Shown piece by piece: positions 1 to 64,000 of a stretch of DNA of 64,000 nucleotides. A program made the translations under genes and the position numbers. Source of the stretch: Somniosus microcephalus (Eukaryota); NCBI GenBank assembly GCA_052327205.1, contig CM126208.1, positions 273,296,001 through 273,360,000 on the forward strand, read 5' to 3'. Every line of letters starts with the position of its first letter. Within the stretch, counting starts at the first letter, position 1. The notes beneath the pieces were generated by a model that did no database searches, had not been told where the DNA came from, and saw only the letters and a list, made by a program, of their open reading frames with translations.

Positions 1-496
1 TTGTGCTTCTGGTGCGAAACCCTAAGCAGTTGGACCACCTGCTTGTGGTTTCACTTCCAGTTTCTGAGTGCAAAATGGAGTCAAATCACTGATCTGATTC
101 TGCTCTTATTTTACAACTTTAGTGTTGCAGCAAAGTGGAAAGGTTGGTGCTTGGAACATTGTAATCTGGCTTGCCGTGAACTTGTGTTATAGTAATCAGC
201 TTCAGTTAAATGACAGCAACACAACAAATAAAACCAAAGCATTTGTGGTTAACAAATCACTAATGTGTGAAGCCACATCTGTGGGGTTTGCAGCAGAACT
301 CACCAAACTGAATAATGTCATTGTGAATTAAAATGCATAACTTGTATGTAGGTTGTTTCTGTACAAAGGGGTAAAGTTGGTAAAAATCTTCCTTTGCCTT
401 CACAGTACAACCGTGGAAGGAGTACATTTTTTATACTGTATTTGGTCCGACTGCCTTGAAATTGTGTAGAAGATTTTATTTAAGTATTTGGAGAAA

Positions 497-586
497 ATGG
501 GGACACCTGGAGCTGGAAGGAAACGAACACCTATTAAAGATAGATTCTCAGCTGAAGATGAAGCCTTAAGCCACATTGCCAGAGAG
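497..586 (+). CDS. LRRFIP2: First coding exon of leucine-rich repeat flightless-interacting protein 2 (exon about 406-586, 5'UTR 406-496)
   Basis: Translates to [30 protein letters not shown], matching the vertebrate LRRFIP2 N-terminus as I recall it ([30 protein letters not shown]) better than LRRFIP1. Polypyrimidine tract plus CAG acceptor at 403-405, in-frame TAG at 467-469, Kozak gaaaATGG, phase-0 GT donor at 587. Confidence 0.92.
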
Positions 587-1484
587 GTTGGTTGTAATTT
601 CATTTTGATCTTGTGTTTATATTATGGTAATCTGGGTGTAATGGTTGGTTAGGCTGGGGCATTCTCAGCTCTATTTTGCTGAATTTATAGTTTGAAATTC
701 GCTTCCCCCCCAGGGTTCACAGTATTACGAGCAGAGGCTTGTGGCATATTTTGTATGAAATGTTAGAAAGTGCATTTCTTGTGGTGCAGAATACAGGTTC
801 GGTAATGGAGAGGAATGCTGTGGTAATCTTAACAAACCTAAAAGCACTCTCCGATGTGAGCAAATGTTTATAAATGTGCAAGTAGTAGTGTTTTTATACT
901 TTCTGTCTCCTTTTTGATGGGCACTTGTATAGATTAGTAACAGATGTACCTGTTTGTCTCTAAATTTCCCGGCCAAGTGAAGTACAGGACGCCCTAGATT
1001 ATTTTTCATTCTAACTCACGTAAGGGTTGCACGTTACACTGTCCATGATTTACTAAGTTGCCATCTGATGGATCGTATCTTGCGTCAGACCAAATGGTGT
1101 ACTGCGTTATTTCATGAACTAATGGCTAGTATTCGCTTTTTTTGTCTGCAATTTTTTCAGCACGTTTTGTATTGTGTAATGTGCTGTAAGTTATCAAATT
1201 ACACAGGTACTTGGTGTGGACTGTCATCCTTGGGAGAAATATTCGTCAGTATATATGTTTATGCAAGTAACTTTGTGTTTGTTCCAAAATGAATTAGTTT
1301 GTGGAAACTTTTTTTTAATAAAATAACGCTGTGAAAGCCTTAAATTAGATTTGTTGCAAGTGAGATCCCATTTATTTTAAACTGGTCAGTGACTTTCAAA
1401 TTTGTACTTAGTGATTATTTTTTCAGTGGTTGCTTTAGTTCAAATTCATGTGCAATGGAGAAAGCAGAGTTGCCTCTGCCAGTT

Positions 1485-2820
1485 TTCTTCTCTTCCCCTT
1501 CTCCTGAAGGTGCTGAATCTTCATTCAGGAGCAGTTGCATGCTTGTACTAAAGTACTGACCATCAACTTCCCTTCTTCGACACAATGCTAGCTGACATTG
1601 TAAATGGTGCCCTCACCTCCAGTACTGTCCTTATCACTTTCAAAACCACTGTCATTAGCACCGCCTCAAAAATCCCCCCTTGACTCCTGTGTCCATGGGA
1701 CTACTGCCCGATCTCCAACCTCCCTTTCCTCGGCTTCCAAATCTGTGCCCATCTTTCCCACAAATCCACGTTTTGAATATCTACAATTGGAATTGGTTTC
1801 TGCCTCTGCAACAGCACTGGAATGGACCTCGTCAAAGTCACAAATTACATCTTTTGTAACTGTGGTGCATAATGCCTCCTCATCCTCCTTTGCTTCCCTG
1901 CAGCCTTTGACACAGTTAACCGCACCATCCTCTTCCAGCCCCCCTCTTTTGTCCAGCTCACTGAGACTGTTCTCACTTGGTTCCACTCTTGCCTAGCCGA
2001 TCATAGCCAGAGCATCTCTAGCAATGGCTTCCCGTCCTGCCCCCGCACCATTATCTCCAGAGTACCCCAAGGATTTATCCTCCTCCTTCTTCATCTACAG
2101 GCTGCCCCTTGGCAACATCATCCATCGACATGGGGTCAGCTTCCACGTGTAGGCTGACAACACCGAGTCGCACCTCTCCATCACGCCTCTCGAACCATCC
2201 ACTACCTCTTGGGTTTTCAGACTGATTGTCCGACATCCAGTCTTGGATGAACAGTGATTTTTCTCCAATTAAATGTTGGTAAAACTGAAGCTATCATCAT
2301 TTGTCCCCACCACAAACTTTGTACCTTGCTCCTGATTCCATTTCTCCAACCCCCCCCCCCCCACCCGCCTGGCAGTTGTCTCCTTTTGGCTTGGCATCTG
2401 TTTATTTCTAATGATGCCTCTCTGAAGAGCCTTGGGCTGTTATTCTATGTTAAAGATGCTATATAAATGCAAGTTGTTGTTGCCAAGCTCCCTGTGGTAC
2501 CGTACCCAGGTAATAACTGTTCATGTGTGTACCTAAGTATTCAATGTTGACAGGATAGACAACTGCGTAGTGGGGGGTGACGCCGCAGCTCATCGGAATC
2601 CTGTCCTCACCCATTTTCTAAACACGCACTTCTAGTAGAGGTTGCTGGATAACAATCAGGATTGGAACACTAGCTGATTTTGTTTGTCCATTCCCTAATC
2701 CCGATTTACTGAGGTCACTACGCCACTGCCCTGACTAAGATTAGCCCTACTTTAGCACAGACTGGAGATCAAATCTGGGACTTAACTGGTCTGTGGCGTT
2801 CAGCTGCTCACAGCCTGAAT
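1485..2820 (-). mobile_element. Ancient tRNA-derived SINE-like repeat split by an L2 insertion
   Basis: Similar degenerate motifs (ctcctgaagg..., gcacagactgg...ctgggac...ctggtctgt) recur at about 14180-14500, 23590-23810/25110-25200, 43140-43490 and 61080-61450. Confidence 0.45.
1590..2481 (+). mobile_element. Degenerate L2 LINE fragment (RT region and 3' tail)
   Basis: Decayed RT motifs (gcagcctttgacacagtt, gtaccccaagga, gctgacaacacc) and the L2-type 3' end gctatataaatgcaagttgttgttg. Confidence 0.75.
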
Positions 2821-3257
2821 CATCTGGACTCTGGATTTTTTCAGCGACAGTCACATAAACTGCTAAATATTTTAAGAAAAACTGGCAGCTGTGGACATCA
2901 AAACTGAAGGAGAAACTCTGGAGGAGGCGTGAAGCTATTTAAAAAAAAAAAAAGTAATTGCATCTGAAACTTGCAGTGCAAAATACGGTTCAAACTCATG
3001 GTACATGGGTTCTAAATGGTAAACGTTTGGAGACTCTACCTGTAGAACGGAGTCTTGCTCACAAGGGAGCATGAATTGGAGAATTAGGAGCAGAGGCCAG
3101 CATGCCCAGTTTGCAGAACTTCAGATTCTCCAACTTACGCTCCCATTAAGTGAGATTCTGCCGGGGGCAGAGTCTGTGAAAGTTTCTTTGCAAATATCCT
3201 TAAATTGACCCCGTGGTCCAGGTTAGTTACATCATTGAGTAAGAAAGGACTTGCATT

Positions 3258-3502
3258 CTGCCTTTTGTCTCCACGGGCCTATTACCATCTCGTCCGGCTT
3301 CGAATACCTTTTATTGTCTCTTTTGTTCGATCACAGCCTTGCCTTCGATCTATTTTCTTTTCTTTCCAGTTTTGAAGAAGGGTTTCGACCCGAAACGTCA
3401 ACTCAAATTTCTCTCCACGGATGTTGCCTGACCTGCTGAGTTTTTCCAGCATTTTCTGTTGTTATTTTGGATTTCCAGCATCTGCAGTATTTTGCTATCG
3501 CC
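3258..3502 (+). mobile_element. Penelope-like pseudo-LTR fragment containing a hammerhead motif
   Basis: Penelope terminal repeat (ctgacctgctgagtttttccagcattttctg...gcagtattttgct) flanked by direct repeat cttgcatt at 3250-3257 and 3503-3510. Confidence 0.75.
3368..3403 (+). ncRNA. Minimal type I hammerhead ribozyme motif with a mutated core (C3 to U)
   Basis: agtt-[t]TGAAGA-a-GGGT-ttcg-ACCC-GAAA-c-GTC-aact: stem I agtt/aact, stem II with UUCG loop, palindromic ACGT stem III, GUC triplet. Confidence 0.7.
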
Positions 3503-4147
3503 CTTGCATTTTATATCGTGCCTTTCATGTCCTCAGGGTGTCCCAAAGCATTTCACAACCAATTACAGGAAACCCTCGTTTAAACGGCACCTAAATATCC
3601 GGAATCCGGCAAAATTCATACTCCGAAAACACCTCAACAACCGGCAATGTTGCCGAGTCTGAGTCTCCCGCGGTGGCTGAGTTAGTCAGTGGGGGTAGTT
3701 CTCCAAACTGCCACTACTCGGCTTCTTGGCGCTGTCGGAAGTCCAAACACCTCAATAACAGGAGTCTGACTCTTTGTTAAAAATAGCCTCGGTAGATAAC
3801 CCTCTCCGTCATCTGGAATTTTTAATCAACCGGCAACACGCCGGTCCCGTTGGTGCCGGCTACCACAAAAAAGACAGCCAATTTTGTAATCGCAGAGTTC
3901 CACAAACAGCAGTGAGGTAGATATTTTAGTGATGGTTGACTCCAGGAGAACTGCCCTGCTAATCTTCAAATAGTGCCACGGGATCGTTCATGTCCACCTG
4001 AGCAGGCAGACAGGGCTTCGGGTTAATGTCTCGACCAAAAGGTGGCACTTCAGAGAGTGTTGGCTGTGTTTGCGCGTTCACTCCCTGGAGTGGGGCTTCA
4101 ACCCATGACCTTGTGACTCCGAGGCGAGAGTACGACTACTTCGCTAA
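3503..4147 (-). mobile_element. DeuSINE (SacSINE1-like), interrupted by a MITE
   Basis: Reverse-complement Deu-domain-like sequence (caaatagtgccacgggatc...tccacctgagcaggcagacaggg...aatgtctcgacc), tRNA-like head near 4090-4147, L2-type tail near 3503. Confidence 0.75.
3566..3859 (+). mobile_element. Tigger/pogo-like MITE, family A (right TIR lost)
   Basis: TA-CAGGAAACCCTCG left end and subterminal ccggtcccgttggtgccgg. Near-identical internal sequence at 61703-61925. Confidence 0.7.
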
Positions 4148-4887
4148 GAGTGACACTTGGAGTAGCCACCGAAAGCTTCGAAATAACAGAAAATGGGAAG
4201 TAGAAGAAGAGTGTTTTGTACTTGAGCACTGTCACAAGAGGCTGTTTAAACAAGAGTGTTGTAATGTGTGGCAAGATGTTGTGGTTGTGCACACTTCCAT
4301 TTGTGTGTTCAGTGGATAAGTATGAAGTTGCAAGAAATTTATTTTAAATTTACTGGAATATCTGGTTTATACTAAAGCTCACATTACATAGTTAATTTAA
4401 CAAATACAATTTTTTAATATGAGAAATATTTAAAATGAATAAGACACTGGAGAAAAAAATTCCAGTGAAAAAGAATGTTCCCGTGCAGAAACATGTTATT
4501 CAGCTGTCAGATTGGCCCATAGTTTTCTTTGCATTACTCACCTAGTCTAGTTCTCTAAAGTGGCAAGTGATAACGTTCGGAGTGTATGTATTGGGACAAA
4601 CATTAATTTTGTAACAAATACTTCCCTAGCCAATGCTAAAAGCACCTATTTGCACTTCTGAAACATCACCTGCTTTGATTTTATCTTACATCGTTGCCAC
4701 TGAAACTCTTCGTTATGCCATAATTCCCTGCAGAGTCCAGTAGTGGCTTCACTGGCCTCCTGAGTTTCTCCATTCATAAACTGCAAATTGTCCAAAACTT
4801 AGCTGACTGCATTCTGCCCCACACTAAGTCCCTACTTAGTCATCATCCCTCTCTTCACCAACCTCTGTTGGCTCTCTTCACCCTACA

Positions 4888-5750
4888 CATCATACAATTA
4901 CATAGAATCCTGTATACAGAAACAGGCCACTCAGCCCAACCAGTCCATGCCGGTGTTTATGCTCCACTCGAGCCTCCTTCCCATCCTTCTTCATCTCACC
5001 CTATCAGCATAACCCTCTATTCCCTTCTCCCTCATATGGGTATCTAGCTTCCCCTTAAATCCATCTATACTATTCGCCTCAACAGCTCCCCGTGGCAACG
5101 AGTTCCACATTCTCACCACTCTCGGGGTAAAAAAAAAAGTTTGTCTGAATTCCCTATTTGATTTCTTGGTGACTATCTTGTATTGATGGCCTCCAGTTTT
5201 GCTCTTCCCCCACAAATGGAAACACTCTAAAATGATGAAAGGTTTTGATAGAGTACATATAAAGACCTCCATTAGGTCACTCTTCAGCCTTCTCTGTTCA
5301 AGAGAGAAGAGACCCAGCCTGTTGACACTTTCCCAGTGGATATAACCTTGCATTTCTGGTATCATCGTTGCAAATCTATTTTGCACCCTCGCCAGTGTAC
5401 CTCTATCCTTTTCATAATATGGCGACCAGCACTGCACACAGTATTCCCAGTGTGGTCTAACCAAGGTTTATAATATGGCGACCAGCACTGTACACAGTAT
5501 TCCCAGTGTGGTCTAACCAAGGTTTATAATATGGCGACCAGCACTGCACACAGTATTCCCAGTGTGGTCTAACCAAGGTTTATAATATGGCGACCAGCAC
5601 TGTACACAGTATTCCCAGTGTGGTCTAACCAAGGTTTATAATATGGCGACCAGCACTGTACACAGTATTCCCAGTGTGGTCTAACCAAGGTTTGATACAA
5701 GTTTAGCATAACTTTACTACTTTGCAATTCTATCCCTGTAGAACTGAACC
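4888..5750 (-). mobile_element. CR1 LINE 3' fragment
   Basis: ORF 4991-5464 VRPHWEYCVQCWSPY...VVRMWNSLP, with a CR1 3' tail. Confidence 0.9.
5414..5693. repeat. Five tandem copies of a 56-bp unit derived from CR1 ORF2
   Basis: Unit ataatatggcgaccagcactgYacacagtattcccagtgtggtctaaccaaggttt starts at 5414, 5470, 5526, 5582 and 5638. Confidence 0.95.
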
Positions 5751-5939
5751 TTTTTGGTTGGTTTCAAATTCAAACGCCATGTACTCATCTACAAGTCCTT
5801 CCATGGCCTTCCTCGTTCTTACCTTTGTCGCCTCCTCTAGCACAGCATGCCTCCCCGTGACATCTGGTATTCTGACTCTGGCTTCCTTTGCATTTTCCAC
5901 CCAACCCCATCCCTCACATTAGCTGGATATTTTTCTATT

Positions 5940-7700
5940 CATTCACGGGAAGTGGGCGCAGGCATTTATTGCCCATCCCTCATTGCCCTTGAAGGTGAAG
6001 GTGGTGGTGAGCCGCCTTTTTGAACTGCTACAGGCCGTGTGGTGAAGGTACTCCCACAATGCTATTTGGGAGGGAGTTCCAGGATTGTGACCCAGTGACA
6101 ATGAAGGATCGGCGATATATTTCCAAGTCAGGTTGGTGTGTGACTTAGAGAGGAACTTGGAGGTGGTGGTGTTCCCATGAGCCTGCTGCCCTTGTCCTTT
6201 TAGGTGGCAGAGATCGCGGGTTTGGGAGGTGCTGTCGAAGAAGCCATGGCGAGTTGCTGCAGTGCATCTTGTAGATGGCACAAACTGCAGCCACGGTGCG
6301 CCAGTGGTGGAGGGAGTGAATGTTTTAGGTGGTGGATAGGGTGCCAATCAAGCGGGCTGCTTTGTCCTGGATGGTGTCGAGCTTCTTGAGTGTTGTTGGA
6401 GCTGCACTCATCCAGGCAAGTGGAGAGTATTCCATCACACTCCTGACTTGTGCCTTGTAGATGCTGGAAAGGCTTTGGGGAGTCAGGAGGTGAGACACTC
6501 GCCGCAGAATATCCAGCCTCTGATTTGCTCTTGTAGCCACAGTATTTGTGGCTGGTCCAATTAAGTTTATGGTCATTGGTGACCCCCAGGATGTTGATGG
6601 TGGGGAATTTGGCAATGGTAATGCCATTGAATGTCAAGGGGAGGTGGTCAGACTTCCTCTTGTTGGAGATGGTTATTGCCTGGCACTTGTGTGGCACAAC
6701 TGTCACTTGACACTTATCAGCCCAAGCCTGAATGTTGTCAAAGTGTTTCTGCATGTGGACGAGGAGTTGCGAATTTAACTGAACATTGTGCTATCATCAA
6801 ACATCCTCGCTTCTGATCTTGTGATGGAGGGAAGGTCATTGATGAAGCAGCTGAAGATGGTTGGGCCGAGGAACTCCTGCAGCGATGTCCTGGGGCTGAG
6901 ATGATTGGCTTCCAATAACGACAACCATCTTCCTTTGTGCTAGGTATGACACTAGCCAGTGGAGAGTTTTCCCATTGACTTGAATTTTACTGGGGCTGCT
7001 TGATGTCACACTCGGTCAAATGCTGCCTTGATGTCAAGAGCAGTCACTCTCCCCTCACCTCTGAAATTCAGCTCTTTTTGTCCATGTTTGGACCAAGGCT
7101 GTAATGAGGTCTGGAGCCGAGTGGTCCTGGCGGAACCCAAACTGAGCATTAGTGAGCTGGTTATTGGTGAGTAAGTGCCGCTTGACAGCCCTGTCGATGA
7201 CCCATTCCACTGCTATGCTGATGATTGATTGAGAGTTGGCTGATGGGGCGGTAATTGGCTAGATTGGATTTGTCCTGTTTTTTGTAAACCGGACACAACT
7301 GGGCAATTTCCCACTTTGTCGGGTTGCTGCCAGTGTTGTCGCTGTACTGGTTAGAGGCATGGCTAGTTCTGGAGCACAAGACTTCAACACTACAGCCAGG
7401 ATGTTGTTGGGGCCCGTAGCCTTTGCTGTATCCCGTGCGCTCAGTCGTTTCTTTATCATGTGGAGTGATTCCAATTGGCTGAAGACTGGCTTCTGCGATG
7501 GTGGGGACCTCGGTATGAGGCCAAGATGGATCATCCACACGCGACAATTCTGGCTGAAGCTGGGTGCAAATGCTTCAGCCTTGTCTTTTGCACTCGTGCT
7601 GGGCTCCGCCATCATTGGGGATGTTCATGGAGCCGCCTTTTCCCGTTAGTTGTTTACTTGTCCGCCATTCACGACTGGATGTGGCAGGACTGCAGAACTG
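5940..7700 (-). mobile_element. CR1-group (Daphne/Crack/L2B-like) LINE, 5'-truncated
   Basis: RT-related peptides KATGPNNILAVVLKSCAPELA, NYRPISQLS and IYKAQVRSVMEYSPLAW. The same family occurs at 20925-21530 and 47806-48757. Exact clade is uncertain. Confidence 0.8.
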
Positions 7701-10384
7701 TGATCTGATCTGCTGGTTATGGTGAAAAGCTTTTGAGAACAGGTAATTAAAGATTTGACATGGCTGAAGGCAGCAATGAAGTAAATCAACCAAGTTCTTC
7801 AATTTAAACTGTGAGTGCAAAGATTTAGGGTGGAGGAGATTAGAAGAGAAGTATCCCCATCCCCAGGGTTTGGTATTTATGTGGATGGGACGCTCACCAA
7901 AACTAGGTAAAAGCTGTATACTTTAAGAAGACGCTGGCTGAATATGTGGTCATGAAAAACCTTGACGATTATAGGTATGAGAATGGACGCAGATCAGGGG
8001 TGTCCTAGCTTTTTGTCTTTGTGTGCCACAGGTACATGGAGCCTGGTGGGCCAAATATCCAATTGAAATCTGCTCCCAGAAATCCCCAGTTGCTGATGCT
8101 AAACAGAGCTTGGTGTTCTGATTGAGGGCTTATCCAACAATGAGGCAATTGCAGTAAGAACAGTCCTTTTCAAACATTTAAACCCACGCTTGGATAAACG
8201 AGAGAACAAGAAATAGAAACACAGCTAGGATTGGGTTCTCTGAGCTTTGAGGGCTGGAAATAGTCCCTGGCCATGTTTTGGGCACATTTGGCTTGGGTGA
8301 TCAAATACCTGAGAGCGTGGCAGGCCTGTTGAGATACTCGAGATTTTCTTGTTGGGGTTAGGTAAAAATTTCAGAATTTCCTCCTGCCTGTTTCCTATGT
8401 TCATCTTGTTCAGAAAATTACGGAATCCTGATTGTGCAGACCAGTGGTGTCTAGTCTTCTGTCTTTTTGGGTCACGTAGATGCATGTTGTGGAGCCTCAG
8501 GACCACACAAAGTTTAAATTCCTCTTCCTCTTGGCTTGTGTACATATTTCAAGCTGCGGATACCAATAGGTCTTGGTGTTCGAAATTAGGTTTCATTAAT
8601 CACTGAGGCAACAGCACAAAAAACCGCCCTTTCCAAACCCCTTGACCCACAGAATTTAAGCAGGACAAACCAGTCAGTAAGAACTATTAAGGGCCGAGTT
8701 GCTTGGGGTTTGAGTTGCATGTGATTGCAGATTGGTCACAGTTGGTGTGTACAGAGTTAGCAATCTTGTCTTTTTGCGACCTTTAAACGAGGTTTGAGTC
8801 CAGCTCAGGAGTGAGCAGCTATTTGGGCTGGAGGGCCACTTGTCAAGTTTTGGTGAGCTGTCTAGGGCTGCACACTGCTTTTCCCGTACTAAAGCCAGTG
8901 AGTGGCCTGCGCGGGTCCTTCACATGTGGCCGCGCAGCTGACCGGGAACGTTGCCGCACGCGCGCACACAATGAATTGTGTTAACAACGGCTACCATTAA
9001 AATTTGTTATGGCATTTATTGTATAAAGAACACTTCATGTCGTTTCCACACTTGTTAATAAGTCTTGTTATTTTTATTAAGACTTATTAACACGCTAACC
9101 AACATGATACAGGTTTGCCCAAAACTTACCTTAGCCATTGATGATCTTATCACATAATTAAAACTGGTTACTCGACAATTGCTGTAAAATTTTGTAAAAG
9201 AAAAACTTTAAGCAGTTATAAACTTTCAGAAGATACCATTTTAACAATTACAGAAGAAACGGATCATCTAACAATCGAATATCTATATCATAATTTTATT
9301 TCAAAAAATTATTTTTGTCCTGGCTTTTTTTTTTTGAGTAGTGTGTATAGAAGTGATTGCATAATAGTTAAAACTATAATCTCACGCTTGTATATTGACA
9401 ATTGGATTAAAGAAAAACGAAGAAGCTCATTCAATGGGAAGAATGAAGCTTCTGTTGTGCATTAACCAGAGAATTGAAGTCTGGCATCTTCTCGGTTGTA
9501 ATGTCTCAAATTCGCAGGGGAGACTAATGCAGGCAAAACCAACTCGTTGGAAACTACAGATGGAAGAAACCAAACACGTTGACTCCAAGGGGACCGCGGA
9601 CCCCCAGTTCAGGGCACACGTGTCCCAGAAGCAGCCGATCAAGACAGCAGAGCAAAAGTCGTGTTTTTTTTTCTGGTGCTTTTGAGAAGCAGCTGGTGGA
9701 TCGGATACGGTGTGGGCTGTATTGTGCCCGCCGCTGGTCTCGCCGATTGGATGAAAGACTCCCCATGTTGGCAGAATCCTTTCTCGATATTTCTCCCTGA
9801 CTGACCTCCCATTCTCCGCTTTCAATAAACTCCAAATTGTTCGAAACTTAGCTGTATGTATCTTGACCTACTTATCTGTCAAGCCCTTCTTTGCTGCCCT
9901 ACATTGGTTCTGTGACTTTCATGTTTAAACTTATCATCTTGAAATCCTGCCAAGACCACACTGCAACCATCCTTAAATGCCCCCCCACACCATTCGGTCC
10001 TGCTACTCTGGCTTTTTGTGGATTCTCCCCTTCCCTCTATCCCATCGCTGGTGGCCGAGTCTTCAGCCATCTTCTGTCTGAATTCTCTCCCAAAAACCCT
10101 CTGCCTCTCTTTTTTTTTAAAACCTAAAAACCCATTTTCCCAACTAAGCTTTCAGTCCCCTTTCTACTCTTGCACCATGGCTAAGTGGCATCTGCTACTT
10201 TTTGTGCATTTTCCCCAAACCATGTTAAATACTGATGGGGAGGTGAAAATTTGTGTTCGCCAGCAGTTAACATTTTTCAGCCCTTTCTGCCTTTTAAAAA
10301 AATATTCAACATTTAGAAGACGTTCCAAATGTGAATATTCAGCTGTTAAAGCTGAATTACCTTCCTAACCTCAACAAATGGAAA

Positions 10385-10700
10385 AATTGCCTCAGCACCG
10401 ACACAAATGGCTCAGCAAACCAGGGAAGGGCACCCAGGCTCTCTCACGCAGCACTACAGCTTTGTGCATGGGGTCAACACTGCAAGAGCAGGAGGCTCCC
10501 CAGAAAGGATGATGTGGGAGTACATCACTAAGTCCGTCACTGCCAGCAGTGTCACTCCCACCACCTGGCTCCAGTGTCAAAAGAAGCTTCATGACCTCCA
10601 GACTAGTGGACAAAGTCCGTGAATGCATCTTCAAAAGCCGTCTCCTACCAACTGCACCACTAGCCTCACGCATTACTCAATGCACAACCCTCACTCACTT
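10385..10700 (+). mobile_element. PIF/Harbinger Myb/SANT-like ORF remnant; further remnants probably at 12010-13000
   Basis: WEYITKSVTASSVTPTTWLQCQKKLHDL resembles the trihelix/Myb-SANT motif W..I...V...S...RTW.QC.KK..DL of Harbinger accessory proteins. Confidence 0.6.
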
Positions 10701-10719
10701 ACCAACAATCTGCGCCAAT

Positions 10720-12010
10720 GACCAATGAAAGGGAAATCGTGTTTGACAAATCTGTTTTTTGAGGTTGTAACTGGCAGAATAGATAAGGGGGAAGCAGTGG
10801 ATGTGGTGTATTTGGATTTTCAGAAGGCGTTCCATAAGGTGCCACACGAGGATATTAAGCAAAACTAGGGCTCATGGGATTGGGGGTAATATACTAGCGT
10901 GGATTGAGGATTGGTTAACAGACAGAAAACGGAGAGTAGGAATAAACTGGTCATTTTCGGGTTGGCAGGCTGTAACTAGTCGGGTACCGCAAGGATCAGT
11001 GCTTGGGCATCAGCTAGTTTCAATCTACATCAATGATTTGAATGAGGGGACTAAATGTAATATATCCAAATTTGCTGATACAAAGCTGGGTGGGCATGTA
11101 AGTTGTGAGGAGTCTTCAAGGGGATATAGACAGGCTAAATGAGTGGTCAAGAACATGGCAAATGGAATATAAGGTGGAGAAATGTGAAATTATCCACTAA
11201 CAATGACAATAAAAGTTGATTTGATTTGGTAGGAAAAATAGAGAAGTAGTGTATTTTCTAAATGGTAAGAGATTGGGAAATGTTGGTGTTCAGAGGGACC
11301 TGGGTGTCCTTGTACACGAATCACTGAAAGTTAACATACAGGTATAACAAGCAATTAGGAAAGCAAATGATATGTTGGCCTTTATTACAAGAGGATTTGA
11401 GTATAAGAGTAAAGACGTTTTACTGCAATTATGTAGGGCCCTGGTGAGACCACACCCGGAGTATTGTGTACAATTTTGGATTCCTTACCTAAGGAGGGAT
11501 ATACTTGCCATAGAGGGAGTGCAACGAAGGTTCACCAGACTGATTCCTGGGATGGGGTATTGTCCTATGAGGAGAGATTGAGTAGACTAGGCCTATATTC
11601 TCTCGAGTTTAGAAGAATGAGAGGTGATTTCATTGAAACATACAAAATTCTTACAGGGCTTGACAGGGTAGATGCAGGGAGGATGTTTCCCCTGGCTGGG
11701 GAGTCTAGAACCAGGGGTCACAGTCTCAGAATAAGGGGTCAGTCATTTAGGACTGAGATGAGGAGGAATTTCTTCACTCGGAGGGTGGTGAATCTTTGGA
11801 ATTCTCTACCCCAGAGGGCTGTGGAGGCTCAGTCGTTGAGTATATTCAAGACAGAGATCGATAGATTTTTGAATATTAAGGGAATCAAGGGATATGGGAA
11901 TCGTGCTGGAAGGTGGAGATGAGGTAGAAGATCAGCCATGATCTTATTGAATGGCGGAGCAGGCTCGAAGGGCCAAATGGCCTACTCCTCCTATTTTTAT
12001 GTTCTTATGA
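10720..12010 (+). mobile_element. CR1 LINE (HER1-like) 3' portion
   Basis: VPQGSVLG, KFAD, ALVRPHPEYCVQFW, and tail gatcagccatgatc...gaatggcggagcaggctcgaagggcc...ttatgttcttatg. Confidence 0.92.
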
Positions 12011-15000
12011 CGAGGCGCATCGCCCATTCCTTTCCTAGCCTCACCTCACCCCCTTGGAGGAGACGGTGCAGGCCATTCTTGGCAGGGGCATGGTTGAGCC
12101 CTTGGCCAGTGGTGGGGCTGAAAGGATACAAGATGTATGTTCTCCTCCTTCTGGCATGCACCTCTTGCTTTCCTGCCCTCCTGTCAGCACCACTCCACCA
12201 TTGTGCCTTCCTCATTTCACATACCCAAGAATTGCAACCTGCCTAGCCAATGGGACCGCAGGCAGCTGATTCCCTCCTGGATATTCCGGCCACAAAGGGG
12301 CTTTCTGGGATGCATCCTTCCGTCTGATTCCTCCTCTTCAGCTTCCTCCTCCTCTGTGTCTTTTTCTCTTCCTTCTGCAAGCGGATGCTGTAAATGTGAA
12401 ATGACAGCATAAAATGCTGGAGATACTCAGTTGGTCAGGCAGCATGTCAATTTGATGTGAACTCTGTTTGTTTTTCTCTCACTCCACAGATGTTGCGTGA
12501 CCTGCTGAGTATTTGCAGCATGTCCTGTCTTCTCAAAGGCCTTCATTTACCATCCGAGCCCTTGCAAGTGTCCAGCAGCAATCCCTACACAGTTTAAAAA
12601 AAACTTGCCCCATCTATTGCAGCAAGCCACCACTGCAATGAAATAAAAATAACAAAGTCCAAACCCTAAAATTCAAACTTACCTGAATGATATGTGTGAA
12701 GCGCTGCAGACATTGCTACTGTCAGTCTGCTTACACGCCCTGTTAACCTGGCATGCTTGGGACCCAGTGCTGAATTCAGCGCCAGGGTTGAAGTTAACGT
12801 TGGTGACATTAAGTCGCCGTTGCATGCTGATTGACGTCACCACGCTGCCATTATTTCCCCCAGGGTGGTACCAGTTACTGGCAGCGCAAAAGGAGAGAGA
12901 AATATGGCGGCCGTTGCGGGACCCGCCACCAGCTGGCAAAAGAGCGGCGGCTGCCATTTTATTGCCATTTCATGGTGCGACGGAGTGTCGGCAAGTAGAT
13001 TAATTTCTAGCTCTGTTTTTATATTCTATGTAAAGATGCTGTCTAATATTTGATCTGGGAGTGCTTGATGGTAACAGTACGGGGAAATAGAAAACTGTTG
13101 AATTGTTTTGCGCTGACATCCATCTTTAAAAATAAAATAATGTGTATGAAGTGACATTTATGGTACTAGCTTCACAGTCCAATAATCAAATCTGGTTGAG
13201 CGCAAAAAAAAAAGCATATGTGTCTGTGTAGTGCTACTGGGGCAAGGAAATTTGAGGTTGTTGAAATGAAATTGTTGTGTAAGAATGCTTCTTTCAGGTT
13301 TTTATGAAGGTACTTAAACAGTTTACCACTTGATTTGGTTTCATAAAACAGTTCTGTCCTGTAATTTCAGTTAATTGGTTTTAGTAAATCTTCACAACAG
13401 CTCGTCTGTATCGGGGTAGTTTCTAAAGTACAGTACATCTGATTTTAACTTTCTTACCTTTTTGCCAGAGATGTTACAATTGCAGATTGAGCTCCTATGC
13501 AGTTTATAATAATAACACTGTATTTGAGACAGAGGGATCTTTTGTCTTTTGTCTTTGCATGGATGAGTATCATGCAGCCTTGGGGGCTACATATAAAGTT
13601 TAAACCCATGTTGACAATATGCAGATATCTCAAACTGCCGATGGTAGCAGATCTTTGGATATTTGATATAGCCACCAATGAGGCAGTGGCACCACAGGCA
13701 GCCCTTTCTAAACCATAAGGCTCAAAGAATTCAAACGAGACAAACCAATCAATAAGACATATAATATGACTCAGTTGTTTGGGCTTTGAGAGTCAGATGG
13801 ACGGGGCTTGGAGCCGCAGGTTAGACAAACCCCGCATTAAGTTATTCATTTAAATCCGTAATCATGGCCTACTCAGTAGGTGTTAGTTAATCAGATGAAT
13901 TAGATTGGGGGTGGGTGGGGAGCAACACTTTCTGCCTAAAATTTTGCTGAAATTGACCAAGTTTAGACATGCTTGATTTACAATTAATAAGGATCTATCT
14001 TGGCCACGAAGTTCATGAGTAAACATGATTTGTTTTTATCTGTTGCATTTAGTTAAAATATTTTCTTCAAGACTGTTTTGTTACATGTCTTTTTTTGAGT
14101 GATTCCAAGTCTTTTTTTTTCCTGCCCAAATTTCTTTCCTCTTCTGAAGGCATTGACTGTTTGCCTTGTGGTTGAACAGGCCCAGGCCACCTGCTGATAC
14201 CTCACACATATGGCCTCCCTTCTTGCGTGAACCGAGATACTGACTGTTGATATGCTATTTGATATTGGAGGGCGCAAGAATTGAGGACAGTCCAGTTCTC
14301 AGCTGATGTCCACATGCATGCAATTTGTGCCAAGGTCATTGAATAACCTATGGGTGCAAGAAGCCGAGCTGTGCTTTCTCCCTCCTTAGCCTGAGGGCAC
14401 AAAGATCAGTTGTAACATCCCACTTGCTGCCCTGGCTGAAATTTAACATAGACCACAGTTTGAACTTCGGTCCCTCCGGCCTGCATGGTTTTATGCTAAA
14501 CTGGGCGATCAGGGGAGCTGAATTTCTGTTTCTCGTTGCTAATACTTTGAAGAACAATCCCCCCAAAAATTTAAACAGCTGGTTAATTGCAGCTTCAAAA
14601 GCATGGAATGTTCTGGGTGAGGGAAAAAAAATCCTTTCTCTTCTTGAAAATGAAGTTGGTGTCTCTGATCGAAACATGATTGTGTTATCTGAGGAGCTGA
14701 TGAGTCAGGCAGGTTGCTGAGGGAGGCTTGGCTTTTCATACTTCGAGTTCTATAGATAGAAATGAAAACAGAATATTCAGCTGCTGGGTTCAGAGTAATG
14801 CCGAACGAGATGAACCTTTTGGAGGGATGACAGGTGCAGCCTACAGTTGGGCTAATTTGTGTATAAAAGTTAGCCCTGGGTCAACTCTAGGGCAAAGGAG
14901 CCAATGTGTATGAGAAATCTCATGCTGGCAGCAGTAGATGTAGGGCCATTTATTATAGTTTTGTTCATTAAAGCCAGCTAACGTGAAGATGGACTAGCAC

Positions 15001-15056
15001 AACTTTACTTTGTGAACATGAGGGAATTTAACATGGTGCATTTAAATAAATACTAT

Positions 15057-15545
15057 GGCTCATAATTTGCGGTCAGCGGCAAAGCTAAGGTGTTTGCTGC
15101 TGGCCTCGAAGAAAGCTGCCGACAGATCATGCTGTCTCTGTGGTGAAAACTTGAGGTTTCTCTACATGTACTTGATTGCAGCGCTATGAATAGGGGATTC
15201 TTAGAGCAATGCAGCAGTGATGTCATTAAACTGCCTAATCAGCCAATCACATTTAAGGATTCGCACAGACAGCAAACCAGGAAATAAAAACCAGCTTTTA
15301 TCCGCACATTTAAAAAATGTTAACGAGCGAAATAAAGATTGGGACTTTCACATGGGGATAAAGTAGAAGCTGAAATATCATGAACAAACTTCAATTTAAA
15401 AAAAATGTGTAATTTTTATCATAATGGAGAAATTTGACATTCCAAAAGTATAAAAATTAGATTTTCAGGGCCTGAACAGTTGTTTAGCAGTCAATACACT
15501 GTTAAAACCCCAGTTACACCTATCCCAACAAGGCTCAACATTTAA
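15057..15545 (+). mobile_element. Non-autonomous DNA transposon fragment (Harbinger-like)
   Basis: Colinear similarity with 52346-53063 (ttgcggtcag..., cagccaatcaca, cataatggagaaatttgacattcca). Confidence 0.6.
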
Positions 15546-16650
15546 TGGGGTGTTTAAGATGTAAGATGTATGGCACAGTATTTATAGAAAATATGAGCTT
15601 ATTTCCCAGAAATGCTGTGTAAATCAAAATGTGTAGAAGTTGGGATGTTTCAAGTGTGAAACGTGTATTTTTTTCAGCAGTCTTTGTTTATGTTGGCATG
15701 TTGGAAGTGGTGATACTGTATCAGATTTTTGCTTGCATGCAATTAGCCGACTAATGGTCGCTATATCGATAATGCAGAATTTGCCTTTCATCTGTTCTAA
15801 GGAAGTTAGAGTTGCAAGTGGTGGAGACAGGATGGATTTTAGTGCTGTTTGCTTTCAGTTGCTGTAGGGTTGCTGGTTAAGAGAAGCACAGAAAACCTGA
15901 GTCACTGCATGTGAGCTACTTCAACATCAGTCAACTTGATTGACGTGACTGAGCTTGTAGATTTGGCTAGACAGGTGCCGTAGGATTCCTAGCCAGAGAA
16001 GTGTGAAGGTTTTATTTGTTGCTGTTAGTCAGACATTGCAGAGTAGTGAGAAAGTTTCAATCTCTAATACTGGTGAGGACGATGGTTCCTCTGGGAAGTA
16101 CTGCCGGAGCCCAGTCCACGTCACCGTGGGTGGCTCATCTGTACAGCGGGGGGTTGAAGGAAAATGGAGGAAGGCCAGGAAAGAAATAGTGACGGGGATT
16201 CAATAGTTTGGGGAACAGACAGGCGTTTCTGCGGCTGCAGACATGACTCCAGGATGATATGTTGCCTCCCTGGTGCCAGGATCAAGGATGTCACTGAGCG
16301 ACTGCAGGATATTCTGAGGTGGGAGGGTGAACAGCCAGCGGTCCCTATCGGTACCAATGACAGAGGTCGAAAGAGGTTCTGCAGGCACATTTTAGGGTGC
16401 ATGGAAAGAGATTAATAAGCAGGACCTCAAAGGTCGTAATCTCTTTTACTCCCGGTGCCACACACCAGTGAGTGCAGAAATAGGAAGATAGAGCAGATGA
16501 ATGCGTGGCTGGAGAGATGGTGCAGGAGGGAGGGCTTTAGATTCCTGAGGCATTGGAACCGGTTCTGGGGAAGGTGGGTTCTGTACAGGCCGGATGGGTG
16601 GCACCTCAACGGGGCCAGGACCAATATCCTCACTGGGAGATTTGCTAGTA

Positions 16651-17215
16651 CAGGTTGACTATCCCTTATCCGAAAACCTTGGGACCAGCTGTGTTTCGGT
16701 TTTCAGAAATTTTTGGATTTCAGAAGGTATTATTTCAGACTGGGAAACTCTGAACATTAACTTAATTTGGTAATTAGTATTTGTATTTAATATAAATTTT
16801 AAAAGTTCAGGCTACCTCTTGAGACTGTTCCGTGTCTCATTCCCCTTCCTGCTTGTCTGTGCTGCCGCTCCCAGTCTGTTTACAGCTCCCCCTGCTCCGG
16901 GTCTCATTCCCCTTCCTGCTTCTCTGTGCTGCCGCTCCCAGTCTGTTTACAGCTCCCCCTGCTCCGGGTCTGAATTCCTTGACTTAGTGGGGGTCTGGGG
17001 CTCGACTGCCGCCACCAGTTGTGGGAAAGCCGGATATCGGCTGACTCCTACGCTAAGCTGGCCCGCAAATCAGGTCAGAAAAGCATCGGCCGTGTGGGGT
17101 CATGTTTGGCGCCACTCGGGTTATGTCGTGCGCATGACTTACGCTCCACCAAAAAAACTTTCGGCTTTCAGAGGTTTTCGGTTTTCAGAAGTGCGGATAA
17201 AGGATAGTCTACCTG
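16651..17215 (+). mobile_element. Tigger/pogo-like MITE, family C, complete
   Basis: TIRs caggttgactatcccttatccg / cggataaaggatagtctacctg with TA TSDs at 16649-16650 and 17216-17217. Removing it restores the CR1 ORF1 end (...GRFAS|TVGEGLN*). Confidence 0.88.
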
Positions 17216-18460
17216 TACTGTTGGGGAGGGTTTAAACTAACTTGGCAGGGGGATGGGAACCTGAGCATAGATTCAGAAGGGAGAGAAACAAAACTGGAAA
17301 TGGAAGGTAGACAATGAGTAAGTGTGTTTGGAAGGCAGAGGAAACAAAGGCTAGAAAATAGACAACAGAGGGGTTGGGCAGTGCTTAATGGTGTATACTT
17401 CAATGCAAGGAGTCTAGTGAATAAGGCAGATGAGCTGAGGGCACAGATAGACTCGTGGAGGTATGATATCAATATTACTGAAACATGGCTGAAAGGTGGT
17501 CAGGAATCGCAGCTAAACATTCCTAGTTACAGGGTTTTCAGATGAGATAGCGAGGGGGGATAAAAAAGGAGGGTTGCAATATTGGTTAAAGAAATAATTA
17601 CAGCTGTGAGGAGGGATGATATGTTAGAAGGATCATCAAATGAGGGCATATGGGTTGAACTGAAGAAAGAAAAAGGGGCAATCACACTGCTGGGAGAGTA
17701 CTTTCGACCCCCAAATAGTCAGCGGGAGATAGAAGAGCAAATATGTAGGCACATTTCTGAGAAGTGCAAAAACAATAGGGTAGTAATCGTAGGGGATTTG
17801 AGCTACCCTAATATTAACTGGGATCGAATTAGTGTGAAAGGTATAAAGGGTGCCAAATTCTTAAAATGCATTCAGGAGAACTTTTTTACTCCGTACGTAG
17901 CAAGCTCAGCAAGAGAGGGGGTGGTTCTGGACTTAGTTTTAGGCAAATAAGCTGGACAGGTAAAGGGGTATCAGTGGAAGAGCATTTTGGTGGCAGTGAT
18001 CATAATTCAGTTAGATTTAGCCTAGCAATGGAATAGGATGATAGACCAGGAGTAAACGTTCTCAATTGGGGAAAGGGCAGTTTTACTAAGCTGATTGAGC
18101 AAAAGTGGACTGGAAACAGCTACTTGAAGGTAAATTAGTGTCAGAGCAGTGGGAGGCATTCAAGGAGGAGATAGTGAGGGTTCAGAACATGTGCCCCCAA
18201 AGAAAAAGGGTGGGCCTTCTAAATCTAGAGCCGCCTGGATGTCGAGTGGTATACAGGGTGGGACAAGGCAAAAAAGGGAAGCTTATTTCAGATACCGACA
18301 GCTAAATACTGCAGAAAGCAGAGAGGAGTATAGAAAGTGCGGGGTGAAATTAAAAAGGACATTAGCAAGTAAAGAGAGGGCATGAAAAAATATTGGCAAG
18401 TAAAAGCAAAGAAAACCCAAAGATGTTTGAAAGTACATATAGCAAGAGGATATAGCAAGA

Positions 18461-18772
18461 GGGGGGCGCACAGTGGCATAGTGGTTAGCACTGTTGCCTC
18501 ACAGTGCCAGGGACCCGGGTTCAAATCCGGCCTCGGGCGACTGTCTGTGTGGAGTTTGCACATTCTCCCTGTGTTTGCGTGGGTTTCCTCCGGGTGCTCC
18601 GGTTTCCTCCCACAGTCCAAAGATGTGCGGGTTAGGTTGATTTGGCTATGATAAATTGACCCTTAGTGTTAGGGGATTAAATACGTGGGGTTACGGGGAT
18701 CGGGTGGGATATGTGTCGGTGCAGGCTCGATGGGCCGAAATGGCCTCTATCTGCACTGTGGGGATTCTGTGT
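18461..18772 (+). mobile_element. HE1-type V-SINE
   Basis: tRNA head (tggcatagtgg A-box, ggttcaaatcc B-box), V-domain ctgtgtggagtttgcacattctccc...gggtttcctccgggtgctccggtttcctcccaca, and CR1-like tail gcaggctcgatgggccgaaatggcc. Confidence 0.92.
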
Positions 18773-20924
18773 GAACTAAAGAAAGAATAGGGCCTATTAG
18801 AGAGCAAAAAGGTAACCTGTGCGTTGAGGCGGTAGACGTGGGGATGGTTCTTCATGGATACTTTGCGTCTGTCTTCACAAAAGAGAGGGATGATGCAGAC
18901 ATTGTAGTTGAGGAGGAGTGTGAAATATTGGATGAGTGAAACATAATGAGAGGGGAAATATTAAGGGGTTCAGCATCTTCAAAAGTAGATAAATCGTCAG
19001 GTCTGAATGAAATGTATCCCAGGCTGTTAAGAGAAGTGAAGAAGGAAATAGTCGAGTCTCTGACCATCATTTGAATCCAAAATTGGCTCAGTGGCAGGAA
19101 GCAAAGGGGAATGGTTGCTAGGATTTTTGTGACCGGAAGGTTGTTTCGAGAAGGGTTCCGCAGGGCTCAGTACTGGGTCCCTTGCTTTGCGTGGTATATA
19201 TCAGTGATTTAGACTTTACTGTAGGGGGCATGATTAAGAAGTTTGCACATGATACAAAAATTGGCCGTGTGGTTGAGAGTGAGGAAGAAAGCTGTAGAGT
19301 GCAGGAAGATATCAATGGACTGGTCAGGTGGGCAGAAAAGTGGCAAATGGAATTCAATCTGGAGAAGTGTGAGGTAATGCATTTAGGGAGGGCTAACAAG
19401 GCAAGGGAATACACATTAAATGGTAGGATACTGAGAAATGTGGAGGAACAGAGGGTGTCCACAGATCCCTGAAGGTAGCAGACGGGTAGATAAGGTGGCT
19501 AAGAAGGCATACGGGATACTTTCCTTTATTAGCTGAGGCATAGAATACAAGAGCAGGGGGGTTATCCTTGAACTGTATAAAACACTAGTTGGGCCGCAGC
19601 TAGAGTACTGTGTACAGTTCTGGTCACCACATTACAGGAAGGATGTGATTGCACTAGAGAGGGCACAGAGGAGATTTACGAGGATGTTGCCTGGGCTGGG
19701 GAATTTTAGCGACAAGTAAAGATTGGATAGGCTGGGATTGTTTTCTTTGGAACAGAGGAGTCTGAGGGGAGTCTTAATTGAGGTGTATAAAATTATGGCG
19801 TGATTATTTGCACCGCGTTTTTGGCGCTTTCTGTTCATGGGCACCCGTTTGGTACTGTGCATTCGCACTCTATCCGGTCGCGCATGCACAGTATGCCACG
19901 GCTGTGGCCTGCACCGTCGCACTTTCCTCGGCTCTGTGCATAGACGGTCAGGGGATCTGTTGGCCATGGAGGGAGAGGGGATTGAAGGGGCAGGGCTATG
20001 AGAGGATTGATTGGCGGGGTGGGGGGGTGGACTTGAGAGAGGAGAGGGGATCCAAGGTGGGGGAGGGAGGAGAGAGGATTGAAGGGGGTGCGGTGGGGGG
20101 AGGAGAGGGAGGGAACAGTGGGGATGGGGCAAGAACGTGATCCAGATCTAAAGGCGGGGTGGGTAGAGAAGAGCGAGAACGTAACCCAGATGGGAAGACG
20201 GATCACGTTCTCTCCCCACCCCACCCCACTGTTGCACATGGATCACGTTTTTCCAACCGTACACCCACATTCTTCACACCCGCACCACCTTCTCCCTCTC
20301 CTCTTCCTTGACCTGGTTGATTTCTTGGAAAGCCTGGCGCGTGTGTGGCAAGTGACATAATTGGACTGGACGAAATCCAGAAGTCATGGCACTGTCACTA
20401 TTCACGTCATACCCAATAAACCTATCAACAATCTATGACCCACACAAGTGCCCCATCTATTTTGGGGGGGAGGGCAACAGACCAAGAGCTGGAAAGCGGG
20501 ATTAGGCTGGCTAGCTCATTTTCGGCCAGCACAGACACGATGGGCCGAATGGCCTACCTCTGTGCTGTGCATTTTTGTGATTCTATGAAATATAGTGGTG
20601 ATTATTACAATGCAAGAGACTGTTAAGTGTATATCTGTAGTGTATGCACTACAGCTGTAGACCATTGCATGTATATTCTCTCTCAGCAGATTACTGTATC
20701 TGGTGAAGGCTAATGTATTCTTTGCTCATTTGACAATCATGGATTTTTGAGAATTGCCTTTAGCTGTATAATTAGCCATCAAATGTTTGTGGAATGCTGT
20801 ATTTAGGAATTTATCTGGTGAGTGCGTGTGTGTGTGTCTCTTGCTGTCTGTGTATGTTGCTGTCTTGTGTCAGTGGGGGTCGGGGGGAGAACGCTCCACT
20901 GGCTGGAGACATACCGAGCACAAA

Positions 20925-21530
20925 GGAAGATGGTTGTGGTTGTTGGAGCCCAATCATCTCAACCCCAGGACATCATTGCAGGAGTTCCTCAGGGCAGTGT
21001 CCTGGGCCCAACCATCTTTAGCTGCTTCATCAATGACCTTCCCTCCATCATAAGATCAGAAGTGGGGATGTTCGCTGATGATTGCAGTGTTCAGTTCCAT
21101 TCACAATTCCTGAGCAAGACCTGGGCGACATTCTGGCTCGGGCTGATAAGTGGCAAGTAACATTTGCGCCACGCAAGTGCCAGGCAATGACCATCTCTAA
21201 TAAGAGTCTAACCACTACCCCTTGACATTCAACGGCATTGCCATTGCCGAATCCCCCCACCATCAACATCCTCGGGTCACCGTTGACCAGAAACTTAACT
21301 AGACCAACCACATAAATACTGTGGCTACAAGAGCAGGTCAGATGCTGGATATTCTGCGGCGAGTGACTCATCTCCTGACTCCCCAAAGCCTTTCCACCAT
21401 CTACAAGGCACAAGTCAGGAGTGGGATGCAATACTCTCCACTTGCCTGGATGAGTGCAGCTCCAACAACACTCGAATCTCTACACTATCCAGGACAAAGC
21501 AGCCCACTTCATTGGCACCCCATCCACCAC
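20925..21530 (+). mobile_element. CR1-group (Daphne/Crack-like) LINE fragment
   Basis: AGVPQGSVLGPTIFSCFINDL...MFADD and IYKAQVRS. Confidence 0.8.
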
Positions 21531-22282
21531 CTGTTCAGGGAGAAATGTTGACCAGGACATGAGAACACCATATGGTCATTGAATGATGTCATGGGATTTT
21601 TAATATCTTTCTAGACAGGCAGGCTCAGTTGGTAGCACACTTGCGTTGGTCAGAAGGTTTCCTGGTCCCAAAAATGAATATCCTGCAATTGCCTACTCCG
21701 TCAAATACCCAATTCTCTAAGTTATGGAAGCTGGTGTTAACCCTAAGCTTATCCATCGGTTTGGAAGTTTTGACCTAATCCTTGATGGCTAGTATAGTTT
21801 TCAGCATAGCTGTGCTGCTGATGAGCCAGTTATCCACGTTTTTCACCCCTGCAGTCAGTTCTTGAACACTTGGGAAATCTTCTCCAAAGCCTTTCAGGGG
21901 CCTTGGTATTTTGCACAAACTACCATGATTTTTCCACCAACCAAAGCCACGTACGTGGCTATCTAGTTTCTTCTTGCATCACTATCGATGTTGTAGTTGA
22001 TCACTCGTCCTCTGAGTCTTTTCCCATTGTTTGATTGTGTCCTTGCAGCTTATTCCAACTCTTGTTTGTCCTTCATTCCAATCACCTCTACTCATAAGTC
22101 AGCCTATCCATTGATGATTTTGCATTACATTTATGAATATTCTTGAAATTGCTCACCCTCATTCCATGAAGCTTCCATTGTGCAATAGCTGATTTACTAC
22201 ATTTTGATCTCCATTATGTCCTTTGGGAAATTGCTTTCTTTTTTCTTTCACTTCTTCAAAGACACTGCTTATCTGTTCTCAA

Positions 22283-22632
22283 TTCGTCGTCGTACGTGTC
22301 TTCACACTATTCCCTTTGGGGAACTGTATGAAGTGGCGGAAGGATTTCTGGCCGCGATTAACGCTCCTTCCGTGACCGTAACCATCTTCGTACCAGCCAT
22401 TAGGGTGGTTAGTCCTATGGCGGGAGGGTTTTACGGGCTCCCACAACCCATATGAGGTGGGGGGGGCCAACCCACACCCACCCACGGACGCAAGTATCCC
22501 GCTGGATGTCAACCCAGAATTTAGAGCCGGAGCTCCGACCCCACTTGCCGGGACTGTCTGGAGCGGGGTTCGAAACCCTACGCCTTCTGGCCCAGCGGCG
22601 GGGATGCTACCGCTACACTAAAGGCCCACTCC
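22283..22632 (-). mobile_element. Young tRNA-derived SINE with an (ACG)n tail
   Basis: Minus strand begins ggagtgggcctttagtgtagcggtagc...gggtttcgaacccc (A/B boxes) and ends gtacgacgacgaa. 10-bp TSD ctgttctcaa at 22273-22282 and 22633-22642. Confidence 0.8.
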
Positions 22633-22854
22633 CTGTTCTCAAGTATAACCAGTAGATATCACCTCTTAGTTCAATGGTTTCATCCTTAGTCCTTCACTAC
22701 TGGCAGTTCTGGTGTTACGATCACCGTTGACCTCAAACAGAACGCCAGCTCCTCCATCACTCATGTTCTCTTTGAGAAGCGTGGTTTCTCTGTTTGAGTT
22801 ACACTTTTTCCCTTAACTCTGTAAAGCCTAACTCTTTCCGAGACTTGAACTTAA

Positions 22855-23335
22855 AAACATAAGAACATAAGAAATAGGAGCAGGAGTAGGCCAATCGGCC
22901 CCTCGAGCCTGCTCCGCCATTCAATAAGATCATGGCTGATCTGATCCTAACCGCCAATCTACTATCACAGAACCGTCTCCTGAATCTAACAGAATTAGAC
23001 ACATGAAATAGGAGCAGGATCAGGCTACACGGCCCCTGGGCCCGCTCCGCTACCCACAGGGCCATGTCCGATCCGAACCTAGACTCATGTCCAAATTCCT
23101 GCCCGCTCCCCGTAACCCTTAATTCCCTTTACTTCTAGGAAACTGTCTATTTCTGTTTTAAATTTACGTAATGATGTAGCTTCTACAGCTTTTTGGGGCA
23201 GCATATTCCATGGACCTACCACCCTCTGAGTGAAGTAGTTCCTCCTCATCTCAGTTTTGAAAGAGCAGCCCCTTATTCTAAGACTATGCCCCCTAGTTCT
23301 AGTTTCACCCATCATCGGGAACTCTGCTTCCATAT
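22855..23335 (-). mobile_element. CR1 3' end with a duplicated tail
   Basis: FPMMGETRTRGHSLRIRG... and two tail copies (22855-22950 and 23000-23085). Confidence 0.88.
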
Positions 23336-23817
23336 CTGGTAATGTGCTCCTGGGTTTGTGTGTGAGTGCGCGCTTGTGCATGTCATGCTGCATGCTCTTT
23401 TTCCTTCTCTTTTATATCTGCACTATTCAAATATCAGTGCCACCACAGAGACTTGTGATTGTGACCCAGCATAAGCAGGCTTCTGTTACTGGTTTGAACT
23501 GATTGCTGAAATTTCATGGATCAATGACAGCACAAGGTTAGGCAGTGTTCTGCCCCTCACTCCCCCCCCCCCCCCCCCCACCCCAGTTAACTTTTCCCTC
23601 TCCTTTCTACTGAAAGTGTTGACTACTTGCCATGACCTGATTCTGCTGTTACCAGTTGCCCTGGCTGCCTTACCAAAGGGCCATTATTTATGTGAGTCTT
23701 TGTGCAGTAAATAACTTGCCAATAGCAATGTGTCACAGCCAAACGTGATACTTCTAGCCAGGTCTCTCTATAGCATTTTGGGGTGGCAACCATGATTTCC
23801 CTCCCACTCACTGACTT

Positions 23818-25095
23818 AACATAGAAACATAGAAGATAGGAGCAGGAGTAGGCCCTTCGAGCCTGCTCCGCCATTCAATGAGATCATGGCTGATCATCCA
23901 AATTCAGTACCCGGTCCCTGCCTTCTCCCCATATCCCTTGATCCCTTTAGCCTCAAGAAATATATCCAACTCCTTCTTGAATATATTTAATGAATTGGCC
24001 TCCACTGCCCTCTGTGGCAGAGAATTCCACAGATTCACCACTCTCTGGGTGAAGAAATTCCTCCTCATTTCAGTCCTAAATGGCTTACCCCTTATCCTTA
24101 GACTATGACCCCTGGTTCTGGACTCCCCGGCCATCAGAAACATCCTTCCTGCATCTAGTCTGTGCAGGCCTGACAGAATTTTATAGGTTTCGATGAGATC
24201 CCCTCTCAGCCTTCTAAACTCCAGTGAGTAGAAGCCCAATCGACATAATCTCTCCTCGTACGTCATTCCTGCCATCCCAGGTATCAGCCTGGTGAATCTT
24301 CGCTGCACTCCTTCCATGGCAAGAACGTCCTTCCTCAGGTAAGGCGACCAAAACTGCACACAATACTCAAGGTGCGGTCTCACCAAGGCCCTGTACAACT
24401 GTAGCAAGACATCCTTGTTCCTGTACTCGAACCCTCTTGCTACGAAGGCCAACATACCATTTGCCGCCTTAACCGCCTGCTGCACCTGCATGCTGACCTT
24501 CAGCGACTGGTGCACAAGAACACCCAGGTCTCTTTGCACTTCCCCTTCTCCCAATCTATTGCCATCCAAATAATAATCTGCCTTCCTGTTTTTGCCACCA
24601 AAGTGGATAACCTCACATTTATCCACATTATAGTGCATTTGCCATGTTTCTGCCCAATCACCCAACCTGTCCAAATCGTACTGGAGTTTCACGACATCCT
24701 CCTCACAGCTTACCCTCCCACCCAGCTTTGTGTTGTCTGCAAATTTGGAGACATTACATCCAATTCCCTCGTCCAGATCATTAATATATATTGTGAACAG
24801 CTGGGGTCCTAGGACCGATCCTTGCGGTACCCCACTAGTCACTGCCTGCCACTCGGAAAACGACCCGTTTATTCTAACTCTTTGCTTTCTGTCCGCCAAC
24901 CAGTTCTCTATCCAAGTCAATACCTTGCCCCCAATCCCATGTGCCTTAATTTTGCACGCTAATCTCTTATGCGGGACCTTATCGAAAGCCTTCTGAAAGT
25001 CCAAATACACCACATCCACTGGTTCTCCCTTATCTATTTTACCAGTTACATCCTCAAAAAATTCCAGTAGATTAGTCAAGCATGATTTACCTTTT
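23818..25095 (-). mobile_element. Young 5'-truncated CR1 LINE with an uninterrupted RT C-terminal frame
   Basis: 402-aa ORF ([44 protein letters not shown]) and an intact tail with (tttctatg)n. Confidence 0.95.
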
Positions 25096-26606
25096 GTAGG
25101 CACTGAGCTCAATTGTTGTGGCGCTAACCCCAGCTCTGATCATGGCTGAGATTGTTTAACTGAGCACAGAACAGGAATTAAATCTGGGGTGTTGGCCTGA
25201 CTCTTTCTTGGCGGGCAGGGTGGTCGGGGGGGGGAGCGGCGGTGGTGGAATTCTAATGATTGCTGGAGCTCTCTAATATATTTTCTGTTGGTACTTTATG
25301 TACTGCTCTTATCACTCTAGAATTTCAGTTCCATCCACTGCACAACACTTGCAACTTTGCCAACCATGACTTGATATTGAAATTGGACTGACTTGCATGG
25401 GAACAGATTTCACAAACGTTGATTGCTACTTCTGTTGGGATGTTACATGAGCACATGCTCCTCCCATTGCTACAGCCACACTTTACTATATTAAAAAGTT
25501 TAAAAAAAACTATCATCAGTAGAATAAATGCCACACTGTTCCTTTGCTTACCCATATGATGAGGTGAGTTTAGAAACTATACAGTATTGCTGTTTGTTCC
25601 ATAGTTCACTTTCTTTACACAAAGGTAGACACTAAAAATGGCTCTCGGTGAGATACAGAGTAAACGTGTCCCTTGCTTCATTCACTGAACTTGTTATAGT
25701 GAGGATCAAGAGTTCACCCTTTTGTGCAGGTTGCTGGCTTTGTGTTTAAAACTCTGATGTGACTAGATAATCTGCACATTACAGAAACTGATCTATCATT
25801 TGGCATGAAAAGTAATTTTGTTACATTTTTCAGGGTTGGGTATCTTAACCTACGAGTTGATCTTTTGCCAGACATAATTATTGACCAATGTGGAACACTT
25901 CACCTTTGCAGCAAGATAGTCAACACCGTTATAGACCTAATGCTTCCCCTACGCACTTGTACGTGTACCTTTTTTAGGCCTCGTTAAACACAGATGAAGT
26001 GAAAGTCATTAATTTTTTTGCTGTAAAATATTAACAACAAAGGTTTGACACCATCAAGAATTCTAATTAAGCTGCCTGAAATAACTCTCCAATTGTGCCA
26101 GTTAGTCTTCTGGGAGACCTGGCATTGGCTGAGCTTGTGTGTAACAGTGCGATACTCATTAAACTGTGCGTATTGTTGGCCGATCTTCGGAAGTTATTTT
26201 CAAGAATGAGCAATTGGATATCACACTGCCTGCCATTCATGTCCCCGCACATGCAGCACACACAAAGACACGCATACCAAGTTCTGCTTTCTTAAGGGGG
26301 AAGAGAGCGTAAGAGGAGGATATAATGATTTAGTTGCTAGTTGAATTCACCTCTTCCAGATCATAGAACTGTTTTTATAATAAACACTGGTTGTCTGAAG
26401 CTCTATCTCTCCCTCCTAACCAGGATCATTATGGCTAAAACTTGTGGCTGATTGCATCACTACAAGATAATTACAGCTAAGAAAGGCTATTTGGCTCACC
26501 TTAATGCACCCATCAGAATTTAATTCTAAGGTTCCCCCCATTGTGGTATTCAAATGTTTCTTCAGCGAATCTAGGGTATTCACTTATTCTGAAGAACTTG
26601 CATGCA

Positions 26607-27018
26607 AGGGTATGGTTGTGTCGTGGTTATGTTACTGGGCTAGTAACTCAGAGGCCTTGACGAATAATCCAGTTAATGTGAATTCAAATCCCACTATAGC
26701 AGTTTGAGAATTATGAATTCAGTTTCTTTAAAAAAATGGAAATAAAAATCTAGTATCTGTAGAAGTGATCAGGAAGCTGTTGGATTGTTGTAAAGACTCA
26801 ACTGGTTCATTAGTTTACTTTAAGAAAAGAAACTTGCCCAGTCTGGCCTATACATGACTTGAGCCCCACACCAACATGGTTGACTCTTGACTGACCCCTG
26901 ACACGCAGTTGTATCAAACTGCTGCTCAAGAAAAAGGCCCACCGCCACCTTCTCGGGGCAACTAGGAGTAGGTAAATAAATGCTGCAGCAATGCTCATAT
27001 GCCAAGAATTAATAAAAA
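26607..27018 (+). mobile_element. tRNA-derived SINE whose 3' tail matches the Daphne/Crack-like LINE
   Basis: A/B-box-like head (gtgtcgtggtta, aattcaaatccc). Tail caagaaaaaggcccaccgccaccttctcggggcaactagg...aataaatgctg resembles the LINE 3' end at 48660-48755. Confidence 0.7.
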
Positions 27019-27354
27019 TGACTGATACCAGTTCTAAATTACCCTTTTATTAGTTTCAACCTGTGTCTCCTTGTCCTACTGCTATAATTTAAAATAATAT
27101 TCCGATTTACGATTTTTAATTTTCTTAATTATCTCATAACTCAGAGCTCAAAGACTAGGGATCAGCCTTGATCTTTTCTGCACTGCTTCTAGTGCCTGAA
27201 TGTTTTGTTTTTTGGTGACCTAAACTGGGCATAGTACCTAATGTGGTCTGACTAAAGCACTGTACAGATTGATCTATCTATTTATTCCTGTACTGCAGTT
27301 GTGTACAGGTATCGCTGCCTTTGTGCATCTGCTCCGTTTTTCAATGTTTTAACA

Positions 27355-27609
27355 TGTAAAGTCTGTGGGTTGTTTAGTTAATTAATACACAGACTACCAG
27401 AGTAACTTAAAACAGGACTTTACTATTCGAAGGTCAGGGCGAATCTGCCAAATAAATCCTGACACAACACTTATATACTGGTGTGGTCACCGTCGGTATT
27501 ACAGTATACAGAAGCCAAACAAAGTAGTGCCACACCTAAAATAGTTCTCTTAAAGGTGAACGGTTACATACAATAGTTCTCTTAAAGGTAGACGGGTACA
27601 TACACTACA
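27355..27609 (-). mobile_element. Probable solo LTR (255 bp)
   Basis: TGTA...TACA termini, flanks taaca/gaaca (5-bp TSD with one mismatch), internal direct repeat atagttctcttaaaggt. Confidence 0.6.
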
Positions 27610-28180
27610 GAACACTTACAGTTTTGCAAAGGTATCTCCTATTTCGTGAATTTAAAAGGTTTGCAAGATTGCAGATGCAGGAACTCAAAAGAAAATGTCA
27701 AGTGCTTTTTTTTTCTTGGAGATGACCACGTGAAATACTTCGATTAATTTTTTTTCATGTTGCATTTAACTATTAAATGGTAAACAATCTAGCTTCAAGT
27801 TAAATGTTAGAACTTTGACTGTCATTTGAAGTGATACCTATTGAGTGAGCTGTTTCACTCCCCCCCGCCCCGAACATCCCCGCACCTAGATCTTGGTTGG
27901 GCTGCTAATTGGATGAATTCACTAACCATCCTTCACCCCTAATTGAAGGAGGAATTGTGGTGTGGCAGTATGATATGGTGCATGAAAGCCAAATGGTGTA
28001 AGTGTAGCCCAGTGACTGCAAATTTATAGCCTCTAGGATGTGGAAATGAACCTCAATGTTGTTTTTCTCCTGGACACACCTCTGATATGTGTACAGGAGA
28101 ACTTTCTCAATCGCTATGTCTCCAGTCCAGCAAAGAAGGAAGCTGTGTTGGATCTGGTTCTGGGAAATGAAGTAGGGCAA

Positions 28181-31100
28181 ATAAGAACATAAGAAATAGG
28201 AGCAGGAGTAGGCCATACGGCCCCTCGGGCCTGCTCCGCCATTCAATAGGATCATGGCTGATCCGAATCTAGACTCACGTCCACTTCACTGCCCTCTCCC
28301 CGTAACCCCTAATTCCCTTATCTGCTAGGAAACTGTCTATCTCCGATTTAAATTTATTTAATGTTGCAGCTTCCACAGCTCTCTGGGGTAGCAAATTCTG
28401 TAGATTTACTACCCTCTGAGTGAAGAAGTTTCTCTTCATCTCAGTTTTGAAAGGGCAGCCCCTTATTCTAAGATTATGCCCCCTAGTTCTAGTCTCACCC
28501 ATCCGTGGAAACACCCTCCCGATCAAGCCCCCTCACAATCTTATATGTTTTGAGAAGATCACCTCTCATTCTTCTGAACTCCAATGAGTAGAGGCCCAAC
28601 CTACTCAACCTTTCCTCATACGCCAACCCCCTCATCTCTGGAATCAACCGAGTGAACCTTCTCTGAACCACCTCGAGAGCAAGTATATCTTTTCTTAAAT
28701 ATGGAAACCAAAACTGCACGCAGTATTCCAGGTGTGGCCTCACCAATACCTTGTATAACTGCAGCAAGACGTCCCTGTTTTTATACTCCATCCCCCTTGC
28801 AATAAAAGCCAAGATTCCATTGGCCTTCCTGATCACCTGCTGCACCTGCATACTAACTTCTTGTGTTTCATGCACCAGGACCCCTAGATCCCTTTGTACT
28901 GTAGCACTTTGCAGTTTCTCTCCATTTAGATAATAACTTGCTCTTTGATTTTTTTCTGCCAAAATGCATAACCTCACACTTTCCAATATTATATTTCATC
29001 TGCCAAATCTCTGCCCACTCACTTAGCCTGTCTATGTCCTTTTGCAGGTTTTTTATGTCCTCCTCACTCACTGCTTTCCCTCCCATCTTTGTATCGTCGG
29101 CAAACTTGGATACGTTGCACTCGGTCCCTTCCTCCAAATCGTTAATATAGATTGTAAAGAGTTGGGGTCCCAGCACTGACCCCTGCGGAACACCACTAGT
29201 TACTGATTGCCAGCCCAAGAACGAACCATTTATCCCAACTCTTTGTTTTCTGTTAGATAGCCAATCTTCCACCCATGCCAGTATATTACCCCCAATCCTG
29301 TGATTTTTTTATCTTGATCAGTAATCTTTTGTGTGGAACCTTGTCAAATGCCTTTTGGAAGTCCAAATACACTACATCCACTGGTTCCCCTTTATCCACC
29401 CTGTATGTTACATCCTCAAAGAATTCGAGCAAATTTGTCAAACATGACTTCCCCTTCATAAAACCATGCTGACTCTGTCCTATTAAATTATGTTTATCCA
29501 AATGCTCTGTTACTGTTTCCTTAATAATGGACTCCAACATTTTGCCAACCACAGATGTTAGGCTAACTGGTCTATAGTTTCCAGCTTTTTGTCTACTTCC
29601 CTTATTAAATAAGGGTGTTACATTAGCAGTTTTCCAATCTGCTGGGACCTTTCCTGAGTCCAGGGAGTTTTGGAAAATAATCACCAATGCATCCACAATC
29701 TCTACCGACACTTCTCTCAAGACCCTAGGATGTAGGCCATCAGGTCTGGGGGATTTATCCGCATTAAGTCCCATTATTTTACCAAGAACCACCTCCTTAG
29801 TGATTTTAATTGTGTTTAGCTCCTCCACCGCCCCCCCCCCCCCCCCCCCCCCCATTGCCCCCTGTTTGTCCAGTGTTGGGATATTTTTAGTGTCCTCTAC
29901 TGTAAAGACTGATACAAAATATTTGTTCAGCGTCTTTGCCATCTCCATGTTCCCCATCACTAGTTTCCCGGTCTCATCCTCTAAGGGACCAACGTTCACT
30001 TTAGCCACCCTTTTTCTTTTTATATAGCTGTAGAAACTCTTGCTATCTGTTTTTATATTTTTTGCTAGTTTACTTTCATAATCTATCTTCCCTTTCTTAA
30101 TTAATCTTTTAGTTATTCTTTGCTGGCTTTTAAATGCTCCCCAATCTTCTATCCTCCCACTAGATTTGGCTACTTTATATGCCCTTGTTTTCAGTCGGAT
30201 ACTATCCTTTATTACTTTACTAAGCCATGGATGGCTGTCTTTTCTTTTACTCCCCTTTTTCCTCAGTGGAATATATTTATCTTGAAAGATGTGAAATATC
30301 TCCTTGAATGTAGACCACTGCTCTTGTACCGTCTTACACTTTAATCTGTTTTCCCAGTCCACTTTAGTCAATTCTACTCTCATACCTTCATAGTCTCCTT
30401 TATTTAAGCTCAGTACGCTGGTTTGAGATCCAATTCTCTCACCCTCAAACTGAATTTGGAATTCAACCATATTATGGTCACTCATTCCAAGGGGATCCTT
30501 TACTAGGACATTTTTTATTAATCCTGTCTCATTACGCAGGACCAGATCTAAGATTGCCTGCCCCCTGGTTGGTTCAGTTACATACTGTTCAAGGAATCCG
30601 TCCCTAATACACTCTATGAACTCTTCCTCAAGGCTGCCATGCCCAATTTGATTAGTCCAGTCAATATGAAAGTTAAAATCCCCCATGATTATAGCTGTTC
30701 CCTTATTACAAGCCCCAACTATTTCCTGATTTATACTCCGACCAACAGAGTTGCAACTGTTAGGAGGCCTATAGACTACGCCCACTAGTGACTTCTTCCC
30801 CCTATTATTCCTTATCTCCACCCAAACTCTTTCACTATCCTGATCCTTTGACCCAATATCATTTCTGAGTATTGCAGTGATTCCATCCTTGATTAACATA
30901 GCAACCCCACCTCCCTTTCCTTCCTGTCTGTCCTTCCTAATTGTCAAATACCCTTGTATGTTTAGTTCCCAGTCATGATCATCTTGCAGCCATGTTTCCG
31001 TAATGGCCACCAGATCATACCCATGTGTAGTTATTTGTACCGTCAACTCGTCTATTTTGTTATGAATGCTGCGTGCATTCAGATAAAGAACTTTCAAATA

Positions 31101-31729
31101 TGTTTTTTGACAATTTATTCCTGCTTTTACCCCTTTTACTACTTTACCTTTATCATTATACATTCTGTCCCTTCCTGACATGCTCTGGTTTTTAATTTCC
31201 CCACTGCTACCTTGCTCTATTGCCTTCTCCGCTGTCATTTTTATTTTTCACTCTCTTAAAACCTCCCCCCACTAATTAGTTTAAAGCCCTCTCTACAGCC
31301 CTAGTTATTCGATTCGCCAGGATTCTAGTCCCAGCACTGGCCAAGTGGAGTCCGTCCCAACGGAACAGATCTCTCCTGTCCCAGTACTGATGCCAGTGTC
31401 CCAAGAAGCAAAACCCATTTTTCCCACACCAGTCTGAGCCACGCACTTAACACTCTAATTTTATTTACCCTAGCCAAATTTGCACGTGGATCAGGTAGTA
31501 ATCCAGAGATTATTACCCTTGTGGTTCTGCTTTTTAATTTGGCCCCTAGCTGCTCAAACTCCCTCAGCAGAACCTCTTTCCTTGTCCTATCTATGTCGTT
31601 GGTACCAACATGGACCACGACAAGTTTCTCTCCAGCCCAGAGGAGATGTCCTTAACCCTGGCACCAGGCAGGCAACACAGCCTTCGGGACTCTCGCTGTC
31701 AGCTGCAAAGAACCCTATCTATCCCCCTA
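28181..31729 (-). mobile_element. Near full-length young CR1 LINE
   Basis: ORF1 esterase remnant (VHVGTNDI...IISGLLP, 31325-31618), 650-aa ORF2 segment with APE endonuclease (YLNARSI, ITETWL, YRPPNS, GDFN, SDH) and RT start, RT continuing across frameshifts, intact 3' tail. Confidence 0.95.
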
Positions 31730-33910
31730 ATGGAGTCTCTTACAGTAAGAGATGATCCAGCTGACAGTGACCACAACATAATTTGGTTTAGAGTAATTGT
31801 GGAAAGAGACCAGAAAATATCGAAGGTAAAAATGCTCATTTGGGGAAGAGCTAATTTCGGTGATTTAAGAAGGTACCGAGCACAAAGGTTGATTGCAGGG
31901 TGAAGCAGTAACGGAGCAATGGAAGAGTGTTCAGGTAAAGGCTAGACATGTTCTTTTTGAAGGGAAGAGGTAGAGCATCCAAAGCTTATGCACCCTAGAT
32001 GACAAAGGAAATAACACAGGAAAAGGAGGCTTATGACAAATGTCAGGAGCAAGATTCAGTTAATAAACTGGAAGATTATGGAAAGTGCAGGAAGGAATTG
32101 AAAAAGTTAATGGGGAGGCAAAGAGAGGTTTCGAGAAGATTTGCAGGCAACATTAAATTAACCCTAAAACATTATATAAATATATAAAGTGTAAGAGGTT
32201 AGCGAGGGAAAAAGTTGGGCCTATTAAGAACCCAAAGGGAAATCTTCATGTAGAGACAGAGGACATGGCTAAAGTATTAAATGAATACTTTGCATCTGTC
32301 TTCGCAAAGGAAGCGGGTGATGTGAAGGTTATACTAAAAGAGAGGGAAGTTATGGACAGGATAGGAATAGATCGAGAAGATGTACTAAAAAGATTAGCAT
32401 TAGTGAAAGTTGGTAAATCGCCTGGTCCGGATGGAATGCATCCCAGGTTGCTGAAAGAAGCAACGGTAGAAATAGCAGAGGCGTTGGTCACAATCTTTCA
32501 ATCCTCAATGGATACAGGAGCAGTGCCGGAGGACTGGAGGGTTGGTAATGTTAGACCACTATTCAAGAAAGGGGAGAGGGATAACTCGGGGAAACTAGGC
32601 CAGTCAACCTAACATTATTGAAAAGTTATTGGAAGCCATTATCAGGGACAAAATAAACTTTCATTTGGAAAGGCATGGGTTAATCATGGAGACCGACCAT
32701 GGATTTGTTAAAGGCAAATCGTGTCTGACTAACTTGATTGAATTCTTTGAGGTAACAGCGAAGGTTGATCAAGGTAGTGCAGTAGACGTGTATATAGACT
32801 TTCGGAAGGCATTCAACAAAGTGCCACACAGGAGGCTTGTTAACAAGATGGAAGCCCATAGAAACGGAATTGGTCAGTGACGGGAAGCAGAGGGTGTTGG
32901 ATGGATGTTTTTCAGACTGGGGGGTGGTTTCCAGTGGTGCTCCTCAAGGGTCAGTTTTGGGTCCATTACTCTTCAATTTTTATAAATGACCTACACATGG
33001 GTGTAGGGAGCAGCATCATAAAGTTTGCAGATGATACAAAACTTGGCGAAGTAGTAGATGGTGATGAGGATGGTTGTAGATTTCAGGATGACACAGACAG
33101 GATGGTGAAATGGACAGAAGCAGGGCAGATGGAGGTCAATGCGGAGAAGTGTGAAGTGATGGGCTTTGGGGGACGAATCTGGAAAGACAGTAAACGATAA
33201 ATGGTGTGATTGTGAAAAGTGTCGATGAGCAGAGAGACCTCGGTGTCCATTTACACAAATCCTTAAAGGTGGCAGCGCAAGTTGATCAGATGGTTAAAAA
33301 AGCATATGGGTTACTTAGGTTTATAAATAGAGGAATAGATTATAAAAACAAAGAGATCTTGCTAAACTTTATAACTCCGTGGTTTGGCCTCAGCCGGAGT
33401 GTTGTGGACAATTCTGGAAACTACATTTCAGGAAAGATGCCGCGGCCTTAGCACAGGTACAGAGGAGGTTTACCAGGATGAGGGACTTCAGTTATGAGGA
33501 GAGGCTGGAAAAGTTAGGACTGTTCTCCTTGTAACAGAGAAGGTTAAGAGGTGACCTAATGGAGGTTTTCAAGACAAGAGGTTTTGAGAGAGTAGTTGGA
33601 GAAAATCTATTCCCTCTGACGATTGGGTCAATAACTAGAGGTCACAGATTCCAAGTCATTGGAAAAAGATGGAGAGCAGAGATGAGGAGAAATGTTTTCA
33701 CTGAGTTTTCGGGATCTGGAAGGCTCTGTGGTGGAAGCTGATTCCATAACTAATTTTGAAAGGGAGTTGGATGGTTACTTGAGGATGAGGAACTGACAGG
33801 GTCACGGACACAAAGCGGGGGTGTGGGACTGAGCACCACTGCTCGTTCAAAGAGCCGGCACAGGCACGACGGGCCGAATGGCCGCCTGTGCTGTAAGTTT
33901 GTATGATTTT
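31730..33910 (+). mobile_element. Older CR1 LINE whose upstream part lies at about 27900-28180
   Basis: SDHNIIWF, KSPGPDGMHPRLLKE, KFADDTK. The sequence at 28140-28180 (gtgttggatctggttctgggaaatga) is the segment preceding SDH. Confidence 0.85.
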
Positions 33911-34717
33911 CAGTATCTTGAACTGTCCCAATTGTACCATGAGTGCTTGAGTGATCAGATTTCAAGTAAAAGTAATGCCTGTTTACTTATAATCTCCAAT
34001 ATTAATAATTAGGCTGTACAAATCAGCCACCAAAATAAATGACTCTTGACAAAATTGCAGAGGGGAAGAGACTATTTTGGATATTTTGTACTTTTGATTG
34101 TCTCTTTCACTCTTCTGATCTCCGAAGTGGTGACTTTCATTGGGCCTCTAATGCCTTGTCCAAATATTAATTCATAACATATGAATATTAGTAGGCAAGG
34201 GCAAATGAAACCTGGCATACAAAGACACACTTGTAGCAGCGTTGCTGTACTGCAGTTTGGAGCAGGAACCATGGCTGGTATTCCTCCCCTGCCCCTCCCT
34301 CTGCAGATGTGATGTGGTTCATCGTAGCATCTGGCTGAAATGAGCTAACTCGACAGGAATGAGGAATGAATCTTCCCTCTGTGAATGTTCAATGTGGTGC
34401 GTTTAGTCAGTTATCAGTGGATCCTTGAGTCGGTTTGTACTGGATATAATGCAAGGCTTGACATTTTCACACAACAAAAAGTTGCTATTTTCTTCATCAT
34501 TGAACTTTTCATTAATATGTACATTTTGGAGCAATAGTAACAAAAATCAAAGGAAACGATAATCGCTCTCGGTCTGAGTGACCTACTTGGCTAGTGACTT
34601 TTGAGAAGGGTATGATTAGTGAATTTGATATTTCTGGATGCATGATAACACTGGCCTCACTGTTTTATAAATAGTACATATGAACTGCCTCACCTTTTTT
34701 TGGTCTGTGCTTTTCCT

Positions 34718-35318
34718 CATAATCATAATCAACTTTTATTGTCATTGTTAGTGCACAAGTGCAGTACAACGAAATGTAGGCTTGCGGCTCCCGAGAGTGT
34801 ACATTTAGATTAAGACATTTAAACATTCAACATACATTTGGCTTGTAATACATTAACATAAACATAACCCTAATAAAGTGCATCGGCAGGTGTGCAGGCT
34901 TTAGAGTTTATTTGTGGAGTTCAGTAGGATGACAGCCCTGGGAAAGAAGCTGTTCCTAAATCTGGTCGTACGGGTGCGAATGCATCTGTAGCGTCTCCCA
35001 GATGGCAGGAGGGCGAACAGACTGTGGCTGGGGTGGGTAGGGTCTTTGATGATGGTCTGTGACCACCGTAAACAGCGTTTCTGGTACATGTGCTCTATGG
35101 TCGGTAGCCGGGTGCCGGTAATGCATTGGGCAGTTTTGACTACCCGCTGCAGGGCTTTCCGGTCATAGTAGCTACAGCTGCCATACCATACTGTGATACA
35201 GTTCGTCAGGATGCTCTCTATTGTGCAGCGGTAAAAGTTAGAGAGGATCAGGGGTGACAGGTTACATCCCTTCAGCCTCCTTAGGAAATATAGGCGCTGC
35301 TGGGCCGCCTTCATCAGA
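34718..35318 (-). mobile_element. Rex1/Babar LINE 3' fragment
   Basis: AQQRLYFLRRLK...NFYRCTIESILT.CITVWYG...RFRNSFFP, with a short tandem-repeat tail (tgatta)n. Confidence 0.9.
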
Positions 35319-36263
35319 AAGCTACCTGGAGGTTTTAGGATTTTGTTCCGCCATGGGATGTGAATTGCTGTTGCAAATACTATATTGTATACATTAGCAT
35401 ACTTTGAGTTTCTTTATTGCTCAATCAGTTAGAAAGGGGTGCCATTGAGGTTCTGATAAACTTTGTTGATCAGAATTTTTTCTTGAGTGAAAATCAGATG
35501 AGGGGGAATATGATTTCAAATGAGCATGGACTGAAATTGTGGTCTGAAGACACCTTATGTTGAAGGAATATTGTCAGTTGCAGAAATGTGGTTCTCTGAC
35601 TTTTGGCAGCATTTTGTAATGTTAAAATCCCAGTCTTTCAAAGACCCACATTTTCATGGACCTTGTGAGCTAAGATTTAGCTCCACTTAAACTAATCTTG
35701 CAAAGCCCTGTTCTCTTGCTCTTAGCTTTGGAATTATGTATCTCTGGCCTTGATAATTGGTGTTGGCTCCAATTAAAGTAAACATGGGACACTTGAGGTT
35801 TGAGTGCTGCTCCCCGGGAGTCCTTGTGAAAACATAAAGATGCCTTCAGTTCCAGTTATGGAGTGGGATTTCTCTACAGTTAGATGCCGTGTTGTCCAAG
35901 AAAGATGCTGTATGAAGCACTCTTCAGTCTTTGTGACCTCGCAAGAAATGTCAAATCTTGTCGTTGCACTGCAATGTTTGAAGTTTCACTTTTTATCGTG
36001 GCTTCCAGTTTCAATTTATTCTGCCTTTGCTTTAAGCAAAGGCTATGCTCCTTGTCCTTGTGCGTTGCATAGATTTGTACGATGGAATTTTAGGGGCCAT
36101 ATGAAGTTTAAATCCACATTCCAGTAAACTTTATATATCAAGTTACTGATCTTTACAGATTTTGGTGTAATGATTTATCCACCAAATAAAGCCGATTTTC
36201 CTGGGCTTTGAGAGTCAGATTGCCAGGGTAAGGGGCTGCATAGTCCACAAGCTGCTCTTTGGA

Positions 36264-36507
36264 TAAATCAAAAATAAAATACTGCAGATGCTGGAAATCT
36301 GAAAACAAAAACTGAAAAGGCTGGAAATGCTTATCTGTGGAAAACAGAAGTCACTCGATGTTTCAGGCCTTAAGACCTTTCTGCAGGACTGGGAGGTATT
36401 TCATCTGTAATCTCTCCTAGTCCTGAGGAAGGGTCTTGAGGGATGAAATGTTGGGTGGCTTCTGTATTTCCACAGATGCTGCATGACCTGAGCATTTCCT
36501 GCTTGTT
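36264..36507. mobile_element. Inverted pair of Penelope pseudo-LTR halves
   Basis: The left half is a reverse-complement pLTR and the right half is a forward pLTR. 12-bp TSD ctgctctttgga at 36252-36263 and 36508-36519. Confidence 0.7.
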
Positions 36508-36516
36508 CTGCTCTTT

Positions 36517-36720
36517 GGACACCCTTGCTTTAAGGGGGGGGACACCCTTGCTTTAAGGGGGGGGACACCCTTGCTTTAAGGGGGGGGACACCCTTGCTTT
36601 AAGGGGGGGGACACCCTTGCTTTAAGGGGGGGGACACCCTTGCTTTAAGGGGGGGGACACCCTTGCTTTAAGGGGGGGACACCCTTGCTTTAAGGGGGGG
36701 ACACCCTTGCTTTAAGGTGT
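36517..36720. repeat. Minisatellite, 9 copies of a 22-23 bp unit
   Basis: Unit acacccttgctttaag(g)n, with starts at 36519, 36542, 36565, 36588, 36611, 36634, 36657, 36679 and 36701. Confidence 0.95.
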
Positions 36721-37448
36721 ACAACCTTCTTTGCTCTGCTTGACGCATCTTGAGGTGCACTACCAAAATAGATTTTCCTTTTGTCTCCTTTTCTCTTCGA
36801 ACAAACATTATAAGCAGCCTCCAGGTTTCCAAGTGGTCCCAGCTGCAGGTTCGAGGTCATTTTGGAATCATTTGATTGCTTGAGACTGCCAGTAGGGGAG
36901 TACTGTTGAAGTTTCTCCATGACAATCTGATAAATCCAGAGCTGGGGGGTGACGGAGGAGTGACAAATTCAGTATTGGTAAACATTCGGGTGGATTTTCT
37001 CATCCTGCATGAGGCCACCTGCTAGCATGTAAACCAGTAGGCCAACTGCAGCTCGGACACCCACCTCATCATTTTGCAGGGTGAGTGCATACGCTTCTCT
37101 TTCTGTATCCCCGAGAAGGAGTTCTTGGAAGATGGGAGCTACGGCAACAGCAAGGGTGAGAACATGGGATTAAACCATTGACGAGGCCTGAAGAGCTGGT
37201 AGTTCGTGTGAGACTGTACTCTTGAAAGGTAGAGGGATGTATGGTGACGTACCTGCAGTAGTGCAAGTTACAAGCAGTAGACTGAAGCGATCAACTGTGC
37301 CAAGGTCCGGGCAAGTGGTCACTGTTGTCTCAAGGATCAAAGGTCAGTTCCCCGAGTAGACCAAAGGGGTTAATATGGCAATTTCTGTGGCTTGGAGTCA
37401 AATTGAGATGACGAGAAGTTTATGATGGTGCAAATTGGGAATAAACTA

Positions 37449-37844
37449 CAGGTAGACTACCCTTTATCCGAACTTCCGAAAACCGAAACCCTCTAAAAAC
37501 CGAAGGTTTTTTCGTTCAGCGTAAGTCGTGCGCACGACTTACGCTGAACGAAAAAACCTTCGGTTTTTAGAGGGTTCCGGTTTCGGAAGTTCGGATAAAG
37601 GGTAAGTCGTGCGCACGACCCCCCGCCGACCCCCCCCGCTGACCCCGACCCCCCCCGCCGGCCCCGACCCCCGCCGACTTACGCTGAGCGTCAGCGTAAG
37701 TCGTGCGCATGACCCCCCCCGCCGGCCCCGACCCCCTGCGGACCCCCGCCGGCCCCGACCCTCCCGCGGACCCCCGCCGACCCACCTTCCGAAATCCGAA
37801 ATTCTCCGAAAACCGAAACACGGCTGGTCCCGAGGTTTTCGGAA
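37449..37844 (-). mobile_element. MITE family C copy with a fold-back palindrome
   Basis: TA-caggtagactaccctttatccg. 37785-37843 is the reverse complement of 16670-16728. Confidence 0.8.
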
Positions 37845-40800
37845 AATCAATTTTGCAGTTTGATTTTTTTTTTGCACCATTCAAAGTTCAGATTTGCAGG
37901 TGAAGCTGAACCCATCAGCATTTCATAAATCATTGTCTCCTTGCATTATGTGAGGTATAGTAAGCAAGGAGCTGTTGGCTGCCTTATTGGCTGCATTTGA
38001 CTTTTGTGATATAAGCTCATACTGTGGTTGCAGGGATTTGGCTGGTTCAGATGTCTTCTGTACATTGTGGCATAAATACTAACTGCTGCTATTAGTTGGT
38101 TGTGGGACTCGTGACCGGAACAAGTTCTTGCCTAGATCTGTCTGCAGTAAATACATGTGCTCCACATTTTGGTTTGAGCCTTTTGTAGAGATCCATTGCC
38201 CTGTTGGCTGTGATACAGATGCCTCTTAACAATATTGTTGGCACTGCTGACTGCATGGCACTGATACGAATAAGATGCTTTGACACACTTTTGTTGCATT
38301 TACTTGAACTAGTGTTTTATGCTGTTGTGTTATTCACCCCCGCCCCTCCCCGACTGAACTAGAAGAAAGAAACTCAATGTATCAAATATATTAGTGATCA
38401 GCATTTACTTTGGTCAATGATCCAGTAGTTCTAGCCAGACACTGGAGGTTGTGGTATTTCTTCAGTTCTGAAATATTTGGCAATTATTATTATTAAATTG
38501 CACATGTTTGGAATTCATTCTGTTGACTAATTGTTTTTTGTTGTTGCCATTAACACCAAGTATTAGTAGCTTTTTAATTTTGGGGCTCATCAAGCTGAAG
38601 GATATTGGTGCTGGTGAATGGTGTCCAGTGCCAGCATCAAGCATTCCCAGGTCCTGGATAGCACAATTAAATGAAGATTAAGCCTCCTTCCCTCTGCCCC
38701 AATCTCAAGAGCACCCGCTCCTACACCAGTGTGCCTTTTTTTCTTTTTCACATTTCAACCATCTGAGTGACATTGCAAATTAGTATAGTTATGTACTGCG
38801 GGCTCATGCCCACAACGAACAGAATTAAGACTGCCTCACCATTGGATCATTCCAGCCAGCAGACGGAGGAGACTTTCATCCCAATAGTTTGAGCTGGACT
38901 TGAACTGAAGTTTGAGGTGATTCAAGTCACGGAGCCACCCATTTCCTGCCCAAATTTAGTTTTTTTTTGTACTGTTTTGGGTGTTAATACATTGCTTAAT
39001 TTTGAGGTCTGTTGCTAGTAGTGTATAATTTGTGTACTTTTATTTGGCAATTAATAATTCTGATCATTCATGAAAACTTTTGATTCCACGCTATTTTAGT
39101 GTTGGTTCAAAAAAGAACAATTTTAATAAACCACTTCTGTTTATCCAAAATTTTAACAAATTCAGTATTTCTTGATCATTTACAACTTCTGAGAAGTCAG
39201 TGTCATCCCAATATTTACTAATCCTGCAGTCCCAACATTGTAGCCCTGATTTGCTGACCTTCGCTCCCTTTGGACGTCACTTCCTATTGGGAGCGTTGGA
39301 TTGGTGAATTTACTATTATGTCACAAATGACCAGTAAAGATGAGTTCCATTTCAATAGATGCACAATCTTTTCTCATTTGAATAACTAACCTCAAGTGCT
39401 TGTGTAAGATTGTGAAAGATAACTTCAGTTTTACAAAATAGATGACTGAGCCACCATACTACTTATAAAGGACAAGTTTTAATACTAAATTTATATAAGT
39501 TGGGTCTTTGAGGTCAAAAAATAGCTCCAAGGTAATATACCTGGCAGTGATAGTTCAGGTCTAATCAACCCACTGTGCCAGTCCTGGTAAAACTATACCT
39601 GAGCCAGGCAGCTTTGGAATACTCCAGGACACTTGTTGACTGACCAGAAAGATTGGCTCATTAATGACATCCCACTGTCTCGGCTTGACATTTTTGCTTA
39701 ACTGCCCTATTTAATTTGTCATTCATTTGGAAACAGCACTGCTCTGTTGGCAGTGAAGGATATGAATTGCTAGACAAAAAGAGACCAAGGTCCATCTAGT
39801 TTGCCATCTACCATCTCGGTAGTCTCATGGTGCAACAATACTGGAGATGGAAGCACATCTGTGCTTGCTTGCTGACGTAATAAAACTCACTATGCACTTG
39901 GTTCGAGTATAAAGCAAGGCTTTAATCAACTTGTTTCAGAACATGGAGGTCTAGTTGTACTTCACTAGTTCCTGTCTTACAAAATGTCCCTGGGCAAGCT
40001 GGGGCCCACGCCTGAGTATTTCTACTCCTTGGACGGCGCCACCAGCTGGTCGTCCAGCGTTATTTCATGAGTAGTTCTTTATAATGAGATTTATAACACT
40101 TGCTGTGCCATGGAATGTCGGGGTATTCTTTTCTTCGCTTGTTTGCAACTTTGGGGAAGGGAGGTTACTGATTTTGGGTTGTTGGGAGAAAAAAAATGTG
40201 GAATCGAGTTGTTTCCCCACAAAAAGAGTAAAGATTACAGATGAGTAATCATAGACTGGGGCTATGCATTTCCTAGCTTCTGGTTGAAGAGCTCTACTGG
40301 CAGAAGTCCAGAAGCAAGTTACCTGCACTTACACTCTGGGGAGAAAACAAAACAAAAATATTGTTTGTTCTGCACAATCATTTGTAATTGTGGGGATGCG
40401 TTCTGTCCAGGAGTATATTTAAGAGCAGTTCCTATATTTGTACACCATTGCCATAAAGTTTAGGTATGTGCAGTATGGCTGGGCTCCAGGGTGGAACCTG
40501 AAGCAGCGACTGTGGCTTTAAATATATCGAATTTATTGCTGACATTTAGTCACAACCAGGCAGTTTGGATTCAGTCCACATCATAGGGAATGGAGGGAAA
40601 GAAAATTGCTTTGAGTCTGTACTTAATTTGGTATATTTTAGCCAACAATTTGTGTTCTCGTATAATTAAGCGTGTGCTGTATGGATGCTCAACTTTCCTG
40701 CCAGATTCAAGCTGTTCTATGGGGCAACACGCAATAGTTCCAGTGCTAATTTATATTTAATCCATTATTTAAGGATGCATACAACTAATTTTGCCAATGA

Positions 40801-41107
40801 GCCCTTTTTTAATAAAGAAAAGCACTAGGATATGTGAGGCTATCTTTGTTTTATCAGTTTATATTCAAATAATGTTGAAATGTGCTGATGATTCAAATTG
40901 CTAGGACTGTTGAAATATTGTCTCGGCATGCGCTCATGGCGTTTGGGTTTGTGGTTTATTCTGTGTGCACGTAAATCAACAATTGTTTCCATCTGTGCTG
41001 CATTCAGTTGATATATAAAGTCATGCACTGACGATTTCGCCAATATTAAGTCGAAACTTACTGGAATGAAGCAAATTTTAACCCCCTTTTGTAGCAGCCA
41101 AGGTGTT

Positions 41108-42035
41108 GCAGGAAAGATGTGATTGCACTAGAGAGATGATCAGCCATGATCTCGTTGAATGGCGGAGCAGGCTCGAGGGGCCGAATGGCCTACTCCTGCT
41201 CCTATCTTCTATGTTTCTATATACAGGAAACTCTCGATTTACCGGCACCTAAATAACCGGAAATCTCTGTTAACCGGCAAAATTCAGGAGTAGGTTCAGG
41301 TAAGTTTTACTTCGTTAGTGGCCGTTCCTGGATCTGTGGCTGTGTAACCGAGGTTCCTGTACTTGTTGCTAAGCAACAGGGATGCTTGGTCTGTGACCGG
41401 GGTTCCTGCACCTGTTGCTAAGCAACAGGGAAGCCTGCATTTGTTGCTGTGTACGGAGCTCTCGTACCTTTTACTATACCTCTCTGTAATCCAGACTTCT
41501 TGATAAACCGGCACCACGCCGGTCCCGTCGGTGCCGGATAAAGAGTTTCCTGTACAGAGGAGATTTACAGGGATGTTGCTGGGAGTAGAGAATCTTAGCT
41601 ATGAGGAAAGACTGGATAGGCTGGGTCTGTTTTCCTTGGAACAGAGGAGGCTGAGGGGAGACCTTATTGAGGTGTATAAAATTATGAGGGGCCTAGATAA
41701 AGTGGATAGAAAGGACCTATTTCCCTGAACAGAGGGGTCAAAAACCAGGGGGCACAGATTTAAAGTAATTGGTGGAAGGTTTAAAGGGATTTGAGGTGAA
41801 ATTTCTTCACCCAGAGGGTGGTGGGGGTCTGGAACTCACTGCCTGAAAGGGTGGTAGAGGCAGGAACCCTAACCACATTTAAAAAGTACTTGGATGTGCA
41901 CTTGGGATGTTCTAACCTGCAGGGCTACGGACCAAGAGCTGGGAAGTGGGATTAGGCTGGATAGCTCTTTGTTGGCCGGCGCGGACACGATGGGCCGAAA
42001 TGGCCTCCTTCCGCGCTGTAACTTTCTGTGATTCT
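41108..42035 (+). mobile_element. CR1 3' fragment interrupted by a CR1 tail and a MITE
   Basis: gattgcactagagag is joined to tacagaggagattt after the inserts. ORF 41531-41728. Confidence 0.85.
41224..41552 (+). mobile_element. Tigger/pogo-like MITE, family A, complete
   Basis: TIRs caggaaactct / agagtttcctg with TA TSDs at 41222-41223 and 41553-41554. Confidence 0.88.
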
Positions 42036-42119
42036 AGGTCCATTAAAATGTTTCTTATTCCACGTGGAGTTGAACTCTATTAATGAGATACTGAGCTTTA
42101 GTGTAATTTAATTCAGAAA

Positions 42120-42730
42120 AAGGATTTGAGTACAGGAACAAGGATGTCTTACTACAGTTATACAGGGCCTTGGTGAGACCACACCTGGAGTACTGTGTGC
42201 AGTTTTGGTCTCCTTACCTAAGAAATTATATATTTGCCATAGAGGAAGTGCAGCGAAGGTTCACCAGACTGATTCCTGGGATGGCAGGATTGTCATAGGA
42301 GAGATTAGGTCGACTCGGCCTGTATTCACTAGAGTTTAGAAGAATGAGAGAGGATCTCATTGAAACGTATAAAATTCTGACTGGGCTAGACAGACTGGAT
42401 GCAGGGTGGATGTTTCCTCTGGCTGGGGGGTCTAGAATGAGGGGTCACAGTCTCAGGATACGGGGTAGGACATTTAGGACTGAGATGAGGAGAAATTTCT
42501 TCACTCAGAGGGTGGTGAACCTGTGGAATTCTCTACCACAGAAGGCTGTGGAGGCCAAGTCATTGAACATATTTAAGAAGGAGATAGATAGATTTCTAGA
42601 CACAAAAGGCATCAAGGGGTATGGGGAGAGAGCGGGAATATTGTATTGAGATAGAGGATCAGCCATGATCATATTGAATGGCGGAGCAGGCTCGAAGGGC
42701 CGAATGGCCTCCTATTTTTCTATGTTTCTA
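42120..42730 (+). mobile_element. CR1 (HER1-like) 3' fragment
   Basis: ORF 42344-42649 plus the tail. Confidence 0.9.
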
Positions 42731-44159
42731 AATATAATTATCACTCATCTGGCTTGAATTGGCACATTCAATTCTAGTGTAAAACATCTAAGTGCTGATT
42801 GGAACCTGGCGCTGACAATAGCTCCATTCAAACTAAATAAAACAAAATAGCACCTGGAGCATTTATCTTTGTCAACAAATAGTGATATAGAAGGCAGTAA
42901 GCGAAAAAATATTGATAGTTCTGGAACTAAAATTAGTGTACAGTAAGCTGTTCTGTTTGCATTTCTTAAATGTCTGAAGTTATAATTACAATCAGAAGTT
43001 GATCAATGTTCGGAGAAAACTCATTGAATGCTACACAGATGTGAGAGTTTGATTTGTCTGCACTTGCCTACAAATGAAAACCCAAACAGCCATTTGATGC
43101 CTCACCTAGATCTGTGCACTATTTTTTGGATTTTAGCCAATTTTTTCCTCCACATCGACTCTTGCTGGACTAAGGACCTGCTAGCTGGATTCCGATACCT
43201 TGCCCAACGAGCCATCCTTCACACGAGCCTGAGTAGCAAGTGTTGGCAGTTCATTTGACCATGGAGAGCATTCCAGTTGAGGCCAATCTTGTTCTGTCCT
43301 TGCCCAACATCTACATGTGCACACTTTGCAGAAGGAATCATTGGGAAGTGACCTAGTGCAGGGACCCTGGCTGACTTCTCCCCACCACCCACCGCCCCCC
43401 CCCCCCCCCCGCCCCAACGCAGATATGCTGAGATCAACTGCTGCCTCCAATGTGTAAATTGAGATCAGATAACTTCGCACAAACTGGGGACTATACTAAT
43501 AGCAGCTGCAAACTATTTTTTATATGTTAACACTGACACTCATTTCATAGTTGTCTGCTGTTGACTTGAGATAATATTATCCAAATACAACATCTGTGCT
43601 GAACCACTCCCGTTGTAAAGAGCTCCTGATGCTCTGATAAAGTATTCCTTAATGTTTAGATCATTAAAGATAATCAGCTGACTGTTAAATTTCACTTGGA
43701 CAAGAAAGACAAATTTGGTCATAACTATGGAAAGTATTACTTGTGTAATTGATTTTTAGACTCTGTTGGTTTATGGTTGTGATGCAACAAATGAATGCAT
43801 TAGTTTTTCTTTTTTCCCTCTCTATCCAATTCCTAGAATTCCCTGATCACAATGTAGATTTAAATGAGCAAGGCCAATTAACTTGCCTTTTAAAACTGTA
43901 AAAAATTCTCTCCTTCCCCGCACAGTATCCAGTTATTTCTTAGTGATTCCAGGGTTTTTGCTTCCACTTTCCGACCAGGGACTACATTTCCTGTGTTGAT
44001 CACTCTTTCTGAGAAGCAGAAGTTCTTGACATCAACCCTAAATTTGCCTTTTACTTGTTTCAACTTGCTTCCCTTTGTCCTCGTGTTGCAGTTTAGTTTG
44101 AAGTAATTTTCTGACTTGGTTTTTCTTCACTCTGTCTAAGACCACTTCTGTCATTTCTT

Positions 44160-45070
44160 TAGCAAAATACTACGGATGCTGGAAATCTGAAATAACAACA
44201 GAAAACGCTGGAAAAACTCAGCAGGCCAGGCAACATCCGTGGAGAGAGAAACAGAGTTAATATTCAAGGGCTGATGGTGCAAGGCAAAAGGGGGTGTTAA
44301 TGGGACAAGAAAAGAAACAAAAGATGAGTTGAGAGGAGGTGAAAATACTAACACCAGAACCATTACCAGCACATGCTGTTCAAGAAAATGGGAGCAGTGG
44401 TTATTATCTAAAGTTGCTAAACTCCGTGTTGAGGCTGGAAGGCTGTAGAGTGTCTAATGGAAAGATGAGGTGCTGTTCCTCAAGCTTGTGTTGAGCTTCA
44501 TTCGAACAGTGTAGGAGGACGAGGACAGAGATGTGGGAGTGGGAGTGGGGCAGAGAATTCAAGTGGCAAATGACCGGAAGCTCAGTCAAGTTTGCAGACT
44601 GACGAGAGGTGTTCAGCAAAGTGAACATCCAATCTGTGTTTAGTCTGCCCAATGTAGAGGAGACCACATCGAAAACAGTATACTAAGTTGAAAGAAGTAC
44701 AAATAAATTGCGAATTCACCTGGAAGGAGTGTTTGGGGCCCTGGATGGCGGGAAGGGAGGAGGTGAAAGGACAGGTGCTGTATCTCCTGTGCTTGCATGC
44801 GAAGGTGTCTTGGGAAGGGGAGCAGGTGTTGCAGGTGTTTGAAGAGAGGATCAGGGTGTTGCGGAGCGAACGGTCCCTTTGGAGTGCTGAAAGGGATGGG
44901 GAAGGTGTGTTTGGTGGTGGCGGAAATGGCCGAGGATGATCTGTTGAATGTGGGGACTGGTGGGGTGGGAGGTGAGGACATGATTCTGGGAGGGAGAGGA
45001 AGGGGTGAGGGTAGAAGTACGGGAAATGGGAAAGGTGCCGTCAACTGCAGTGGAGGGGAAATCCTTAGCT
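44160..45070 (-). mobile_element. Penelope-like element 3' portion (GIY-YIG endonuclease remnant and pLTR)
   Basis: PVICHLNSLPHSH...KLEEQHLIFPLDTLQPSSLNTEFSNFR resembles a PLE C-terminus, followed by the same pLTR family as 3258 and 53105. Confidence 0.8.
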
Positions 45071-45869
45071 GAGGTCTATTGGGAGCACTTGTAAGCAATA
45101 CTTGATGCTTGTTCATGTTAAATTTCATCTCGGAACACAGGAGCAGGAGTCGGAAATTCAGCAGCTTGAGTTTGTTCCGCCATTCTAACTCCATTTACCT
45201 GCCTTTGTTCCGTACCACTGGGTCCCCTTGCCTAACAAAAATCTTATCAATCTCAGTCTTGAAAGCTCCAATTGTCCCACCTTTTGGGGAGAGTTTCAGA
45301 TTTCTACTACCCTTAAAAGAACTTCCTGGTTTCCCTCCTAAATGACCTAGCACTAATTTTAAGATTGTCTCAACGTTCTTGACTTACACTATCAGAGGAA
45401 ATAATTTCTCTGTATCGATGCTATCAAATCCTTTTAACATTTTAAATACAATCTGCCATTCTTCTTCTGTTCATTTTGTCTAACTCATTTTGTTATCTCC
45501 TCACAATTAATAGGCCCTATTAGTTTGACACTATCTGTTAATATGACCAGTTTGCTTTGATTTTATACTACTGTAGCATTGTTGTGAAGTGATTTACCTT
45601 TGCTTTGACACTGCAGTTATACGTTACATGCAGGCTGAATCCAGAGTCTTCTCCCAATCTGAAGTAGGAGCCAAGTGAAGTGAGACTCCCTGGAGGAGAT
45701 GGTCTCACTCTTATTGCTTTAGAGTCAGTTTGGTCTTTGACACCTAATTTACTAAGTTTAGCATTGGTGCAAATTCAAACATACTTCACATCAACACTAA
45801 AGTTATAAACACTGATCTCTGTGGCACCCCATTTGATACCTTCGTCCACCTTAGACGCTTTCTAAGCAC

Positions 45870-48800
45870 CTGGAAAGGGAGGGTGAGAAAACCGTTGTCG
45901 TGGTCTATGTTGGGACCACTGATGGGAAGGAACAGGAAGAAGGTCCTGCTAAGAGAGTATCAGGAGCTAGGTGCTAAATTAAAAAGCAGGACCTCAAGGG
46001 TAATAATCTTGGAATTATTAGCCAAGCCATGTGCAAATTAGCATAGGGGCAAACCGATCAGGGAAGTAAATAAGTGATTGAAGGATTTGTGTGGGAAAGA
46101 GGGGTTCCATGTCATGGGACACTGGCACCAGTATTGGGACAGGAAAGACCAGCATCGTTGGGAACGGGCTGCACCTGAACCGGCCTGGGGCCAAGGTCTG
46201 AACGAAACAGATAAATAGGTCTGTAGAAATGACTTTAAACCAATAATGGGGAGGGGGGGCGAGGGGGAGGCCTCAGCCAGAAAAAATAATAGAAGTGGAA
46301 AAAAGCCTAAAGCTAAGAAAAAGTCCAGATCATAAATAGTGTTAAAGATAATATAATTATTTCAGATTCAGAAAAAAATAGGAAATAAGACAATAACTGA
46401 TTTTTTAAAAAAACCAACAGGAACGATGAAAAACGAGGAGTGTTATAAATTTAAAAAAAATATGAGGACAAACAGCTTTAGGACAAAGGGCAAGGTAGGA
46501 TGCCCAATAAGAGTTCTATACACAAATGTTGTTGGCATAAGGAATGAAACAAGTGAATTTGAAGCACAAATTCAGCAAAGAGTATGAGGAGGTGGCCATC
46601 ATTGAGACCTGGCTACAAGCTGGGTATGACTGGGAGGTAAATATTCCAAGGTACAAGGTCTTTAGAAAGGACAGGGAAATTGGAAAAGGAGGAGTAGCAA
46701 TATTGAGAAGACACTATTACAACATTAGAAAGAGGGGCTATCAGTAAAAGTGAGCAGGCAGTAGAAACTCTCTGGGTAGAATTGAGGACTAGAAAAAGAC
46801 TTTGGTGGGAGTTGTCTACAGAACTCCTGAAAGCAGTGATGAAGTAATGGGATGCATACGTACGGAGATCAGATAAACTTGTTGTAAAAACAGAGTGGTT
46901 ATAATGGAAGACTTCCATTTTCACAGACTGGAAGAAGCAGAACAACTCGAGTCCCAAAAGCAGTAAATTTCTTCAGCATGTTACAGAAAATTGTCTCGAA
47001 CAATATGTTCTTGAACCAACAAGAGGACAGGCCATACTAGATTTAGTGATGAGGAATGAGCCAGATTTGTCAGCAAGCTAACAGTGACCATAACATGATT
47101 GAATTCGGTGTTAGGTTTGAGAGGGCGAAGGGTGAGTCACAAAGCAAGGTTTAAAATTTAGGTAAGGCTGACTTTGAAGGGATGTGGCTAAAATTGACCA
47201 CAGTAAACTGGGCTGAACTGTGAATGGGTAAAACTGCAGATGAACAGTGGGAGGTATTCCAAGAAGTATTTGGTACAACACAAGATTTGTACATATCTCT
47301 AAAGGGCAAGAGCTCTAAATGTATATAATTATAAAAGAGAGATGATATAAAACTAAAAGGGCTTATACAACTGCAAAGAATGGTGGAGATCCTGTGGACT
47401 GGGCGAGATATAAAAAAAAAGCAAAGTGATCCAAAGAAAGTAGTAACAGCTGCAAAAAGGGAATACGAAAAAAACTTGAGGCATATCGAGGATAATGCTA
47501 AACATTTTTACAAGTATTGTAAGAGAAAGAGGATGGCTAAAGGTCATGCGGGCCACTTAAAGACAGACGCAAGTGATAGTGTAATTGAAAATAAGGAAAT
47601 GGCAGATTTGCTAAATAAATACTTAATCGGTCATCACAATAGACGATGACGATAAAGTACCAGAGATGTGAGAAAAACTAAAAAATAATTAAGAAGGAAC
47701 TTTGTAGACTTAATACAAGCAAAAAATGGTAATGGAGAAAATAATGAGACTGAACATGAACCAGTCTCCAGGACCTGATGGTTTCCACCTCAGGATTTTA
47801 AAAGCAGCGTCCTCGGCCCAACCATCTTCATCTGCTTAATCAATGACCTTCCCTCCATCATAAGATCAGAAGTGGGGATGTTCATTGATGACTGTGCAGT
47901 GTTCAGTGTCATTCGCAACTCCTCAGATAATGAAGCAGTGCATGCCCACATGCAGCAAGACCTGGACGACATTCAAGCTTGGGCTGATAAGTAGCAGGTA
48001 ACATTCGCGCCACACAAGTGCCAGGCAATGATTATCCCCAACAAGCGAGCGTCTAACAACTGCCCCTTGACATTCAACGGCATTGCCATTGCCGAATCCC
48101 CCACCATCAATATCCTGGGGTTCACCATTGACCAGAATTTTAATTGGACCAGCCACACAAATACTGTGGCAACAAGAGCAGGTCAGAGGCTGGGTATTCT
48201 GCGGCGAGTGTCTCCCCTCCTGACTCCCCAAAGCCTTTCCAACATCTCCATGGCACAAGTCAGGAGTGTAATGGAATACTCTCCACTTGCCTGGATGAGT
48301 GCAGCTCCAACAACACTCAAGGAGCTCGACACCATCCAGGACAAAGCAGCCTGCTTGATTGGCACCCCATTCACCACCTTAAACATTCACTCCCTCCACC
48401 ACCGGCGTACCGTGGCTGCAGTGTGTATCATCTACAAGGTGCACTGCGGCAACTCGCCAAGGCTTCTTCGACAGCACCTTCCAAACCCACGAACTCTTCC
48501 ACCTTGGGCAACAGGCGCATGGGAACACCACCACCTCCAAGTCACACACCATCCTGACTTGGAAATATATCGCCGTTCCTTCAACGTCACTGGGTCAAAA
48601 TCCTGGAACTCCCTCCCTAACAGCAATGTGGGAGCACCTTCACCACACGGACTGCAGCGGTTCAAGAAGGCGGCTCACCACCACCGTCTCGAGGACAACT
48701 GGGGATGGGCAATAAATGTTGGCCTTGCCAGCGAAGCCCACATCCCATGAACGAATTTTTAAAAAGTGACAAAATTGCTGATGCTTTAGGCATGATCTTC

Positions 48801-49028
48801 TGAAACACTCTTGATTCAGGGATTACCCCCTTGGATTGGAAAATTGTCAATGTTACTCCATTATTCAAGAAGGGTGGGAGAGAGAAACCAGGATATTATA
48901 GACCTATAACTCTAACGTCTGTTGTGGGGAAGTTACCAGAATCTGTTATTCTGGACCAAGTGACTGAGCACTTGGACAAATATTAACTGATCAGAGAGAG
49001 GCAGCATGGATTTGTAAAGGGTAAGTCA
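45870..49028 (+). mobile_element. Old CR1 LINE (ORF1 esterase to RT start), interrupted at 47806-48757
   Basis: gtctatgttgggaccactgat (VGT.D), IIETWLQ, ccaggacctgatggtttccacc, ttatagacctataactcta. Confidence 0.8.
47806..48757 (+). mobile_element. CR1-group (Daphne/Crack-like) LINE 3' end
   Basis: 240-aa ORF 48028-48750 and the complete 3' end gcccacatcccatgaacgaat. Confidence 0.85.
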
Positions 49029-49031
49029 GTA

Positions 49032-49378
49032 CAGGAAACTTCGCGATATCCGGCACCGACGGGACCGAGCTGCTGCCGATCTATTAAAACTTCCGGATAG
49101 ACCAGCGCTAATGTTGAAGGATACGGAGGTTTTCATCTCCGTATCTGACAACAAACACTGTTGCTTAGCAACAGCTTGTAAACACTCGGCCCGTACCTTG
49201 AAAGCGTCTCTGAAGCTGTTGCTAAGCTACAGAGACGCTTTCCAGAGCCTGACTGTTTAAATAAAAAATAAAAAAATGCTAGGAGAAGGAAAAAAAACCT
49301 AACCAAAACGGCTGCTGATTTCTGCCATTAGATCGAGGTTTCCGGACATACAACCTCCGGATAAACCAAAGTTTCCTG
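49032..49378 (-). mobile_element. Tigger/pogo-like MITE, variant B (family A relative in opposite orientation)
   Basis: TIRs caggaaactt / aagtttcctg with TA TSDs at 49030-49031 and 49379-49380. The left end resembles the reverse complement of the family A right end. Confidence 0.85.
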
Positions 49379-49380
49379 TA

Positions 49381-50421
49381 GTAGGGAAAATGCTAGAATC
49401 TATTATTAAGGATGTGGTAACAGGGCACTTAGAAAATAATAATAGGATTGGGCAGAGTCAACACGGATTTATGAAAGGGAAATCGTGTTTAACGAATCTT
49501 AGTTTTTTGAGGTTGTAACTAGCAGAATAGATAAGGGGGAACCAGTGGATGTGGCTAAGTGAGTGGGCAAGAACATGGCAAATGGAATATAACGTGGAGA
49601 AATGTGAAGTTTTCGACTTTGGTAGGAAAAACCGAAAGGCAGAGTATTTAAATGGTGCTAGATTGGGAAATGTTGATGTACAGAGGGACCTGGGTGTCCT
49701 TGTACACCAGTCACTGAAAGCAAACATGCAGGTGCAGCAAGCAATTAGGAAGGCAAGTGGTATGTTGGCCTTCATTGCAAGAGGATTTGAGTACAGGAGC
49801 AAGGATGTCTTACTACAGTTATACAGGGCCTTGGTGAGACCACACCTGGAGTACTGTGTGCAGTTTTGGTCTCTTTACCTAAGAAAGGATATACTTGCCA
49901 TAGAGGGAGTGCAGCGAAGGTTCACCAGACTGATTCCTGGGATGGCAGGACTGTCGTATGAGGAGAGATTGGGTCGACTCGGCCTGTATTCACGAGAGTT
50001 TAGAAGAATGAGAGGGGATCTCATTGAAACGTATAAAATTCTGACAGGGCTAGACAGACTGGATGCAGGGAGGATGTTTCCCCTGTCTGGGGGGTCGAGA
50101 ACGAAGGGTCTCAGGATATTTAGGACTGAGATGAGGAGAAATTTCTTCACTCGGATGGTGGTGAACCTGTGGAATTCTCTACCCCAGAGGCTGTGGCGGC
50201 CAAGTCACTGAATATATTTAAGAAGGAGATAGATAGATTTCTAGACACAAAAGGCATCAAGGAGTATGGGGAGAGAGCGGGAATATGGTATTGAGATAGA
50301 GGATCAGCCATGATCATATTGAATGGCCTACTCCTGCTCCTATTTTTCTTTGTTTCTATGAATGGCAGAGCAGGCTCGAGGGGCTGCATGGCCTACTCCA
50401 GTTCCTATTTCTTATGTTCTT
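49381..50421 (+). mobile_element. CR1 (HER1-like) 3' portion with an internal deletion and a doubled tail
   Basis: ORF 49549-50211 and two tail copies at 50300-50420. Confidence 0.9.
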
Positions 50422-51339
50422 AAAATACAAGTATGCATATGCGAATTATCTACCAGCAGTGGTATATAATTTATGTTCTGATACTTCAGTTTTGTTCATC
50501 TTGAACTTCATTGCTTTAATAATTGCTCCATAATTAATTAAAGTTGTTAAGTTAATTCCCTTTCTGCTTTTGGGATTTAATTTTGAAAGCAATACATGCT
50601 CCGTTCATCTGCATTATGTGTACTTGGCCATCAATTTGTCAGCTGAGTGCATAGAAACTTACAGCACAGAAGGCAGCCATTCGACCCATCGTGTCTGTGC
50701 CAGCATGACTGACTTTATATTATTACTGTTTCTTTAATTAATTGTCCATATGTTGAGTTAGAAATTGGGACGATCCCATTTGAGTAGAGGAAGAATTTAC
50801 ATCCTGCTTTATCATGGCACACTGCGTTTACACATCAGCACCCTGGGATTGTGCATCATGTTTGTGTATGTATGTGTGTGGTGTCTCTGCATTTAATCGA
50901 ATCCTTATATTGTAATGTTTTTTTTTATCAGCAGCTGGCTTCTGAGGTCTGCCAAATGTTGTCTAATGGACAGTGTGCTGAAAGGTTTTTCATCATCATT
51001 CATGCTATTTATAAGCATAATGTATGTGATGAAATATCACCATTTTTCTGCACTGGGATAGCTTTTTCTTATTTAAGCTGAAAAGATTGTGGAAAACAAC
51101 ATTTGCTCCGAGTCAGAATGAATATTGGTGAGCTTTGAACAGCAGGTTCTTCCAAGAACTGTTGTTTAGCTGAAAATACCCAAAGTAATGTAGCTACTTC
51201 ACACCCATCGATGATGGGATCAAACCCTGCAGAGCAGATGTGCATGGTTTAAAAATAAACGAGAAGAAAACTTGAACAGTATTATTAATATTGCTTTGTG
51301 ACCCACAGGGCTGCTCTGTGCTCCTCCCCACCTGTGGTA

Positions 51340-52217
51340 TTTGTGTTCAAATCCCTCCATGGCGTTGCCCCTCCCTATCTCTAACCTCCTCCAGCCATAT
51401 AATTCTCTGAGATCTCTGCGCTCCTCCAATTCTGGCATCTTGCACATCCTTAATTTCCTTCACTCCACCATTGGCGGCCTTCGGTTGCCTCAGCCCTAAG
51501 CTCTGGAAATCCTTCCTAAACCTTGCCACCTCTCTCTCCTTTCTGTTGCTCCTGAAAACCGACCTCTTTGACCAAGCTTCTGATCACCTGTCCTAATATC
51601 TCTGTGGTGATATAGAATTAATTGGTGCCTGAGCGGACTAAGTGATATACAAAGTCGACGCGTACCCAACTTAACTCTCTGCTTTAAATAAAACGGACAC
51701 GGACACCAAGCAAAGGAGAACAGTATTTATTATACTACAGAGCTCTGGGAGAAGCGCTAACACCTTATGGATGTGATCGCCAAACTTCTCAATTTTGCAA
51801 TAGCAGCCATGCTCCTTTTATACCATTTAAAAACAGGAAAGATACCATATTACATTTGACCAATCGAGCACTTTAGCATTCTTTAACTTTGGCCAATCCG
51901 ATAGCTTAGCAACCCTTAATCACATTCTATCAAAGACAAGTTGTTCATATTATTATACCGTTAGCAAACAACTTAATTATATTACTGTTCTGTGCAAGTG
52001 ACATCACACGTTTGGTGTAAGCAGATCAAGTCAGCTGCCTGTTGTGCCAGTGTCTGCAAAATGTTAATGAATGTCCAGAATTTCAGCAGGCACCACGGTG
52101 CCATTTTAAAATTTCCTCCAACAGTGGCTCAGTGTCAAAATTTGTCTGATAACGCTCCTGTTTAGCGCCATGGGACGTTTTACTATGTTAAAGGCGCTAT
52201 ATAAATGCAAGTTGTTG
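51340..52217 (+). mobile_element. L2 LINE 3' end interrupted by a solo LTR
   Basis: ttcaaatccctccatggc...aagctctggaaatccttcc, with tail ggcgctatataaatgcaagttgttgt. Confidence 0.8.
51608..52123 (-). mobile_element. ERV1-like solo LTR (516 bp)
   Basis: TG...CA termini, 4-bp TSD gtgg (51604-51607 and 52124-52127). Minus-strand TATA (ggtataaaagg near 51815) lies upstream of AATAAA (near 51725), with CCAAT motifs at about 51860 and 51893. Confidence 0.8.
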
Positions 52218-52345
52218 TGCTAGTTAAACACTTGGAGGGGGCTGTCACTCTAGTTCAGGGCACGCATCCCGCTTAAAACAAAAAAAATCAAAAATTTACA
52301 TGCAAGGGTAAGATGTAAGAATAATAAATTAAAAAGAAAAACCGA

Positions 52346-53063
52346 TGCCTGGATTTTGCGGTCAGTGGCGAAGTGAAGGCACTTGCCGCTGACATCGAAG
52401 AATGCTGCCCACAAAGATCTAGCTATCTCTCTGGCATGAATTTCACCTTTCCCAACATTAATTTCATACTGGCGACATGTACAGGGGATCTCCAACGTCC
52501 AGGAACAGTGGTGTCATCAAGCAGACTAAGCAGCCAATCACACTGAAGAATTATCACAGAGACAGCAAGCCAGGAAGTCATGAGCACTGATTATCCTTCA
52601 CTTTTTAATCATTTTACGGAGAGCGAAATAAAAATTTGGATATAAACATGGGATTAAGATAGAAGCTGAAATATCAAACTTTAAATTTTTTTTTGTTCTT
52701 GTAGAAATCTTGGAACTTTTTCCATAATGGAGAAATTTGACATTCCACAAATATAAAATTAGTGTTTCAGGGCCAGAGTGGTTGTTCAGCAGTAAATATG
52801 ACTTCGAACGCTGTTAAAAAATCAGTTGCACTTCATTCAACAAGGCTTAACTTTAAGGGTCTTTACAGCGTGAATAGTGTGTAAAAAGTGCACGTTCACA
52901 TCAATTCAGTGATTTCAGTTACATCTGCGAGGACTGCAACAACTTCAGGATTTCCGCGTTTAAATGCGCATGTGCAGACTCCTGACTTTGCTGTCAGTTT
53001 TTACAAAGTAATGACTGTGAATGCTGACAGTTTTGCTGTCACTACAACTGCAAATTTCGGGCC
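52346..53063 (+). mobile_element. Non-autonomous DNA transposon (Harbinger-like TIRs)
   Basis: Imperfect TIRs gcctggattttgcgg / ctgcaaatttcgggcc. Paralog at 15057. Confidence 0.6.
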
Positions 53064-53104
53064 ATTGTTTTGAAGAAGGGTTGATACCCAAAGCATTAAC
53101 TTGT

Positions 53105-53411
53105 TTCTTCACCTGTCCCATTACCGTCTCCTCTTGCCTTGAATATCTCTTAATGTCTCTTTCCTTCTCCTGCCTTCCATCCTATCACAGACCTTCCCTC
53201 TTGTTCTTTCACCCCCTCCCCCATTTCCCAGCCCCTAAACTTGCTTTAAAATCTGTTCCTTTTCCTGCTTTTTTCCAGTTCTGACGAAGGGTTTCGACCT
53301 GAAACGTTAACTCGTTTCTCTCTCCACGGATGTTGCCTGGCCTGCTGAGTATTTCCAGCGTTTTCTGTTGTTGTTTCGGATTTCCAGCATCCGCAGTATT
53401 TTGCTATTGTT
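53105..53411 (+). mobile_element. Penelope pLTR insertion inside an older Penelope pLTR (53070-53520)
   Basis: 15-bp TSD aaagcattaacttgt at 53090-53104 and 53412-53426. Confidence 0.82.
53277..53312 (+). ncRNA. Minimal type I hammerhead ribozyme motif with an intact core
   Basis: agtt-CTGACGA-a-GGGT-ttcg-ACCT-GAAA-c-GTT-aact: stem I agtt/aact, stem II with UUCG loop, palindromic stem III, GUU triplet. Confidence 0.78.
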
Positions 53412-53748
53412 AAAGCATTAACTTGTCTGTTCTCTTCACAGACGTTGACTGACTTGCTGTCTGTTACCAACATTTTCAGTTTTTGTCTGGCGTTCCCAGT
53501 ATCTGTGGTATCTTGCTTTTTATATCGGTTTGAAAGAATTGGAAATCGATCAAGTGCAGTAGACGAGTAGATTATGATTGAATTTTTGCTGTAAGTTTGT
53601 GCCACCCTATCCGAGCAGTCTTCTCCAGTCTTCAGTCCCAGCCCACATCCTCCACTCTTCTGACTCTTCGTCTCACTTTTCAGTCGTTACGCCTCTGCTC
53701 TTGGAAACTCTGCCAAACCACTTTAATTCCTCATTTTATGACTTCAGC

Positions 53749-56700
53749 GCCGACCTGTATGGCTGCTGTTTTACAAGCTCCTCCCCAACTGGTATTTTAA
53801 TGTATTTAATATTGTATTTTAATATATCGTACTGTTAGTTTTTAGTATTCTACTGTTTAGTATTTAGCACTCTAGTTTTAGTATTAGTAGTTTAGTTGTT
53901 TTTTAAAAAATATTCTACTGTTTAACCGACCTGTGTGGCTGCTGTTTTATGAGCTCCCCAACTGGTATTTCAATGTTGTATTTAATGTATTTAATGTTGT
54001 ATTTTAATATATCGTAGTTAGTTTTTTAGTATTCTACTGTTTAGTACAGAGGGCGGTGGAGGCCAGTTCATTAAATATATTCAAGAAAGAGTTGGATATA
54101 TTTCTTAAGGCTGAAGGGATCGCGGGATATGCGGAGAAAGCAGGGACAGGGTACTGAATTTGGATGATCAGCCATGATCACATCGAATGGCGGAGCAGGC
54201 TCGAAGGGCCGAATGGCCTACTCCTGCTCCTATCTTCTATGTTTCTATGTTATTTAGCATTCTAGTTTTAGTATTAGTAGTTTAGTTGTTTTTTAAAAAA
54301 ATATTCTACTGTTTAACCGACCTCTGTGGCTCATGAGGGTAGCTGCTGTTTTACGAGCTCGTCCACAACTTTCCACTTTATTTATTATTTTATTGTTATT
54401 ATTAAACAATTTTGTAAGTACTGTTTCTTCACTTATCCGCTACGACCGTCAATCACTTCTGGACATAAGATCGTCCAGAGATATAGGACCTACCCCCAAT
54501 TTTTCGAACTGGGATTCTGCTGCTACGACCATCTACCCTCCCACCTGCTTACCTGACTTCATTCCTGTGATCAGGAAGCGAACGACGGCGCAAGCGGGGC
54601 AGACGCGCAGGTACATTAGTGAAGCTGAGACGACGTGAACACCACCCCCCCCCCCCTTCCGAGTATTCTCCTGGCGAATGTGCAGTCACTGGACAATAAG
54701 CTGGACGAACTCAGGGGGAGGCTCACCTTCCAGCGAGACATTAAGAACTGCAATGTCTTGATTTTTACTGAGACTTGGCTTGATCCATCGACACCAGCTT
54801 CGGCCATTCAACCAGAGGGATTCAACATTCACCGGCTATACCGAACAAAGGACTCGGGGAAGAATAGAGGGGGTGGAGTATGTTTCATGATCAACAATTC
54901 TTGGTGTTCCGACGTGGAACTACTTACATCTTCTTGTTCACCTGATCTTGAACACCTGATGATCAAATGCCGACCCTTCTACCTCCCGAGAGAGTTCTCA
55001 TCCGTGATCTTTACAGCGGTGTATATTCCACCACAGGCCAACGCAAATAGGGCACTAAACGAGCTGTATGGGACCATTAGCAGGCTTGAAACTTCCCATC
55101 CAGAGGCTGCATTCATCGTGGCTGGCGATTTCAACAAAGCCAATCTGAAGAAAGTACTGCCTAAATACCATCAGCATATCACCTGCCCAACGCGAGCCAA
55201 GAACACACGAGATCACGTTTACACTCCATTCCGGGATGGATACAAGGCCCTCCCCCGCCCTCCCTTCGGCAAATCAGATCACGACTCCATCCTGCTGCTA
55301 CCCACCTATAGGCAGAAACTGAAACAGGAAAAGCCTGTGATGAGATCTCTACAACGCTGGTCGGATCAATCAGACGCTGTTACAAGACTGTTTTGATTCC
55401 ACTGACTGGGATATGTTCCGGAATGCCTCGAACAATGACATCAACACATATACAGATTCAGTCATTAGTTTCATAAACAAGTGCATAGACGATGTTGTTC
55501 CGAGGATTGTTGTACGAACATTTCCCAACCAGAAACCATGGGTAAATGGCGATATCCGTGCTATGCTAAAAGCACGGTCCATCGCATTCAACTCTGGGGA
55601 CATGGATGAGTACAAGAAATCAAGGTACGACCTCAGAAAAACCATCAAAAATGCAAAAAGACAATACACGGACAAAGTGGAGTCACACTATCATAGCTCA
55701 GATTCGCGAAGGATGTGGAGTGGACTACAATCTATTACAGATTACAAAGGGAAACCCAACTGTGTCATGCCCAGCAATGCGCCTCTCCCGGATGAGCTTA
55801 ACACTTTTTACGCACGGTTTGAGGCCAACAACAACTGGCCTGTTACAAGGGCGCCCGCGGCTCAGGACGACCGGGTCTTCTCAATCTCTGTGGCTGACGT
55901 GAGCAAGACTTTTAAGAGAGTGAACACCCACAAAGCACCCGGTCCAGATGGAATCCCTGGGCGTGTCCTTAGAGCATCCGCTGACCAGCTGGCAGCCGTG
56001 TTTACGGATATATTCAACCATTCACTGTACCAGTCTGTAGTCCCCACCCGCTTCAAGATGACATCAGTTATTCCAGTCCCCAAAAAAACAAAAGTAACCT
56101 GTTTAAACGACTACCGCCCCATAGCACTCACTTCTGTCATCATGAAGTGCTTTGAGAGGCTGGTCAAAACCCACATCAACTTGTTACTACCTGACACACT
56201 GGACCCACTCCAATTTGCCTATCGCCCAAACAGATCTAGGGATGATGCCATCGCCACTGTACTGCACACTGTCTTATCACACCTGGATAAGAGGAACACC
56301 TATGTGAGAATGTTGTTCATTGATCATAGTTCAGCATTCAATACCATTATCCCCTCCAAGCTTGTCAACAAGCTCAGTGAGCTAGGACTTAACACCTCCC
56401 TATGCAACTGGATCCTGGACTTACTGATGGGAAGACCCCAGGTGGTGAAAATAGGCAGAAACACCTCCTCCACACTGATCCTGAACACGGGAACTCCCCA
56501 GGGTTGTGTGCTCGGCCCCCTTCTGTACTCCCTGTTTATTCACGATTGTGTGGCCACGCACAACTTCAACTCCATCATCAAGTTTGCTGATGACACTACC
56601 GTTGTAGGCCTGATCACAGATGGCGACGAGACAGGCTACAGGGAGGAGGTAAGAGCCCTAGGAGAATGGTGCAAGTACAACAACCTCTCCCTCAACATCA

Positions 56701-57447
56701 GCAAAACAAAGGAGATGATCGTGGACTACAGGAAACGGCAGGGGGAGGGACACACCCCAATCTACATCGAAGGGGCTGAGGTGGAGAGGGTCAGCAGCTT
56801 CAATTCCTGGGTGTATTCATTATGGAGGACTTAACGTGGTCTCATCACATCGACGTTGTAACCAAGAAGGCATGCCAATGCCTGTTCTTCCTCAGGAGAC
56901 TGAAGAAATTTGGAATGGCCCCCCAGATTCTCACCAACTTCTACCGGTGCACCATCGAGAGTATCCTGTCCGGCTGCATCACTACCTGGTATGGCAACTG
57001 CACCGCCACAGACCGCAAGGCTCTACAGATGGTAGTGAAAGCTGCACAACACACTATAGGAATTAAACTACCTGCTGTGCAGGATATCTACCCCGAGGGG
57101 TGCCGGGGGAAGGCCCTGAGAATCATTAAAGACGCGAGTCACCCCAGACACAACCTCTTCACCCTGCTCCCGTATGGTAAGAGATACCGAAGCATAGGGT
57201 CTCGTACCAACAAGGTTTCGAAACAGCTTCTACCCCCAGGCCATAAGACTCATGAACGATTAATTTATTATTATTTATTACTGTTTTATTTATTATTACT
57301 GTCTTTCTATTAGTGTTTCTATTAGTATTTTTATCATTGTTATGCCATATTTATTCCAATGTTGGGAGGACTCGTAAAAATCAACATTTCATTGTGCAGT
57401 ACACACGTCTGCTGCATATATGACAAATAAAATTGAATTGAATTGAA
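53749..57447 (+). mobile_element. Near full-length Rex1/Babar LINE (APE endonuclease + RT, frameshifted)
   Basis: IRYDRQSLLDIR leader, PLPSILLANVQSLDNKLDEL, FTETWL, GDFN, SDH, KAPGPDGIPGRVL, NDYRPIALTS, GTPQGCVLGP, KFADD, NFYRCTIESIL, and an (aattg)n tail. The 5' boundary is inferred. Confidence 0.93.
54046..54250 (+). mobile_element. Short CR1 3' end inserted in the repeats upstream of the Rex1 ORF
   Basis: Close to the reverse complement of 23820-24015. It interrupts the gtttag|ta|tttagc motif that is intact in the preceding repeat unit. Confidence 0.88.
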
Positions 57448-57554
57448 AAAAAAATTGTGTCATCAAAGGCCTGCTGGAAATCTATATCTATGGCCATGCC
57501 TTTGGTGTCTCCATTTAATTTCTTTCTTTCATGAAGTGCTCTGGGATGTTCCTG

Positions 57555-58477
57555 GGTGAAAGGGGTGGGGTTGTGGGTGTGGTGGTTGTGGGGCGGTGGC
57601 GGTTGTTTGGGGCGGGTGGGGTGTTTGTGTGGGGTGGTTGTGGGGCGGGGGCGGTTGTGGGGGTGTGTGTATGGGGCGGGGGTGTGTGTATGGGGCGGGG
57701 GGGTGGTTGGTTTGGGGGATGGGGTGGTTGTGGGGCAGGGGTGGTTGTGTGGTAGGGCTGGGGGGAGTTGTGGGGCGGGGGTGTGGTTGGTTTGGGGGGG
57801 TGGGGCGGATGTGTGTGGGGCGAGGGTGGTTGTGGGATGGGGTTGATGGGGTGGGGTGATTGTGGGGTGGGGCGGGGGGGTGGTTGGTTTGTGGGGTGGG
57901 GCGGGGGGGTGGTTGGTTTGTGGGGTGGGGCGGGGGGGTGGTTGGTTTGTGGGGTGGGGCGGGGGGGTGGTTGTGGGATGGGGTTGATGGGGCCGGGGGT
58001 GGGGTGATTGTTGGGTAGGGCGGGGGGGTGGTTGGTTTGTGGGGTGGGGCGGGGGGGTGGTTGTGGGATGGGGTTGCGGGGCGGTGGTGGGGTGATTGTG
58101 GGGTGGGGCGGGGGGGTGGTTGGTTTGTGGGGTGGGGCGGGGGGGTGGTTGGTTTGTGGGGTGGGGCGGGGGGGTGGTTGTGGGATGGGGTTGATGGGGC
58201 CGGGGGTGGTTGGTTTGTGGGGTGGGGCGGGGGGGTGGTTGGTTTGTGGGGTGGGGCGGGGGGGTGGTTGTGGGATGGGGTTGATGGGGTGGGGTGATTG
58301 TGGGGTGGGGCGGGGGGGTGGTTGGTTTGTGGGGTGGGGCGGGGGGGTGGTTGTGGGATGGGGTTGATGGGGCCGGGGGTGGGGTGATTGTGGGGTGGGG
58401 CGGGGGGGGGGTTGGTTTGTGGGGTGGGGCGGGGGGGTGGTTGTGGGATGGGGTTGCGGGGCGGTGGTGGGTGGGTG
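57555..58477. repeat. G/T-rich complex minisatellite (~29-bp core), G-quadruplex-prone
   Basis: Units ggggtggggcgggggggtggttggtttgt interspersed with ggttgtgggatggggttgat variants. Confidence 0.95.
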
Positions 58478-60606
58478 CTCATGCAACTGTCAAATTCTTA
58501 AGAGGCTTGAACCAGCCTTGGGGATTCATGGCCAGTCACTATTCCTCTGTTGATCTCTGATTTATTATTTGTTTCCCATCCAAGTAGTTTTCGCTTCAAA
58601 TGTAGAAGTTATATCACCTTACTCATCATTTTCTCTTGCAAATGTTGGGAACCAGTAAATCTCCAGCTATCCAGAGATGCATTGCCTAAAGCAGCTTTAT
58701 GTAATGATGTAATTGACTACTTTCTGAAGGCCCCACTTCAGGTAAAGCTGTGCAGCACGGGTGAATTTAATTCAAGTTGACCCTCTCGCTTTTATTTCGC
58801 TTTCTCCCACCTCCATGTGAGAAAATAGTGATGACCATCTGATTGCTCTTGGGAAGGCAGTTTTTTTGTGTGCTTCGTCTGTGACTTTTGAAGTTGTCAC
58901 AAGTTTTAAATGCATGTGTTGGATAATGCAGTCGCTAACCATTTTTTTGTTTTCTTGTGGCATTTACATAAAAGCCACTAAAGTCAAATTTTTGTTTGTA
59001 CAAACAATGGTATTTTAATGGGGAATGTTTTGTGTGCAATATTGTATACGTAATTGTCTTGGGAAATGTTGCTTTTCTTTGTACTTGTGAAAGAGAATGT
59101 TGATCAACAGGAAAGCATTTTGAAGATTCAAAATGTGGATGGACAGAACGCATTGGCTGAGTCACAGTTGAAGTACATTGTTGTTCTCACCAGCTGTGTC
59201 ACAGAGCTGGAAGGTGTGGGGATTTTAGGCCTGTAATTTTCTTGCATTGGCCTTGTCCTGAGCCAGGTCATTGAAAGTCGCAGAGGTTTCCCGCAGGGCG
59301 TGAAGCCTCCCAAGGTCATTCACGGAGCTCTCCTGGAGACCAGTTCCAGAGCCGACATGGCGTTGTGTTTTGTAGCTGGAAAACAATCCCTGGAAAATGG
59401 AATTCCTTTTACTATATTTTGTTTCTACATTTTACAAATGTCTCCAGTTTTTTTTATTACTTTCTATATTTACATATTTAACTCCAAAGTAATTTATTGT
59501 TGGGCACAATGAATTTTTTTCTCTCAACATTTTTCTGTCGTTTTTCTTGTGGTGTCTTTCTTTCTCTTCCTCTCCCCTCTACTATTCTGCCAAAGGTGTT
59601 GGTTCCTTGCTGGAGTATAATTCCATAGGTCCGGAGTGCCCTTTTGTACATCAGCTAAATGGCTGTTCTTTGTGTGAGGCTGAATGATGAGTATCGGTAG
59701 GCTAATGAACCGCCTATGGCACTTCAGCTGAACCCGATCCCCCCCACACGTGCGTCCAGCAGGGGTCATTGGCTGACAATCAAAAGCGAGACTCCTGTGT
59801 GGTTCCTTCTCTTCCTTCCTAACCCGTGGGTACTGAGGCCAATTTTAGCACCCCATGTGCCCACCCCATGTTGTACACACATCCGACCTTTTTGCTACAG
59901 CTTTCTTTAAAGATGTAGAAAGAAAGAGGGTTACTGTAATTTACCCACTATCGCTATTTGTACCAGATCCGTTCTTGAGACCGCATTATTCATTGCAGGT
60001 TTGAAATCTTGATGCAATGATGCACTTTTTTGGTTAGGTTTTGCAGGTACTCCCTTTGCAAGGAAACAAGAAACCTTTGCAAGTTTTCCTACACTTGTAC
60101 CTTGCCAAGAGCAGACATAAGTTAGCAGTGTAGACAGGTAAATTTGCAGAGATGGATTTTTAAAATTATGTTGTAAGTTTAAGAGGAAATTTATTTCTAG
60201 CAGTGTATGGATACCCAGCTACCATTTAGCTTCTTGGAATTGTGTTCAGTTTGCTCATTTCTAAATATGAGAATGTCATTAACCTTTGGAAGGTACACAA
60301 ATCTTTGGATGCAGATTTTATCCCTCCATGTGCATCCCCTATCGTACCTATTGTACAGAGACATTATAATGCAGCGTCCCTAAATGCAAATGCTACCTCT
60401 GCACAAACAAACTTATATAATGTCTGTGTGTCGTGGTACCTTGCCATTCAAGTATTCCTCTCGGACCATCTTAAATGCCATAGGCTTTGATGGAGAGAAA
60501 GACTAGCCTTGTTCCTAATATTAGGGAAATCTGATCTCTTAATATAACCCATAAATACATTTTCACGTTGTTAAGCCAGCTTTACCAAGATTTAATCTTC
60601 CCTATG

Positions 60607-60965
60607 CAGGAAACTCTCGATTTACCGGCACCTAAATAACCGGAAATCTGTTAACCGGCAAAATTCAGGAGTAGGACAACAAACACTGTTGCTTAGCAAC
60701 AGCTTCGGCTGCAGCTGCAAGCGTCTCTAGCTGAAGCTGTTGCTATAGCTACAGACCTTGCAGTGCCTGACTGGGGGAAAAAAAAGCAACGAGAACTAAA
60801 AAAACTTATAGAAAACGGCTCCTGATTTTTGCCGTTAGATCGAGTATGTAACCTCCAGATAAACCAAAGTTTCCTGTACTGGGCTCTCATACCTCTCTAT
60901 AATCCGGACTTTTTGATAAACCGGCACCATACCGGTCCCGTCGGTGCCGGATAAAGAGTTTCCTG
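60607..60965 (+). mobile_element. Chimeric MITE (family A shell containing the end of variant B)
   Basis: Outer TIRs as at 41224, plus an additional internal aaagtttcctg-TA at 60867-60878. Confidence 0.82.
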
Positions 60966-61702
60966 TATTTAAGCATCATTTAATTGTTTTTAATTTTAAT
61001 TTGGAGAAGCGATAAAGCAAGATTTGTTTTTTTTTTAAAAAAAGCAGTCATGTCAACATTTCTGAACCAGTGAAGCATTTTCTGGATTTTCTCTCTTTTT
61101 CTCTCTCCTCACTTCTGAAGGCCGTAACCCTCCTAAGATGGTGCTCAAGTGGCCGTTATTCATTTGTCAACCTGACCGATGAGTGCTGGGAGGCTGCTTG
61201 ACCCTGGGTGGGGAGAGTATTACTGAGAGTCGAATCTTGGCCTCGCTCCACAGACTTTCTAACGGGGATCTTTGGGCAGCAAATAGGATGGGAATCCTTG
61301 GCTTCCTCCTGGGACACAGGTTCTGCCTACCACTGCCTTGTAAGGGAGAGACAAACTCCACATCGTCCAGGAATGAATGCTCGAACTTCACTCTGGAGCG
61401 TTCCTGGTCTGTACAACCCAGTAGCGCACCATGCAGTGCACTTATCGACTGAGTTGGTGAGGGAGCAGCTGCTTATAGTTTGTCAATTTGAAGCTGTCAA
61501 GTTGAAGAGCTTGACTTGGAAGTAAAAAGCTAGGTAAAAGAAGTTTGTCCAGAATTCTGAAGTATTTTGAATTACTGTATGTGGGTCCAAGCTTCATTCT
61601 GGTGATCTGAAATGAGTAAATAAAAGAAAGAAAGACTTGCATTTCTCCAGCGCCTTTCACAACCACCGGACGTCTCAAAGGCGCTTTACAGCCAATGAAG
61701 TA

Positions 61703-61925
61703 CAGGAAACTCTCGTTTAAACGGCACCTAAATATCCGGAATTCTCTATTAACCGGCAAAATTCATACTCCGAAAACAACCCCTCAATAACCGGCAATGT
61801 TGCCGAGTCCGAGTCTCCCGCGGTGGCCGAGTTAGTCAGTGGGGGTAGTTCTCCAAACTGCCACTACTCGACTTCTTGGCGCTGTTGGAAGTCGGAACAC
61901 CTCAATAACAGGAGTCTGACTCTCC
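61703..61925 (+). mobile_element. MITE family A copy (right end missing) within a DeuSINE/L2-type tail
   Basis: TA-caggaaactctcg, with an internal sequence matching 3566-3775. Host repeat at 61625-61702 resumes near 62065. Confidence 0.75.
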
Positions 61926-62419
61926 CGCACTGCCGGTAGTCTCTTCTGATCCGCCATTTTACAGGGGTACTGTGTGTCTCCCACGCTGCTGGTAGTCATT
62001 GCATTGCATTACCCTCAACTGGCAGTACTGTACTTAATCAAGCATCTTCCATTTAACACAACATTCTGTTGTAATGTGGGAAAAGGTACCATTCTCACTA
62101 TTTGGAAGTGCATCATGTGGTGTGATACTGAGCCTACCAGGTTTGATCCCTGCACTAGCAGGCTCTGTATTCCAAGCAGAATGGGGGTATTGAATGACTA
62201 ACCCTATGTCAATGCATCTGTTCCATACAGGCTTTGTGACAATGAAGAGGCTTGTAAACTAAGATTTTACAAATGGGCAACAATTTTTCTCTCTAAAGTA
62301 CCCCTCCCCTTTCCCAAGGAAAGCATATTTGCAAAAACAAATTCTCTTGTAAAGCAGTCTTGGTATTCAGCACCATCAAAGATATCAGTTTCTGCGTTCA
62401 GATAACCGACGGTACCAAT

Positions 62420-62650
62420 AACTTGCATTTTTAAAGCACCTTTAATGTAGAAAAAAAATATCCGAAGGTGTTGAGCCAAAGAAGGAGATATTGGAAGGAA
62501 TGACCAAAAGTTTGGTTGGTAAGGTGGGTTTTAGAAGGCCTTAAAGAGGAGAGGGTGTTGGATTGGCAGAGGGATTTCGAGAGCGAATTCCAGAGCATGG
62601 GCTTCAGGTGGCTGAAGGCACGGCTGTCATTGGTGGATGAAGCAGGTGGG
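62420..62650 (-). mobile_element. L2 LINE 3' end
   Basis: aacttgcattt...gaattccagagcatgggc...ggctgaaggcacgg, reverse-complement similarity to 51460-52217. Confidence 0.7.
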
Positions 62651-64000
62651 GAGGGTCGGGTGCATAAGGCGACAGTGACAGCTAGTCAGACGTGTACCTA
62701 TCTCTGGGGAGAGTCAGTTCGCTGAACCATCCATTCAGTACCTTGGAACCTTGTATAAATGCATTCTGCTGTATCACAAACTAACCAAGTTTTGGTGTTT
62801 GGACTATCCTGCCGAGCAAATCATTCAAAGCTTTCGCATTCTTTGAGTAAAGCAGTTTTTCCTTCTTTCTAAATTTACTGTTTGCTATTTTGCAGTTATG
62901 TCCTTCAGTCCTACTTCCTTAGATTCCTTCTGAAATAATAATCCAGGTTTATTTGTGCCATTGAATATTTGAAGTTTCCTCCCTTCAACTGCCAACTTGT
63001 TAGCCTGTACAACTCAGGCTTTTATCGTCTTTGCTCATTGCCAACCCTTTCAGAGCTGGGATTGGGTATATTCATTCACCCTTTCTTATAAACATACATC
63101 TTGTTTATGACATTGTGACCAGAACTAAACACAGTGCTCTAAAGGCACTATTACAGTTTTCAAAAACTGAAATAGACAGAAGATGCATGTTTTTCTCACC
63201 ATTGGCTGCAGTTAGAAATGTTTGACTTGTCTTATTCTGGATCGTACAGTTTGCTGCCAGGAATCACTGGCTCGGTTTCTGCCCAGCATCTAACTGAGAA
63301 CATTTCTGGGTGGCAGCGTATACAGGGGACGAGTATTCTGGGAGATGGGTTTGGTTTCAATATCTCAAGATGATTAAATATGCTCTTGTGTATCTAACCA
63401 GTGCATTATAAAGCCTTAATATAACTTCTGTAGACTTAGTGTTCTGATATATTGTGTCCTACAATTCTGTTAGCTTTTTTTTTGAACGACGCGATATTAC
63501 CTGAACATTAAAAGTGATGTGTTGACTATTGCTCCCAAATTTCTTCCTGAGTGTCTGTGTAATTCGGTACCAATTGCTGTATACTTATGACCCATATTCT
63601 TGACCTTTGTGTAATACTTTAGATTTTTCAGTGTTAAAATGAATTTGCTTAATGCTGTATGTCTGCCAGATTGCATAACCAATCAATACAGTGAGCTTTG
63701 GTATCCAAAGCATTTATATAATTAAAAACACGTTCAAGCACTGACAGTTGTGGCATTCCACTCAACGCCTCTCCTCGGCTAACACTGCAGCTCTTGCTTC
63801 CTATTTTGCTAATGTCAGTAAGACTACAACCTCCACATTTAAAGGTGAAGTAAAATATATTTTCTAATTGAATTCTGAGCATTGTAAATGGCGATGCCGG
63901 CACACTTCACGTTGTGTCTCAGCCCCCTCTTGTTTTCCTGGTGTGTGTCTTAATCCTAATAGACACAAGCAACTTGGAAGCATGTATTTTGTGTAGAACT

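Follow-up and report, generated by a model that had tools for sequence, protein, structure and literature searches.

Metazoan Penelope-like elements (PLEs) are known to carry minimal hammerhead ribozymes (min-HHRs), a class described by Cervera and de la Peña (2014, PMC4209133). The min-HHRs lie in the pseudo-LTR (pLTR), have a 4-bp helix I, one additional base lying between positions 9 and 10.1 and a palindromic 15.2–16.2 segment without a helix III loop, and number in the thousands, most of them standing singly, within consensus families. In Schistosoma, U3 and A8 were reported to covary (PMC4209133). U3-A8 is a known natural variant (PMC4209133; PMC3088659). A single Schistosoma min-HHR gave no detectable cleavage, dimers and trimers had low activity, and host factors were suggested (PMC4209133). 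An anole PLE hammerhead cleaved in vitro at 500 nM RNA with the element protein, and the single changes C3G and G8C abolished cleavage. Insertion in vitro did not require the anole hammerhead, and its cut site coincided with the end of no RNA-seq read (PMC11167929). One of nine Xenopus dimers cleaved (bioRxiv 2026.07.22.740005). Naiads proliferate without a hammerhead (PMC8557442).

Two further systems are related. The non-LTR retrozymes are PLE-derived and non-coding, carry type I hammerheads in tandem arrays of at least two hammerhead-bearing units, and were present in a cartilaginous fish in the published survey (bioRxiv 10.64898/2026.07.22.740005). The amniote RECK and DTNB hammerheads are type I motifs of retroelement origin in vertebrate introns; they are canonical, have tertiary contacts, and each is one locus conserved across species (PMC6155905).

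The DNA analyzed here (the window) is a 64-kb stretch from Somniosus microcephalus, positions 273,296,001 to 273,360,000 of contig C7. An exon near its start (Table 1) was located with short peptide motifs, and the order of the Pfam exons confirmed it. The Pfam LRRFIP domain begins in the next exon, 4.5 kb downstream of the window, and extends through five more, every one of them on the plus strand. The intron between the first two exons is about 68 kb and holds the motif at 53277–53312. Because of this exon arrangement, the motif is placed by gene structure in the first coding intron, sense to the pre-mRNA, the orientation that the preliminary description had stated. For 34 residues of a solved LRRFIP1 chain, the paralog on contig C4 matched 27 and the window gene 22 (hand count). 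Since the C4 paralog is nearer to LRRFIP1, the window gene was assigned by exclusion to LRRFIP2 on sequence grounds. No LRRFIP processed pseudogene matched the window exon. Dozens of intronless LRRFIP copies (processed pseudogenes), mostly broken by stops, were seen on contigs C2–C41, with clusters on C39 and C41; such amplification is unusual for LRRFIP.

Table 1. Features of the host exon, the hammerhead motif and its surroundings (window coordinates)
Feature	Position	Strand	Basis or remark
First coding exon of LRRFIP gene, then GT donor	497..586	+	translation, donor
Older decayed hammerhead of related pLTR; G12, A15.1 and G16.2 altered	53066..53101	+	
Target-site duplication, left copy, 15 bp, perfect	53090..53104	.	
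Penelope-like fragment, 307 nt, 5'-truncated; 3' UTR and pLTR, no ORF	53105..53411	+	
Stem I, 5' strand (AGTT)	53277..53280	+	sequence
Core CTGACGA	53281..53287	+	sequence
Extra A	53288	+	sequence
Stem II (GGGT/ACCT around TTCG)	53289..53292 with 53297..53300	+	sequence
GAAA	53301..53304	+	sequence
ACGT palindrome	53304..53307	+	sequence
U17 (GUU site; predicted cut after it)	53308	+	sequence
Stem I, 3' strand (AACT)	53309..53312	+	sequence
Competing 6-bp hairpin, predicted; buries G12–G16.2	53301..53318	+	pair probabilities 0.98–0.99
Target-site duplication, right copy, 15 bp	53412..53426	.	older pLTR remainder continues to about 53500

Read letter by letter, the plus strand at 53277–53312 contains a minimal type I hammerhead. 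It has the core CUGANGA ... GAAA of PLE min-HHRs with A15.1-U16.1 and H17, and both stem I and stem II are paired over 4 bp. Helix III has no loop and is palindromic at 15.1–16.1 (ACGU, 53304–53307). The extra nucleotide between 9 and 10.1 is an A in 59 of 60 collected motifs, and the motif sits in the pLTR of a PLE. The core, the 4-bp stem I, stem II with UUCG, the extra A, ACGU and GUU had all been noted in the preliminary description, which also took the motif for a Penelope-type minimal type I hammerhead with a known extra nucleotide; both points held. A minimal-hammerhead descriptor matched once in the 64-kb window. When 60 sequences of 64 kb were simulated with the dinucleotide composition of the window, the same descriptor matched neither strand of any of them. 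The motif is real and chance is excluded. Rfam gave no match in the whole window at the gathering score, and a second Rfam scan gave five weak matches, none of them a hammerhead. This miss reflects the limit of the models for loop-less motifs and is no evidence against the motif.

The motif and its family share with the published min-HHRs the pLTR location, the 4-bp helix I, the extra nucleotide, the palindromic and loop-less helix III, the thousands of mostly single copies and the U3-A8 covariation. It differs from those of Schistosoma in a shorter helix II (4 bp versus 7–8; PMC4209133). In the window subfamily, stem II base pair 10.1-11.1 is a G·U wobble, whereas the G-C pair of the paper is highly conserved, though not obligatory. 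GUU is the main site in the C3-G8 subfamilies here, and a large U3·G8 subfamily is present, which further sets the family apart from the min-HHRs of PMC4209133. A review counts GUU among the triplets that can be cleaved (PMC3138052). The motif departs from the retrozymes, as it lies in a solo pLTR fragment at 53105–53411 whose neighboring motif has decayed. It also differs from the RECK type, which has canonical helices, a loop 1–loop 2 tertiary contact and activity as a monomer, in that its stem III is not closable and its stem I has 4 bp. The amniote motifs are conserved at one locus, and the motif at 53277–53312 is minimal, young and part of a multicopy repeat.

Aligned over 307 columns with the pLTR of L035, a full-length copy, the carrier is 84% identical. 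The two halves of an older pLTR hammerhead matched the family profile across the insertion (E 2e-13). The hammerhead that the younger 307-nt fragment interrupts is older, dead and of the same type. The 307-nt piece, a 3' end, was copied by reverse transcription and integrated into this older pLTR in LRRFIP2 intron 1, where 15 bp of the target were duplicated. The target duplication spans the cut site of the older hammerhead. The nesting of one fragment in another hints that insertion may favor pLTR sequence. Two DNA runs gave contigs that extended to the insertion junctions without satisfying the 31-letter bridging rule.

Thirty family copies were fetched. Their upstream homology ended at varying points, consistent with variable 5' truncation, and some had inverted pLTR junctions at the motif. 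Upstream, the longest copies reached a GIY-YIG domain, whose Pfam matches (E 1.6e-4 and 3.7e-4) narrowly missed the cut-off and which is preceded in translations by a C-X4-C-X2-C linker. A reverse transcriptase (RT) was matched in the upstream region in one of two RT-bearing frames (RVT_1 E 4.4e-6, under the cut-off). The layout of L035 is pLTR-RT-EN-pLTR, with an RT followed by a C-terminal GIY-YIG between the two pLTRs, and its hammerheads are 3,235 nt apart. By this order of domains, the carrier family is an EN+ PLE. The parent element is likely of the Neptune type, placed against Nematis by the linker motif alone, which fits the Neptune definition CX2-5CxxC (PMC8557442). It also resembles Neptune EN+ PLEs in the RT-then-GIY-YIG order, the DKG motif, the tandem unit of about 3.2 kb, the 5' truncation and the inverted pLTR junctions; the window copy at 53105–53411 differs from them in having no coding sequence (PMC8557442). 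On the minus strand of L035, two same-strand C3-G8 hammerheads of different subfamilies lie 178 nt apart, at 5515 and 5693. As a natural pair at close range, they would lend themselves to an assay of dimers.

Other repeats surround the motif. About 3–6 kb ahead of the window, and thus shortly upstream of the first coding exon of LRRFIP2, lies a near full-length Penelope copy (L044, minus strand, 89% identical to L035) that is surrounded by several further pLTRs. In the window, 12381–12528 and 36276–36514 are older decayed inverted pLTR pairs of related Penelope families, and 44160–45194 is a minus-strand Penelope copy that retains a GIY-YIG remnant and whose 3' UTR is different and without hammerhead core. 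Long and fairly intact LINE-type endonuclease/RT frames are present in the intron at 29286–31247, 23904–25139 and 54629–57313. Tandem arrays occupy 5355–5749 (56-nt unit), 36517–36700 (23-nt unit) and 57560–58470 (G-rich).

Patterns were counted over the 6.45-Gb genome, and each control pattern gave 0 matches. The near-exact motif pattern had 3,798 matches, and a 31-mer of the downstream tail had 19,663. Four core-variant patterns summed to 38,893 hammerhead motifs: 17,589 with C3-G8, 7,453 with U3-A8, 12,688 with U3·G8 and 1,163 (3%) with C3·A8. Positions 3 and 8 can thus pair (C-G, U-A or U·G) in 97% of them, and C·A was expected 4,154 times under independence. Among the first 100 C3·A8 matches listed, 93 were the CpG-decay form (hand count). 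The preliminary description had taken the motif for something singular, but it belongs to a repeat with about 39,000 copies. About 9,000 were reported in Xenopus under different search criteria (PMC4209133). Within the gene body, five core-intact family motifs are sense and four are antisense; a count from one gene has no power and gives no hint of purging.

Of 30 tail-selected copies, 28 were parsed. Pair 3-8 was U-A in 17 of them and C-G in 8; one copy had U·G and two had C·A, both of the latter at truncation junctions. Pair 2.1-1.1 was C-G in 17, U·G in 6, U-A in 4 and C·A in 1. Pair 10.1-11.1 was G-C in 18 and G·U in 8, with G·U in the subfamily of the window motif, and site 17 carried U in 24 copies and C in the other 4. 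GUU and G10.1·U11.1 were considered as decay of the window copy. This was rejected, as GUU ended all 100 near-exact matches listed (of 3,798) and U17 was found in most of the parsed copies. Across the copies compared, the extra A, GUU and G10.1·U11.1 appear as family traits. The UUCG loop appears incidental, because it is closed by U-A and varies freely across copies. Likewise, U3 in the copy at 3368 was not accepted as decay, since U3·G8 is a class of 12,688 copies.

Compensatory changes across families were found at pairs 3-8 and 2.1-1.1, arising from few independent events, so the expectation in the preliminary description that the copies should covary was borne out in stem I (2.1-1.1) and in the core (3-8). 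In a hand-picked 12-copy alignment, 99.1% of cells were paired and 8 of 500 shuffles scored as high, which is a modest signal. A tree of the flanks, with the ribozyme left out, was built from 64 of 81 motifs and midpoint-rooted; six with non-homologous upstream sequence and 11 that were too short were excluded. A top group of five, which included palindromic-junction and long-branch rows, was disregarded, and an earlier flank tree had been built without U3·G8 rows. In the tree, 29 of 31 U3-lineage rows formed one clade (100/96), and a large U3·G8 group was nested within U3-A8 (100/87). Because the copies are not independent, the 3-8 covariation signal amounts to about one double change plus one one-sided change. 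The parent elements were probably selected for the fold, judging from the 97% of motifs that keep the tertiary 3-8 pair. Such selection acted on master elements, not on the dead copy at 53277–53312. No description of a U3·G8 subfamily and nothing specific on a shark Penelope hammerhead was found in the literature searched; subscription papers and supplements, including those of PMC4209133, may hold either.

Stem III has two pairs without a loop and cannot be closed by a single strand, so only a dimer could cleave. A cut after U53308 needs the partner's core, because in a double hammerhead each core cuts the site of the other copy. The monomer at 53277–53312 was predicted to take a non-hammerhead fold of -6.7 kcal/mol, no better than shuffles (z -0.11). 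The self double hammerhead had -3.7 kcal/mol versus -13.4 for two monomers. The nearest intact same-strand family hammerhead lies 50 kb upstream (3368..3403, +; U3·G8 core, G10.1-C11.1, GUC site), and the next intact sense motif on the other side is 57 kb downstream. The copy at 3368–3403 is the only plausible cis dimer partner within the window, and its double hammerhead with the motif had -6.4 kcal/mol versus -13.1 for the monomers. The older motif 210 nt upstream and the duplicated target site were both discounted as cis partners, given a dead core and pairing probabilities of at most 0.0003. In a 430-nt context, the stem I pair probability was 0.0001, and the competing hairpin is perfect in this copy through the absence, at about 53313, of one base that most copies have. 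Under the same model, the stem I probability was at most 0.25 in all 30 other family copies. The folding model does not single out the window copy: nearest-neighbor folding omits tertiary contacts and misses the hammerhead in all 30 other copies.

Two RNA runs of one study, ordinary cDNA libraries whose source organism is possibly other than the species of the window, were searched for reads. Family reads were plentiful over the fragment at 53105–53411, and the unique flank at 53438–53724 had a depth of at most 0.3, uninformative for the locus. No read-end pile-up was seen at 53308/09 in the two runs, whose cDNA libraries could miss nascent or cyclic-phosphate ends. All 30 bins of the full element L035 were covered. 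Among 15 of 16 rows listed, no pile-up was seen at its three hammerhead sites, which is a weak result because such libraries could miss ends. A read-end peak at L035:4517-4518 was taken as a mapping edge; L035 departs there from other copies, and the nearest cut site is about 60 nt away.

We read the motif, with a probability of about 0.85, as the pLTR hammerhead of a truncated Penelope-like copy, likely of the Neptune type, that is likely an inert passenger in the intron. Judging from anatomy and from assays in other species, head-to-tail tandem copies of the parent element would pair two motifs via the ACGU palindrome into a double hammerhead, which may slowly cut multimeric element RNA. The window copy would be transcribed within the pre-mRNA, given the structure of the gene. 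Its cleavage before splicing is predicted to be negligible, because stem III cannot form in a lone copy, the 4-bp stem I is weak, the base of stem II is G·U, the site is GUU and no competent partner lies nearby. GUU is cleaved more slowly than GUC. The preliminary description had suggested that the copy could nick the nascent pre-mRNA. Such nicking is unlikely: a lone copy cannot close stem III, the core that would cut at U53308 must come from a partner and none that is competent lies near, and the single Schistosoma min-HHR gave no detectable cleavage (PMC4209133).

The copy might instead be cut in vivo at a low rate by dimerizing in trans with family transcripts, or with the copy at 3368 aided by a chaperone or the element protein, so that LRRFIP2 pre-mRNA would be slightly lowered or altered, with the copy itself under no host selection. 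Its core is intact, as are its stems and palindrome, AGUY/RACU and ACGU recur in tens of thousands of compatible partners, and family RNA is abundant, spanning the full element in both runs. Host factors have been proposed for min-HHRs (PMC4209133), and the anole hammerhead did cleave with the element protein (PMC11167929). Such a dimer, however, would be held by only 4+4+4 bp, is 7–10 kcal/mol less favorable than the monomers and competes with the hairpin at 53301–53318; the family reads show no end pile-up, and the reported activity is low even in linked dimers. We consider this improbable. It is hardly credible that the motif is a domesticated intronic ribozyme regulating LRRFIP2 processing in the manner of the conserved RECK and DTNB hammerheads. 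The sense orientation in intron 1 would suit such a role, as would a motif identical to the subfamily type in a fragment that is 84–89% identical to other copies as a whole. Nothing specific to the locus was found, however, and the perfect target-site duplications mean that the copy is young. Since 17,589 copies share the intact pattern, intactness is the default, and the motif has neither the tertiary contacts nor the longer stem I that characterize the amniote hammerheads (PMC6155905).

The family motif may also have ceased to be a ribozyme and been kept for another role (protein binding, a promoter or a priming structure), a hammerhead in looks only. This is unlikely, though less so than the alternatives above. 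In its favor, the U3·G8 subfamily, nested in U3-A8, reached its copy number even though a single change at 3 or 8 should impair catalysis (C3G and G8C abolish anole cleavage; PMC11167929), and Naiads spread without any hammerhead (PMC8557442). Against it, the swap from C3-G8 to U3-A8 restores exactly the tertiary pair of the active core, and C3·A8 is rare and mostly of CpG-type decay among the first 100 listed; this covariation rests on few events. Another role for the family is compatible with the inert-passenger reading of the window copy.

The copy at 53277–53312 is itself of little import, being one among tens of thousands. The core-pair history of the family is more interesting, and the U3·G8 expansion and trans cleavage are worth testing. 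Because the C3-G8, U3-A8 and U3·G8 subfamilies have all amplified, the family is a test bed for whether hammerhead cleavage is needed for Penelope mobility. It is conceivable, though very improbable in our judgment, that introns with some 39,000 half-ribozymes, all compatible with one another, and plentiful family RNA make up a trans-cleaving network across the genome, in which the core of one transcript cuts the site of another and pre-mRNAs such as that of LRRFIP2 are nicked. On that reading, the three core states with thousands of copies each would be a natural experiment on the amount of cleavage that Penelope needs. If sense intronic copies do cleave in trans, repeat-borne ribozymes would be an unrecognized load on pre-mRNA processing in very large genomes.
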